Sequence record: SRR22947727_1365
Reading direction: 5' to 3' (one strand)
Length of the DNA: 46,560 nt
In this document: positions 1-46,560 of the stretch, piece by piece
How the letters are laid out: each line of letters begins with the position of its first letter
Position numbering within the stretch: position 1 is the stretch's first letter
Position numbers and translations under genes: made by a program
Notes under the pieces: model-generated
What the model was told of the DNA's origin: nothing
The model's input: only the letters and a program-made list of their open reading frames with translations
The model's database searches: none

Positions 1-83
1 TTTTTTTCTCTATATAGACAAATAATATGAGGATAAGTTGCCTTTCTGCCATATTGTATTGATGTTAAAATAGTCAGTGGATT

Positions 84-116
84 AGTTGGATCCTACCATA
101 TAATTTCGTATCTTAA
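84..116 (+). promoter_or_regulatory. Early/host-sigma promoter, AGTTG-N20-TATCTT (Bacteroidota -33/-7 type)
   Basis: AGTTG at 84-88, 20-nt spacer, TATCTTAA at 109-116; the same spacing recurs 7 times ahead of operons. Confidence 0.75.
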
Positions 117-211
117 GGTATAAAGATTAGAGAATAGGTCTTGCTTGCGGTTGGCAAAGTATGGATAAAGGCAGATAAGCCCATGCACCTCTTCTTATTT
201 AAATAAAGGTT

Positions 212-583
212 ATGACATATTCAGACAAGGTTAAGCAATCAAAGAAGGTATTGGATGCCATCAAGGCATTAAAGGACAATGAGGTATTAGAGGTTACCTA
301 TGGCAAAGGCTATAAAGGAGACCCTAATGTATATTCTATTAAGGCCTATAGTGGTACATATAAAGGAGAGATGTCTTATGCTATATGGAACAACTGGAGT
401 GGTATGAATATAGACTCTTTGACTAATACTCAGGCTAAGGCTTATACCTACGATATGATGTCCCAACGTACCACTTATAACTTCCCATTATATGAGATGG
501 AGATAGGTCTATCCATTCCGGAAGACAATCCATTAGAGAAGCTAGAAGGCTATATGGGTACAGAGAAGGGTGAGCTAGTATAG
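212..583 (+). CDS. Hypothetical early protein (123 aa)
   Basis: ORF after the promoter, with the AAATAAAGGTT-ATG initiation context shared with other early genes. Confidence 0.8.
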   Translation: MTYSDKVKQSKKVLDAIKALKDNEVLEVTYGKGYKGDPNVYSIKAYSGTYKGEMSYAIWNNWSGMNIDSLTNTQAKAYTYDMMSQRTTYNFPLYEMEIGLSIPEDNPLEKLEGYMGTEKGELV

Positions 584-629
584 GTAAAGCCTATAGTAGT
601 AATTTATACTGAGTATAGATAAGAGATAT

Positions 630-662
630 AGTTGGAAGTCTGCATTATATTTCGTATCTTTA
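630..662 (+). promoter_or_regulatory. Early/host-sigma promoter, AGTTG-N20-TATCTT
   Basis: AGTTG 630-634, TATCTTTA 655-662. Confidence 0.75.
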
Positions 663-682
663 TTATATAAAGAGAGATAGAT

Positions 683-889
683 ATGGACAAGTTAATTAGA
701 TATACCGGCCTTACAGTACTAACCCTATTGGTACTTAGCATAGGTGTAGCGGCCATACATGGCATTATCTGGATAGGAGTGAGAGGCTTAGGTCTAATGC
801 TCAACTACCCACTAGAGGCCTTTGCTATGACTTCGGTCCTAACTATCCTTATGTTGCTACCTTGGGACCGTAAACCTTCCGGAAGATAG
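683..889 (+). CDS. Small membrane protein with two hydrophobic segments (68 aa)
   Basis: Hydrophobic stretches LTVLTLLVLSIGVAAIHGIIWIGV and AFAMTSVLTILMLLPW; has its own promoter. Confidence 0.7.
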   Translation: MDKLIRYTGLTVLTLLVLSIGVAAIHGIIWIGVRGLGLMLNYPLEAFAMTSVLTILMLLPWDRKPSGR

Positions 890-1027
890 ATAGCAGGGTG
901 CCCTAACCTTGCCATAACACTGACGGTATAGTTCCCTTAGAGGTACGTAGGCGGCATGGCTGCGCCATACTAAGTCGCATATTTCTTATAATTTTTAGGT
1001 GTATAGGTAATATATATTTATATATTG

Positions 1028-1495
1028 TTATAATAGTGAGTTATTACCTTGTGGTACCGTCCATATGTTTAATGCTATTCGCGAGCCATTAGATACTTTC
1101 TCTACACCATGTAATATCTTACCGCCATTTAACACTATAGTATCTCCTTTATCCATCTCTATATATGTCTTCTTTTCTATAACGAATCTTCCTCCTGTAT
1201 AGCCATCATTGAGTGCTGAGATTATAGTATAGTTGCTAGCTTTAGCGTCTCTATGGTGGGCTAATCCTTCTCCAATATTATATTCGTTTATATTCATCCA
1301 CCTTTCATTGAATTTCCAGGGAACTAGGGGAGAAAAAAATTCCAAAATTTTCGTATATAAGGGACCTTTGTTTAAGGTATATGGATATGTATCCCATTCT
1401 CCTCTTACATCTTCATATCCTTCGTTCTTATATGTAGAGATAATCTCATCACATAGATCATTTGGTACGAAGTTCTTATATACTTTATATTCCAT
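1028..1495 (-). CDS. 2OG-Fe(II) oxygenase (prolyl-hydroxylase-like)
   Basis: HRD (HxD) motif, YTGGRF, distal LHGV and the 2OG-binding Arg in GSRIAL. Confidence 0.85.
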   Translation of the reverse strand: MEYKVYKNFVPNDLCDEIISTYKNEGYEDVRGEWDTYPYTLNKGPLYTKILEFFSPLVPWKFNERWMNINEYNIGEGLAHHRDAKASNYTIISALNDGYTGGRFVIEKKTYIEMDKGDTIVLNGGKILHGVEKVSNGSRIALNIWTVPQGNNSLL

Positions 1496-1629
1496 TATAA
1501 TGAGTGTTGTTTATACATGTATATATCATCTATAAGGTAATCTATCTTCTGTATTGCTTGAGGTAGGTTTACATTAGATGTATCTTCTCGTATCTCTTTT
1601 AACCTCTCTATTATCTCTGTACCTTTCAT
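1495..1629 (-). CDS. Small hypothetical protein (44 aa, MKGTEIIERLKEIRED...), not in the ORF track
   Basis: Translated by hand; fills the gap exactly, with ATGA and TAATG overlaps to its neighbours. Confidence 0.7.
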   Translation of the reverse strand: MKGTEIIERLKEIREDTSNVNLPQAIQKIDYLIDDIYMYKQHSL

Positions 1630-2312
1630 ATGTAGTATGTCCTTATGTAGCTTTGCCAATGTGGTTTCTCTTTAACATCGAACTCTTTATGAGTAATATA
1701 GGTATAATTCTTAGCTTCTGCATCTAACATATCTTTATCTATATGCTTTTTATCAGCCAATACAACCATACGTCCTTTCTCTGTCAGGTACTTACTAAAG
1801 TTACTTAGAACGTTTTTATGTAACTTCATATCTAAATCTAGCCATCTTCTCTTATGATTTTCTACTTGATCTTGTGTAAGTAAGTCAGCTTCATTCTTTT
1901 GAAACGATTCAAACTCTTCAATCTTAGTAAAAAACGGAGGACTAACCATTATTAAGTCTACTTTTGGACCGTTATAACTCTTAAATCCATCACTTAAGTG
2001 GAAAGTATAGTCAACATTATTGAATTTAGCAGTTTTTGCTAAGTCTATATTGACCGGTTCATGGATATCTCCAAAATGTACCTCTTTTATTCCTAAAGCA
2101 TGCGCGATTCCCCAACCTATAAAGCCCGGTCCCGAACAAATCTCTAAAATACTCCGACATTCTCGGTGTTGATCAAGGAAATCTTCGTGATTATACACGG
2201 CATCCCAAAATAATGCACCACATCCATCGTTATATTGCTTGTATAACACAGTAAAATCGCAGTCCATGAGGTTTTGCCCTATACAGTACCTCTGCCACTC
2301 TTCTAAATTCAC
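1626..2312 (-). CDS. Class I SAM-dependent methyltransferase (HemK/MTS-like)
   Basis: Motif I LEICSGPGFIG, acidic GDI, SDGF, and NPPY-like SPPF. Confidence 0.8.
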   Translation of the reverse strand: MNLEEWQRYCIGQNLMDCDFTVLYKQYNDGCGALFWDAVYNHEDFLDQHRECRSILEICSGPGFIGWGIAHALGIKEVHFGDIHEPVNIDLAKTAKFNNVDYTFHLSDGFKSYNGPKVDLIMVSPPFFTKIEEFESFQKNEADLLTQDQVENHKRRWLDLDMKLHKNVLSNFSKYLTEKGRMVVLADKKHIDKDMLDAEAKNYTYITHKEFDVKEKPHWQSYIRTYYI

Positions 2313-2404
2313 ATTATCCAGTTAAAGAACGAAGACCAAATTAAATAAGTGACAATTCCTATCACTATATAAGATATCAACGCTGCCCAGTTAAATTTTT
2401 TCAC
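2309..2404 (-). CDS. Small single-TM protein (31 aa, MKKFNWAALISYIVIGIVTYLIWSSFFNWIM), not in the ORF track
   Basis: Translated by hand; GTG start, GTGA overlap with the methyltransferase start. Confidence 0.55.
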   Translation of the reverse strand: MKKFNWAALISYIVIGIVTYLIWSSFFNWIM

Positions 2405-2567
2405 TGTTTTTTTGTTTTTCAAGCATTACTTCCGTATAAGCCCTATCATATACGTCGTTTATCTGCATTTTCGGTTTGATTTTCCTTATTTCACCTACTT
2501 TATTAAGAACTTCCCTACGAACTCCTAACTTTTCTGCTTCAAATAAAAGATCTTCTAACCTACTCAT
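2391..2567 (-). CDS. Small hypothetical protein (58 aa, MSRLEDLLFEAEKLG...), not in the ORF track
   Basis: Translated by hand; ATG lies directly after a minus-strand promoter motif. Confidence 0.7.
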   Translation of the reverse strand: MSRLEDLLFEAEKLGVRREVLNKVGEIRKIKPKMQINDVYDRAYTEVMLEKQKNSEKI

Positions 2568-2570
2568 ATA

Positions 2571-2603
2571 CCAATATAAGAACTTTAGTGGTGAGAAACA
2601 ACT
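2571..2603 (-). promoter_or_regulatory. Early/host-sigma promoter for the minus-strand operon
   Basis: On the minus strand: AGTTG-N20-TATATTGG. Confidence 0.65.
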
Positions 2604-2648
2604 TTAAGCCGTAAATTTATTATTTATTTTTCTACGGGTTATAACTTG

Positions 2649-2660
2649 TATTTATAAATA
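2649..2660 (+). promoter_or_regulatory. Late promoter motif TATTTATA (within the palindrome TATTTATAAATA)
   Basis: Motif directly upstream of ATG 2662; recurs before other late blocks. Confidence 0.55.
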
Positions 2661-2661
2661 T

Positions 2662-3099
2662 ATGCAACCACTAGATAAAGAAACTTTATTCTCTATCTTC
2701 GAGCAAGGAGATGAAGAGATCTACCAAGAACATAAGATAACGGGAGTTATGAATAATCCGTATGTACTTATGGGAATGGTAATAAGAGGAATGGAGAATT
2801 GGCATCTAATGGACATAATGTACAAAAGATCGTATAAGGAACAGTATGAAAGAGTAAGAGATGTTATCAGAGTAAAGTATATGACTAGGTTAGTAGGTTA
2901 TCTAGATAAAATTGACCCTACGAAGTTTGAAACTGTTTATACTATAGGAGATTCCTATGATAGCAAAACTGTTATGAGTGTATTAAATGAACTTATATAC
3001 TTTTTCGAATCTAAGGAGATGTATGAAAAGTGTGCTACTATAAAAACGTATATAGACTTACTTTCTCATAAAATAATTGAAAAAGAGTTACTAAGATAG
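2662..3099 (+). CDS. Hypothetical protein with UVR-like C-terminal helical hairpin
   Basis: 145-aa ORF; EMYEKCATIK resembles the UvrB/C motif. Confidence 0.7.
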   Translation: MQPLDKETLFSIFEQGDEEIYQEHKITGVMNNPYVLMGMVIRGMENWHLMDIMYKRSYKEQYERVRDVIRVKYMTRLVGYLDKIDPTKFETVYTIGDSYDSKTVMSVLNELIYFFESKEMYEKCATIKTYIDLLSHKIIEKELLR

Positions 3100-3130
3100 T
3101 TGCCTAGGAACTTAATTATTCGTATCTTTA
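3098..3130 (+). promoter_or_regulatory. Early/host-sigma promoter, AGTTG-N20-TATCTT
   Basis: AGTTG 3098-3102, TATCTTTA 3123-3130. Confidence 0.75.
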
Positions 3131-3155
3131 AGTATAAGATAAAGAAATAAAGGTT

Positions 3156-3554
3156 ATGGCAGATTCAAATTCAAACATTCATTCAATCAACAATCAAGAG
3201 CAATTCGAAGATACCCTTATGTGGGTTTCGGATTTATACAAAGACGTTAATGGTTTTAGACCTAGAGGTTATAACTTCCATAAATGGACTTTTCAAGAAT
3301 TAGCTGATTTCGTTACTGATCTTATGGCTTTAAGTGCTGAACAGGCAGAGGAAGAGAGGGTATACGTTAATAAAGCTATAGATGATGTGGTATCAGTAGG
3401 AGCTGGTGATAAAGAAACGGCATTAAGATGGTTAGATCAAGCTGATGCTTACTTCATGTATGGAGATGATGAGTTCTATGAAGATAGTATAGAGAAGTAT
3501 GGATGGGTAGCTAGCCATATGGAGAAGAATACTAATTTAAAATCTGTAGCGTAA
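3156..3554 (+). CDS. Hypothetical acidic early protein
   Basis: 132-aa ORF, AAATAAAGGTT-ATG start, SDLYKDVNGFRPRG motif. Confidence 0.8.
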   Translation: MADSNSNIHSINNQEQFEDTLMWVSDLYKDVNGFRPRGYNFHKWTFQELADFVTDLMALSAEQAEEERVYVNKAIDDVVSVGAGDKETALRWLDQADAYFMYGDDEFYEDSIEKYGWVASHMEKNTNLKSVA

Positions 3555-4039
3555 TGAGTATAGGAAGAATAACAGTAGAAGAAGCTGAAGGTCTAATCAA
3601 AATCACTAACGACCTAGACAATGCTAAGTACTTTACAATAACACCATCTATAGATCCTCAGAAAGCATCCGAAGGATGGGAATCAGTAACTTACTATAGT
3701 GATAAGAAACGTACGTACCAGATACCGACTAACGTTCCAAACGCTCAATGGGTATATGTACTTTCTAATCCTTCAATGCCCGGTATGGTAAAGATAGGCT
3801 ATACTAATGGAGACCCGGACGGGAGAGTAAAGGAGATAAACAGAGCAACAGGTATCCCGACGGATTTCGTTGTAGAGTATGCCTTACCTTGTGTTAATGG
3901 TTACGAAGTAGAGCAATTAGTACACGAAGCATTAGACGATGTACGAGTAAACAATAGAAAAGAGTTTTTTAATATTAATGTCGAAGAAGCTAAACACTTA
4001 TTAGACGAAATTGGTCAACCATATGTTATACATAACTAA
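3554..4039 (+). CDS. T5orf172-family (GIY-YIG-like) protein
   Basis: WVYVLSN...VKIGYT...RVKEIN.ATG.PT.F...E..VH..L...R...RKEFF signature. Confidence 0.85.
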   Translation: MSIGRITVEEAEGLIKITNDLDNAKYFTITPSIDPQKASEGWESVTYYSDKKRTYQIPTNVPNAQWVYVLSNPSMPGMVKIGYTNGDPDGRVKEINRATGIPTDFVVEYALPCVNGYEVEQLVHEALDDVRVNNRKEFFNINVEEAKHLLDEIGQPYVIHN

Positions 4040-4673
4040 ATCGCGGTGCAACTTGCGCGCGTTTCGCGCGGCGGCTTCGCTTATTTTACTATCCGCCCTT
4101 TATTCTTGCCAACCTCAAGATGAGAGCCTTATTCTTTTTGGTACTCCGTGTGAGACGGGCTATTGTGAGGCTTATATTATATCTCCTACTAATGCTGATG
4201 AAAATGGATATATTCGTACCGAGTTAGATTGGACGGGAGAATATTGGCCTTATTTTACTATAGATGTAGAAGCAGATAGAACAGCAGATTTATTTAAGTA
4301 TAATGGTGAGTCGGTAGTTCAAGCTCAATTTGATACCGATTCATATTTTATACTCAGTGACTCCCTTAATGTAACTATCAACCTATACAATCCATGGCAA
4401 GGCTTAGAAACATGGGGAGGATACCCTATACCCGTTAGAGACACGATTGTAACACTAAGTCAATTCGAAGGGTATATAGTCCCAGTAGTTCAAAATACTA
4501 ATATATACTTTTCCGATGATGAAGTAGGTAGATTTACTACTAGACGTGTTGTTGGTCCTTTTCCTCCTACTATGATTGGTGATACAATATCGATTTATAT
4601 GAAGGTAAAATGGGACTTAGGCAGTGAAATACTAGTGAAGGATAACTTTATTCAAAAATTTATCATAGAATAG
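4011..4673 (+). CDS. Putative lipoprotein (true start may be ATG 4023)
   Basis: Basic N-region, hydrophobic ASLILLSALYS followed by Cys; acidic beta-rich body. Confidence 0.65.
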   Translation: MVNHMLYITKSRCNLRAFRAAASLILLSALYSCQPQDESLILFGTPCETGYCEAYIISPTNADENGYIRTELDWTGEYWPYFTIDVEADRTADLFKYNGESVVQAQFDTDSYFILSDSLNVTINLYNPWQGLETWGGYPIPVRDTIVTLSQFEGYIVPVVQNTNIYFSDDEVGRFTTRRVVGPFPPTMIGDTISIYMKVKWDLGSEILVKDNFIQKFIIE

Positions 4674-4704
4674 TTGCCTTTCCGAATTTTTTTTAATATC
4701 TTCG
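4672..4704 (+). promoter_or_regulatory. Early/host-sigma promoter, AGTTG-N20-TATCTT
   Basis: AGTTG 4672-4676, TATCTTCG 4697-4704. Confidence 0.65.
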
Positions 4705-4705
4705 A

Positions 4706-4816
4706 TATATGTTAATAAGATATATTAAATAAGTAATAAGATAAATATAATATAATAATTTATATATAAATATATAATTAATAATAATAATAAAATAAAT
4801 AATACTAATTTAAAAA
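4706..4816. other. Extremely AT-rich intergenic tract
   Basis: About 110 nt with only a handful of G/C; TAA/ATA iterations. Confidence 0.8.
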
Positions 4817-4824
4817 GGTTATCT

Positions 4825-5556
4825 ATGTTAGAAGCAGAACAAATTTCCAAAAATTACGAGAAACACTTAAAGATTATCGATACCTATATAGGAGATCGTA
4901 AAGATTCTATATTAGCAATGCTTAAACATATGGAAGAAACCTATATTATGGCTCCTGCTAGTGGAAAAACATGGTATCATAATGCTTTTGCTGGAGGATA
5001 TGTAGATCATGTGAATAGGGTAGTACAATATGCTGTTGAACAATCGAGATTGTACGAGAAAATGGGTGGTACATTAGACTACACCGAAGAGCAACTAGTC
5101 TTCTCTGCCCTATTCCATGACTTAGGTAAAATGGGAGATGGAGATAGACCTAATTATATACCTCAGACCGATAAATGGAGACAAGATAAGCTTTCAGAGA
5201 TGTATACATATAATCCAGACTTAGACTTTATGCTTATTCCAGATAGATCTTTATTTATACTCCAAAAATTCGGAGTTAAGGTAGATCAGAAAGAGTTTTT
5301 AGGTATAAGATGTCATGATGGAGTGTTTGATAAAGCTAATGAAGCCTACTTCTTCAGTAACGTTGAATCATCTAGACAAAAAACAGCTCTTATATCAGTA
5401 CTTCACAGTGCAGACTTCTTAGCCTCTAAGGTTGAGTACGATATGTGGAAAGCAAAAGGAGGTAGTTCTACTCCTAAGATTAAAAAGACTGCAGCATCAA
5501 CAGGTCGCCCAGTAAAAGCATCAGAAGGACTATCTAATCTACTAAAAAATATATAA
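4825..5556 (+). CDS. HD-domain phosphohydrolase (YhaM-like HD domain)
   Basis: APAS..YHNAF.GG..DH, LFHDLGK, CHDG and LHSAD motifs. Confidence 0.85.
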   Translation: MLEAEQISKNYEKHLKIIDTYIGDRKDSILAMLKHMEETYIMAPASGKTWYHNAFAGGYVDHVNRVVQYAVEQSRLYEKMGGTLDYTEEQLVFSALFHDLGKMGDGDRPNYIPQTDKWRQDKLSEMYTYNPDLDFMLIPDRSLFILQKFGVKVDQKEFLGIRCHDGVFDKANEAYFFSNVESSRQKTALISVLHSADFLASKVEYDMWKAKGGSSTPKIKKTAASTGRPVKASEGLSNLLKNI

Positions 5557-5557
5557 T

Positions 5558-5878
5558 ATGAATTTTCATCCTACAACACTATATATAATTTCCGGAATAT
5601 TAGTTGCTATTGTGACTATTTTATCGTATCTTATTAGAAACTTATTGGTTAAGTTAGAAAAATATGAAGACATTACCGAAGACCAAGCAGGTTATTTACA
5701 AAATATATCGACAGTTGTAGGTGAATCACAAAAGCACTTGCAGGATCTTGACGAAAAGGGGGTATTTCAAAGCGACGATGAGGTTGGTTATTTTTTTGAA
5801 CAAATGAAACTAGTACAAAAAGAACTAGACAGGTACATACTTCCAGATAATTATGGCAAGAAAGAAAAGCAAAGCTAA
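5558..5878 (+). CDS. Membrane-anchored coiled-coil protein
   Basis: N-terminal TM helix (LYIISGILVAIVTILSYLI) followed by a heptad-like region. Confidence 0.7.
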   Translation: MNFHPTTLYIISGILVAIVTILSYLIRNLLVKLEKYEDITEDQAGYLQNISTVVGESQKHLQDLDEKGVFQSDDEVGYFFEQMKLVQKELDRYILPDNYGKKEKQS

Positions 5879-6554
5879 TTACTTTACAAAGGAGACAGAA
5901 GAGTATATAGTTAAATATAATACATCGACTGATGTAGACTACAGAAATAAAATATTTACAGAACACATATATATTCCGTTTTATAAACTAGCGGAAAACA
6001 TAATACATACGTTCAAGTTCTACTATACTGACGTAGAAGCGATCGAGGATTTAAAACATGAGATCGTCTCTGTGCTATTAGAAGAAAAGATATCTAAATT
6101 CGATCCCACCAACGGAGCAAAGGCATATTCTTACTTTGGCACTATTGTAAAGCGATGGTTAATTAACTACACAAATAAAAACTATAAGAAACTTAAACAA
6201 GTAGGATCTTTCGACGATATGGAAGAGTCATACAACCCAAGTGACGGAAGAAAAGAAGGGTATGAGATACTCTTAAGCAACTTCATAGATATATGGGTAG
6301 CTGAAATGTATCAGGATATAGATATAAACTTTACAAAGGATACAGAAAAGAAGATTGCTGATGCTGTACTCACTATATTTAAAACTAGAAACGATATAGA
6401 CATCTTTAAAAAGAAAGCACTTTATATCTACATAAGAGAAATGACAGATTGTGAGACCCCTCATTTAACTAAAGTCATATCTACCCTCAAAGATCTATTT
6501 TACGACAAGTTTCAAGCTAAATATGACCTAGGACATTTCGATATAAATGTTTAA
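5853..6554 (+). CDS. Phage late-transcription sigma factor (T4 gp55-like)
   Basis: NYFT..., FYKLAENII..FKFY, EDL, KFDP.NG.KAYSYFGTIVKR resemble gp55/sigma region 2. Confidence 0.75.
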   Translation: MARKKSKANYFTKETEEYIVKYNTSTDVDYRNKIFTEHIYIPFYKLAENIIHTFKFYYTDVEAIEDLKHEIVSVLLEEKISKFDPTNGAKAYSYFGTIVKRWLINYTNKNYKKLKQVGSFDDMEESYNPSDGRKEGYEILLSNFIDIWVAEMYQDIDINFTKDTEKKIADAVLTIFKTRNDIDIFKKKALYIYIREMTDCETPHLTKVISTLKDLFYDKFQAKYDLGHFDINV

Positions 6555-6559
6555 CAGGA

Positions 6560-6567
6560 TATTTATA
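6560..6567 (+). promoter_or_regulatory. Late promoter motif TATTTATA
   Basis: Intergenic, 13 nt before ATG 6581. Confidence 0.65.
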
Positions 6568-6580
6568 TAAAAATATACTT

Positions 6581-6943
6581 ATGGCACTTGATAAAATAAT
6601 ATTTGGTGAGAAAACATTATCTGACCTTTTCGGTGAGATACATGACAATCAATCTCAAACCAAAGCACAGGTAAAAGCTCTCATAGGAGAACTTAAACCT
6701 CTTATAGAAAACATAGGGGATGCTACACTCATAGTTCCTATGATTAAAGAATACATGGAGATAGGTGTTAAGAACGACGACGCACTTATAAAAATGGCAG
6801 CAATTATACAACGAATTGAATCTGCACAAGCTAAAGGAGACTCAGGAGATATGTTCGACCCTGCTGAGTTAGCTGCTCTATTAGAGAATACTGAAGAGTT
6901 GAATGAAGAAGTAAACGATAAACCAGAACCAGATGCCATTTAA
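6581..6943 (+). CDS. Hypothetical helical protein
   Basis: 120-aa ORF heading the baseplate operon. Confidence 0.8.
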   Translation: MALDKIIFGEKTLSDLFGEIHDNQSQTKAQVKALIGELKPLIENIGDATLIVPMIKEYMEIGVKNDDALIKMAAIIQRIESAQAKGDSGDMFDPAELAALLENTEELNEEVNDKPEPDAI

Positions 6944-8072
6944 TGGAGGCTTAGAATCATACGTTAATAAAAGACCATCATCAGTCAACTCCGTAAAAGA
7001 GTCGTTTCCTGCTAGAGTGGTTGATATTATATTAGACGATGCTCATGAAGACTGGTCTACCTTTGGTGAAATAGAATCTCTTGGTGCTATTAGATTTAGA
7101 GTTATAGGTCAACAACAAGACGAAAGTGATCCTAAGTTGTTAGATATAGCATATCCAATGAACTCTAACTTTAAAAACTACCCTCTTCTTAACGAAATAG
7201 TAATAATTACTAGTGCACCGTCAATAGAAAAAGACGATAGTATAATAAACCATACTCGGTTCTTTTACACTACAGTGGTGAGTATCTGGAATAGCCCACA
7301 TCATAATGCATTCCCAGACATATACCAAAATCCTGGAGAACCTGATTTAGGTTACAATTTCGAAGATAAAGCAAATGTAGCTCCTATACAACCTGCTCAA
7401 GGGGATGTAATAATAGAAGGAAGACAAGGTCAGTCACTTCGATTTACAGGAACTGATTACGAAAAAAAGTTCGTTGAAACTAATGAACAGAAGCCAATAA
7501 CAATTATAAGTAACGGAAAAGCATCTGCAGATCCAGCAACACCGGTTGTTGAGAATATTGACGATGACCCCGCTTCTATCTACTTAGTAGAGGATCATAC
7601 AGTACTGCTAACTCAAGCAAATGACAAAAGAGATGCATGGGATAGTGAACCAGATACAGCTGATAGTTACCAAGGTTCACAGGTATTGATCAACTCCGGT
7701 AGGTTATTTTTTAACGCTAAAGAAGAAAGCATCTTATTTTCAGCAACAGAAGCTGTAGCCGGTAATGCTAATACAATAAGCTTTGACGGAGTAGACTATG
7801 TAGCACTCGATGCTACTAAGGTATATTTAGGGACAGAAGCATTCGGAGAAAGAGAACCCGTACTCTTAGGAGCTACCACACAGGATTGGATGAGACAATT
7901 ACTTTCTGAATTAGAAAGACTAGGTAAAGCATTAGCAGGAGTAGTACCAGCAGGATCCTCAGCAGGAGGACTAACACAGATTAAATCACACGGAGCATCA
8001 ATGGCATCACCTTTAGGTCAAATAAAGAAAGCTATTGACGATTTAGACTCCATTAAAGTCTTTACAGAGTAG
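6933..8072 (+). CDS. Baseplate hub/central spike protein (gp5/VgrG OB-fold-like)
   Basis: ARVVDI...AYP...YPLLNEIV OB-fold region, GDVIIEGRQGQSLRF, beta-repeat C-terminus; upstream of gp25/gp6-like genes. Confidence 0.65.
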   Translation: MPFNGGLESYVNKRPSSVNSVKESFPARVVDIILDDAHEDWSTFGEIESLGAIRFRVIGQQQDESDPKLLDIAYPMNSNFKNYPLLNEIVIITSAPSIEKDDSIINHTRFFYTTVVSIWNSPHHNAFPDIYQNPGEPDLGYNFEDKANVAPIQPAQGDVIIEGRQGQSLRFTGTDYEKKFVETNEQKPITIISNGKASADPATPVVENIDDDPASIYLVEDHTVLLTQANDKRDAWDSEPDTADSYQGSQVLINSGRLFFNAKEESILFSATEAVAGNANTISFDGVDYVALDATKVYLGTEAFGEREPVLLGATTQDWMRQLLSELERLGKALAGVVPAGSSAGGLTQIKSHGASMASPLGQIKKAIDDLDSIKVFTE

Positions 8073-8073
8073 T

Positions 8074-9435
8074 ATGCCATTTGAAAAGTTTAAACCACCA
8101 AAGATACATGCAGCCATAGGAACAGCTATTGGTAAAGCTAACGGTGTAATCATTGCTAAAGCTAATAAATCAGTAACAGATGCTACTAATAAAATGCGAG
8201 CAAAAGGATGCCCAGGACCAACTGAACTAGCTAAATTAGATAGTAAGATGAACGGTTTAGGAGCCTTAACAGGAACATTAACTAGCTCAATGGGAGCATT
8301 TGCTGTTATACCTAAATCTTTAAAAGCACCTATAGGCGGACTTAAAGCAGCTGTTAAGATTATTCTTTCGCTTCCTATACCTCAAGCATTTCCTCACGTA
8401 CAAGTAGGTCCTCCCGGTCTTCCGGTTAACATTACAACTAAGTATGCCGATACATTAAACCTACTAAAAGAGTTTATTGCAGCGATGGAAATTACAGCTG
8501 ACGCCATTGACTTTAGTTTGAAAAATGTTGCTAATTCTGTAGCTTTAATATCAGGTAGGGTAAAAGACTTAGAAGCACCTATTAAAGCATGTAAGATAGA
8601 AAATATATTAAAATCTAAACTTACTAAAGATCAAGCTAAGAAACTAAAACTATTAGACAAAGATGGAGAATTTATTACTTCTACTCTAGGCTCTAAAGTA
8701 TTAGAGAAATCAAATACTAGACCTGCATCTGATCAAGTCAAATTAGACTTAGGAAAGGATCTAGGGATAGATATAGCTTTGAAAGGAGCTAAAGACATAG
8801 ATACAGTACTTAGATTAAAAGACTCAGCTATCACTGAAGGGATTAGTACAGGGGACGCTTATAGATTAATTCCTCCAGGTAATATTAAACTCCCAAACGG
8901 AGAAACAAAACCAATTACCGGTAAAGAGTTTGCTATTATGACTCAAGAGGGCTTAGACGAAAGTGGATTACCTATATTTGATATTAAGTTCAAAGCAGTT
9001 GAATCACTCTCTGGTGGAGGACTAACAGGTAAAGCACAAGCACTTGCTGAACTTGACACTGCACTTAATGAACTCTCTAGTAGATTAACAGCACCCTCTC
9101 TTTCCAGTGATAGCGGTACAGATTTAAACACAGCAAGTAATCAATCTCTAGATATAGCATTAGAAACACTACAAGAGATACAAAAAGCATTAACAGATTT
9201 ATCCAAAGACTTAGTAACAGAAGAAGCAGACGCAATTGACGACCCTGAACTGTACTATAAAGGATATTTATTAAAAATAGTAAAGGATCCTTCCTCTCCT
9301 AAACTAGCCCCTAAGCACTTCGCTATTGGTATAAAAGATGGAAGCACACAAATAAAAGGACCTTCTTCGTTTAGTTCATCAAAAAAAGTACTATTAGACG
9401 AAATAAAGTTCAGAATAGACAATCAACTTTCTTAA
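8074..9435 (+). CDS. Hypothetical virion-associated protein
   Basis: 453-aa ORF inside the baseplate cluster; helical Ala/Gly-rich N-terminal half. Confidence 0.7.
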   Translation: MPFEKFKPPKIHAAIGTAIGKANGVIIAKANKSVTDATNKMRAKGCPGPTELAKLDSKMNGLGALTGTLTSSMGAFAVIPKSLKAPIGGLKAAVKIILSLPIPQAFPHVQVGPPGLPVNITTKYADTLNLLKEFIAAMEITADAIDFSLKNVANSVALISGRVKDLEAPIKACKIENILKSKLTKDQAKKLKLLDKDGEFITSTLGSKVLEKSNTRPASDQVKLDLGKDLGIDIALKGAKDIDTVLRLKDSAITEGISTGDAYRLIPPGNIKLPNGETKPITGKEFAIMTQEGLDESGLPIFDIKFKAVESLSGGGLTGKAQALAELDTALNELSSRLTAPSLSSDSGTDLNTASNQSLDIALETLQEIQKALTDLSKDLVTEEADAIDDPELYYKGYLLKIVKDPSSPKLAPKHFAIGIKDGSTQIKGPSSFSSSKKVLLDEIKFRIDNQLS

Positions 9436-9441
9436 CCTAAC

Positions 9442-9449
9442 TATTTATA
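9442..9449 (+). promoter_or_regulatory. Late promoter motif TATTTATA
   Basis: Intergenic, just before ATG 9453. Confidence 0.6.
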
Positions 9450-9452
9450 TAT

Positions 9453-9893
9453 ATGAAACTCGATCAACTACGCAAAATTATACGTGAAGAAGTAAGAGCA
9501 GCAGTCAAGGAGGAGTTACAAGAAGTAATGAATGAAGCAGTTAAACATGCTTCTACTCCACAAACCGAATTTAAAAAGTTTAACGAATATAAACCCGTTA
9601 AGCAGAAAGATTTGGGAAGAACTTGGTCAACAGGGAAAATGAACCAAGGAACAGTCCCATTAGAAGAGATGATAAATCAAACAGCCTCTTCTATGACAAA
9701 AGAAGACTATAACGGTCTTATGGGAACTCCTGGAGCAGCAGCACCTAACCTCGCCTCTTCTATGGCTTCTACAATGGGGATGACTGGCAACGGTCAACAT
9801 CCTGGTTTAGATATATCTCAACTAGATTTTGTTAAATCTGCAAAAAGTATACTAGACGCATCAATGAAAAAAGACAAACATAGAGGACTATAA
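9453..9893 (+). CDS. Hypothetical protein
   Basis: 146-aa ORF, TAATG-coupled to the gp25-like gene. Confidence 0.8.
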   Translation: MKLDQLRKIIREEVRAAVKEELQEVMNEAVKHASTPQTEFKKFNEYKPVKQKDLGRTWSTGKMNQGTVPLEEMINQTASSMTKEDYNGLMGTPGAAAPNLASSMASTMGMTGNGQHPGLDISQLDFVKSAKSILDASMKKDKHRGL

Positions 9894-10303
9894 TGGCATT
9901 TGAAGTAAAAAAAATTAACCCAATAGATCGTCAGCCAAGGAAAGCAGTTGGAGTACAACTACCTTTCTCTGCTAAATCTGTTTTTACTTCTAATTACCAG
10001 ACAAAAGACTCTATAAAAAATAACCTAATTAACTTCTTTTTAACTAATAGGGGGGAAAGATATATGAACCCTACTTTTGGTTCGATCCTTAGAGAGAAAT
10101 TATTTCAAAATATTAACTCAGAGCTAGAAGATGAAATTGATGGTTTAGTAGCAGCAGCACTGGAAACTTATTTCCCTAACGTAAAAGCTATCAAAATGCA
10201 AATCGCATCAAAACCGGATAACAATTTAATTCAGTTCTATTTATCATATGAGATAGTTAATACTAATATAAAAGATGAGCTGTTAATTAATATAGAGCAA
10301 TAA
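9893..10303 (+). CDS. Baseplate wedge protein (GPW/gp25 family)
   Basis: IKNNLINFFLTNRGER.MNPTFGS.L...LF signature. Confidence 0.9.
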   Translation: MAFEVKKINPIDRQPRKAVGVQLPFSAKSVFTSNYQTKDSIKNNLINFFLTNRGERYMNPTFGSILREKLFQNINSELEDEIDGLVAAALETYFPNVKAIKMQIASKPDNNLIQFYLSYEIVNTNIKDELLINIEQ

Positions 10304-12114
10304 TGGCAGAAACTAGAGATATAAGATACATTAATAGGAACTTTGACGACTTTAAGTCACAGTTAGTAGAATATGCAAAAGCATATTTTCCTGATGCTTA
10401 CAACGATTTTGGTCCTTCTTCACCTGGAATGATGTTCATTGAAATGGCATCATATGTAGGAGATGTTCTTTCTTTCTACCAAGATAATCAACTACAGGAA
10501 ACCTTCTTACAACACGCTAAGAACCCAGCAAACTTATATGCACTAGCATATATGATGGGATATAGACCAAAAGTAACAACAGTAGCAGAAGCAGAGTTAG
10601 AAGTAACACAGTTAGTAGATGCAATAGGTACAGACTTTAAACCTAATTTCGATCAAGCTATCACTATATCAGAAAATAGTACATTGAAATCTACTTCAAG
10701 AGGCAACCAGGTATTTATACTACAAGATAAGGTAGATTTTAATTTTTCTAGTTCTTACGATCCTACCGATATAACAGTAGCTTCATTAACTAATAATGAA
10801 CCTTCTGAATTCTTATTAAAGAAGAAAGCAAAAGCATTCTCTGGTAAGATAAAAACTCGAACTGAAGCATTTACTACTTCTAATAAATTTGCTACAATAA
10901 ACATATCTGACACAGATATTATAGGTGTAGTAGATATAACTGATAGTGATGGTAATATTTGGTACGAAGTACCCTTCTTAGGTCAAGATACAATATTCTT
11001 ACCAGAAGTAAATAACGGAGTTGAAAAAGCACAAGCACCTAATTTAATGAAGCTTAAAAAAGTAACAAGGAGATTTGTTACTAGATTTACTTCTAAAGGA
11101 GTTTTACAAGTACAGTTCGGAGCAGGAATAAGCACAGAAGATGATAATGAATTCTTACCAGACCCTACTTCAATAGGATACGGTACAAGACAAGGTACTA
11201 ATCGTCTTGATTTTGCTTATGATCCATCTAACTTTCTATTCTCTAAGTCTTATGGACTTGCCCCTTCAAACACTACCTTAACAATTCGTTACATAGTAGG
11301 AGGAGGAATCGAAGCTAATGCCCCTGCTAATGCAATAACAACCATCGATGCAATAGGAACAACAGCATCAGATTCTTCTAAAGTAGCGTCTCTAACCTTT
11401 AATAACCCTAAGCCTGCATTAGGCGGTAGGGATGGTGATACGGTGCAGGAGATACGAGAGAACTCAATGAGATCCTTTGCTGAGCAGCAGAGAACAGTCA
11501 CACTTCAAGATTACACAGTACGTTCTTTATCTCTTCCAGCTATGTTTGGAAGTATAGCTAAGGTATACGTAACACAAGATAGTTCAACTAGGAGCTCTGA
11601 AACAGTTCTTAGTGATAATAGACTAGCTCTTTCTCTTTACGTATTAGCGCTAAATAACGAAGGTCAGCTAGTAAAAGCAAGCAGAACTCTAAAAAACAAC
11701 CTTAAGACATATTTATCTCAATTTATGATGTTGACTGATGCAGTTGATATTAAAGATGCATTTGTTATCAATATAGGATTGCAATTTGAGATAGTAGCGC
11801 TTCCTAACTACCAATCAAAAGACGTGTTACTCAATTGTACAGAGAAACTTAAAGAAGCATTAGGTAGAGATAAATTAACTATTAACCAACCTCTTAACTT
11901 ATCAAACTTGTACACTACATTAGATAGAGTTAAAGGAGTACAAACAGTTAAAAATATAAGCATAGTAAACAAAGCAGGTAAGAAATACTCAGAATTTGGA
12001 TACGACATTTCAGGAGCAACAAGAGATAATGTTGTATATCCTTCTTTTGATCCTTGCTGCTTCGAAATAAAATTCCCCAATCAAGATATTGAAGGGAGAG
12101 TAACAACATTATAA
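10303..12114 (+). CDS. Baseplate wedge subunit (T4 gp6/baseplate J-like)
   Basis: DFDDFK-like start, DF..SSPGMMFIEM.SYVGD.LSFY, QFGAG, GG.DGDT..EIR, Q.RTVT..DY. Confidence 0.9.
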   Translation: MAETRDIRYINRNFDDFKSQLVEYAKAYFPDAYNDFGPSSPGMMFIEMASYVGDVLSFYQDNQLQETFLQHAKNPANLYALAYMMGYRPKVTTVAEAELEVTQLVDAIGTDFKPNFDQAITISENSTLKSTSRGNQVFILQDKVDFNFSSSYDPTDITVASLTNNEPSEFLLKKKAKAFSGKIKTRTEAFTTSNKFATINISDTDIIGVVDITDSDGNIWYEVPFLGQDTIFLPEVNNGVEKAQAPNLMKLKKVTRRFVTRFTSKGVLQVQFGAGISTEDDNEFLPDPTSIGYGTRQGTNRLDFAYDPSNFLFSKSYGLAPSNTTLTIRYIVGGGIEANAPANAITTIDAIGTTASDSSKVASLTFNNPKPALGGRDGDTVQEIRENSMRSFAEQQRTVTLQDYTVRSLSLPAMFGSIAKVYVTQDSSTRSSETVLSDNRLALSLYVLALNNEGQLVKASRTLKNNLKTYLSQFMMLTDAVDIKDAFVINIGLQFEIVALPNYQSKDVLLNCTEKLKEALGRDKLTINQPLNLSNLYTTLDRVKGVQTVKNISIVNKAGKKYSEFGYDISGATRDNVVYPSFDPCCFEIKFPNQDIEGRVTTL

Positions 12115-12115
12115 T

Positions 12116-13171
12116 ATGGCAGTATATAGAATTTTCCCAGAAAAAGATACGACCATTTGGTCTAAACCAACTACTGCCGGTTTGTATGCAAATGCAGGCC
12201 TAGACGAAATATTGGAAATTCGTTCATACCCTGATGACGATGGAATAGGACGCTCTAGCCGGATACTACTTAAGTTTAAAGATCGAGAAATAAACAGTGC
12301 ACTTAGCACAAAAGTATCCGGCCCCTATTCTGCTTCTATCCATCTATATGTAGCGTACGCATCAGAAATTCCAAAAGAATATACAATAAATGCTCACCCT
12401 ATCTCATCATCTTGGGATAACGGAACAGGTAAACTAGAAGATAATCCTGTTAATAGAACAGGAGTTAACTGGAGATATAGAAGCTCTGGCGACACAAACG
12501 AATGGAATAGTTTAGGAGGAGACTTAATTACAGGGTCTTATGACGCTTCTAAATCTTTTGACTTGAAATCTAATCTCGATTTAGACATAGATGTAACTTC
12601 TTTTGTTGACGCTGTAGCAAGTGGATCAATAGAAAATAATGGACAAGCAATAAAATTAGCAGATAATTTAGAGTTTGAAACAACATCATCAATTACGTTA
12701 CAATACTTTGGAGTTGATACCAACACAGTATTTCCTCCATACATGGAATTTAAATGGAATGACTCTTCTTTTAATAGTTCACTTGATGAGCTATCAACTG
12801 ATATTGCAACCATAAGTATAAAAAACCAAAAAGAAAAGTATATAGATTCAGACAAAACTAGATTTAGAATTTCTGCTAGACCTAAGTACCCTGTAAGGGC
12901 ATTCACTACAAGCTCAATCTATCTTACTGAATATAAATTACCTCAAGATACATATTGGGCTATTAAAGATGAATACAGCGATGAAATGATTATAGACTTT
13001 GACGAGAATTACACTAAAGTAAGCGCTGATAATACTAGTAGCTATTTTGACGTTTACATGGACAGCTTGCAACCTGAAAGATACTACAGACTTCTTCTGA
13101 AAACCTCTATTGGTGGCAGTGATATTGTAATAGATCAAAGAAACGTATTTAAGGTAGTTAGACATGGGTAA
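12116..13171 (+). CDS. Virion structural protein, DNRLRE/CBM96-like beta domain
   Basis: KDTTI..., SRILLKF, I.AHPISSSW..G, W...GGD, DIDVT, N.G..IK, PPY.EF.W pattern. Confidence 0.55.
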   Translation: MAVYRIFPEKDTTIWSKPTTAGLYANAGLDEILEIRSYPDDDGIGRSSRILLKFKDREINSALSTKVSGPYSASIHLYVAYASEIPKEYTINAHPISSSWDNGTGKLEDNPVNRTGVNWRYRSSGDTNEWNSLGGDLITGSYDASKSFDLKSNLDLDIDVTSFVDAVASGSIENNGQAIKLADNLEFETTSSITLQYFGVDTNTVFPPYMEFKWNDSSFNSSLDELSTDIATISIKNQKEKYIDSDKTRFRISARPKYPVRAFTTSSIYLTEYKLPQDTYWAIKDEYSDEMIIDFDENYTKVSADNTSSYFDVYMDSLQPERYYRLLLKTSIGGSDIVIDQRNVFKVVRHG

Positions 13172-13535
13172 GAATATACAAATCAAAAAAACAGTTTACG
13201 GGAAGGATGACTACGGTAAAGTTATCGATAGAAGCTTTAGTAGCTTTAAAAAACCTGTAGCTGAAGCTGTAGAAAAAACAGTAGAACAGTTCTTTAAAGA
13301 TTATGAAGAACTTTACTTAGAAATCCCTGTTCAAGGAGATGAACAATCACACGAGTACTTATCATTAAGAAGTGGAGATCTAATTTCAATAAACGAAATA
13401 GAACAAGATATACAGCCACTATTAGATGAAATAGCAGAATTAAGACAGCAGTTACTTGATTCTCAAAATGAAATATTAGATCAAAGATTAGAAATAGCAA
13501 ACCTTATAGCAGCAAACACTGGTGGAGAAAGTTAA
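13164..13535 (+). CDS. Hypothetical coiled-coil virion protein
   Basis: 123 aa with C-terminal heptads; overlaps both neighbours. Confidence 0.75.
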   Translation: MGKNIQIKKTVYGKDDYGKVIDRSFSSFKKPVAEAVEKTVEQFFKDYEELYLEIPVQGDEQSHEYLSLRSGDLISINEIEQDIQPLLDEIAELRQQLLDSQNEILDQRLEIANLIAANTGGES

Positions 13536-16500
13536 TTACATAGTAACTAAAGCCGATATTGGTAGTACATCCTTAGAAGAAAAGGATGCGATCCTTGTTG
13601 GACCTTTCTCAATAAACAATACCTTTAATGACAGTAAAGATTTTATTGATCTTCATATATACTCACCAGAAGGAACATTACTCAAATCCCAGCTAAACTA
13701 TAAAAACAGTACTCAGTCTACCCTTTCAGCAGGTGCCGGTAAAGAAGGAGCATCTAACTTACAATTAGAACCACACAAGGATGCAATTGCGAATGGCTTT
13801 CAGAATGGAGATATAAGGTTAACTTATAACTTCTTTACTGACTTATTACACTTAAGAAAAACACCTCCTAGATTCTTTATTGAAAATATATCAGGAGATA
13901 GAACAGAAATACAATTACTTACTTTAGAGCTAACCGATGACGAATTAATACAATCAGTTGCCGAAGTAAGGTCCAAATTAGAAAATCAATCATACTTTTC
14001 TGAATTCAAGGTATCATTTGGAAATAATGATATCAGTACCGGTATTAATATAGACTTAGTAGAACACAAAGAAGGTCAATCCGTTATTGTTAAACTACTA
14101 AAACCTCTACCTAAAAAATTCGGTAAGAAAGATATATGTAACTTACTAGAAATAGTAGCAGACACTACTGCATTTGATATTAAACTTCAAGAAGTTGAAG
14201 ATAAGATCACTGTACCCTTTATTAAAGGTCCTAACTTTACTGCAGGACTAGATAATACTGCTAATAATCCAACAGAGTTTTACAACTTTGACGAATTATT
14301 TAGTTACCCAGTAACCGGCTCTTACTACGAACTCTATTCTCTTTTTAACGAAAAAGGAGCTCAAATTAGTATAGACCATTCTGATTATGGAGATTTCATA
14401 CACTTTTCTTCCGCTGAAGAAAGGCTTAGAAACTTTAAATATAAACTTGACTTAATAGATAGTTACGATAGTAATAGATCAACGGTATCATCTACGAACT
14501 ATACTAACCTAGGAGCATCAGGAAGTAAAGAATACTATGATGGGCTGATAAAAGGAATCGTAGATAATTTTGATCATTATGATAGATACCTCTATTATGA
14601 AAGCGGCTCTAACTCATGGCCTAAATCTAATAAGTTACCTCCTTATACAAATCAAATAAGTTCAACCTCAGAGGCAAGGACTTGGTTTGAAAAACAGACT
14701 GAATTAGCATCTAATTTTGATATCACAAATTACGATGTACTTACTAACTCTATACCTACTTACCTAAGAGAAGATAAAACAAACGAACCTCTCTTAATGT
14801 TTGTACATATGCTTGCACAGCATTTCGATAACTTATGGATATACTTTAAAGCAGTTTCTAATAAGTACGATGCAGATAATAGATTAGACTTTGGTATATC
14901 TAAAGACTTAGTTAGGTCTGCTATAGAAAGTTTCGGTATCAATGTTTATAACGGTAATAAAAATTTAGAGAATTTATTTGCTTCTTTTAATGGAGAATCC
15001 TACACATCTGGAAATCCTAATGAAATTATCAACCACTACATGCAGATTACATCTGGAAGTGGATTGGAGCATCTACAACCAATGCCTGCTGATAACTATC
15101 AAAAGGAGATATATAAAAGAATATACCACAACATACCTTTACTTACAAAAGCAAAAGGTACCAACAGAGGTTTAAGGGCACTTATTAACTGCTTTGGTAT
15201 ACCAGATAACTTGCTTACTATTAAACAATTTGGCGGTACTGCTATTGATGGTAATAGGCATTTTTCTACTCAACAAGGCGTTACTAGTTCACTAGATAAG
15301 ATCAGATTAGACAACTCAGGAAGTTTAGTTTCCGGTAGTACCTTATCTCTCTACAGTTCAGTTGTCGATAGAGTATATAAGTATTCTGACGATCAACATA
15401 CAGTAGAGGTAGGCTTTGACATATCAGATACAACAAATGACCTTATCCAAGCTAGAGTTAGCGGTAGTTTCGATTACGATAACTATATTGGAGACCCTAG
15501 AGATGCTAAACAATCTAGCTATAATTCACTGGATGAATTAGCTGAAAAAATCTTTACAGACGAACAAGAAGGTAGTATATACAACTACTGGAATGGAATC
15601 CAAAAAGTATGGCAAGATGCTGATTGGGATTGGAATGCTACTCCTTTTGAAGCATTTAGACAGACAGGGGACTTTATAAGACTTATTAAATTCTTTGATA
15701 ACTCTATATTCAAAGCAGTAAAAGATTTTATTCCTGCTCGTTCTAATGTGAACACTGGAGTAATAATTAAACCTCACATGCTTAATAGAAGTAAAATTAA
15801 GCAAGTAGAAGTTAGTTACGAACATACCATATATACAGGAAGTATAAAAATTGACCCTATCACAGGATCAAGTGCCGGTGCTTTCGATATGACACCTTTA
15901 ACACCTTTTACAACTAATCACTTACAGAGTGTTATTTCTCCTTTAGGTTTAGTCCATAGAAATGTAACAGACGAATCTCCAAGGTATACAGGAGAGTTTA
16001 GCGGCTCTTTATTAGTTGCTTCAGATGGTGAATTAAATAAAGGTAACCCTTTTAAATCACAAGCACAACCTATTGCTCAATTTACATTAAGAGCTTTTAA
16101 CTTCTCATTACCAATACCTCTTGCTTGTGATGTGATACTTACTATAACTAAAGTAGGAGAGTTCTACAGATTTACTCCTGTTGGACCTGGGTTAGTAGGA
16201 ATTACATATCCAATAACAGTAGGTAATAGTTCAACACCAATAAGTAGTTCAGTTGATTATGATCTATACCAATTTATTACTGCTAATGCTACACCAACAT
16301 ACCCTTACTACTTTGAAGGATGGTTTGATGGATCACAAGAGACAGATACGTTAATTCAAACATCTTCTGTTTTAACTATATATGAAGATACAAACACAGA
16401 CATAGACCATTACTTTGCTCACTTTAGTACAGAAGCAGCAAACAGAATAGTATATTCCTTCACTACTAATTATCCAGATGGAACTGCAGATGGAACTATG

Positions 16501-17151
16501 AGAGAAGGAGTCTATGGATTATTTGATTCCGTTCAATTAAATTACCCAAGCACAATACCTGCTACTGGTAGCTTCCAACATACTCAAAACTGGAACCTAT
16601 ATAGTTCACTAGCAGCAGAAGCAGTAGACGGATATAACACTTATCCATTCTTAGGCTGGTATAACTCAGCCAACAACCTACTTACTACAAGTAGTATGAT
16701 TACTATTACCTCCGGTTCATTTGGCGATACCACAGCATTCTATGCTAGATATACTCCTGCTAAACATTACTTTACGTTTAGAAACTGGTTTAGAGTAACT
16801 CATGATGGTAGTAAGATAACAGATGATGGAACTTATCAATTATTCCAAAAACGAAATAACGAGCAACTAATTACTCAGACAGCTGACAATGTAGTTAATA
16901 GCTACTTCTTAGCAGAAGAGTATAGAGCTTCTAATAACTACTATAAAGCTGCATACTATATAGATGTAGAGATAGATGGTACTTTAGGAACTGGTTATAC
17001 ATATAACTTTACGTTCCCTGAGAATACTAACCCTGATTACCACAGAGCAGTTAATTTTTATACTAACATACTAGATACATATTTATATGAAAGAAACCTA
17101 GATGGTTACCACCATAGTCCTAACACAGGGACTTTACCGGCGACTATCTAA
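13522..17151 (+). CDS. Large baseplate/tail structural protein (gp7-like region; exon 1 is 13522-17121 if the intron splices)
   Basis: 1209 aa; KAKGTNRGLRALINCFGIP wedge-type motif; two F.GW[YF] (InlB/Listeria-Bacteroides-like) repeats near the C-terminus. Confidence 0.75.
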   Translation: MEKVNYIVTKADIGSTSLEEKDAILVGPFSINNTFNDSKDFIDLHIYSPEGTLLKSQLNYKNSTQSTLSAGAGKEGASNLQLEPHKDAIANGFQNGDIRLTYNFFTDLLHLRKTPPRFFIENISGDRTEIQLLTLELTDDELIQSVAEVRSKLENQSYFSEFKVSFGNNDISTGINIDLVEHKEGQSVIVKLLKPLPKKFGKKDICNLLEIVADTTAFDIKLQEVEDKITVPFIKGPNFTAGLDNTANNPTEFYNFDELFSYPVTGSYYELYSLFNEKGAQISIDHSDYGDFIHFSSAEERLRNFKYKLDLIDSYDSNRSTVSSTNYTNLGASGSKEYYDGLIKGIVDNFDHYDRYLYYESGSNSWPKSNKLPPYTNQISSTSEARTWFEKQTELASNFDITNYDVLTNSIPTYLREDKTNEPLLMFVHMLAQHFDNLWIYFKAVSNKYDADNRLDFGISKDLVRSAIESFGINVYNGNKNLENLFASFNGESYTSGNPNEIINHYMQITSGSGLEHLQPMPADNYQKEIYKRIYHNIPLLTKAKGTNRGLRALINCFGIPDNLLTIKQFGGTAIDGNRHFSTQQGVTSSLDKIRLDNSGSLVSGSTLSLYSSVVDRVYKYSDDQHTVEVGFDISDTTNDLIQARVSGSFDYDNYIGDPRDAKQSSYNSLDELAEKIFTDEQEGSIYNYWNGIQKVWQDADWDWNATPFEAFRQTGDFIRLIKFFDNSIFKAVKDFIPARSNVNTGVIIKPHMLNRSKIKQVEVSYEHTIYTGSIKIDPITGSSAGAFDMTPLTPFTTNHLQSVISPLGLVHRNVTDESPRYTGEFSGSLLVASDGELNKGNPFKSQAQPIAQFTLRAFNFSLPIPLACDVILTITKVGEFYRFTPVGPGLVGITYPITVGNSSTPISSSVDYDLYQFITANATPTYPYYFEGWFDGSQETDTLIQTSSVLTIYEDTNTDIDHYFAHFSTEAANRIVYSFTTNYPDGTADGTMREGVYGLFDSVQLNYPSTIPATGSFQHTQNWNLYSSLAAEAVDGYNTYPFLGWYNSANNLLTTSSMITITSGSFGDTTAFYARYTPAKHYFTFRNWFRVTHDGSKITDDGTYQLFQKRNNEQLITQTADNVVNSYFLAEEYRASNNYYKAAYYIDVEIDGTLGTGYTYNFTFPENTNPDYHRAVNFYTNILDTYLYERNLDGYHHSPNTGTLPATI
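17080..17087 (+). promoter_or_regulatory. Late promoter motif TATTTATA, just upstream of the intron 5' splice site
   Basis: Exact motif inside the 3' end of the CDS, ending 34 nt before the splice site. Confidence 0.45.
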
Positions 17152-17387
17152 TAATAAGTCCGATTTAAACTGGGTGAATTGCTGGAAACTCTTTAGAGCT
17201 TTAACTACCAAAGCGTAACAATGTTAAAGATTAGACAATCAGCAGCCAAGCTACAAGCCATCTTGTAGAAGGTTCAGAGACTACTGGAGGGAAAATGGGT
17301 TCCCTTAATAACCAGAATTAGCGCCCAGCAGGAGTAATCCTGATGATATAGTCCGATCTTCATGGAGACATGAAGCTAACATAAATG
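17122..17387 (+). ncRNA. Group I self-splicing intron (IA-like, ORF-less, 266 nt)
   Basis: P AATTGCTGGAAA 17177-88; Q AATCAGCAGCC 17237-47; R GTTCAGAGACTA 17272-83; S ATGATATAGTCC 17343-54; P1 AGTCCT/GGGACT with U.G; P3 CTGGGTG/CGCCCAG; P5a CTTTAAC/GTTAAAG; P6a CTACAAG/CTTGTAG; P7.1; P8 and P9 GNRA hairpins; terminal ...CATAAATG. Confidence 0.93.
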
Positions 17388-17426
17388 GTGATACAGAAAG
17401 CGGAAAGCGGACCTTCGGGCGAGTGA
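17388..17426 (+). CDS. Predicted exon 2 of the 13522 gene (VIQKAESGPSGE*)
   Basis: In frame after ligation CCT^GTG (exon 1 is exactly 1200 codons). Confidence 0.45.
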   Translation: MIQKAESGPSGE

Positions 17427-17493
17427 GTAGGTGAGTAGGTGTATAGGGCTTCGGTCTGGCGGATTAAATACCATTACAAACGAATAAAGTAAG

Positions 17494-18594
17494 ATGACTG
17501 AATTAGAATTCAAGAACACTAATCCTACCTCGTACGACGAGGGTAATGCTAACCTGCTTTACAGCAGTAGTATAGGCACAGGTTCGTATGAACTGCCGGA
17601 AGGGAAGTATGGAGCTTCAGGAAGCTTTAGTTATGATCAAGTATTGAGTAATGCACAAACAGGCGGCAATGGTATGCAGTATTATTTAGCCGATGCATTA
17701 TTCCCTCCTTATAGAGTTTTAGGGCTTACTATTCCTTTTAATAGCAGTAATAATGTTTCACTAGAACAAACATTATCTCAAGTAACAGGAATTAAACTAA
17801 CAATGGGTAATTTGCCTATCGAATTAGTAACAACAGAAATTTCTAAACAGGCAGGTTACTTTTTTATACGTACCGCCCCTACAGATGTATTTTCTTTACC
17901 AGTAGCGATTGATGCAGCAGGAACTCCATTAGATTTTAATGTAGAGTTTATATTTGCTCCATACTTAGCTGATAAGTTTAGTAATAGTGACTTCAACGCA
18001 CTTATAGGAAATGCTAGTACCAACTCAACTAGTACTGTTGCCATGGTAGTTGATAGAGCTGGAGACCAACTTAGACCTACTAATTTAGGAGCAATCATCT
18101 CTCAAACAGCAACAAAAGCATCAGTTCAATACAGTAACTATACTACAACAGGTTGGACTAACGCCAGGTACCATGGGTCTAGTTTAAACAGTGGAAGTAT
18201 ATTCGGAGAGGATCCAGCAATGACTTTAAAAGTATTTCAAGGTTCAGTTCACCCGCTTGATGCTTCTGCTAAAACTTTAATCAACGCAGTAGAACAAAAT
18301 TCTGATGATATTTATTACAACGATAGTAGATTGCCAACAGATTATGTATCTGCTAGTGTGTTATATGTTACATCAAGTACTTTCCCATCAACCCGTCCTG
18401 CTAACTACGGTACTAAGGTAGGTGGAGTAATAAACTATAATAGAGGGAGTACATTATACCAAGCAACAGGAAATAGATTTGTGAGGATTGTTGATAAAAA
18501 AATACTTGCAACTGACATAGCTACAGTATTTACTACTAACGAATTTGGAAATATAATAAAAGCAGTAACCGGTAACAGTGGATCTGCATCATAA
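17494..18594 (+). CDS. Virion structural protein (tail/baseplate region)
   Basis: 366 aa, S/T/G/N-rich, within the structural cluster. Confidence 0.75.
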   Translation: MTELEFKNTNPTSYDEGNANLLYSSSIGTGSYELPEGKYGASGSFSYDQVLSNAQTGGNGMQYYLADALFPPYRVLGLTIPFNSSNNVSLEQTLSQVTGIKLTMGNLPIELVTTEISKQAGYFFIRTAPTDVFSLPVAIDAAGTPLDFNVEFIFAPYLADKFSNSDFNALIGNASTNSTSTVAMVVDRAGDQLRPTNLGAIISQTATKASVQYSNYTTTGWTNARYHGSSLNSGSIFGEDPAMTLKVFQGSVHPLDASAKTLINAVEQNSDDIYYNDSRLPTDYVSASVLYVTSSTFPSTRPANYGTKVGGVINYNRGSTLYQATGNRFVRIVDKKILATDIATVFTTNEFGNIIKAVTGNSGSAS

Positions 18595-18618
18595 CTTAAT
18601 TAAAACATATATAATAGA

Positions 18619-18626
18619 TATTTATA
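18619..18626 (+). promoter_or_regulatory. Late promoter motif TATTTATA
   Basis: Intergenic, before ATG 18646. Confidence 0.65.
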
Positions 18627-18645
18627 TAAAACACAATAACACAAA

Positions 18646-19302
18646 ATGGGATATTTAGACAATTCGATCGTAACAGTGGATGCGATCTTAACAAAAAAAG
18701 GTAGAGAGCTATTAGCTAGAGGGGATGGCTCTTTTAAGATTACCCAATTTGCATTAGCAGATGACGAAATCGACTACACCTTATACAATCCACAACATCC
18801 CTCTGGTTCTGCACTCTACGGAGAAGCTATTGAGAATATGCCTCTATTAGAAGCATTTCCTGATGAGACTCAAATTATGAAGTACAAGCTTACAACGCTA
18901 CCAAGAGGTACTTCTAAGCTACCTATCTTAGGATTAGGTTTTACCTCTATTAGTCTTAAACAAGGAGAATCTTTAGCTATAACACCTCAGACACTTAACT
19001 TTGGAGGAGCTACTTCAACGTTTGAAGCAGGAGGATATACTGCTACGATAGCAGATATTAGAGTCTTAAATACATTCTCAGGAGTGGGAGTTAACACTGA
19101 AGAAGCTGAAAAGCTAAACACTGTAACAACAATAGGTACCAACGTATCTAAAAACGTTATTGGAACTTCAATTAACCTTACTGCAACAACAATTAATACC
19201 TTATTTGGGTCAAGAACACAGCTACAGACAACACTTACAGTTATAGGAAGAGACTCTGGAGCTAGATTAACTATACCTGTAACCATTACTAAATCTAATT
19301 AA
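18646..19302 (+). CDS. Virion structural protein (tail-collar/fibre-attachment-like N-terminus)
   Basis: AILTKKGRELLA...KITQFALAD resembles the N-terminal half of tail-collar fibre domains. Confidence 0.6.
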   Translation: MGYLDNSIVTVDAILTKKGRELLARGDGSFKITQFALADDEIDYTLYNPQHPSGSALYGEAIENMPLLEAFPDETQIMKYKLTTLPRGTSKLPILGLGFTSISLKQGESLAITPQTLNFGGATSTFEAGGYTATIADIRVLNTFSGVGVNTEEAEKLNTVTTIGTNVSKNVIGTSINLTATTINTLFGSRTQLQTTLTVIGRDSGARLTIPVTITKSN

Positions 19303-19304
19303 TT

Positions 19305-20351
19305 ATGTCATTTAAAAGATTCGATCAAGAAGATGTAGTCGTTAGTGCTGAGTCAATTTCAACTCCAGTATGGTCAGGTAATAAAACAACCTTAAACGGA
19401 TTCTATACCTCTTCAACTCAAGTAGGAGGCGCTTCTGGTGATTACTACTACAATATATACCAAACTGGATCTGCTCTAGAAGATGCAAGGGTACAGTTTT
19501 CTTTAGCCTACGGCCATAAGAAAGGAAGCGGTAGTATATACTTTAACCCACGTGTACCAGGAAAGACACCATCATCAACAATTTACGGTCAATATAGATC
19601 TCTTATACTAGGAGATGAGGATTCTGATTTTGTATTCGGAGGAGTAGCTTCTGAACATTTTTATGCACTATCAATTAATAGAGCTAGATTTAAAGAAAAA
19701 CTATTACCCGGAACAATCTCTATAACTTTAGAACATTCAGCTAGTAACGGTAAAACGTACAGCAGAACTCTTACAGACGATAGTAAAGTAGCATCAACAG
19801 TTACATTTACTGACGCCGGTAGAGTCTACGAACTAGTATCAGGATCATTAGGAAATATTTATTCCGGTTTAAACAATAACGGATATACTTCTAATCACGG
19901 ATCATACGGTAAAGTTCTTCCAGATATTGGAATAATACTAATAAATGCAAACGCACTTAACTCTATGCCGATTAGTGGAGGAGTTAGATTTGAAGCAAAT
20001 GAATTAGCTAACACAGTTACTTACTCAGGAAGTAAAAGTAACCTGCAACAAGGATTTGATCTCTTCGAAAGAGGAGGAGGATTTAGAGTTCAGTCAGAAG
20101 AGACTATTGCCTCTAACTTCGTATTTGTTAGAGCTAGAAACTCCGAATTCAATTACTCAAGTAACCCTTCTGTAATAACAGGTTCAGGTGAATTGAGACA
20201 CGACGTCTTAATTAACTCTCCTCAATCGTATATTACATCGGTTGGACTATATAATGATAATAACGATCTGCTTGCAATTGCTAAACTATCTAGACCACTG
20301 TTGAAAGACTTTACTAAAGAAGCGTTAGTGAGAGTTAAGCTTGACTATTAA
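19305..20351 (+). CDS. Virion structural protein (tail-collar-like C-terminus)
   Basis: C-terminal YITSVGLYNDNNDLLAIAKLSRP. Confidence 0.65.
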   Translation: MSFKRFDQEDVVVSAESISTPVWSGNKTTLNGFYTSSTQVGGASGDYYYNIYQTGSALEDARVQFSLAYGHKKGSGSIYFNPRVPGKTPSSTIYGQYRSLILGDEDSDFVFGGVASEHFYALSINRARFKEKLLPGTISITLEHSASNGKTYSRTLTDDSKVASTVTFTDAGRVYELVSGSLGNIYSGLNNNGYTSNHGSYGKVLPDIGIILINANALNSMPISGGVRFEANELANTVTYSGSKSNLQQGFDLFERGGGFRVQSEETIASNFVFVRARNSEFNYSSNPSVITGSGELRHDVLINSPQSYITSVGLYNDNNDLLAIAKLSRPLLKDFTKEALVRVKLDY

Positions 20352-20354
20352 TGA

Positions 20355-21377
20355 ATGAGTACTTACAAGAAACTGAATCGCCAAGACGTATACGTTACTG
20401 ATTATGCTGCACGTAAGCAGTGGGATGCTAGTGGCAGTTTGTTATCTTCGTATAATATTGAAACTTTAAGAGGTTTCTCTGGTTCAACACCCGGTTATGC
20501 TTACCCTTCTGATTTAAGAAATAACAGATATGAAAAGCTTACATACGATAGTATTAAGCACAACTTCTATGCTGACGGTATAGGCAACGGTTTATACAGC
20601 GGTTCAAGAGACTTATCTTTACAGACCACATTAACACTAAGCGGATCAAGAGATATAAAAACAGAAGTAGGAGTTATATCTATACCTAAAGGAGTATTTG
20701 GTACACATATAGTACCTAACACATTTGAGTTTAAGCCTAAGTTTGAAAAAGAAGTAGACGAGTATATACTTGACGGATACGCTATAGATAGAATATCAGG
20801 AGAAAATGCTTACATTCATAATAACGATTATTGGTATAAGTCGAATCCAATCGACCCTAATGACTATATAGTTAATGAAGAAACATTCGTTGATGAATCT
20901 GTAATTCAATACGCAGATATTAATCGCAGTCAACAAAGAATAGAAATAATAGACGACGGTAACGGATCACTGATATTCTCAGGATCTGAAACAGTCTTTA
21001 CAAAGCCTAGACAGGTAGTAGGGGATATAATATACAATCAAGGCCTAGCAATAATTACAGATCCAGAAGTTGCAAGATACTTAAGTACTTATTCTAGACA
21101 TATATTGCGATGGAAATCAAATCAACCTATTTATACATATAATGTACACTGTAAGGTTAGTGATAATGAATTAAATTACACATACAATACTTCAGCCCAA
21201 ACAGGAACTGAAGGTACGGTTGCCTCTAATGTAAGTAGTAGCTTATTTACTCCTTATATTTCAACAGTTGGACTTTATAATGATGCTAATGAGTTGATCG
21301 CCGTGGCTAAAACTAACAGACCAATTCAAAAGACTCATAATACAGATATGACTTTTGTAGTAAAAATAGATATATAA
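20355..21377 (+). CDS. Virion structural protein, paralogue of the 19305 gene
   Basis: C-terminal YISTVGLYNDANELIAVAKTNRP; similar N-terminus (MS.K...Q.DV.V). Confidence 0.65.
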   Translation: MSTYKKLNRQDVYVTDYAARKQWDASGSLLSSYNIETLRGFSGSTPGYAYPSDLRNNRYEKLTYDSIKHNFYADGIGNGLYSGSRDLSLQTTLTLSGSRDIKTEVGVISIPKGVFGTHIVPNTFEFKPKFEKEVDEYILDGYAIDRISGENAYIHNNDYWYKSNPIDPNDYIVNEETFVDESVIQYADINRSQQRIEIIDDGNGSLIFSGSETVFTKPRQVVGDIIYNQGLAIITDPEVARYLSTYSRHILRWKSNQPIYTYNVHCKVSDNELNYTYNTSAQTGTEGTVASNVSSSLFTPYISTVGLYNDANELIAVAKTNRPIQKTHNTDMTFVVKIDI

Positions 21378-22015
21378 TGGCTATAACAATAAGAGCAAAT
21401 AAAGGACAAGCATTGAGCTACGGTGAAATGGATATTAACTTCGGTTCATATTTCTATTCTAGCTCTCTACAAGGTGCTAACCTTCATCTACACTATACGA
21501 GCAGTTTAAATGTTCCAATTAATCAACCCACTCATGTAATACCATTAAGGTCAGGACAGGTAGCTGGTACAGATTTTAACATTCAATATAATGAAGCTGG
21601 TAACTTAGAAGGCGCTAGTGATTTTAATTACAGCGGCTCTAAAGTTGGTATAAATAACTCAGTAAACGATTTAACATATAACTTAGAAGTATCAGGAAGC
21701 ATTAGAGCATCAGGAGCTTTGCTTTCTAATTCAGATAAAAGGTTAAAAGAAAATATTTATACTATAGACAACGCTCTTTCTAGAGTCGGAAAACTAGAGG
21801 GGGTATACTTTAATTGGAATAATCAAAAAGAAAGACAAGTAGGAGTTATAGCACAAGAGGTACAAAAAGTTCTTCCGGAAGTTGTTTCTGAAGACAAAAA
21901 TTCGTATCTTGCTGTAGACTACTCTAAGATTGTGCCTTTATTGATAGAGGCAATAAACGAACAAACTAATATAATCTTTGACTTAGAAGAGAGAATTAGT
22001 AAATTAGATAAATAA
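21377..22015 (+). CDS. Short tail fibre with peptidase S74 intramolecular chaperone domain
   Basis: SDKRLKENI...GVIAQEV..VLPEVV...VDYSKIVPLLIEAI. Confidence 0.9.
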   Translation: MAITIRANKGQALSYGEMDINFGSYFYSSSLQGANLHLHYTSSLNVPINQPTHVIPLRSGQVAGTDFNIQYNEAGNLEGASDFNYSGSKVGINNSVNDLTYNLEVSGSIRASGALLSNSDKRLKENIYTIDNALSRVGKLEGVYFNWNNQKERQVGVIAQEVQKVLPEVVSEDKNSYLAVDYSKIVPLLIEAINEQTNIIFDLEERISKLDK

Positions 22016-22016
22016 G

Positions 22017-23882
22017 ATGGCTATTATATTAAGAGCAGACAAAGGAACACCGTTATCGCATACGGAGCTAGATAATAACTTTAGACAGTTATTCTATTCT
22101 GCTTCTTTTTCTGGTACTCAATTAAGTCTCTTCACCTCTGCTTCTTTAGATAATGAAGTAACAATACCTTTTAGTACCCCTTACGGTAAAGAGTATTACG
22201 TACAATATAAAGAAGGAAACGCAACAAGTGGATCTAATTCATCCTTTAGTGGTTCAGCTAACTTTCTATATGATTATAGACAGCTACATTTAAAACATAC
22301 AGGTTCCTTCTCTAATATAGGAGATGCAACAATAGATGGTAACTTAACAGTTACCGGTACAGTTACTGCTCAAGAAATGAGAACAGAGTTTAATAACTCT
22401 TCAGTAGTATTCGAATCAGGCTCTACTAAATTTGGAGACACAGCTGACGATACTCATTCATTTACTGGTAGTTTAGAATTACAAGGAAGCTTAACTAGCT
22501 CTGCAGATATATATATAGCAGACTGGGGAAGTGTTTCTGCATCATTAGCTTCTAATTTATATACAGAAAATGAAGCTTCAGCCTCTCAAGCAGCAGATCA
22601 TACAGCTCTCTCTCAATCTTTAGCAACACGTATTCAATCAGGAAGCGATTCAGTACAAGCTACATACTTAAGAAACACAACAGATACATTAACAGGTGAC
22701 CTAACAGTTACAGGTAGAATAAATGCTACAGAAATAAGCACTACCTATGTCACTTCATCTATACTTTATAACTCAGGCTCAAACATATTTGGAGACGCTG
22801 CAAGTGATATACACATCTTTACAGGTAGTCTTTTAACAGAACAATCTATATCAGGTTCTGACATAAGGATAGATTCTTGGGGGAGTGTATCTTCTTCTTT
22901 GGCTAGTATCAACACAACCGTTGGAGCTCTATCTACAGAGTATAGTGACCTACAGAATATACCATCAAGTATAGTATCTAGTTCAGCTCAAGTAGAAGAA
23001 TTATTACCTTCAGGTATAGTTTCAGCCTCTAGCTTATCATCCGCCGGTCAAGGTGTAATTTCATTAAGTACAAATTCCTCCACTTCTTCTCCAACATTTT
23101 TAGGAGTTAGAACATCAGACTCTCCTACATTTGTAGATTTATCTCTTACAAATTTCTCTTCTGTATCTGCTTCATTAGCAGCATTAACTGCTGGTACAAT
23201 TACAATTAGTAACGATGCAAATAATAGAGTACTAACAGGAGTAGGTAATTCAACTCTTAACGGAGAAGCAGAACTTACATTCGATGGAACTACATTAACT
23301 GTATCAGGAACAGGTATAGGTCCTTTTACTAATACTAATTCTGACATCACAGGCTTAATCGGAGGGTCTACTTTCGGTACATTAATATCAGGAGAAGAAA
23401 ACGCACACGTTGCAATTGGATTAAGAGGAGACGATACAGGAGACTCCTTTGCTATAATCAGCGGTAATGGTGATTACTACTCTGATAATGTATACGATAA
23501 ATTATGCTTCAAGGTAACTAATACAGGTGTTACTACTATAGGAGGTAATCTAACAGTAAACGGAGCAGTTAGTGCCACAGGAGATATTACAGCATACTTT
23601 TCTTCTGATGAAAGATTAAAAGATAATATTGAATTGATTCACAACCCAATTCAAAAAATAAAACAAATAAAAGGTGTATCTTTTGACTGGAACGATCAGT
23701 CAACAAACACCGGCCATGACATAGGAGTAATAGCACAGGATATCGAAAAGGTATTACCGGAGTTAGTTGCAACTAGAGACAATGGCTTTAAAGCAGTACG
23801 TTATGAGAAAATAGTCGCGTTATTAATAGAAGCTGTCAAAGAACAGCAGTCTCAAATTGAGGAGCTAAAAGAAAAGCTCTAG
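22017..23882 (+). CDS. Tail fibre with peptidase S74 intramolecular chaperone domain
   Basis: SDERLKDNI...GVIAQDIEKVLPELV...VRYEKIVALLIEAVKE; internal duplicated module. Confidence 0.9.
   Translation: MAIILRADKGTPLSHTELDNNFRQLFYSASFSGTQLSLFTSASLDNEVTIPFSTPYGKEYYVQYKEGNATSGSNSSFSGSANFLYDYRQLHLKHTGSFSNIGDATIDGNLTVTGTVTAQEMRTEFNNSSVVFESGSTKFGDTADDTHSFTGSLELQGSLTSSADIYIADWGSVSASLASNLYTENEASASQAADHTALSQSLATRIQSGSDSVQATYLRNTTDTLTGDLTVTGRINATEISTTYVTSSILYNSGSNIFGDAASDIHIFTGSLLTEQSISGSDIRIDSWGSVSSSLASINTTVGALSTEYSDLQNIPSSIVSSSAQVEELLPSGIVSASSLSSAGQGVISLSTNSSTSSPTFLGVRTSDSPTFVDLSLTNFSSVSASLAALTAGTITISNDANNRVLTGVGNSTLNGEAELTFDGTTLTVSGTGIGPFTNTNSDITGLIGGSTFGTLISGEENAHVAIGLRGDDTGDSFAIISGNGDYYSDNVYDKLCFKVTNTGVTTIGGNLTVNGAVSATGDITAYFSSDERLKDNIELIHNPIQKIKQIKGVSFDWNDQSTNTGHDIGVIAQDIEKVLPELVATRDNGFKAVRYEKIVALLIEAVKEQQSQIEELKEKL
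22344..22908 (+). repeat. Two diverged ~70-aa repeats in the tail fibre (LTVTG...SGS..FGD...D.H.FTGSL...WGSVS.SLAS)
   Basis: Copies begin at about 22344 and 22701; clear at protein level. Confidence 0.8.
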
Positions 23883-23900
23883 CGACATAATCTAATCAAT

Positions 23901-24392
23901 ATGAACATGCCAACACTACCTACCTGGACTTTTCAGGGTAGGCTTATAACAGAGATTTCAGACATGCCGAAAGGTACTTATGGTTTTATTTACGAAACCT
24001 TACATAAGCCAACCGGTTTGAAGTACATAGGAAAAAAAGTACTATTCTTCGAACGAAATAAAAGACTAGGCAAAAAAGCCCTTGAAGAGCTAAGATTAGA
24101 ACGAAAGGCAAAAGGTATAGGAGGTAGAACTCCACTTAAACAAAAAGTAATAACAGAATCAGATTGGAAAGAGTATTACGGCTCTCACAAAGACATATTA
24201 AAATACGTAAAAGAATCAACTAATCTAAGATCAGACTTTGAAAAAAGAATCTTAGCTTTTGTTCCTAATAAAAAGCTATTAACATATTTTGAATGTAAGT
24301 ACCTATTTATAAATGAAGTACTAGAACACGATGACGTTTATATTAACGATAACGTACTAGGAAAATTTTATAGAAAAGATTTTAAGCTATGA
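23901..24392 (+). CDS. Free-standing GIY-YIG (Seg-like) endonuclease
   Basis: GFIYETLHKPTGLKYIGKK...W.EYYGS...E...N motif. Confidence 0.8.
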   Translation: MNMPTLPTWTFQGRLITEISDMPKGTYGFIYETLHKPTGLKYIGKKVLFFERNKRLGKKALEELRLERKAKGIGGRTPLKQKVITESDWKEYYGSHKDILKYVKESTNLRSDFEKRILAFVPNKKLLTYFECKYLFINEVLEHDDVYINDNVLGKFYRKDFKL

Positions 24393-25171
24393 TAAAATTA
24401 CAAGAACTTGTCGGCGTACCATCACTACAGTACCATATAGACAACGGCCTCTCATTACATGAGAATGTCTACCGTTATTCTTCTGACGCTTTTATACAAT
24501 TGTTCACTGAAGCTAGAACAGCTCTTAGAGACGGTAAAATTAAACTTAACGAAGAAGATAGTTACCTAATAGAAAATACTGATATAGGAGAATACGGAGA
24601 ATACAATGGTATGAAAGTACCTTTAGACCTTCCTATGATTTCTTCTGGTAAAGATCCTTTATTTGAAATTGGTTCCTTAATTGATGAAATGTTAGAGAAC
24701 GAAGACTTATTAGATGAAGGTGCAGGCATAGACGAGATGATAGACTACGAACTAGTAAAAGAACTAGTTGAATCTATGGGTGCTACAATTAATATGGAAA
24801 CATTTAGAAAAGCAGTAAAGCTAAATGAAGATTTAGATTACTCTGGTTTCGATATGCTAAAAGCCTCAGTAGACTATATATCGGAAGCTGAATATAAAGG
24901 AAAGAAAGTTGCACTTAACAAACCAAAGCGTGGAGGTTCTAAAAAGTTCTACGTATATGTTAAGTCTAAAAAAGGTAACGTTAAAAAAGTATCATTCGGT
25001 GATACTGGATTATCAGTTAAATTAAAGCAAAGAGGAGCAAGAGCATCCTTTGCGGCACGTCATAAATGTGCAACTAAGAAAGATAAAACAAAAGCAGGAT
25101 ACTGGTCATGTAATATTGGCCGTTACTGGAAATCATTAGGCGGTGGATCAAACTTCTCAGGTTACTGGTAG
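24389..25171 (+). CDS. Hypothetical protein: acidic N-domain plus basic C-domain
   Basis: C-domain KKFYVYVK...KKVSFGD...SFAARHKC...KAGYWSC recalled from large myoviruses; TATTTATA at 24304-24311 upstream. Confidence 0.75.
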   Translation: MIKLQELVGVPSLQYHIDNGLSLHENVYRYSSDAFIQLFTEARTALRDGKIKLNEEDSYLIENTDIGEYGEYNGMKVPLDLPMISSGKDPLFEIGSLIDEMLENEDLLDEGAGIDEMIDYELVKELVESMGATINMETFRKAVKLNEDLDYSGFDMLKASVDYISEAEYKGKKVALNKPKRGGSKKFYVYVKSKKGNVKKVSFGDTGLSVKLKQRGARASFAARHKCATKKDKTKAGYWSCNIGRYWKSLGGGSNFSGYW

Positions 25172-25460
25172 ACCTTACTCAGAAATAAAAAAAGACGGTT
25201 ATATAATTAGGGAGTTTTCTCACCTTTCTTCTCCGTTTGAATTTGTATGGCATAGAGACAAAGAAGATAGAATTGTTGAAGCTATAGGAAAAACAGATTG
25301 GAAATTTCAATTAGATAACGAGGTTCCTAAAGAAATAAATCGTATCTTTATACCTAAAGAGACATACCATCGACTTATTAAAGGGTCTGGTAATTTAAAA
25401 GTTAAAATTAAAGAAGTTATAGGTATTGAAAACATTCGTAATAACACTGAGTCAAAATAA
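25143..25460 (+). CDS. Cupin-fold protein
   Basis: WHRDKEDR and IFIPKETYHRL metal-binding cupin motifs. Confidence 0.65.
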   Translation: MDQTSQVTGRPYSEIKKDGYIIREFSHLSSPFEFVWHRDKEDRIVEAIGKTDWKFQLDNEVPKEINRIFIPKETYHRLIKGSGNLKVKIKEVIGIENIRNNTESK

Positions 25461-26982
25461 AGAATCTCAGAAATCAGCTCAACAAACAATTGACTCTGCT
25501 AAAAAGGTCGGATACAACGAACCTATAGAGATTTTTGATGCCATTCTACCACACGAATGGAAAGACATACTCCCAGACGGCAACAGTCATTTTAATAGAT
25601 ACGGCAGACCAGATAACGTAGGAGCTTGTTTTGCATCTCATTACTCACTTTGGAAAAAATGCTTAGAGTTAGATGAACCTATCTTAATTCTTGAACACGA
25701 CGCTATATTTGTTGACAACTTACCTGACATAGAATTTGATCAATGCGTTAATTTCGGTAGACCAAGCTACATAAGACCGTATGAAATGATCTATGAAGAT
25801 CCAAAAGACGGTTTAAATCCATTAGTACAAGTAAATTTTCTAGGTCATCATGCGTATGCTATTAAACCGTCTGCAGCAGCTCAGTTTATAAGTGATGCAG
25901 AACATAGAGAGTTAACTGCTAACGATGTATGGATAGATAAAAATACATACCCTTGGTTAGAAGAGTATAGACCTTACCCTATTATAGCAGATACTAATTT
26001 CTCAACAGTACAAACCGACTTACCAGAAGACTTACCTCTTATACAGGAATACCTTAAAGTCACAGCCGAAGATAGCCCTCATCGTAGTTACATAGAAAAA
26101 TGGTTCCCTCAAGTATTAGAGAAACAATCTAACAGGCATATAAAAGCAACCGCTGATGAACTACCAAAGGAGTATGTAGAACTTTATCCTGGCTACTGGG
26201 AGAATGATATTTATGCATGGATAAGAAAACCTATAGTAAATAATAAGTACCTCTTAGTAAGCTGGAGAATGTCAGGTTCCGAATTCTGTAAAGAGACAAT
26301 AAGAGAAAACTTTCCTGAAACTACTTCATTAGACTACTGGGCTAAAAGCCATGTAGTATTAGATGGAATTGTAGAAAACAGCTTACTTACTTTAGCTGAT
26401 ACGAAAGTATTTATGATCATTACTGACCCTAGAGAAGTTGCTATGAATCTATTTCACTTTGATAATGGAATTCATTTACATGATAATGACTATAAAAGTG
26501 GAAGAAATAAAGGAGTATCTTTCTTGAATGAAGTTGCTGACAAACAGATAGAACTTATAACATACTATAAAAAAACCTTTGGAGATAGATGCACAGTATT
26601 GAGATATGAAGATGCGTTCTATTACCAAGATAAGTTCTTAGATAAAGTCTCTGAATTTTTAGATTTAAAACCTTTAGGGATAGATGATGTTAGAAAATAT
26701 AAGAGATCCATATATAAAAACGTAGGTGACTTTAATCAATTCTTCTCAGAAGAAGATCTATCAAACCACTACAAGGAGTATAAAGCTTTTTATGACGAAT
26801 GGCAATACCCAGAAAAAGGAGACATACTACACAAGTACAGCTGGGGAGACGCATCTGCAGGAGATAAAGTAAAATATTCAGACCTATTAGACAGAAATGG
26901 AATAAAGTTAATTAATAAATGTTGCTTTACAGAAACTGATAAAGAACTATCTAAGAGAGTAAAAGGACTAAATGAATTCTAA
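25426..26982 (+). CDS. GT25 glycosyltransferase / sulfotransferase fusion
   Basis: N-part FVITL, FDAI, GACFASH..LW, ILILEHDA (GT25); C-part SWRMSGS, DPRE, LRYED, VGDF (sulfotransferase-like); TTG start. Confidence 0.75.
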   Translation: MKTFVITLSQNKESQKSAQQTIDSAKKVGYNEPIEIFDAILPHEWKDILPDGNSHFNRYGRPDNVGACFASHYSLWKKCLELDEPILILEHDAIFVDNLPDIEFDQCVNFGRPSYIRPYEMIYEDPKDGLNPLVQVNFLGHHAYAIKPSAAAQFISDAEHRELTANDVWIDKNTYPWLEEYRPYPIIADTNFSTVQTDLPEDLPLIQEYLKVTAEDSPHRSYIEKWFPQVLEKQSNRHIKATADELPKEYVELYPGYWENDIYAWIRKPIVNNKYLLVSWRMSGSEFCKETIRENFPETTSLDYWAKSHVVLDGIVENSLLTLADTKVFMIITDPREVAMNLFHFDNGIHLHDNDYKSGRNKGVSFLNEVADKQIELITYYKKTFGDRCTVLRYEDAFYYQDKFLDKVSEFLDLKPLGIDDVRKYKRSIYKNVGDFNQFFSEEDLSNHYKEYKAFYDEWQYPEKGDILHKYSWGDASAGDKVKYSDLLDRNGIKLINKCCFTETDKELSKRVKGLNEF

Positions 26983-28411
26983 AAAGAACATTATTGTAGT
27001 ATCTGCTAGAAGAAGCGGTACACATTTACTTACTGATTTAATAGTTAATAATTTTGGATACGAAAGTATTAATTACAACTATATTGATTACCCCAAATTT
27101 ACAGATGAGATGCCTATTTTTGAATCATCAATGGATGAAGGTAATAAGATTACTTGGACTCACTCACATGATTATAAAGATTACCACAAATTTAATCATA
27201 CTATTGAAGACCAGACTAAATTAGATAGATACTTTTCTGAATCTAAAATAATACTAGTTTATAGAGATATCAGAGATATAATAAATTCTATCTATAACAG
27301 ACCACGATATAAAAACAAATATAAATCCTTTTCTGATTTCTATGATAACTTTGATTTCGATGGATATGAACTTACAGACCAGAAGTATGATAATATTTCT
27401 GATTTACTAATTCAATATTATAAGAATTGGTTTTCTGTTTATATGTCAAAAGAACTTTTAGGACTAGACATGGAAGTAGTTTCCTTTGAAGATATTATAA
27501 ACAACTATAGTTCAACTTTAGATAAGTTAGGAAACTTTATAGAACAAACACCAAGAGGTATAGATATTAGACTACCAAATAAAGATAAGAATATAATATA
27601 TACAACTAACGACTTTAAGAGCGGCAACACTGGTGAGTGGGTAAATAACCTAGATACAGACCTCGGTATTAAATTAGGTGAAAAATATCAAGTAGACCTA
27701 GGAGCAGGTTTAGATTGTTTTTTGAACGATATAAAAATACATAAATTTCATACACCGAATAGAAAGAACTTTCAAAAGTTATCTGAATGGACCCCTATAG
27801 AACAAGACATAGAGCTAACATCTAAATCGATAGATATAGAAAAAAGGTATGAAGAGACATTAGAAAGATCAAGAGATTTCAGATACTACCATAAGGTGTT
27901 CTATTACGATGACTATGTATTAAAGTTTCACTACCCTTGCAAAGCAACACTAGATAAACAGACATTTGATACCACAGTCCCTATTGCGTCTAAGCAACAG
28001 CTTTCTACTATTTTAAAGACTGATAAATTTTTATACGACAACGGAATCATTCCAAAGTTATATAATGCAGGAATTTATAAAGGAGTATTGTATGTTGTTC
28101 AAGAAAGATACCCGATAGAAAGTGTACTTTATGAAAAATATAACTTTCACCCTAAATGGGGAGACTGGCGTTGGATTGTAGATATGGGATTCGATACAAC
28201 AATGTTAAGTTATTTCTATAAAGCACTTGATAATAATATACTACTAACTGATATGTTTAGCGTATATAATTGTGCTTTAGATAAAAATGGTAATTTAAAA
28301 TACTTTGATTTAGACGGTATAAAGTATTATGAATCCAAAGAAGAAATGATCAAATCAGAAGACTATAAAAATACTATAGGTATAGTAAAAGAGATATTAA
28401 ATTATGGTTAA
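26972..28411 (+). CDS. Sulfotransferase / protein-kinase-like fusion
   Basis: VVSARRSGTHLL, VYRDIRD, VSFED, FKSG.TGEW (PAPS-binding); C-part VLKF, IPKLY, VVQE, TD....N, YFDLDG (kinase-like). Confidence 0.75.
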   Translation: MNSKKNIIVVSARRSGTHLLTDLIVNNFGYESINYNYIDYPKFTDEMPIFESSMDEGNKITWTHSHDYKDYHKFNHTIEDQTKLDRYFSESKIILVYRDIRDIINSIYNRPRYKNKYKSFSDFYDNFDFDGYELTDQKYDNISDLLIQYYKNWFSVYMSKELLGLDMEVVSFEDIINNYSSTLDKLGNFIEQTPRGIDIRLPNKDKNIIYTTNDFKSGNTGEWVNNLDTDLGIKLGEKYQVDLGAGLDCFLNDIKIHKFHTPNRKNFQKLSEWTPIEQDIELTSKSIDIEKRYEETLERSRDFRYYHKVFYYDDYVLKFHYPCKATLDKQTFDTTVPIASKQQLSTILKTDKFLYDNGIIPKLYNAGIYKGVLYVVQERYPIESVLYEKYNFHPKWGDWRWIVDMGFDTTMLSYFYKALDNNILLTDMFSVYNCALDKNGNLKYFDLDGIKYYESKEEMIKSEDYKNTIGIVKEILNYG

Positions 28412-29354
28412 ACTTACTAAAAATAATAAAGGAAGTAAGATACAAGAGATTAAATTTGATCTCCGTAATTTTGGAGCAGATAAGATCTACGTTATTCACA
28501 ATGCTAAAAGCAAGCAACGTAAAGCAGATTTTGTACATGCCTGGGATCACTTCTCAGGATTTGAGTATGAATTTATAAATGCAGTTATTCCTACTGACTT
28601 TGAGATAAATGAATTGATACAAGATAAACACTCAGAGTTTAAACTAGATTCAGAATTCTTCGACTCAGGTGATATGTGCATAACTAAGGTTATTTTAGCG
28701 ATTGCTTTTTCTCATTTTAGAGTATATAATAAAGTAAATCATTTACCAAAAGATATTAAAAGAATATTAGTTTTAGAAGACGATGCTAGACCTAGTCCTG
28801 CATTAATGGAGTATATCTATACAGGAGAATATAAACAATTTTTAGAATCAATAAAGAAAAGAACATTTGATTTCATGTTCTTAGGGACAGCTGATGACGT
28901 TATAAAAGGAAGAGACTATAACGAAACACTAAGAATACCAGAAACATTTACCGGACTAGCAGCGCATGCTGTACTGTACGATAGAACTACAATCAATAGA
29001 TTAGTAGATAATAAACATAGAGTTAAGTTTGCAGCAGATACTTACCTACATTACTTATTTGAGACAGATATCTTTCCAACCGTTTACTCTCCTTACGTTT
29101 CTCTAATAGAACAGCAGCATAAACAGATAGGTAGCTTCTTCTTAGATGTTGATGATCCAGACTACATATACTCTACATCTTCTCAAGTCAATCATAAAGT
29201 GCAAGAAGTAAATGAAGAATACCCGCACATAGAGGTAGATATGCTCCAATACATTCATAAAGATTATTTTAAGAATAAAAATACAACAGTAGAATGGAAC
29301 GATAGAATTGTAAAGTTTAAGTGGAAAATAAGCGAACTTCAATCCCTACTCTAA
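28404..29354 (+). CDS. GT25 glycosyltransferase
   Basis: IYVIH....QR, INAV, IAFSH, ILVLEDDA, HAVL motifs. Confidence 0.8.
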   Translation: MVKLTKNNKGSKIQEIKFDLRNFGADKIYVIHNAKSKQRKADFVHAWDHFSGFEYEFINAVIPTDFEINELIQDKHSEFKLDSEFFDSGDMCITKVILAIAFSHFRVYNKVNHLPKDIKRILVLEDDARPSPALMEYIYTGEYKQFLESIKKRTFDFMFLGTADDVIKGRDYNETLRIPETFTGLAAHAVLYDRTTINRLVDNKHRVKFAADTYLHYLFETDIFPTVYSPYVSLIEQQHKQIGSFFLDVDDPDYIYSTSSQVNHKVQEVNEEYPHIEVDMLQYIHKDYFKNKNTTVEWNDRIVKFKWKISELQSLL

Positions 29355-29361
29355 CTCCAGC

Positions 29362-29369
29362 TATTTATA
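29362..29369 (+). promoter_or_regulatory. Late promoter motif TATTTATA
   Basis: Intergenic, before ATG 29385. Confidence 0.65.
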
Positions 29370-29384
29370 TAAAAGGAATACGAC

Positions 29385-29732
29385 ATGAAACTAACAGACA
29401 TAATATTTGAGTACACTGATGCATATAAGAACATTGAAGACTCTTTAGCAAAAGATATAGAGAATAAGACTAACTCTGGTGACTGTTTTGTATCTATGGG
29501 AGACTATGCCGGCGGAAGACCAGACGATGACCCGTTAAAAGATATGTCCTACGGTAAGGTTACATTTCAAACGAGATCAGACTTCGAAGAACCTCATTGG
29601 GATAAAATTAAAAGCTATGTAGAATCTAGAGGATACGACATTACTCAAGACTCTAGGTTTTTTGACGATGAACCCGGAGAAAGATACTACTATCCTACGA
29701 TAAAGTTTCATTTCAAAACTCCTTCTAAATAA
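29385..29732 (+). CDS. Hypothetical acidic protein
   Basis: 115-aa ORF after a late motif. Confidence 0.8.
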   Translation: MKLTDIIFEYTDAYKNIEDSLAKDIENKTNSGDCFVSMGDYAGGRPDDDPLKDMSYGKVTFQTRSDFEEPHWDKIKSYVESRGYDITQDSRFFDDEPGERYYYPTIKFHFKTPSK

Positions 29733-29738
29733 ATATGT

Positions 29739-30167
29739 ATGAGACTTTCACACGTTCTATTAGGAGAAATACTTTACTACGATCCAGGCTTTGAGAGAGA
29801 AGTAGATAAGATTCAAGACCAAGGCGGTAAGCATTTAGGTTCTGGAGATTATGGAGCTGCTTATTTACTTAACGGTAGAGTTTATAAAGTTACTACTGAC
29901 GAAATAGAATTAGAACACGCACATCAAATAAAAGGCAAGAAGACTAATAATTTTGCTTATATCTACGACGTTGAAACTATTGAAGATAAGTTAGGTATAA
30001 TACAAATGGAGGTACTAGGAGAGTTCAAAGGAGAAGTACCTGAGGAATGGGTGGATGCAGTAAATAGAGAAGCCAAACAACTTGGCATTGACCCAGATGA
30101 ATTAGACATAAGACCTTCTAATATAATGGTAAATCAAAAGCAACATCTTAAGTTGATTGATATTTAA
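29739..30167 (+). CDS. Minimal protein-kinase-like protein
   Basis: LGSGDYGAAY Gly-loop, VYKV, helix-C Glu, IQME hinge, DIRPSNIM catalytic loop, KLIDI. Confidence 0.85.
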   Translation: MRLSHVLLGEILYYDPGFEREVDKIQDQGGKHLGSGDYGAAYLLNGRVYKVTTDEIELEHAHQIKGKKTNNFAYIYDVETIEDKLGIIQMEVLGEFKGEVPEEWVDAVNREAKQLGIDPDELDIRPSNIMVNQKQHLKLIDI

Positions 30168-30175
30168 TGACTATT

Positions 30176-30208
30176 AGTTGTTTATTCAAATAATATTTCT
30201 TATCTTAC
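30176..30208 (+). promoter_or_regulatory. Early/host-sigma promoter, AGTTG-N20-TATCTT
   Basis: AGTTG 30176-80, TATCTTAC 30201-08, upstream of the primase. Confidence 0.7.
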
Positions 30209-30233
30209 TGTATAACTAGTTACGGACAATTAC

Positions 30234-31157
30234 ATGGATTATACATTCCTACTGGGTTCTATTGAAAATTTATTGGGCAAATCCCATAAAAGAGCTCGTT
30301 CTAATCATGCTTTTCACTGCCCTTTCTGTAATCACAGGAAGCCAAAGCTGGAAATCAATATGGCAACTAACGAAGAGGGTCATAACCCTTGGGAATGTTG
30401 GGTATGCCAAACTAAAGGCCGTACAATCCGTTCGCTACTTAAACAGTTAAAAACTCCTAGGGAACAAGCACAAGACATACTTAAATATCTTCCGAAAGGA
30501 TCATATATCGACTATAAGGGACTATCTATAGTAGAGCTACCTAAAGAGTTTCAACCTCTACACTCAGCTTCAACGACTTCAATTATTGCTAACTTAGTAA
30601 GAAAGTACCTATATGATAGAGGAATTACCGACAATGATTTTATTAAATATAATGTTGGATACTGCACAGATGGAGACTATGGAGGACGAGTTATTATTCC
30701 AAGTTATTCTGGATCCGGCCAACTCAATTTCTTTGTTGCAAGAACTTACGATGGCAACTACTATAAGTACAAGAATCCTGAAGCTTCCAAAGACATAATC
30801 TTCTTTGAAAAACTTATTAACTGGAATACTCCAATCGTCTTATGTGAAGGAGTGTTTGACGCTATTGCTATCAGACGAAACGCTATACCTATACTAGGAA
30901 AGAGCCTCTCTACTTCATTATACAAGAAACTAATTACTAGTGAAGTAAAAGATATATACATTGCTTTAGATACAGATGCAAGAAAAGCTGCTATGAAAAT
31001 AGCAGAACAATTAATGAATCAAGGAAAAAGAGTTTTCTTTGTGGACCTATTGGATAAAGATCCAAGTGATATGGGGTTTGAATATTTCACAAAACATATA
31101 CAACAAGCAGAAGAGTTAGATTTAACAAAAATGATGCTGCACAAATTAGACCTATGA
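30234..31157 (+). CDS. DNA primase (DnaG-type, Zn finger + TOPRIM)
   Basis: CPFC...CWVC, YL..RGI, RVIIP, KYKNP, EGVFD, LDTDA, KDPSD. Confidence 0.92.
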   Translation: MDYTFLLGSIENLLGKSHKRARSNHAFHCPFCNHRKPKLEINMATNEEGHNPWECWVCQTKGRTIRSLLKQLKTPREQAQDILKYLPKGSYIDYKGLSIVELPKEFQPLHSASTTSIIANLVRKYLYDRGITDNDFIKYNVGYCTDGDYGGRVIIPSYSGSGQLNFFVARTYDGNYYKYKNPEASKDIIFFEKLINWNTPIVLCEGVFDAIAIRRNAIPILGKSLSTSLYKKLITSEVKDIYIALDTDARKAAMKIAEQLMNQGKRVFFVDLLDKDPSDMGFEYFTKHIQQAEELDLTKMMLHKLDL

Positions 31158-31936
31158 TAAAACAAGGTATGAACATTCTAAAAGAGAATGCTAAAAAAAG
31201 ACTGGATTTCAACCCAGAACTAAAACAGATTAATTTTTTAGACCGTAGAGTCTATAAGAGAAGCGAAGGAGTATATTACCCGTCCGTAACAACTATACTC
31301 CAATATATGCCCAAAAATAAGTTTTTCGAATCATGGATGAAAGACGTTGGGCATAACGCTGATCTTATTATGCGTAGAGCAGGTAAGCAAGGTACACAGG
31401 TACATGAGGCAGCTGAAAAGTTAGTTGAAGGAGAAGAAGTACAGTGGATGGATGAATACGGCAATGCTAAGTACTCTCAAATAGTATGGGAGATGATCCT
31501 TAAGTTTGCTGATTTCTGGAAGGAATACAAACCTGAACTAATATCCTCAGAGCAATTTGTTTGGTCTGACGAACATAAGTTTGCTGGTACAGCAGATATA
31601 GTATGTAAAATGGATGGCGAAACTTGGTTGATTGATATTAAGACATCTAACAGTATACATAAATCTTATGACTTACAGTTAGCTTCTTATGCAAAAGGCT
31701 TAGAAGAGAGTAGAGGTATTAAGATTGATAGAACAGCAGTACTATGGTTAAAAGCTCACTCAAGAGGTCCTTCTAAACAGAAAAACGTAATACAAGGTAA
31801 AGGATGGAAGCTGTTGCAAATAGATGAAATAGATAAGAACTTTGAGCTATTTAAATTGATCTATAAACTCTATGCATTAGAAAACCCAAATACTGAACCT
31901 ATTTATAATAAGTACCCAACAACAATAAAAGTATAG
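31154..31936 (+). CDS. PD-(D/E)XK exonuclease
   Basis: YPSVTTIL, GTQVH, E, AGTAD, IDIKTS, QLASY. Confidence 0.88.
   Translation: MIKQGMNILKENAKKRLDFNPELKQINFLDRRVYKRSEGVYYPSVTTILQYMPKNKFFESWMKDVGHNADLIMRRAGKQGTQVHEAAEKLVEGEEVQWMDEYGNAKYSQIVWEMILKFADFWKEYKPELISSEQFVWSDEHKFAGTADIVCKMDGETWLIDIKTSNSIHKSYDLQLASYAKGLEESRGIKIDRTAVLWLKAHSRGPSKQKNVIQGKGWKLLQIDEIDKNFELFKLIYKLYALENPNTEPIYNKYPTTIKV
31900..31907 (+). promoter_or_regulatory. Late promoter motif TATTTATA
   Basis: In the 3' end of the nuclease gene, 32 nt before ATG 31940. Confidence 0.5.
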
Positions 31937-31939
31937 GAT

Positions 31940-32881
31940 ATGAAAAACTCAGTAAATTTCTTCTTAAAGGTTACAATTATTTATTTAACGGTTATATTTT
32001 TAGCTTCCTGCGCTTCAGTTAGCTTTAAATACGCCGCATTGAATCATGTAGCTAATGTAGACGGAATTTACAACACTATACCTTCTGTAAAAATAGATAC
32101 GTTGAATGAATTTCAATTTAGAAATAAATTAAGAAATGATTTGAGCTTTAGATTAGACTTTGCTCAATACGCTTTAAGTCAACCTCAATCTTTTGATTGG
32201 AATAATAGACTTCTAGGTTCTAGATATAGATACAGTAGAAATTATTACGGATACAGTTACTATTGGAATAGAGATCAAATGTGGAATGATTGGGCTTGGG
32301 GTTACCCTTGGTTTATTCCTCATAGATGGTCACCATTTGGATATGATAGATGGGGGTATAATAGTTGGAATAACAATTTTTACTATGGGTACGGTTACAA
32401 CCACTATGGTTGGAATGGGTATAATAACTGGAACAATTGGAACTACTATCCTAATTATAATAGAAGACAGTCCACATCTTATATCAATGGTAGAAGAGGT
32501 TCTACTGTTATGAGAGTAAATAGGAACAGTAATACTACTATTAGGACAAGATCTGCTACAGTAGGTAATACTTTATCAATAGATGAAGCAGCAGAGAGAA
32601 TAAGAGTAAAAGTAAAGAACAGAAGAATAATAAATAATAACAATGATCAAACTATCAGAAATACTCCTAGAGGCGGCGGCAGGCCCGAAAGCAGTAATAA
32701 TGGCGGGAGGAGCAGGATCAGGCAAGACGTACCTGTTAAACCAACTGGGGTTAGACAGCCTTCTCAACCTCAACCCAGACAAATACGTCGAGGATCCGGA
32801 TCACCCGTTCTACAACAAACTAGGACCAGCAGCCAACCAAGTAGCCAAGGACGCAGCTCAAGCAGCAGAAGAAAAAACTAG
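31940..32881 (+). CDS. Putative lipoprotein with W/Y/G/N-rich core and R/S-rich disordered tail
   Basis: Signal peptide with LASC lipobox; low-complexity regions. Confidence 0.7.
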   Translation: MKNSVNFFLKVTIIYLTVIFLASCASVSFKYAALNHVANVDGIYNTIPSVKIDTLNEFQFRNKLRNDLSFRLDFAQYALSQPQSFDWNNRLLGSRYRYSRNYYGYSYYWNRDQMWNDWAWGYPWFIPHRWSPFGYDRWGYNSWNNNFYYGYGYNHYGWNGYNNWNNWNYYPNYNRRQSTSYINGRRGSTVMRVNRNSNTTIRTRSATVGNTLSIDEAAERIRVKVKNRRIINNNNDQTIRNTPRGGGRPESSNNGGRSRIRQDVPVKPTGVRQPSQPQPRQIRRGSGSPVLQQTRTSSQPSSQGRSSSSRRKN

Positions 32882-33584
32882 CTTTGTTTGGGATACGACA
32901 GCATCTGGTGCTAGATTTGAAAAGCAGCTAGATGACTTGTTAGCTAAAAAATATCAGGTGTACATGGTAATGGTGTACGCTCATCCTATGATATCTTATA
33001 TATCTAACTTTCAAGGTAGAGAGAGAAATATACCAAGTGATGCCGTATTCTCTACTTGGAGAAATGTATACCAAAAGATAGAAGACTATAATAAAAAACT
33101 TAAAGGTAACTTATCTATATTTGTTTCTGACAGAGGCGGTAAGTTTAAAAAAGAAATAGAAGGCTTTGACACAGCAGCTAAAAACGGACTATCAGGAGTA
33201 AGAGATTACCTTGAAGGATACAACGAAAAGAATGATATAGGAGGTTCCTCTTTCTTTAAACCAGTAGAAATGACCTCAGACGAGGAACAAGAGTTTAAGA
33301 AACACGTTGGTAGTATAGATTGGGATAGAGATAATAGATCAGAAGATAAAGCTATTAAACAAGCCTTTTTAAAAGCATATAAAAAGAATGGAGTAGGTCC
33401 TGGCCAAGATAAACTTAAGGACGAAGTTAAAAAATATAGAGAGTCATCTGTTAAAAGAAAAGAAGCTGCTGATGCAGTATTGGATAATATAATCGATATG
33501 ATTTATAATCCTACATTCCAGGCTAAGCTACAGCATTCTACACCATCAGAAATAGACTCTAAAGTTCAATCATTCTTAGCATGA
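32643..33584 (+). CDS. P-loop kinase (zeta-toxin/AAA_33-like)
   Basis: Walker A AGGAGSGKT, LNPD, VWDTT, R.R lid. Confidence 0.8.
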   Translation: MIKLSEILLEAAAGPKAVIMAGGAGSGKTYLLNQLGLDSLLNLNPDKYVEDPDHPFYNKLGPAANQVAKDAAQAAEEKTSFVWDTTASGARFEKQLDDLLAKKYQVYMVMVYAHPMISYISNFQGRERNIPSDAVFSTWRNVYQKIEDYNKKLKGNLSIFVSDRGGKFKKEIEGFDTAAKNGLSGVRDYLEGYNEKNDIGGSSFFKPVEMTSDEEQEFKKHVGSIDWDRDNRSEDKAIKQAFLKAYKKNGVGPGQDKLKDEVKKYRESSVKRKEAADAVLDNIIDMIYNPTFQAKLQHSTPSEIDSKVQSFLA

Positions 33585-34627
33585 TAGCATTATATCCAGG
33601 AGCATTTAAACCACCTCACCGAGGTCATTTTAACGTTATCAAGTCTTTACTTGACGGCTCTTATAATGGATCTATATATGATAAGGATAACTACAAAGAA
33701 AAAGGAGCAGATCTATTAGGTGGCAGAGCTAACGAAAAACCCGACATTAGTAAGGTTATCGTATTTGTTGGAGGCGGCGAGAGAAACGGTATAACAAAGG
33801 AAGAGTCGATGGCAATATGGCAAGTCTATGCTAAACATTTAGGTACTGTAGAGATATTAGACGGTCAAAAGAACCCTATGTTTGCTTCTAAAGATTATGC
33901 ACAAGCTAGCCCTGATGAAGAGTTCGTAGCAGTAACTGGAATTAGAGGAGATCAAGACTTTGTTGATTTAAGAAGAGTAACAACTTATAAAAATGCCCCT
34001 AACGTCCAAGGACTAGCTTTAGCATCAGCTCCTGGCTCAGGAATTAGAGCTACAGACTTTAGAAAAAGCATACTATCTGGTAACTTAGACGATATTATAG
34101 ATTTCTTTCCAGAAGCGTTATCACAAGAGGAAATACTTAATATACTAACAGATTTGAAAGACAAGATAGTAGCAGAGATTTTAGGATCTAATATAGAAGG
34201 CTTTGTTGAAGGGTACTTTAACTCACAATTAAGCGAAGATACTCAGATTACAAGTAAAAAACTAGAATTAAAAGACTATATTACCTCTCTAACCGAGTAT
34301 ATGTTAGATAGAGGTATGAAAATAATTCCTTTACCAGAGTTAAAACTACGTCAAGATGAGGATAATGCTGCTAACTTCTTTGGTAGAACAGCTCATTACG
34401 ATCCTAACAATAAAGAAATCGTATTATACGTTACAGGTAGACATAATAAAGATATAGTAAGGTCCTATTCACATGAGATGATACATCATATGCAAAACCT
34501 TAGCGGTAATATAGGACAAGTTAATACTTCCAATACTAATGAAGACGAACACTTAATGGAGCTTGAAAAACAGGCTTACCTAGAGGGTAATATAACCTTT
34601 AGAAACTGGGAAGATTCACTTAAATAA
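33581..34627 (+). CDS. HxGH nucleotidyltransferase fused to a HExxH metallopeptidase-like domain
   Basis: YPGAFKPPHRGH and IRATDFR in the N-part; SHEMIHHMQ...E..AY in the C-part. Confidence 0.8.
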   Translation: MIALYPGAFKPPHRGHFNVIKSLLDGSYNGSIYDKDNYKEKGADLLGGRANEKPDISKVIVFVGGGERNGITKEESMAIWQVYAKHLGTVEILDGQKNPMFASKDYAQASPDEEFVAVTGIRGDQDFVDLRRVTTYKNAPNVQGLALASAPGSGIRATDFRKSILSGNLDDIIDFFPEALSQEEILNILTDLKDKIVAEILGSNIEGFVEGYFNSQLSEDTQITSKKLELKDYITSLTEYMLDRGMKIIPLPELKLRQDEDNAANFFGRTAHYDPNNKEIVLYVTGRHNKDIVRSYSHEMIHHMQNLSGNIGQVNTSNTNEDEHLMELEKQAYLEGNITFRNWEDSLK

Positions 34628-34659
34628 GTTGCCTCCCTGAATAATTTTTCGTATATTTA
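34627..34659 (+). promoter_or_regulatory. Early/host-sigma promoter, AGTTG-N20-TATATT
   Basis: AGTTG 34627-31, TATATTTA 34652-59, then AAATAAAGGTTAT-ATG. Confidence 0.7.
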
Positions 34660-34678
34660 AGTATTAAATAAAGGTTAT

Positions 34679-35068
34679 ATGAACAGACAAGAAGTAGCAG
34701 AAGTAGTAAAAGAAGTTTATCCTAGTATAGAAAAACACTACGGATATTCTAAGTATTCTCCTGAATGTACTCCTTATATTGAATTGCATCATAACATATA
34801 TGCTAGATATAGTGGAGAAGCAGAAGCTGAAGGAGAGCAAGATGACTGTCATGCTGAATATGATAGGATAGATAACTCAATAGTTATATACTACCCTCAA
34901 ATGAAAGACAGAAATCACATTATTCAGACATTAGTTCATGAATATCAACATTATCTTCAGTCGCCTTTGTGGATGCAAAGATATTACAGTATGGGATATA
35001 GATACGACAATCACCCTTACGAAATAGCAGCATATAAAGAAGAAGAAAATTATAAAATATTCGCATGA
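34679..35068 (+). CDS. Zincin-like metallopeptidase
   Basis: TLVHEYQHYLQ...HPYE.AAY. Confidence 0.8.
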   Translation: MNRQEVAEVVKEVYPSIEKHYGYSKYSPECTPYIELHHNIYARYSGEAEAEGEQDDCHAEYDRIDNSIVIYYPQMKDRNHIIQTLVHEYQHYLQSPLWMQRYYSMGYRYDNHPYEIAAYKEEENYKIFA

Positions 35069-35610
35069 AAAAAAGTATAGTAGATTTATTAGAAGCTTAT
35101 CCACTTCCAGAACAAAAGGATAAACCGCCATATAAGATATATTGCGATATGGACGGCGTACTAACTAATTTTGAATCAAGATTCGAACATTATAGTGGTA
35201 TGCATCCACAAGATTACGAAAAGAAGTATGGATTACCTGCTTTCTGGGAACTTATAGATGTTAAAATCGGAGTTAAGTTCTGGATAGGTATGGATTGGAT
35301 GCCCGACGGTAAAAAACTTTGGAACTTTATATCACCATATCAACCGGACTTATTAACTTCTCCTTCTAGAGACAATGCTTCTAGATTAGGTAAACAACTT
35401 TGGGCTAAGAATAATTTGAGCCCTAAACCTAAAGTAATAATGGCATACTCTAAAAGTAAACAAAACTACGCTAACGAAAATAGTATATTAATTGATGATA
35501 AAAAGTCTAATATAAACGAATGGAGAGCTGCTGGAGGAATTGCCTTTAGAGTTAGAAAAGGAGATATATCAGATGCTATCGAAGGATTAAAAAAATTAGG
35601 ATATGAGTAG
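35065..35610 (+). CDS. HAD-family 5'(3')-deoxyribonucleotidase
   Basis: IYCDMDGVL, LLTSP, GK..W, LIDD...NI..W..AGG. Confidence 0.88.
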   Translation: MKKSIVDLLEAYPLPEQKDKPPYKIYCDMDGVLTNFESRFEHYSGMHPQDYEKKYGLPAFWELIDVKIGVKFWIGMDWMPDGKKLWNFISPYQPDLLTSPSRDNASRLGKQLWAKNNLSPKPKVIMAYSKSKQNYANENSILIDDKKSNINEWRAAGGIAFRVRKGDISDAIEGLKKLGYE

Positions 35611-36181
35611 AGATTCTTTACTAAAGAAAGAGTTTAAAGAAGCAGATGTAAAGAGAGTAAGAAACTTAGTTAATAAGGACTTTACTTCCAGCATAAAGCA
35701 ACAAACTGGTTATACTAAGATAAAAGGTAGGTATAAAGAAGGTGATGTATGGGAAGAATCCGGTAAGGAATGGACTATAAAAAACGGTATAAAGCAGAAC
35801 ATCACAAAACTAGACTCAGCTAAAAAAGCAATTAGGTTACCTTTAGCATGCCCTAGATGTAGCAATAGGATGAAGAAGCGGTTAGATAAAAAGATGTATA
35901 AGGTACATGGCTTTTGTTTTGACTGTGTTGTTGACTTTGAGGCTAATCTAAAGCAAGCAGGACTATATGAAGATTACGAGAAGAAAATGATGTCCGGTAA
36001 CATAAAAGAATTCATTGTTGACATAGAAGCCTGGGTAACAGAATCACTTCAAGATAAGATTACTATGGTAACGGAAGCAGGTGATAAAGAAAGCTGGGGA
36101 GGAATGTCTGACGTCTATAAGGACAAAATTACCGAAGATCTGCAAAAATATATATCGCGTTTAAGAAAACACGTAATTTAG
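35603..36181 (+). CDS. Hypothetical protein with a CxxC...CxxC zinc site
   Basis: CPRC and CFDC. Confidence 0.8.
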   Translation: MSRDSLLKKEFKEADVKRVRNLVNKDFTSSIKQQTGYTKIKGRYKEGDVWEESGKEWTIKNGIKQNITKLDSAKKAIRLPLACPRCSNRMKKRLDKKMYKVHGFCFDCVVDFEANLKQAGLYEDYEKKMMSGNIKEFIVDIEAWVTESLQDKITMVTEAGDKESWGGMSDVYKDKITEDLQKYISRLRKHVI

Positions 36182-36184
36182 TTG

Positions 36185-36192
36185 TATTTATA
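36185..36192 (+). promoter_or_regulatory. Late promoter motif TATTTATA
   Basis: Intergenic, before ATG 36226. Confidence 0.6.
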
Positions 36193-36225
36193 AGTAATAG
36201 TAAACAAGGATTAGAATTACCAACT

Positions 36226-36582
36226 ATGACTCAAAAGGAAACATTAGACGCCGTATTAGGTGAATTGCGATTCATCAAAAAGCATATGCCTAACGGCGAG
36301 ATGAAAATCATCCAAAAAGATCTTGAAGCTCTTAAGGAAGATGTATCAGATTTAAAATATACATTACTGAACCCAGAAGCTGGAGTAATTGTAAATACGA
36401 ACAAGAATACAGAATATATCACTGAAATGAAAGCAGGTAAAGAAAAATTTACTGATCAAATGCTTGAATTAGAGGATATTAAAAGGTGGAAAGCAGGAGT
36501 ATCTAAAGCACTTTGGATTATATTCGGTACTTTAGCAGCTATTGTAATTAGGATGTTAATAATGCATTCAGAAAAAGGATAG
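36226..36582 (+). CDS. Coiled-coil protein with C-terminal TM helix
   Basis: ALWIIFGTLAAIVIRMLI at the C-terminus; XhlA/holin-like layout. Confidence 0.7.
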   Translation: MTQKETLDAVLGELRFIKKHMPNGEMKIIQKDLEALKEDVSDLKYTLLNPEAGVIVNTNKNTEYITEMKAGKEKFTDQMLELEDIKRWKAGVSKALWIIFGTLAAIVIRMLIMHSEKG

Positions 36583-36587
36583 TAGTA

Positions 36588-36905
36588 ATGAAAAACTTTA
36601 TACAAGCACTTAAAGAACTTCAAGAAGAAAAACCAGGTCTATGGGCTAACATTAGAGCTAAAAGAGCTAGAGGTGAAAAACCTTCTCATAAAAACTCTAA
36701 TGCACATAAAGATGCAGTTAAGGCCGGTAAGAAGATTAATAAGTCTGAAGGTACAGCTAAATCAGCAGGAGAGTTAAAATCACATATCGAAGCATTATCA
36801 AAAGCTAGAGCTCAAGCAGCATCCAAAGGTCAAACTACTCTAATAATTTCTTATCATAAAGAGATATCTAAAGCACAAAAGCAACTAAAAAAGTTAACAC
36901 CATAA
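36588..36905 (+). CDS. Small basic hypothetical protein
   Basis: 105 aa; GLWANIRAKRARGEKP motif. Confidence 0.75.
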   Translation: MKNFIQALKELQEEKPGLWANIRAKRARGEKPSHKNSNAHKDAVKAGKKINKSEGTAKSAGELKSHIEALSKARAQAASKGQTTLIISYHKEISKAQKQLKKLTP

Positions 36906-36908
36906 TCA

Positions 36909-37100
36909 ATGCCTGCGAAATTAAAACCATCGGTTAAACAATACGTTAAAGATGCTAATGGCAGAATGACTAGTAGATTTGCATGGAAACATTATACACC
37001 ATCAGCTACCTCTACAGAAGAGTTAAAAAAATTACTAGTTAGCCCGAGTTATAAAAAGAAGAAGAATATCATCTTAAGAGAATTAGCTAAAAGAAAATGA
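36909..37100 (+). CDS. Small basic hypothetical protein
   Basis: 63 aa, tightly packed in the operon. Confidence 0.7.
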   Translation: MPAKLKPSVKQYVKDANGRMTSRFAWKHYTPSATSTEELKKLLVSPSYKKKKNIILRELAKRK

Positions 37101-37318
37101 CAAGATTAACACTAGCACAAATGATCGGAGAGATACTTGCTACCGAAAACTTCAGAGATGGAAAGAAGAAAGGTAAGTCAAGACCAGGTCGTGTAAAAAA
37201 GTCTGGTGCTAGTTGTAATGGTTCTGTTACTGACCTTCGTAGAAAGGCTAAGAATGCATCAGGTGAAAAAGCTAAGATGTATCATTGGTGTGCTAATATG
37301 AAAGGCGGTAAAAAATGA
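37097..37318 (+). CDS. Small basic hypothetical protein
   Basis: 73 aa; ENF.DGKKKGKSRPGRVK.SGASC..SVT.LR; ATGA overlaps on both sides. Confidence 0.75.
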   Translation: MTRLTLAQMIGEILATENFRDGKKKGKSRPGRVKKSGASCNGSVTDLRRKAKNASGEKAKMYHWCANMKGGKK

Positions 37319-37944
37319 TATTGACAAATTCAAAACTACGTAGCGAACCTAATTTTCTAGATCCTATTGAGGATGTAGAGATACTAAGAGATACAACTTG
37401 CGTAGATTTATTTGATCAAAACGGATATCATTTAACAAAAGCTGAACAAGCTTTCTTATCTCGCAACGGCTATTCTCCTATTGAAAGAAGACATGAAGAT
37501 TGTCTAAGACATGATTGGTTAGTATGGGATAAAAAAGACGGAGCTCATATAAACCACTCAGACTTATTTGAAAGAAAAGGTTTTGCAGACCAGGCTTTAG
37601 AGCAATTATACGTACATGCAGAAGAATATAATCCTATGCTGTATAAACTAATTAAAATGAAACCTAAATGGGGAATAGATATATCAATAGATTACATTTC
37701 TCCAGATGCTGTATTTGAAGTCTTCCATTATGAATGGGATGCTTTTGAATATGATGCAGTAATAGAAAAGAAATTAGAAATCGAGCAATTCGTTCTTAAT
37801 CAAGATTGGGATGATATTGCTATTAAATTATGGAAAATAAAAGACCAATGGATTAACTTAGATTTTTTTAATCAAACTCAATGGCGCACTAACTACTTTG
37901 GATTATCTCCTGAGAAGTTCAAGAACGTTATTTGGGAGAGTTAG
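37315..37944 (+). CDS. Hypothetical protein
   Basis: 209-aa ORF. Confidence 0.8.
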   Translation: MILTNSKLRSEPNFLDPIEDVEILRDTTCVDLFDQNGYHLTKAEQAFLSRNGYSPIERRHEDCLRHDWLVWDKKDGAHINHSDLFERKGFADQALEQLYVHAEEYNPMLYKLIKMKPKWGIDISIDYISPDAVFEVFHYEWDAFEYDAVIEKKLEIEQFVLNQDWDDIAIKLWKIKDQWINLDFFNQTQWRTNYFGLSPEKFKNVIWES

Positions 37945-37946
37945 TC

Positions 37947-37954
37947 TATTTATA
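37947..37954 (+). promoter_or_regulatory. Late promoter motif TATTTATA
   Basis: Intergenic, before ATG 37986. Confidence 0.65.
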
Positions 37955-37985
37955 CTTATATACGTATATATAACAACCGCTCATT

Positions 37986-40900
37986 ATGACTTACAATGAA
38001 ATTAAACGCCGTCTAATTAAGTGTGAGAAGACATTAGCTCTTTTTCAAGCAAAGGACTTATCTAATTCAACACCACAGGAAAGACAACAAGCTCAAAAGA
38101 ATATTATCTCTGTTAATGAATCTATAGTTAAGTACAAAAAGATTCTTAAAGAAGAGAGTAAAACCTATATTCTCACCCCTAAATCAGGACAAACCTCAGC
38201 AGCATCATTATCTGATGATGAAGTAGATGCTCTAAAAGATGCAGATGATATTAAAGGTATCAAGTCTGCTGACGGAGAAGAAATAAAAGAGAGGTTAAAC
38301 AAGAACAGCGGAGTAGAATTTTCAGTTGAAGAAACAAAGTCGATTGCAAAGCAAGTAGGTAAAGCAGTAGCTATGTCTCTAAAAGCAGTAGGCGATGCTG
38401 TAAGATCTATGAGAGCTACTCATATAGAAGAAAATTCATTTGATATTGAAGTAGATTATAAAAACGGTTCAGATGATGCATTTTCTTTTCATATTATAGA
38501 CGATACATTACATTTAGCTGATTTTAGTTTCGATAAAGAACTAGTAGATGTAGGAGTTAAACCTTCAGGAGAAGCTATAGTTAATGTAGACGTATTATCT
38601 AACGAATTACAAAAACACTTCAAATCTTTAAATGAGAAGCTTAGCTATAACGGTAGAGAGTTTAGTCATGAAGAAGAAGATAGATTAGATTTAATTGCTC
38701 ACAGAGTATTTAAAAATGATTTTAGTAAGTTATCTGATGAAGATAAAGCTAAGGTATTTGCTTCTAGAAGTAAAGTAGGAGTTGAAGAAAGCGACGTTAA
38801 AGAATCATATACAAAAGAAAAATTATTAGCTTATCTAGGTCAAGCAGACGATGCTATGATTAGAACTTATGATGATAAGTATTTAATTATATATAATCCA
38901 AAGAATGGTAACGACGATAATGCTGCAATGTGGCATGACGATACTGTATTTGGAGTAGATCAGGATGGAGAAGAACATGAAGTAAGGTATAATCAAATAG
39001 ATGGCTTTCAATTAGAAGGTTATGACCCAGATCAAGAACAGAAAGATGATGAAGAAGATCATGGAGTAGGTTACGACGACGAAGGACGTCCATTAGGTGA
39101 AGGTGAAGGAGACGACCACCACTACTTAAAGGTATCTAGAAGAGATTATAAAAAGACAATGTCTATTCTAGATAATAATGTAGATCCAACTTACGTAAAA
39201 ACAGAAGTAGTAGACGACGACGGAGCAGGAAACGTAATTATCTACTTTATATTCAGACATGAATACGGATTCGACGATATGTACGACGATCCAGAAGGAA
39301 AAGAAAACCCAGAATTTTATCAAGAACCAGACGAAGATCCAAATGCATTTATGTACGATGTAGTAATGGATTTACGAGCTAACGATATTACTGTAGTAGA
39401 TTCTTCTGCTGAGATGGATGAAGCAACTGATATCAATGACCCAGTTCTTATGAAGATGAGAGTCGCTAAAAAGAGAAATGCTGATCTTAAGAAAGTAGAT
39501 CAAATGCACGCTCGTGATAGAAAAGATCAAAGAATAAACGGTAAGAAGAGACTCTTAATTAAACAGCTTAAAGATAAGAGAGCTGAGATAGAAAGAGAGA
39601 TGGAGAATGATCCAGAAATAGAAACAACCGGAGGACCAGTAGCTGATAGGTATGGTGATATGTTAAATAAGATTGACAACGCTATTGAAAAAGCAGCAGG
39701 TAGAATCAAGCCTTTAGACTACGATACAGCAGTAGGTAAGGTAAATGAAGAAGAAGGACACTTAGTTACTTTCGGATACGATTTAGATATGATACAACAA
39801 GTAGTTGATCATTTACAGAATAAATATAAAGAAGGAGATGATTTCGAACTTCATGTAGGTAGAGGAGATACTCATCCTAACGCAGTAACTTTAAAGAATC
39901 CAGCATTAGAAAAGGATTATGATTTAAACGATATGTTGAACGCAGCACAAAGTGACGAGGATCGATATGATGCTTATACAGACGGTGAAGATACCGATTA
40001 CGCTAAACGTAGAAAAGAAGGAGATGACTATTACGAAGATCCAGACTACTATAGAGAATCAAAACAACACCCTTCAAAAGGAGATAGAGGAGGAGCTAAA
40101 AAGATACAGAAAGCATATGATTTAGTAATCACTATGATGAAAGATCTTGCTAAGAAGTATAAAGCAGGAGATAAATCAGTTGTTGATCAACTTAAAACTC
40201 TTACTATCACTAAAAAGAAATTAGAAAAACAATTAGATACAGCAGTAGCAGGTACTAATATGGATCAAGATTTAGACGAAAAGAAGATAAATGAGTATGC
40301 TTCTAGAGATTTAGATGAAATATTTGGAGCATTAGGATACAGACAAGGCTTTGACGAGTTTATAGAAGATAATCCTGGATGTGTAGAAGTAATAATGGAA
40401 TGGATAGGAAGCATCAGCGACTTTCAACGTAAGCTTTCAGATGAATACTCTAAAGAAGAGTTAGAAAACTTAGGATTCTATTATGGAGATGATGACGATG
40501 AGTATAACGAATCACTTGCCGAATCCCTCAACCCAGAAGTATCAAATAAAGTAGCTCAGTTTATTAAGGCAATGGCTAAACGATACGATTACAGCGAACA
40601 AGATGCTGTATATGCTATCATGGCTGCTTTAAAACAAAGAGATTTTGATGGAGTAAATGAGAAAGATTCTTACAAAGGCAAACATCAAGGCTCTAACTAC
40701 AAATGGCCAATGTCAAAGGCAACTAAAGATAGAAAAGAAGCAGATAAGAAAAAAACTGTTAAAGAAGAAATGGATGGTGGTCGATTATTTGATTACTTTG
40801 CTAATAAAGGATATAAAATAACAGAACGCAGACCAGATGGCTATCCAAAAAAAGAAGGAGTAGAAGGATACCAAGTAAGTAGAGGTAATGATAGATCCCC

Positions 40901-41993
40901 GCAATCAGTAATATTCCAACACAACCCATCCACTGACCAGTTTACAATTAGTCAAATGAGTGGTTATAGAATTGATCAAAAAGATGCTATTAAAGCTGGA
41001 ATGAGAAAACAAGGACAATCGTATACTGTTGGTCAGGATTATTATATGACAGACGGAAACTATAACCCAGTAGATATTTCAGCTGAAGGTTTAAAAGATA
41101 TAGTTGATCATGTAATGACTGGTTTAGATAGAGAAGCTAAAGCACAAGGTGACTTCTATAAAGGTAGAGGACATACTTCCGGTACTATTGACGAACAATT
41201 TAAAGTAGGTCAAAGCGTAACTTACCTAGGACATCCAGCTAAAATTACTTTAGTTGATAAAGATGTTATGGGTAGAGTTTACTATAATGTATCATATAAT
41301 AAAGGCAATGGAGCCACTAAAGTAACAAACCTCTATAATAAAGGTGGTGAAATAAAAGAGCAATCCTGTAAAGTAGGAGACATTCTAACTAAAGATGGCA
41401 AGAAAGGAAAAGTAATTAAGCATTCTGAAACACAAGCTACTGTAGACTTTGGAAACGGAGATGTATACGGTATAGCACATAGTAGAATCAAAAACGGTAA
41501 GATATTAAAAGAAGCTACCAGACAAGATTTAGGAATGTCTTCCTCAGTATCAAAACGTAGAGCAAAAGCAGAGCTAAAGAAACCTGGAAATGATGGTTCT
41601 AAAGTATACGGATTAGACAAAGACGGTAAGAGAGTTCATATTAAGAGTATCAATGACGTAGATAAATTTAAGAAGTTTGAATTAGATGCTGATATAAACG
41701 AAGGTAAAGGAGGTCAAATCATGCCTGGAGACTATGTTAAAAACCAACACGGTAATGTCTACCTAAGAGTAGATGGAAAGGTTGGTAGACATGATGCTTA
41801 CGTTAGAGTTACTAACGGTAAACCCGGTAAAAAGAAAACTGGTTTACATGACTCTTTTAAATTAACATTAGTTAATAAGGACGAATTAAATGAAGGAGCA
41901 ACATGCTGCGGAAGATGTGGTAGAGTTCATGTTAAAGGTAGTGGATGCAAAACTCCTTACTTAAAAGGTAAAGATCACTGTAGAAATAAATAA
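37986..41993 (+). CDS. Very large charged modular protein (putative internal head polyprotein)
   Basis: 1335 aa, D/E/K-rich mosaic of short modules separated by (L/I/V)xE motifs; C-terminal CCGRCGRVH. Confidence 0.75.
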   Translation: MTYNEIKRRLIKCEKTLALFQAKDLSNSTPQERQQAQKNIISVNESIVKYKKILKEESKTYILTPKSGQTSAASLSDDEVDALKDADDIKGIKSADGEEIKERLNKNSGVEFSVEETKSIAKQVGKAVAMSLKAVGDAVRSMRATHIEENSFDIEVDYKNGSDDAFSFHIIDDTLHLADFSFDKELVDVGVKPSGEAIVNVDVLSNELQKHFKSLNEKLSYNGREFSHEEEDRLDLIAHRVFKNDFSKLSDEDKAKVFASRSKVGVEESDVKESYTKEKLLAYLGQADDAMIRTYDDKYLIIYNPKNGNDDNAAMWHDDTVFGVDQDGEEHEVRYNQIDGFQLEGYDPDQEQKDDEEDHGVGYDDEGRPLGEGEGDDHHYLKVSRRDYKKTMSILDNNVDPTYVKTEVVDDDGAGNVIIYFIFRHEYGFDDMYDDPEGKENPEFYQEPDEDPNAFMYDVVMDLRANDITVVDSSAEMDEATDINDPVLMKMRVAKKRNADLKKVDQMHARDRKDQRINGKKRLLIKQLKDKRAEIEREMENDPEIETTGGPVADRYGDMLNKIDNAIEKAAGRIKPLDYDTAVGKVNEEEGHLVTFGYDLDMIQQVVDHLQNKYKEGDDFELHVGRGDTHPNAVTLKNPALEKDYDLNDMLNAAQSDEDRYDAYTDGEDTDYAKRRKEGDDYYEDPDYYRESKQHPSKGDRGGAKKIQKAYDLVITMMKDLAKKYKAGDKSVVDQLKTLTITKKKLEKQLDTAVAGTNMDQDLDEKKINEYASRDLDEIFGALGYRQGFDEFIEDNPGCVEVIMEWIGSISDFQRKLSDEYSKEELENLGFYYGDDDDEYNESLAESLNPEVSNKVAQFIKAMAKRYDYSEQDAVYAIMAALKQRDFDGVNEKDSYKGKHQGSNYKWPMSKATKDRKEADKKKTVKEEMDGGRLFDYFANKGYKITERRPDGYPKKEGVEGYQVSRGNDRSPQSVIFQHNPSTDQFTISQMSGYRIDQKDAIKAGMRKQGQSYTVGQDYYMTDGNYNPVDISAEGLKDIVDHVMTGLDREAKAQGDFYKGRGHTSGTIDEQFKVGQSVTYLGHPAKITLVDKDVMGRVYYNVSYNKGNGATKVTNLYNKGGEIKEQSCKVGDILTKDGKKGKVIKHSETQATVDFGNGDVYGIAHSRIKNGKILKEATRQDLGMSSSVSKRRAKAELKKPGNDGSKVYGLDKDGKRVHIKSINDVDKFKKFELDADINEGKGGQIMPGDYVKNQHGNVYLRVDGKVGRHDAYVRVTNGKPGKKKTGLHDSFKLTLVNKDELNEGATCCGRCGRVHVKGSGCKTPYLKGKDHCRNK

Positions 41994-41996
41994 CAT

Positions 41997-43097
41997 ATGC
42001 ACAAGTTAGAAAAACTTATATTAGAGGCTTATTCTGAAGTAGTAGACGAAATGTCTATGAATCAGATTGAAAAGGAAGGCGGTACTAAATCTTTTCGTGA
42101 TCTTACTCCTGCACAGCAGAAAGGAATCATTGCTAGATACGGTGAACCTATGTTTGACGGTAAACATGATTTCTTAAGTAGCGATATGGAAACCTATTTT
42201 AAAACATACAGCAAGAATGATAACACAGGACAAATAGGACATAAAGTAATTAAATTACCTTCTTTCGCTTCTCTTTATCAAGGATACTCTAACATTATAA
42301 AAGATATTCAAAAGCTGATGGGATCTGATGATATTAGAAAAGACCAGGCAGCTAGAGAACTATTTGAGTTAATTAAAACTAACTTTAGAAAAATACAAAG
42401 GTACCTTAGAACAGAAAGACCAGAACAATATAGTTTACTTAAACTACAAAGAATGAGTGAGCTAATGAATAATAAATTAGCCGAATATAAAACATCTCTA
42501 AGTTTAAATGAATCGTTAATTGATTCTTTAAACGAAGAAGAACCAACACCAGAAGAAGAACCAGATACTGCTGCTCCACCGGAGACAGTATTAGAAGACG
42601 CTACTGATGAAATCCTGGGAAAGTTCCCAACATTAAAAAAAGCAATTGTTAAGTTACAAACCGGACAGTTTAAGGAGTTCGTTGAAAGCATCGACTGGAT
42701 CTCACCGAGGCCATCGTCTTTCAGGGTGAACATTAAAAACGGACAATCCTATATCCTTAAATGGACAGGAACTGGGTTTGAAGCACAAATACTTGGTAAA
42801 CGTTACTATATCGATAAGATAGACGAATATCAACAAGCTTTAGATAAGTTGGCTAGACTTTACAAAGAAGGTCCTATGAGCGGGGCTGGAGAAGGAGAGC
42901 CCGCTGATACTGATTCCGGAAGCGGAGGAGGTGGAGGCGGTGACTTCCCGGGTGGAGAAGGCGGAGCCGAAGGCGGTGAAGAAGGTGGAGCTGATATAGA
43001 CGCTTTAGGTGGAGATGATGCCGGAGGAGAAGAAGGCGGAGCTGATTTAGGTGGAGAAACTATTGACTTCGAAGACGGAGAAGAACCAGAAGCATAA
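41997..43097 (+). CDS. Hypothetical protein with Gly/Glu-rich acidic tail
   Basis: 366 aa; C-terminal GGEEGG low-complexity region. Confidence 0.8.
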   Translation: MHKLEKLILEAYSEVVDEMSMNQIEKEGGTKSFRDLTPAQQKGIIARYGEPMFDGKHDFLSSDMETYFKTYSKNDNTGQIGHKVIKLPSFASLYQGYSNIIKDIQKLMGSDDIRKDQAARELFELIKTNFRKIQRYLRTERPEQYSLLKLQRMSELMNNKLAEYKTSLSLNESLIDSLNEEEPTPEEEPDTAAPPETVLEDATDEILGKFPTLKKAIVKLQTGQFKEFVESIDWISPRPSSFRVNIKNGQSYILKWTGTGFEAQILGKRYYIDKIDEYQQALDKLARLYKEGPMSGAGEGEPADTDSGSGGGGGGDFPGGEGGAEGGEEGGADIDALGGDDAGGEEGGADLGGETIDFEDGEEPEA

Positions 43098-44176
43098 TGA
43101 ACGTAACAGAAAAACTATACAGAGAATGGGCATGGAGATCTAAAACAGGTACTCCATCAATAGATAATGCCGATGATAAGAGAGTTTTAGATAGATTAAT
43201 ATCAGAACTTACAACCAACGCAGATGGAGAGATATCTAAAAAAGAAGTAATAGCAGCAATACAAAGCGGTGAATTTACTGGTCAACAGCTTAAACAGATA
43301 CTTAATGGTATTTCTGGAGTTGCTTATAAAGACGACATATTAGAATTTTTAAACAATAAAGGTAAATCAGTAGCAGGTATATCTAAGTCTATATACAATA
43401 CAATGGTAGAAAACGGAGACGTACAAGCATACCATAAGTATATTACAGGATCACCTATCACCTATGATCAATTAGGTACCGGAGGTAACCTTAAAGAAAA
43501 ATTTAAAAAGCTATTCTCAGATGCTACCATACAGTATCTATTCGATATTAAACCTCAAGTAGGAAACGTAGCAACAGGTAAAGGAGAAGTACTTTTATGT
43601 GCATTAACAGCAGATGTTAACGGAGATACACCTCATGGAGATGTTGGAGTTGGAAATAAAGGAATTGAAGTAAAAGGAAAATCTGCTATTCCAATGGGTC
43701 AAAAAGCTCAATTTGGAAAGAATACAGATAGAAAATTTATTGAAGATGCAATCAAAGGAATTAATCAGATTTTAGATACTCCTATCAACACACAAACTAA
43801 AGGAAAAAGACCATTACATAGACTAAATTTAATTTTTGCTGATGTAATAGAGCAAGATAGGGATAAACTAGAAGGAGCAATAGGTGCAGCAGATAATGCA
43901 TTTAGAGCTAACTACCCTGGGCTAGACTTTTCAGACTTTAGTTTAAAAAACTATAAAACAAATAGCGGTATAGATGCCGATGCCGCAGAACAAATGTTCG
44001 GTAAAAAAGTAATTAAGTTATATACGGAGACAGAAGCTTTCGAAGAAGTATTATTTATTGACGATGCAACAGGAAACTATGCTATAGTTCCTTCAGTTAA
44101 ACTAGTAAGTTTGGTTGGCAGTAAAATAAAGATATGGATGAAAGACGGACTTCCTCGTTGGACTTACCAGTTCTAA
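43097..44176 (+). CDS. Putative PD-(D/E)XK / restriction-endonuclease-like protein
   Basis: GKGEVLL...GDV......IEVKG matches E...D...(D/E)xK spacing. Confidence 0.55.
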   Translation: MNVTEKLYREWAWRSKTGTPSIDNADDKRVLDRLISELTTNADGEISKKEVIAAIQSGEFTGQQLKQILNGISGVAYKDDILEFLNNKGKSVAGISKSIYNTMVENGDVQAYHKYITGSPITYDQLGTGGNLKEKFKKLFSDATIQYLFDIKPQVGNVATGKGEVLLCALTADVNGDTPHGDVGVGNKGIEVKGKSAIPMGQKAQFGKNTDRKFIEDAIKGINQILDTPINTQTKGKRPLHRLNLIFADVIEQDRDKLEGAIGAADNAFRANYPGLDFSDFSLKNYKTNSGIDADAAEQMFGKKVIKLYTETEAFEEVLFIDDATGNYAIVPSVKLVSLVGSKIKIWMKDGLPRWTYQF

Positions 44177-44180
44177 AATT

Positions 44181-45755
44181 ATGGCACAAGATATAAAGAA
44201 AATAATAGCACAGGAGTATATTAAGTGTGCTAAAGATCCGGCCTATTTCATGAAGAAGTATTGCTATATACAGCATCCTACTCGTGGCCGTATCTTATTT
44301 AACTTATATCCATTTCAGGGTAAAGTATTACATTTATTTAAAGATCATCAATACCTTATTACTCTTAAGTCTAGACAGCTTGGTATTTCTACTTTAGCTG
44401 CTGCTTATAGTTTATGGTTGATGTTATTTCATAAAGATAAGAACGTATTAGCACTAGCAACTACACAAGCAACTGCACGTAACTTAGTTACAAAGACAAT
44501 GTTTATGTATGATCAGCTACCTAAATGGTTAAAGCTACCTGCAGTTGAGAAAAACAAATTATCACTGAGACTTAAAAATGGATCTAAAATTACAGCGAAA
44601 TCATCTAATGCTGATGCAGCAAGATCCGAAGCGGTATCGCTCTTACTTATTGATGAGGCCGCTTTTATTGATAACATTGACGAAACGTTTGCAGCTGCTC
44701 AACAAACACTAGCTACAGGTGGTCAATGTATGGCTTTATCAACTCCTAATGGAATTGGTAATTGGTTCCATCAAACATGGGAGAAAGCAGAATCAGGAGA
44801 AAATAGCTTTTTACCTATAAGATTACCATGGACAGTACATCCTGAAAGAAATAAAAAATGGAGAGAGCAACAAGATGCTGATTTAGGACCCAAGATGGCT
44901 GGTCAGGAATGTGATTGTGATTTCTTAGCTTCTGGTGATACGGTATTTGAACCGGATGATATGTCTTTTTATGAACAAACTTATCAAAAAGATCCTTTAG
45001 AAAGAAGAGGAGTTGATGGTAATTTTTGGGTATGGGAAGGAGTAGATTATACTAAATCGTATATGGTCGTAGCAGATGTTGCCCGAGGAGATGGAAGAGA
45101 TTATTCTGCTTTTCACATATTTGATATAGAAACTGCTACTCAAGTTGGAGAGTACAAAGGTAAAATAGCTCCAAGAGACTTCGGTAATATGTTAGTAGGA
45201 ATTGCAGCAGAGTATAATGAAGCATTGCTAGTAGTTGAAAATGCTAATATAGGTTGGGCTACCATAGAACAGGTAATGGAACGTGAATATCGTAACTTAT
45301 TCTATAGCGCAACCAATAACATGGAGACAGTAGAAACTTATATGCATAAGTTCGAAAGAGATAAGTTAGTACCAGGCTTTACAATGTCGGCTAGAACTAG
45401 ACCATTAGTGATAGCTAAGATGATAGAGTATATAAGAGATCATTCTGCAACTATACAATCAAAAAGACTTATGTCTGAAATGAGAGTATTTGTTTGGAAA
45501 AACGGAAAAGCACAAGCACAAGATAGGTATAACGATGACCTTATCATTTCATGTGCAACTGCACTATATGTAAGAGATACTGCACTTAGATTAAGACAAC
45601 AAGGAATAGACTTAGCAAGAGCACAGCTATCTTCTTTTACTAATCTTAATGCTAAAAACAAAGCAGTCATTAAATCAGTTGGATCACAACAAAATAATCC
45701 TTATATTATAGATAATGGTCGTACAACAGAAGATATCAGTTGGATATTAAAATAG
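44181..45755 (+). CDS. terL: Terminase large subunit (T4 gp17-like)
   Basis: LYPFQ, KSRQLGIST, LLLIDEAAF, STPNG, QECDCDF, ADVARG.G.DYS, VENAN.G, NDDL. Confidence 0.96.
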   Translation: MAQDIKKIIAQEYIKCAKDPAYFMKKYCYIQHPTRGRILFNLYPFQGKVLHLFKDHQYLITLKSRQLGISTLAAAYSLWLMLFHKDKNVLALATTQATARNLVTKTMFMYDQLPKWLKLPAVEKNKLSLRLKNGSKITAKSSNADAARSEAVSLLLIDEAAFIDNIDETFAAAQQTLATGGQCMALSTPNGIGNWFHQTWEKAESGENSFLPIRLPWTVHPERNKKWREQQDADLGPKMAGQECDCDFLASGDTVFEPDDMSFYEQTYQKDPLERRGVDGNFWVWEGVDYTKSYMVVADVARGDGRDYSAFHIFDIETATQVGEYKGKIAPRDFGNMLVGIAAEYNEALLVVENANIGWATIEQVMEREYRNLFYSATNNMETVETYMHKFERDKLVPGFTMSARTRPLVIAKMIEYIRDHSATIQSKRLMSEMRVFVWKNGKAQAQDRYNDDLIISCATALYVRDTALRLRQQGIDLARAQLSSFTNLNAKNKAVIKSVGSQQNNPYIIDNGRTTEDISWILK

Positions 45756-45757
45756 AC

Positions 45758-45765
45758 TATTTATA
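45758..45765 (+). promoter_or_regulatory. Late promoter motif TATTTATA
   Basis: Intergenic, before the portal ATG 45782. Confidence 0.65.
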
Positions 45766-45781
45766 TAAAAATATATTTTAG

Positions 45782-46560
45782 ATGGCAGATACATCATTGT
45801 TCGGAAGACTTCAGAGACTATTTTCTAACGACGTAGTTATTAGAAACGTTGGAGGAACGCAGTTAAAAGTAGCGGACACACAATCAATACAGTCTACAGG
45901 TAAAGTTAAGACTAACTCCTTAATGGATAGGTTTACTAGACTGTACACGTATAATAAAGCTAACATCTTTAATCCTAACCTAAACTACCAGACACTTAGG
46001 ATTCAGTTATATTCTGACTATGAAGCAATGGATACAGATCCTATCATAGCATCAGCACTTGACGTAATTGCAGATGAAGCTTCAGTAAAAAATGATCAAA
46101 ACGAAGTTTTAGCAATTAAATCTTCAGATGAAAATATACAGAGAGTTCTTTATAATCTATTCTATGACGTATTAAACATAGAGTTTAACTTATGGTCTTG
46201 GACTAGACAAATGTGTAAGTATGGAGACTTTTTCTTGAAGTTAGAGATAGCAGAGAAGTTTGGAGTATATAACGTACTTCCTTATACTGTTTATCATATT
46301 GCTCGTTTAGAAGGACATGATGAAGAGAATCCTAATAAAGTAGAATTCGAATTAGATCCTGACGGAATTGCAGCATCTTCAGATACTAACTACTTACCTA
46401 ATAGTAAGCAATCAAGTAGAATAAAAATAGATAATTACGAAATGGCTCACTTCAGATTAATATCTGATGTACATTACTTACCTTACGGTAGATCTTATTT
46501 AGAGCCAGCAAGAAAGATATTTAAACAAACTACATTAATGGAAGATGCGATGTTAATTCA
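45782..46560 (+). CDS. Portal protein (T4 gp20-like), truncated by the window end; not in the ORF track
   Basis: Translated by hand: MADTSLFGRL...YSDYEAMDTDPIIASALDVIADE...RQMCKYGDFF...YGRSYLEPARKIFKQ..LMEDAMLI; open to the end, directly after terL. Confidence 0.92.
   Translation, partial: MADTSLFGRLQRLFSNDVVIRNVGGTQLKVADTQSIQSTGKVKTNSLMDRFTRLYTYNKANIFNPNLNYQTLRIQLYSDYEAMDTDPIIASALDVIADEASVKNDQNEVLAIKSSDENIQRVLYNLFYDVLNIEFNLWSWTRQMCKYGDFFLKLEIAEKFGVYNVLPYTVYHIARLEGHDEENPNKVEFELDPDGIAASSDTNYLPNSKQSSRIKIDNYEMAHFRLISDVHYLPYGRSYLEPARKIFKQTTLMEDAMLI

Follow-up and report, generated by a model that had tools for sequence, protein, structure and literature searches.

Phage group I ribozymes are known as mobile introns whose splicing restores essential genes. 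Among them, introns of the T4 td and nrdB type, which we take to be phage subgroup-IA group I introns with the same catalytic core as the element described here, interrupt conserved coding sequence, and the guide of phage IA introns pairs with the exon immediately upstream. Other group I ribozymes, the GIR1 lariat-capping ribozymes and the c-di-GMP-dependent ribozyme of Clostridioides difficile, shape the 5′ end or the translation start of a downstream mRNA, while the permuted intron–exon (PIE) arrangement is an engineered system for making circular RNA. A natural group I case, the only one found in the literature searched, comes from mushroom-coral mitochondria, where the ND5-717 intron forms a permuted intron–exon precursor and a circular exon-containing RNA (Chi et al. 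2019, PMC6545197); the permutation is set by transcription start on a circular genome and lies within P8, back-splicing assembles the ND5 mRNA, and the abstract terms this natural group I back-splicing "the first reported". Engineered circular-RNA systems include a cis-splicing design (PMC11417360) and one with the Tetrahymena ribozyme upstream (PMC10415121), both man-made. From a different ribozyme class, natural circularly permuted group II ribozymes have reversed splice sites less than 100 nt apart, with circles of 15–86 nt predicted and small circular products shown in vitro (Roth et al. 2021, PMC8637638). In the largely open-access literature searched, no permuted group I ribozyme was found reported from phages or bacteria.

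Here we analyze a group I ribozyme in a 46,560-nt stretch of phage DNA (sequence record SRR22947727_1365; hereafter the window). It has the same core as the S-PM2 psbA intron, with 76.6% identity over the aligned positions 17236–17358, and the likeness extends to the P7.1 insertion, to the junction that precedes P3 and to where the guide lies; both match Rfam RF00028. Unlike in the phage IA introns, however, the partner of its guide lies past omega-G, nothing coding is restored, and no matching junction occurs in ribozyme-less relatives. Compared with ND5-717, the break falls in the P1 loop, the ribozyme is a compact phage element of 231 nt, and the circle would consist of a short non-coding insert. 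Whereas the PMC11417360 system carries its core at the 3′ end and is broken at P9.0, the phage element carries its core at the 5′ end, and its insert would need no more than ∼5–6 nt (NGGAU) at the 3′ terminus. The permuted group II ribozymes resemble the family in their reversed sites, small circles (15–86 versus a predicted 17–80 nt) and recurrent associated ORF, but they use a branching adenosine where group I uses guanosine, and they never abut an ORF, whereas members of the window family always follow the same protein domain. Finally, in contrast to GIR1 and the c-di-GMP-dependent ribozymes, the window element has a complete, ordinary group I fold, no Rfam match to their families and no upstream riboswitch.

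The ribozyme and the gene in front of it

The original prediction, made from the bare letters, read the locus as a group I intron without an endonuclease ORF at the 3′ end of the 1209-aa gene. That the element is a genuine, intact group I ribozyme without such an ORF, placed right at the end of a virion-module gene, is confirmed. The covariance model of Rfam Intron_gpI (RF00028, gathering score 50 bits) matches 17075–17375 on the + strand with 89.3 bits (E 1.3e-21), the sole Rfam family at gathering score within the window, and relatives score 89–94 bits against it. No + strand ORF of at least 40 aa lies in the interval 17151–17494. The family comprises at least 23 distinct sequences on about 20 contigs in three gene contexts, and across 23 relatives the core helices P3, P4, P5/P5a, P6/P6a, P7, P7.1, P8 and P9, are paired with compensatory changes, including the P3/P7 pseudoknot. 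Twelve helices are 96.6–100% paired; overall, 99.2% of cells are paired, compared with 95.0 ± 0.2 for shuffled and 31–46% for slid partners, and 19 pairs have changes on both sides. The subgroup IA trait, an extra hairpin P7.1 between P7 and P3′, is present (CUGG/CCAG plus an extension, 99–100% paired, with both-sided changes in two pairs). The proposed omega-G, G17387, is invariant in 23/23 sequences and the tail preceding it shows little or no variation; L027, an ordinary intron of a ribonucleotide-reductase-like gene, likewise has ...TAATG as its last bases ahead of exon 2.

Table 1. Features of the locus in window coordinates (↓ marks a predicted cut or splice position here and in the text).
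Feature	Position	Strand	Basis or remark
ORF of 1209 aa (P0001), own stop codon	13522..17151	+	baseplate/tail-fibre gene block; ORF list and translation
C-terminal domain X, about 129 aa	16762..17148	+	16-member alignment; homologue lengths and ends
Hairpin AGUCCU-AACACA-GGGACU, P1 of the original prediction	17116..17133	+	variable coding tail; judged not the ribozyme P1
Three in-frame stop codons TAATAATAA	17149..17157	+	invariant in six close relatives
Group I ribozyme body, 231 nt	17157..17387	+	guide, P3–P9 with P7.1, omega-G 17387; Rfam match and helix counts
Guide (W) AGUCCG, wobble G at 17158	17157..17162	+	positional homology, pairing, covariation
P7	17277-83 with 17349-54	+	paired across 23 relatives
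P9	17358-75	+	paired across 23 relatives
Insert, 77 nt, predicted circular product	17388..17464	+	between omega-G and predicted cleavage site
Substrate strand CGGAU↓U, predicted cut after U17464	17460..17465	+	alignment A6 columns 323-328
A-rich leader UAAAUACCAUUACAA... of the downstream gene	17465..17493	+	
Downstream ORF Y, 366 aa, MTELEFKNTNP...	17494..18594	+	homologous to immuto gp108

The gene in front of the ribozyme belongs to a block syntenic with gp112–gp108 of Flavobacterium phage immuto, in which a neighbouring 603-aa ORF matches a PHROG baseplate wedge and a 621-aa ORF contains Peptidase_S74; P0001 itself matches no family in PHROGs or Pfam. Its C-terminal domain X, with the motifs DDG.Y.L, CYVDV and FF.DII..YLL in 16 aligned members, was modelled by AF2 at pLDDT 75, its tail (residues 115–129) being disordered; for this model Foldseek against the PDB returned no match with E ≤ 0.001. 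Domain X lies directly upstream of the ribozyme in every family member and is missing from 1079-aa relatives. In all 12 ribozyme-less relatives the gene ends ∼130 residues earlier and the next gene is adjacent or overlapping. Since none of the 12 has the last domain, domain X and the ribozyme must have arrived together as one cassette, and these comparisons show its insertion between two genes that abut in relatives. The C-terminal tail NTGTLPATI is kept as a peptide in homologues of 50–66% identity, with changes mostly at third positions. It thus behaves as real coding sequence, and judged by this conservation the 1209-aa protein is finished, unspliced, at its own stop (...NTGTLPATI). The last A of the triple stop that follows is at the same time the base with which the guide helix begins.

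A guide that pairs downstream

The guide pairs with a substrate strand located 77 nt beyond omega-G. This helix is 99.3% paired (n = 23) and its G.U wobble is kept in 23/23 sequences. The pair beside the wobble (alignment columns 13–323) occurs as AU 8, GC 8, UA 6 and CG 1, that is, as all four Watson–Crick types with none unpaired, and the pair on its other side (8–328) as AU 19, GC 2, UA 1 and other 1; in L052 the pair 3′ of the wobble is missing. Guides switch between otherwise near-identical ribozymes (L028/L048, L037/L057 and immuto/L082), though the 23 sequences share kinship and the independent switches number perhaps five or more, not 23. The wobble G sits 6 nt ahead of the UUUAAAC junction with P3, a spacing that is identical in the S-PM2 psbA intron (P1 GAGCGU/GCGCUC) and in an endonuclease-carrying intron, L078 (AUCCGU/GCGGAU), and the sequence just past the predicted cleavage point (U↓UAAC) is similar to the 5′ termini of ordinary relatives (L051 CCGU↓UAAC, L078 CCGU↓UAAG).

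A covarying partner for the guide was not found upstream, where the best matches are 2–4 bp; those in L028, L037, L048, L057 and L060 share one coding stretch (GGAT↓ATA) and ignore the guide changes. The downstream partner was chosen by complementarity, with L082 placed by hand, and in a mock test 210 of 1074 arbitrary ribozyme G positions (20%) found an equally minimal partner within 160 nt. Because chance matches are this frequent, what carries the case is covariation, together with the constant location of the partner in a conserved GGATTAA block, and not the match itself. Read in this way, the alignment shows pairing of 17157–62 with 17460–65, and position and wobble together suggest that this helix is P1. 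The 3′ splice site at omega-G would then precede the U.G-bearing helix, with a gap of 17–80 nt across the family. In the window clade, GGACU (17129–33) can pair with the guide too, and GACU (17142–45) fits the P2 of the original prediction; alternative folds exist.

Two other assignments of the helix were rejected. It cannot be P10, since the base preceding GGAU is variable and changes in step with the guide, and hence cannot be omega-G. Placing the break in the P2 loop, so that P1 would lie within the insert, fails as well: the 17–19 nt inserts of the immuto type are too short for a P1 hairpin, and the insert-closing pairs, read by eye, have a wrongly oriented G.U.

The insert between omega-G and the substrate strand is variable in sequence and length and in the window carries two small tandem duplications (17396–17409 and 17423–17438). 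It has no stable fold (z = +2.6 versus shuffles, i.e. less stable), and no P10-like pairing of its start with the 5′ flank of the guide is visible by eye, which may disfavour a second reaction step. The distance from the predicted cut to the ATG is 25–31 nt in 20/20 members that have the downstream gene, and the intergenic + strand contains no terminator-like site and no promoter-like site better than chance. In immuto-type members the short insert is followed by a terminator instead of a gene, and freeing a downstream mRNA therefore cannot be a general purpose of the arrangement.

Predicted reaction and competing explanations

We give a probability of roughly 55% to the reading that this is a P1-loop-permuted group I ribozyme in which guanosine cuts after U17464 and a circle of 17388–17464 then forms; co-transcription of the parts and the chemistry are what we infer from the arrangement. 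The catalytic body (17157–17387) would come first on the transcript and the recognised strand downstream of it, so that the 3′ splice site would precede the 5′ site. In the first step, by the ordinary group I mechanism, free guanosine would attack after U17464, severing the late polycistronic message between the 1209-aa and 366-aa genes and giving the downstream mRNA a guanosine-tagged, 30-nt A-rich leader. In the second step, the new 3′-OH of U17464 would attack the bond after G17387, closing the insert into a 77-nt circle and leaving an upstream mRNA with the folded ribozyme at its 3′ end. The arrangement might serve to uncouple the two mRNAs or to define their ends, or its point may be the circle itself. 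RNA-library contigs (four RNA runs) provide fragments only, with neither joints nor informative ends; one contig crosses 17437–17700 uncut, and could represent precursor RNA or DNA carry-over.

More tentatively, and at somewhat under even odds, we extend this reading to marine Bacteroidota phages including the cultured immuto, whose elements may constitute a P1-loop-permuted family that releases circles of 17–80 nt by back-splicing and cleaves late polycistronic mRNA, which would give the downstream tail-fibre-module mRNA a guanosine-tagged 5′ end and the upstream mRNA a 3′ end capped by the ribozyme. Since the GenBank record shows both immuto and its host, Flavobacterium sp. LMO8, to be cultured, the prediction is directly testable.

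The explanation that competes best keeps the same guide–substrate helix and makes the ribozyme a cis-acting endonuclease only, performing the first step or one-site hydrolysis; no circle would form, the insert would be a linker, and the function would be purely to set mRNA ends. We consider this unlikely, since omega-G and the tail preceding it are conserved like the catalytic core and would be superfluous for a one-step cutter. The insert speaks the other way, as it varies, accommodates indels as well as tandem duplications, and has no stable fold in the window, and the P10-like pairing is not seen. The immuto-type inserts of 17–19 nt also seem short for ring closure, but small size is no bar, given the circles of 15–86 nt predicted, and the small circular products obtained in vitro, for permuted group II ribozymes (PMC8637638).

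Less likely still, and in our judgement improbable, is a catalytically idle element in which the long-range helix merely closes the fold of a selfish or recombination-promoting conserved block that moves, together with domain X, from one tail-fibre module to another. Ribozyme identities of 91–96% between phages, set against 56–64% for their flanking genes, fit recent lateral spread or gene conversion. The three gene contexts and the movement with domain X as a cassette into a new gene also speak for this reading. Maintenance of a fold alone, however, would not keep the G.U in 23/23 sequences, the G-binding P7 and omega-G invariant, or compensate each guide change.

The conventional intron of the original prediction is the least likely of these explanations, and we regard it as very improbable. 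It placed P1 in the hairpin AGUCCU/GGGACU, the 5′ splice site after 17121 and the 3′ site after 17387, so that splicing would exchange the last 9 residues of the protein for 12 others; a variant with omega-G at 17388 would put a stop directly after ...HSP. The arithmetic of that proposal holds, with an exon 1 of 1200 codons and both tail peptides reading as given, and the hairpin sequence (17116–21/17128–33) is present. A U.G hairpin occurs in the window and in 3/5 relatives of alignment A1 (L003, L004/L005, L007), L006 shows a two-sided change from C-G to A-U, GACU/AGUC is a possible P2, and ATGGTGATA after P9 is invariant in six sequences. The role of the hairpin as P1, and of 17121 as a splice site, does not follow. 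It is limited to the window clade (the six closest relatives), its wobble is replaced by C-G in L006 and L017, and the same two altered bases also fit the pairing AUAGUA/UACUAU; L013, L019, L028 and other family members have no equivalent although their ribozymes are 91–96% identical. The tail that would lie inside the intron is conserved as protein down to 50% identity, whereas the tails encoded by exon 2 are five different peptides in six close relatives, frameshifted among sequences 89–99% identical. None of the 12 ribozyme-less relatives has the predicted CCT↓GTG-type junction or indeed any of the last domain, an outcome that the original prediction itself had listed as refuting, and no boundary was found to match the proposed end of the element at 17426. 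Two marks of a group I intron, a P1 formed with the exon immediately upstream and carrying U.G at the 5′ splice site, and an interrupted gene that is continuous in intron-less alleles, are both missing here. The original suggestion of an alternative role such as mRNA processing pointed in the right direction, as no essential coding sequence needs restoring.

Three further readings were discarded. Fusion of the 1209-aa and 366-aa ORFs, which share a frame, through G17493 as omega-G is contradicted by an in-frame TAA at 17485, by an A before the ATG in L003, L004 and L005, and by separate genes in immuto and 12 relatives; omega-G at 17388 (CCU↓UGA) is moot after failure of the 5′ site; and the L025-type element (six contigs), a candidate for another permuted family, has its P1 in the usual place upstream (CGACU↓CAAUG-GGUCG) together with a P2.

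What the arrangement would mean

This ribozyme family appears re-wired, with the recognition strand behind the ribozyme and this order conserved across the family. If the permuted reading is correct, it would represent natural back-splicing by a viral or bacterial group I ribozyme, and would be the first ribozyme class of its kind from a virus or bacterium. The element would be a ribozyme-first, compact RNA cyclase of 231 nt with all catalytic parts upstream of the circularised RNA, and the requirement for only about 5–6 nt at the 3′ end of the RNA to circularise would be of practical interest for circular-RNA production. For the phages themselves, it would mean that small circular RNAs are made during infection, and that late polycistronic mRNA is cut by a self-contained element with a constant spacing to the start codon that follows.

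The ribozyme and the proposed tail swap

The window covers a late, structural phage region; among named phages, Flavobacterium phage vB_FspM_immuto (hereafter immuto) is the closest to it, and the order of wedge protein, 1209-aa protein and 366-aa protein is the same as in immuto gp112-gp108. A 603-aa ORF matches PHROG baseplate-wedge families, and a 621-aa ORF probably encodes a self-cleaving tail fibre or spike. An Rfam scan of the 46.5 kb returned a single RNA family, Intron_gpI (89.3 bits, E 1.3e-21; gathering score 50), while a tRNA search of the window found none. The + strand holds no ORF of at least 40 aa between 17151 and 17494. Judged by the Rfam match and the ORF list, the original prediction of an intact group I ribozyme with no ORF of its own, placed at the extreme end of the 1209-aa ORF, was correct, and the fold of its core is the ordinary one of phage group I ribozymes of the subgroup IA type. 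The 366-aa ORF is in frame with the 1209-aa ORF.

Features of the window and their coordinates
Feature	Coordinates	Strand	Remarks
1209-aa ORF	13522-17151	+	domain X at C-terminus
Cassette	~16758-17493		in-frame-fused domain X, ribozyme, variable insert, short leader
Rfam Intron_gpI match	17075-17375	+	
Hairpin AGUCCU-AACACA-GGGACU	17116-17133		originally proposed as P1
Guide AGUCCG	17157-17162		pairs with 17460-17465
omega-G	17387		
Insert	17388-17464		
Substrate strand CGGAU|U	17460-17465		
366-aa ORF	17494-18594	+	begins MTELEFKNTNP...
621-aa ORF	22017-23882		C-terminal Peptidase_S74 (endosialidase chaperone, tail-fibre chaperone) domain, residues 530-584

The original prediction also placed P1 in a hairpin at the end of the coding sequence, with splicing at CCT|GTG exchanging the C-terminal tail of the protein. 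The hairpin is present and the two tails translate as described, but comparison with relatives speaks against a role as P1. Its U.G wobble becomes C-G in the relatives L006 and L017. The ribozyme occupies the same site in 5/5 IMG/VR relatives (89-99% protein identity), and in an alignment of the window with these five the nine codons 17122-17148 vary in coding-like fashion, with 4 synonymous third-position substitutions and 1 Ile/Val; L006 has an in-frame 3-nt insertion within them, and L017, a further relative, a single Ala/Gly change. The unspliced tail is constant in six relatives, ...N(I)TGTLP[AG]T[IV], whereas their 'spliced' tails are variable (VIQKAESGPSGE, VILKTENGPSRECLT, VILKADLRASK, VIRKRTFGRVTSV, VIRKRTSGRASSV and VIRKRTPGRASSV), and the supposed 3' exon carries indels of 7-10 nt among close relatives. 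Because homologues of 66%, 52% and 50% identity keep similar ends (...TTGTLPESI, ...VTGSLPQAI and ...VTSTLPQAIP), the tail belongs to the protein. With the U.G lost in two relatives, indels in the 3' exon and no intron-less CCT|GTG allele among 12 ribozyme-less relatives, the proposed splice sites are unsupported and the tail swap falls with them; the view that this is not an essential-gene intron holds, and a role in mRNA processing is plausible. Inside the coding sequence, a different 6-bp pairing, AUAGUC/GACUAU (17114-17119 with 17142-17147), spans the hairpin; it is retained as AUAGUA/UACUAU in L006, with a similar AUACG/CGUAU in L013.

A guide with its partner downstream of omega-G

Conserved core stretches, used as exact patterns in two scans of IMG/VR, gave 22 and 59 loci, or 48 distinct sequences. 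Around half of these are introns of the usual kind in ordinary genes, and several of them carry endonuclease ORFs; the others make up a family of phage ribozymes, of which we used 23 distinct members, leaving out L015 (almost a duplicate of L003), L085 (like L058), L034 (without the 5' part) and L035 (without the 3' part). L027, L078, L051/L081 and L047/L049, which are ordinary introns of this clade, served as rulers for guide position and omega-G; the L027 intron has a ribonucleotide-reductase-like host gene, and GIY-YIG-like endonuclease ORFs follow P9 in others. Six IMG/VR contigs (L025, L026, L031, L036, L039 and L041) carry a different group I intron with an identical P7-P7.1 stretch; its P1 lies upstream in the ordinary way and its P2 has a GNRA cap.

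In all members the ribozyme starts with [AG]GUCCN, 6 nt upstream of the UUUAAAC junction into P3. The same position holds the guide GCGGAU in the endonuclease-carrying L078 intron and GCGCUC in the S-PM2 psbA intron, where it pairs with the exon end GAGCGU, and the 212-nt length and annotated two-piece CDS of the latter are consistent with those sites. No covarying upstream partner was found for the family guide: the best upstream matches reach 2-4 bp, and those of L028, L037, L048, L057 and L060 fall in one shared coding stretch, GGAT|ATA. The guide partner is NGGAU|U, 17-80 nt past omega-G and directly before a conserved UAAC...AUUACA leader.

When the 23 sequences are aligned with MAFFT, the guide-partner helix is 99.3% paired. 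Its G.U is found in 23/23, and U-A, C-G and C-G are invariant; the next pair is AU in 8, GC in 8, UA in 6 and CG in 1, never unpaired, and the pair 3' of the wobble is AU in 19, GC in 2 and UA in 1, with one mismatch. The helix changes between near-identical ribozymes (L028 versus L048, L037 versus L057, immuto versus L082), which implies that compensation arose independently several times. The 23 sequences have common ancestry. The full model (P3-P9 plus guide helix) is 99.2% paired, versus 95.0 ± 0.2 for column shuffles and 31-46% for slid partners. At the sequence level, covariation shows the guide paired with the downstream strand. The partner was chosen by complementarity, with L082 assigned the proximal site from homology to immuto, and a control found a minimal-size partner for 20% of arbitrary ribozyme G positions (210/1074) versus 22/23 real guides. 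Because of these chance partners, we place weight on the covariation and constant position and not on the match itself. The 7-mer AGTCCGA, common to the guide region 17156-17163 (AAGTCCGA) and the P7 3' strand 17348-17355 (TAGTCCGA), adds chance matches to this mock-guide control. In the window and its closest relatives only, GGACU at 17129-33 could pair with the guide too.

Domain X and the cassette

The 1209-aa protein ends in a separate domain of ~130 residues, domain X, which is absent from twenty homologues of 1066-1088 residues (P0006, P0007, P0010-P0026), plus P0027 (975). The window-clade protein reads ...FYARYTPAKHYF... where the closest short homologues end, ...FYARYEV/EI. Elsewhere, domain X ends a 534-aa ORF in L013 (36% identity), followed by the ribozyme (91.3 bits), and ends ~556-580-aa ORFs in many further contigs. 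As a stand-alone 136-aa gene, immuto gp046, it precedes a reduced ribozyme that scores below the Rfam gathering score and was hence missed. The annotated 44-aa 'hypothetical protein' gp045 of immuto (3988-4122 of locus L002) lies wholly within this reduced ribozyme and is therefore probably not a gene. What is constant across the family is the association of the ribozyme with the 3' end of domain X. Sixteen aligned members share the motifs DDG.Y.L, CYVDV and FF.DII..YLL, after which comes a variable tail of 0-35 residues; an AF2 model (pLDDT 75) consists of a beta sheet and a helix at the C-terminus, with the tail disordered, and a Foldseek search with it against the PDB gave no match.

Twelve short-form relatives were checked (L091, L095-L100, L102, L104, L105, L107 and L108). 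In all twelve the upstream gene ends at ...FYARYEI-like termini and the MTELEFKNTNP... ATG lies 0-40 nt downstream, stop and start sometimes overlapping (as ATGA in L098-L100), with no ribozyme motif within 600 nt. Because the two genes adjoin without a ribozyme in 12/12, the window clade differs from the short form by one inserted cassette.

Predicted reaction and precedents

The best-supported reading is a group I ribozyme that is permuted in the P1 loop and shares a cassette with domain X. We infer that the helix with the conserved U.G, formed by a canonically placed guide, is the P1 substrate helix. Group I ribozymes cleave 3' of the wobble U. Because the substrate strand lies downstream of omega-G, the order of the splice sites would be reversed, which is also the arrangement of permuted intron-exon constructs made in the laboratory. 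An attack by guanosine after U17464 would cleave the transcript 30 nt upstream of ATG 17494; joining of U17464 to G17388 would then give a 77-nt circle and leave the upstream mRNA with omega-G as its 3' end. Cleavage and circle are both predictions from sequence.

Several observations fit this mechanism: the UAAC after the predicted cut resembles the sequence with which ordinary relatives begin at their 5' ends, omega-G and the tail before it are conserved to the same degree as the core, the cut-to-downstream-ATG distance is 25-31 nt in 20/20 members having that gene, and no terminator-like site was found on the + strand between the 1209-aa and 366-aa genes. Other observations agree with it less readily: a pairing of the P10 type cannot be seen, and the window insert has no stable fold (z = +2.6). 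The insert is merely 17-19 nt in immuto, L082 and L073 and is followed by a terminator, so freeing the downstream mRNA cannot serve as a universal purpose. Contigs from RNA libraries (four runs, fragments) contained 0 joints.

The single natural permuted group I precedent that we found in print is the coral mitochondrial ND5-717 intron, called the first reported in PMC6545197 and cited also in PMC8637638; the full-text literature, at incomplete coverage, yielded no permuted group I ribozyme from a phage or a bacterium. Among the nearest analogies are natural permuted group II ribozymes, which PMC8637638 describes as giving 15-86-nt circles of unknown function.

The window insert contains two perfect tandem micro-duplications, 17396-17409 (GAAAGCG x2) and 17423-17438 (GTGAGTAG x2); because the close relative L003 has a single copy of each unit, the insert tolerates slippage. 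Members whose 300-nt flanks, on each side, are just 56-64% identical to those of the window, and whose inserts are 40-57% identical, have ribozymes that are 91-96% identical. This contrast between ribozyme and flanks points to strong constraint, to a cassette that has recently spread laterally, or to both.

What the first reader, a model, noticed from the sequence alone, without database searches (positions are those of the whole stretch)
17080..17490. The intron's real host may be an undescribed GC-rich structured ncRNA transcribed from a late promoter
Seen: a TATTTATA motif (17080-87) lies just upstream of the 5' splice site. The 3' exon (17388-17476) is far more GC-rich than the flanking genes, with two C(UUCG)G hairpins (CCTTCGGG 17412-19; GGGCTTCGGTCT 17446-57), GAAA purine loops and a tandem GTGAGTAG. 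Only after ligation does a hairpin CUGU-GAU-ACAG form across the junction, which can be enclosed by GUC(C)/(G)GAC; AUGGU (17102-06) can pair with ACCAU (17470-74) to close the domain. Inference: a roughly 110-130 nt RNA that needs splicing to fold, lying in the tail operon. A group I intron inside a non-tRNA, non-rRNA phage RNA would be very unusual and would explain why the intron is retained.
Basis: partly seen in the sequence, partly recalled or inferred. Interest (0 to 1): 0.8.

Follow-up and report, generated by a model that had tools for sequence, protein, structure and literature searches.

The report
Back-to-front group I ribozyme in phages
A self-splicing-type RNA enzyme sits between two phage structural genes with its cutting site placed behind it instead of in front, so it probably cuts the message there and loops out a small RNA circle rather than splicing a gene.

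Summary
A group I ribozyme core is real (Rfam 89.3 bits). The stretch behind it, 17388-17464, is non-coding: 6 close relatives break its frame.

- His 5' splice site at 17121 lies inside a protein tail, T[GS]TLP, kept with synonymous codons.
- His junction hairpin and AUGGU/ACCAU closure are not conserved.
- The GC-rich stretch folds no better than shuffles (z +2.61).

In 23 distinct family members from phage contigs, the guide AGUCCN at the 5' edge of the core (window 17157-17162) pairs with NGGAU|U behind the core (17460-17465). The G.U wobble is invariant and the neighbouring pair covaries (GC 9, AU 8, UA 5). The covariation score is 0.239 against 0.063 for shuffles, 0 of 500 reaching it.

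Ordinary relatives in capsid-like and helicase-like genes use the same guide with the same NNGGAU|U strand in front of the core. The window element is therefore the same intron class opened in loop L1.

Predicted, not shown: GTP-dependent cleavage after U17464, release of 17388-17464 as a 77-nt circle, and separation of the two gene messages. I found no description of such a DNA-encoded permuted group I ribozyme (6 searches).

The parts
13522..17151 (+). Upstream structural ORF of 1209 aa, with no Pfam or PHROG family. Its last ~130 aa form a C-terminal domain that always accompanies the ribozyme. The ORF ends ...TGTLPATI and TAA at 17149-51, 6 nt before GUCC of the guide.
   Evidence: homologues of 1209-1215 aa keep the tail; those of ~1079 aa lack the domain. 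Searches (alignment; gap from stop to guide), call 68B (synonymous codons).
17080..17087 (+). TATTTATA, inside codons for the conserved Y-L-Y. A possible promoter-like motif, unproven.
17116..17133 (+). It lies in coding sequence and is absent outside the window lineage.
   Evidence: L005 has AGUACC/GGUACU: one compensatory pair, but C-G at the supposed splice site. Searches show no such hairpin in the other lineages.
17157..17162 (+). Internal guide sequence A-G-U-C-C-G. G17158 is the wobble partner of U17464.
   Evidence: covariation. Searches show the same guide position in ordinary relatives.
17157..17387 (+). Group I ribozyme core of 231 nt, without P2.
- P3: 17170-76 / 17322-28.
- P4: 17180-85 / 17239-44.
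- P5: 17190-92 / 17233-35.
- P5a: 17199-205 / 17223-29.
- P6: 17245-47 / 17271-73.
- P6a: 17251-57 / 17262-68.
- P7: 17279-83 / 17349-53.
- P8: 17287-93 / 17300-06.
- Extra hairpin: 17329-42.
- P9: 17358-64 / 17369-75.
- J9: 17376-86.
   Evidence: Rfam 89.3 bits. (RNAalifold, 15 of 61 pairs with compensatory changes). P7 is assigned by eye and the Rfam alignment.
17387..17387 (+). Omega-G, marking the 3' splice site between 17387 and 17388.
   Evidence: G is invariant in 23 of 23. Similarity to the Flavobacterium phage immuto copy ends exactly here. Ordinary relatives end ...AACTG just before exon 2.
17388..17464 (+). Variable, G-rich, non-coding domain of 77 nt. It is formally the 'exon' between the 3' splice site and the 5' splice site, and the predicted circle. 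It holds two small UUCG hairpins and the tandem duplications GAAAGCG x2 and GUGAGUAG x2.
   Evidence: and 68A (no conserved frame). (weak fold). (no Rfam family).
17460..17465 (+). Substrate strand of P1, C-G-G-A-U|U. The predicted cleavage (5'-splice-site type) falls between U17464 and U17465.
17465..17493 (+). Tail, which also serves as leader of the next gene. UACCAUU at 17469-75 can pair with AAUGGUG at 17384-90 across the 3' splice site.
   Evidence: a helix of 5-8 bp in 23 of 23, and at most 5% of shuffles match it in 12 of 23.
17494..18594 (+). Downstream ORF of 366 aa, with no Pfam or PHROG family.

Best explanation
The element is a DNA-encoded, circularly permuted group I ribozyme. 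It belongs to the same intron class as ordinary phage introns that have no P2, but it is opened in loop L1.

Order on the RNA:
- guide AGUCCG (17157-62);
- catalytic core P3-P9;
- omega-G (17387);
- a variable non-coding domain (17388-17464);
- the P1 substrate strand CGGAU|U (17460-65);
- a short tail, then the next gene's start (17494).

Shown here: the core, the guide/substrate helix with its invariant G.U, and the homology of that helix to the P1 of ordinary relatives.

Inferred:
- Guanosine attacks after U17464. This cuts the transcript between the tail-like gene and the next gene.
- The new 3'-OH of U17464 then attacks behind omega-G. This releases 17388-17464 as a 77-nt circle.
- The upstream message is left ending in the folded ribozyme.

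The variable domain looks like a weakly constrained spacer, so the useful product is more likely the cut than the circle.
For: 1. Core. RF00028 at 89.3 bits. RNAalifold on 23 distinct members recovers P3, P4, P5, P5a, P6, P8 and P9, with compensatory changes in 15 of 61 pairs.

2. Guide/substrate helix. RNAalifold predicts it de novo (columns 14-19 with 328-333).
- G.U in 23 of 23; U-A, C-G and C-G in 23 of 23.
- The next pair is GC 9, AU 8, UA 5, with 1 gap in that alignment. It is paired in 23 of 23 when anchored by hand.
- The pair on the far side of the wobble is AU 21, GC 1 (immuto) and AA 1.
- The seventh pair is paired in 11 of 23.
- Overall 92.5% of 159 cells pair. Covariation is 0.239 against 0.063 +/- 0.018 for shuffles (0 of 500). 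Slid controls pair at most 48.7%.

3. Homology to ordinary relatives.
- L171, L168, L116 and L141 have the same guide directly before J/P3. Its partner NNGGAU|U lies 8-14 nt in front.
- Their exons read through in frame...SIREDLED then IIYNISPTRTPF in L171. In L141 the strand ACAGGAU that pairs with the guide ends ...SGNIEQD, and exon 2 starts ADVIGFLYRDDYY.

4. Position of the partner.
- The first site of this kind behind omega-G is the predicted one in 23 of 23.
- Within 200 nt in front of the guide such a site exists in only 4 of 23.
- In 14 of the 23 aligned members the upstream ORF stops 28-78 nt before the guide, followed by an A-rich spacer without a hairpin.

5. Chemistry. Engineered constructs of the same order (guide-ribozyme-insert-target U) circularise the insert. 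A simple P1 suffices (review PMC11394858, section 4 and the legend of Figure 3, passages read).
Against: - No experiment or read evidence. The four RNA runs laid are assembled contigs. They cover the core, show no joints, and cannot show ends.
- The 23 sequences are related, so covarying cells are not independent events. By guide/partner combination I count about 8 lineages.
- The variable domain is not convincingly structured. Z-scores run from -1.83 to +2.61 in 17 sequences. A closing helix beats shuffles in only 2 of 20.
- No P10-like pairing with the start of the domain is conserved (by eye).
- In the Flavobacterium phage immuto copy the domain is only 18 nt and is followed by a terminator-like hairpin, not a gene. 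Releasing a downstream message therefore cannot be the universal role.
- The tail can pair across omega-G. That would have to open for the second step.
- In the window lineage an upstream P1/P2-like fold competes for the same guide.
Confidence: 0.55

Rival explanations
1. The folded core and its guide/partner helix are kept as a structure only. It could be a 3'-end protector of the upstream message, a recombination linker between divergent phages, or a decaying selfish relic. The helix merely closes the fold, and there is no cleavage or circle.
For: - The core is 89-96% identical between the window and 15 members outside its lineage whose neighbouring proteins barely align (local matches of 20-128 aa at 22-50%). 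This fits spread by recombination.
- The element always follows the same C-terminal protein motif.
- The immuto copy is followed by a terminator-like hairpin.
- No read evidence of cutting.
Against: - A purely structural helix has no reason to keep G.U in 23 of 23 while its neighbours change to other Watson-Crick pairs.
- The helix is homologous to the reactive P1 of spliced relatives.
- The omega-G segment is invariant as well.
Confidence: 0.2
2. The ribozyme cuts but makes no circle. It performs only the first step at 17464/65, or only hydrolysis behind omega-G. It acts as a processing site that separates the two messages.
For: - The evidence for the guide/substrate helix is the same as above.
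- There is no conserved P10-like pairing.
- The domain is poorly conserved, of variable length (18-80 nt), and weakly folded.
- The tail can sequester omega-G.
Against: - Omega-G and J9 are invariant in 23 of 23. That is expected only if the 3' splice site is used.
- Engineered constructs of this order complete both steps (PMC11394858, passages).
Confidence: 0.12
3. An ordinary intron spans 17122-17387. Its host is a ~110-130 nt structured non-coding RNA transcribed from TATTTATA at 17080 and folded only after ligation.
For: - The window lineage has a textbook-looking P1 (AGUCCU/GGGACU, with U.G at 17121/17128), a P2-like helix, and GUG/CAC P10-like pairing (by eye).
- L005 and L023 carry one compensatory change in that hairpin.
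- The TAT TTA codons are more invariant than codon usage predicts.
- TATTTATA precedes 8 ORFs in the window.
Against: - T[GS]TLP behind 17121 is conserved as protein, with synonymous codons.
- 16 of 23 members have no such hairpin.
- L005 and L023 have C-G at the splice site.
- Relatives show that AGUCCN is the guide, not a P2 strand.
- The junction hairpin and the AUGGU/ACCAU closure are not conserved.
- The fold energy is worse than shuffles.
Confidence: 0.06
4. An ordinary intron near the 3' end of the tail-like gene. Splicing swaps the last 9 codons for VIQKAESGPSGE.
For: The 5' exon would end on a codon boundary, and an ORF continues for 12 codons.
Against: The peptide is not conserved: six close relatives have different frames and lengths. 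The tail that would be replaced is the conserved one.
Confidence: 0.02

Closest known systems
Ordinary P2-less group I introns of phages. Examples here: L171 in a capsid-like gene, L141 in a helicase-like gene, L168 and L116.
   Same: The core is of the same class: P3-P4 and the guide position are identical over the 26-nt pattern. The guide is AGUCCNN directly before J/P3. The substrate is NNGGAU|U with a G.U wobble. The 3' end has a ...UAACA...UG form.
   Different: In those introns the substrate strand lies 8-14 nt in front of the guide, and the exons are coding and join in frame. Here it lies 18-80 nt behind omega-G, and nothing coding is joined.
Engineered self-circularising group I constructs: permuted intron-exon (PIE) and, above all, self-targeting-and-splicing (STS) designs. 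Source: PMC11394858, passages of sections 2 and 4 and figure legends read.
   Same: The order guide - ribozyme - omega-G - insert - target ending in U. The predicted two transesterifications release the insert as a circle.
   Different: Those are man-made from the Tetrahymena, Anabaena or T4 introns. This one is natural, conserved across many phage contigs, and its activity is untested.
[quoted passage not shown]
   Same: A natural group I intron acting on a permuted intron-exon arrangement, with a circular exon-containing RNA.
   Different: There the abstract places almost the whole mitochondrial genome within P8, the permuted arrangement is in a small primary transcript, and protein-coding exons are joined. 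Here the break is in L1, the permuted order is written in a linear stretch of phage DNA, and the 'exon' is a short non-coding spacer.
Circularly permuted group II introns of bacteria (bioRxiv 10.64898/2025.12.30.696962, abstract passage read; the original description is recalled, not read).
   Same: Natural permuted self-splicing ribozymes that back-splice to give RNA circles.
   Different: A different ribozyme class and chemistry (branching or hydrolysis), and not group I.
GIR1 lariat-capping ribozyme (PMC2219692, abstract seen in the search listing).
   Same: A group I-related ribozyme that acts at a site behind its core and creates the 5' end of a downstream message.
   Different: GIR1 makes a 3-nt lariat and has its own fold. 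Here the only Rfam family reaching its threshold is the splicing intron RF00028, and a standard G.U P1 is present.

Membership tests
Group I self-splicing intron (Rfam RF00028) | Conserved catalytic core P3-P9 recognised by the covariance model. | tested here: met
   89.3 bits against a gathering score of 50, E 1.3e-21; the same hit (89.3-93.9 bits) in 12 related loci.
Group I self-splicing intron (Rfam RF00028) | Core helices supported by compensatory changes. | tested here: met
   for example: 28/184 UA 19, CG 4; 58/84 UA 13, CG 9; 111/122 CG 17, UA 6; 219/230 UA 16, CG 7. In all, 15 of 61 pairs have changes on both sides.
Group I self-splicing intron (Rfam RF00028) | The guide sequence pairs with a substrate strand ending in U opposite G (P1). 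| tested here: met
   G.U in 23 of 23, 92.5% of cells paired, covariation 0.239 against 0.063 (0 of 500 shuffles). The strand lies behind the core.
Group I self-splicing intron (Rfam RF00028) | A conserved G (omega-G) ends the intron. | tested here: inconclusive
   G17387 is invariant in 23 of 23. Its position agrees with the immuto copy and with spliced relatives. Its use as a splice site is not shown.
Group I self-splicing intron (Rfam RF00028) | The 5' splice site precedes the core. One contiguous intron is removed and the flanking host exons are joined. | tested here: not met
   The substrate strand lies 73-78 nt behind omega-G in the window. An upstream site of this kind exists in 4 of 23 only. 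The upstream flank is a finished ORF or an A-rich spacer.
Group I self-splicing intron (Rfam RF00028) | Guanosine-dependent self-cleavage and ligation. | not testable with these tools
   Needs in vitro transcription or raw RNA reads. Contigs only were available.
Permuted / self-targeting circularising group I arrangement (known only as engineered constructs) | The order guide - core - 3' splice site - insert - 5' splice site on one RNA. | tested here: met
   this order in 23 of 23 members.
Permuted / self-targeting circularising group I arrangement (known only as engineered constructs) | The insert is released as a covalently closed circle. | not testable with these tools
   No joints in the contigs laid, and contigs drop rare forms.
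ND5-717-type back-spliced mitochondrial group I intron | A giant intron with the genome embedded in P8, and a permuted arrangement in a small primary transcript. | tested here: not met
   P8 is intact at 17287-17306. The break is in L1, and the permuted order is in the DNA.
GIR1 lariat-capping ribozyme | Its own covariance model and fold; no G.U P1. | tested here: not met
   The Rfam gathering scan of the whole window gave RF00028 only. A G.U P1 is present.
   The 5' part is coding. The junction hairpin is not conserved. Fold z is +2.61. RNAalifold on 7 sequences gave 0 pairs with changes on both sides. No Rfam family.

The most novel reading that the evidence does not exclude
A whole family of marine phage contigs carries a DNA-encoded, L1-permuted group I ribozyme at a fixed place in the structural gene block. 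The phage relatives and habitat point to Bacteroidota hosts, but no host is shown.
- It back-splices, shedding a small, fast-evolving circular RNA.
- In the same act it cuts the late message and defines the 5' end of the next gene's message.
- It would be the first natural group I counterpart of permuted group II introns, and of the engineered PIE and STS circular-RNA tools.
- The hypervariable circle could itself be a functional product, for example a decoy or regulator.
Probability: 0.4. Interest if true: 0.9.

Novelty: new variant of a known kind. Interest (0 to 1): 0.8.

Why it matters
Group I introns are textbook ribozymes, and their natural job is to remove themselves from a gene. A conserved natural form with the substrate strand behind the core would change three things.

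- The fold would be seen to have been re-used for RNA processing or circle formation in viruses. This parallels the recently found permuted group II introns.
- It would be a compact natural scaffold of about 231 nt, without P2, for making circular RNA.
- It would explain why group I hits turn up in intergenic gaps of phage genomes, where annotation pipelines would call a broken intron or invent small ORFs. In phage immuto a 'hypothetical protein' is annotated on top of the core.

The question is directly testable with one in vitro transcript.

Tried and rejected
- **Own genome.** It is not held. The nearest record, G001, a 28.5-kb fragment, has no match to 16000-18600.
- **Protein families.** PHROGs and Pfam gave none for the four neighbouring proteins.
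- **Cultured relatives.** tblastn of the downstream protein against cultured phages found only a 35.6% partial match in the immuto phages, elsewhere in their genome.
- **tRNA scan.** None.
- **Sequencing runs.** 20 runs were listed and four RNA runs laid (X5, X6, X9, X10). All are assembled contigs of close and distant relatives. They cover mostly the core, with no joints and no usable ends. This gives no evidence either way on transcription, cutting or circles.
- **Variable domain as a structured RNA.**
  - RNAalifold on the 7 window-lineage sequences gave 7 pairs, none with changes on both sides. Those pairs clash with P1.
  - Single-sequence z-scores run from -1.83 to +2.61, with none below -2.
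  - A helix closing the domain beats shuffles in only 2 of 20. I dropped the closing helix as a claim, although MFE folds of L019/L025, L038/L055, L042 and L074/L082 show one.
  - An Rfam E-value scan of 17376-17500 gave one chance hit at E 2.
- **P10-like pairing** of the domain's first bases with bases in front of the guide: not conserved (by eye).
- **True 3' splice site further downstream** (before AUUAA...): rejected. No pairing supports it, and similarity to immuto ends at 17387.
- **Bacterial and archaeal genomes.** The guide-P3 pattern has 0 matches.
- **MAFFT alignment A2** put the window lineage one column out of register at the substrate strand. It was replaced by A3.
- **Literature.** Six searches found no natural DNA-encoded permuted group I ribozyme. 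Subscription journals and supplements were not searchable.
- **Earlier findings of this scan.** Nothing was on record.
Full report
**What is at the coordinates**

The listed motifs are there:
- TATTTATA at 17080-87.
- CCTTCGGG at 17412-19.
- GGGCTTCGGTCT at 17447-58, one base off the stated position.
- The tandem GTGAGTAG.
- ATGGT at 17102-06 and ACCAT at 17470-74.

Rfam finds one family in the whole window. It is a group I intron at 17075-17375, at 89.3 bits against a gathering score of 50.

The stretch 17360-17479 has G+C of 0.49-0.53 against 0.31-0.41 in the flanks. It has a strong G excess.

The ORF 13522-17151 (1209 aa) runs to a TAA at 17149-51. The next ORF starts at 17494. Neither these two nor the two ORFs behind them match Pfam or PHROGs.

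**Relatives**

Homologues of the 1209-aa protein fall into two forms.
- Six proteins of 1209-1215 aa (P0001-4, P0008-9) keep the end ...T[GS][TS]LPxxI.
- The many proteins of about 1079 aa lack the last ~130 residues.

Of 12 viral loci found through the downstream protein:
- 5 (L002-L006) carry the group I hit and the G-rich stretch.
- 7 (L007-L013) have the short protein. The next gene starts at once, with no ribozyme.

A search with the C-terminal domain (alignment A1) added loci at only 36-38% identity that still carry the ribozyme. The Rfam hit was in 7 of 8 scanned, and the eighth, L024, is cut off.

A 40-nt P7-P8 pattern found 34 viral stretches. A guide-P3 pattern found 32, and none in one genome per bacterial or archaeal species.

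After removing duplicates and truncated copies I aligned 23 distinct members. One of them is the copy in Flavobacterium phage immuto.

**The stretch behind the core is not coding**

Read from the base after G17387, the seven window-lineage sequences give different peptides of 11-15 residues. They share only V-I, because of indels.

**The proposed 5' splice site at 17121 does not hold**

- The codons behind it encode T[GS]TLP. In nine sequences of at least four lineages Thr is ACT, ACG or ACC, Leu is TTA, TTG or CTA, and the residues stay the same. That is protein-level selection, so this is the real C-terminus.
- The hairpin AGUCCU/GGGACU (17116-33) exists only in the window lineage (7 of 23). 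In L005 and L023 it carries C-G where a group I splice site needs U.G, although one pair there has changed compensatorily.
- In 14 of the 23 aligned members the upstream ORF stops 28-78 nt before the core. An A-rich spacer without any hairpin follows.
- ATGGT within 130 nt upstream occurs only in the window lineage. The ACCAU-type tail is widespread.

**Where the guide really pairs**

All members begin the conserved core with (A/G)GUCC-N. This lies 5-7 nt before P3, and there is no P2.

All carry N-GGAU-(U/C/A) behind the variable stretch. It is the first such site after omega-G in 23 of 23.

RNAalifold, given only the alignment, predicts this long-range helix. Anchored by hand, the results are:

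| Pair | Result |
|---|---|
| G.U, U-A, C-G, C-G | 23 of 23 |
| Next pair | 23 of 23, as G-C, A-U or U-A |
| Pair beyond that | 11 of 23, in four types |
| Pair on the other side of the wobble | 22 of 23, with G-C in immuto where the others have A-U |

The pair count on A3 gives the following:
- 92.5% of 159 cells paired.
- Covariation 0.239 against 0.063 +/- 0.018 for shuffles (0 of 500).
- At most 48.7% paired when the partner is slid by 1-3 columns.

The sequences are related, and I count about eight guide/partner combinations. At least two double changes are still needed to explain G-C, A-U and U-A at one pair. An invariant wobble between covarying Watson-Crick pairs is the signature of a reactive P1, not of a mere closing stem.

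**Ordinary relatives settle what the helix is**

Four loci found with the guide-P3 pattern are normal introns.
- L171: TTGAGGAT | TAGGTTTC | AGTCCTCA.
- L168: TTGCGGAT | TAAGTTTA | AGTCCGCT.
- L116: the same strand with a 14-nt loop.
- L141: ACAGGAT | TGGGATGT | AGTCCTGT.

In L171 the exons read ...SIREDLED, then IIYNISPTRTPF. In L141 the strand that pairs with the guide ends ...SGNIEQD, and exon 2 starts ADVIGFLYRDDYY. (My script printed two further codons that belong to the loop.)

These look like a capsid protein and a replicative helicase. Those names are recalled, not tested.

In this intron class, then, AGUCCNN is the guide, NNGGAU|U is the 5' splice site, L1 is short and P2 is absent. 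The window family has the same parts, with the 5' strand moved behind omega-G. That is a circular permutation in L1.

In L105, L108 and L169 an ORF ends one base before the guide. L1 therefore tolerates large insertions in this class.

**Omega-G**

- G17387 is invariant.
- Similarity to the immuto copy (84% over 17245-17387) ends exactly there.
- The spliced relatives end in the same ...UAACA...UG form.

**The variable domain**

Its length runs from 18 nt (immuto) to 80 nt. In the window it holds two tandem duplications that relatives lack.

It is not convincingly structured:
- z is +2.61 in the window and -1.83 to +2.20 in 16 others.
- A closing helix beats shuffles in 2 of 20.
- There is no Rfam family.

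Local hairpins do persist with changed sequence between close pairs: L019/L025, L038/L055 and L074/L082. I read the domain as a weakly constrained spacer.

**The tail**

The 20 nt behind the predicted cut can pair with the segment around omega-G. The helix is 5-8 bp in 23 of 23, and as long in at most 5% of shuffles in 12 of 23, seven of which are the window lineage.

In the window this is 17469-75 with 17384-90. It may hold the 3' splice site near P1, or mask it. This is open.

**Mechanism**

Shown: the anatomy above.

Inferred from the established two-step chemistry of group I introns, and from engineered constructs of the same order (PMC11394858, passages):
- Guanosine attacks after U17464.
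- U17464 then attacks behind G17387.
- The products are the upstream message ending in the ribozyme, a 77-nt circle, and the downstream message starting one added G before U17465.

**Expression**

No evidence either way.

**Promoter claim**

- TATTTATA at 17080 encodes the conserved Y-L-Y.
- All 23 listed family loci with a YL[YL] motif use TAT TTA (L049 has YLA and was not scored). Joint codon usage is 0.30 per lineage, or about 7e-5 for eight lineages.
- 8 of the 16 plus-strand copies in the window lie 3-33 nt before ORF starts.

A nucleotide-level role is therefore possible. It is compatible with my model.

**Novelty**

Six literature searches found three things:
- Engineered permuted and self-targeting constructs.
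- One natural back-splicing case, with the permuted arrangement in a small primary transcript (ND5-717, PMC6545197, abstract).
- Permuted group II introns.

None describes a DNA-encoded permuted group I ribozyme. Subscription journals and supplementary files were not searchable, so prior description cannot be excluded.

Noticed in passing
window 2649, 6560, 9442, 18619, 29362, 36185, 37947, 45758 (+ strand): TATTTATA lies 3-33 nt before the start of eight ORFs, and 16 of its 19 copies are on the coding strand. It is a candidate phage promoter or initiation motif. Upstream of the ribozyme, the codons TAT TTA are invariant in all 23 listed family loci that have a YL[YL] motif. Codon usage predicts 0.30 per lineage.
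   Followed up: partly
window 16744-17493; L007-L013: The C-terminal ~130-aa domain, the ribozyme and the variable stretch are present or absent together. Relatives with the ~1079-aa protein lack all three, and the next gene starts at once. In other lineages the same C-terminal motif, (F)FxxI(I/L)xxYL(Y/L), always precedes the ribozyme. Phage immuto gene 225 ends in a similar motif.
   Followed up: partly
window 17157-17387 against L019-L082: The ribozyme core is 89-96% identical between phage contigs whose neighbouring proteins barely align. This suggests spread or homogenisation by recombination. No match was found in bacterial or archaeal genomes.
   Followed up: partly
window 17116-17133 and 17138-17162: Window-lineage-only hairpin AGUCCU/GGGACU, plus a P2-like helix CGG(cg)ACU/AGUCCG that competes for the guide. 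One compensatory change is seen in L005 and L023. It may regulate the ribozyme, or it may be chance within coding sequence.
   Followed up: partly
L019, L034, L040, L042, L049, L055, L057 (119-160 nt behind omega-G): A second site that fits the guide, UGGAU or AGGAU, lies inside the downstream gene in 7 of 23 members. In several it falls in the codons ATG GAT of a conserved ...DEMDRN... motif. It is weaker than the main site.
   Followed up: no
L105, L108, L169: Ordinary relatives in which an ORF of at least 246 aa ends one base before the guide, so it lies inside loop L1. It may be a homing endonuclease. It was not examined.
   Followed up: no
L001 2988-3122 (MW353175.1, immuto26A_226): In Flavobacterium phage immuto a 'hypothetical protein' is annotated on top of the ribozyme core. 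That copy has a shortened P5 region, falls below the Rfam threshold, has an 18-nt variable stretch, and is followed by a terminator-like hairpin.
   Followed up: partly
window 17396-17441: The tandem duplications GAAAGCG x2 and GUGAGUAG x2 are single in L002, L003 and L005. L006 has its own duplication. The stretch evolves by slippage.
   Followed up: no
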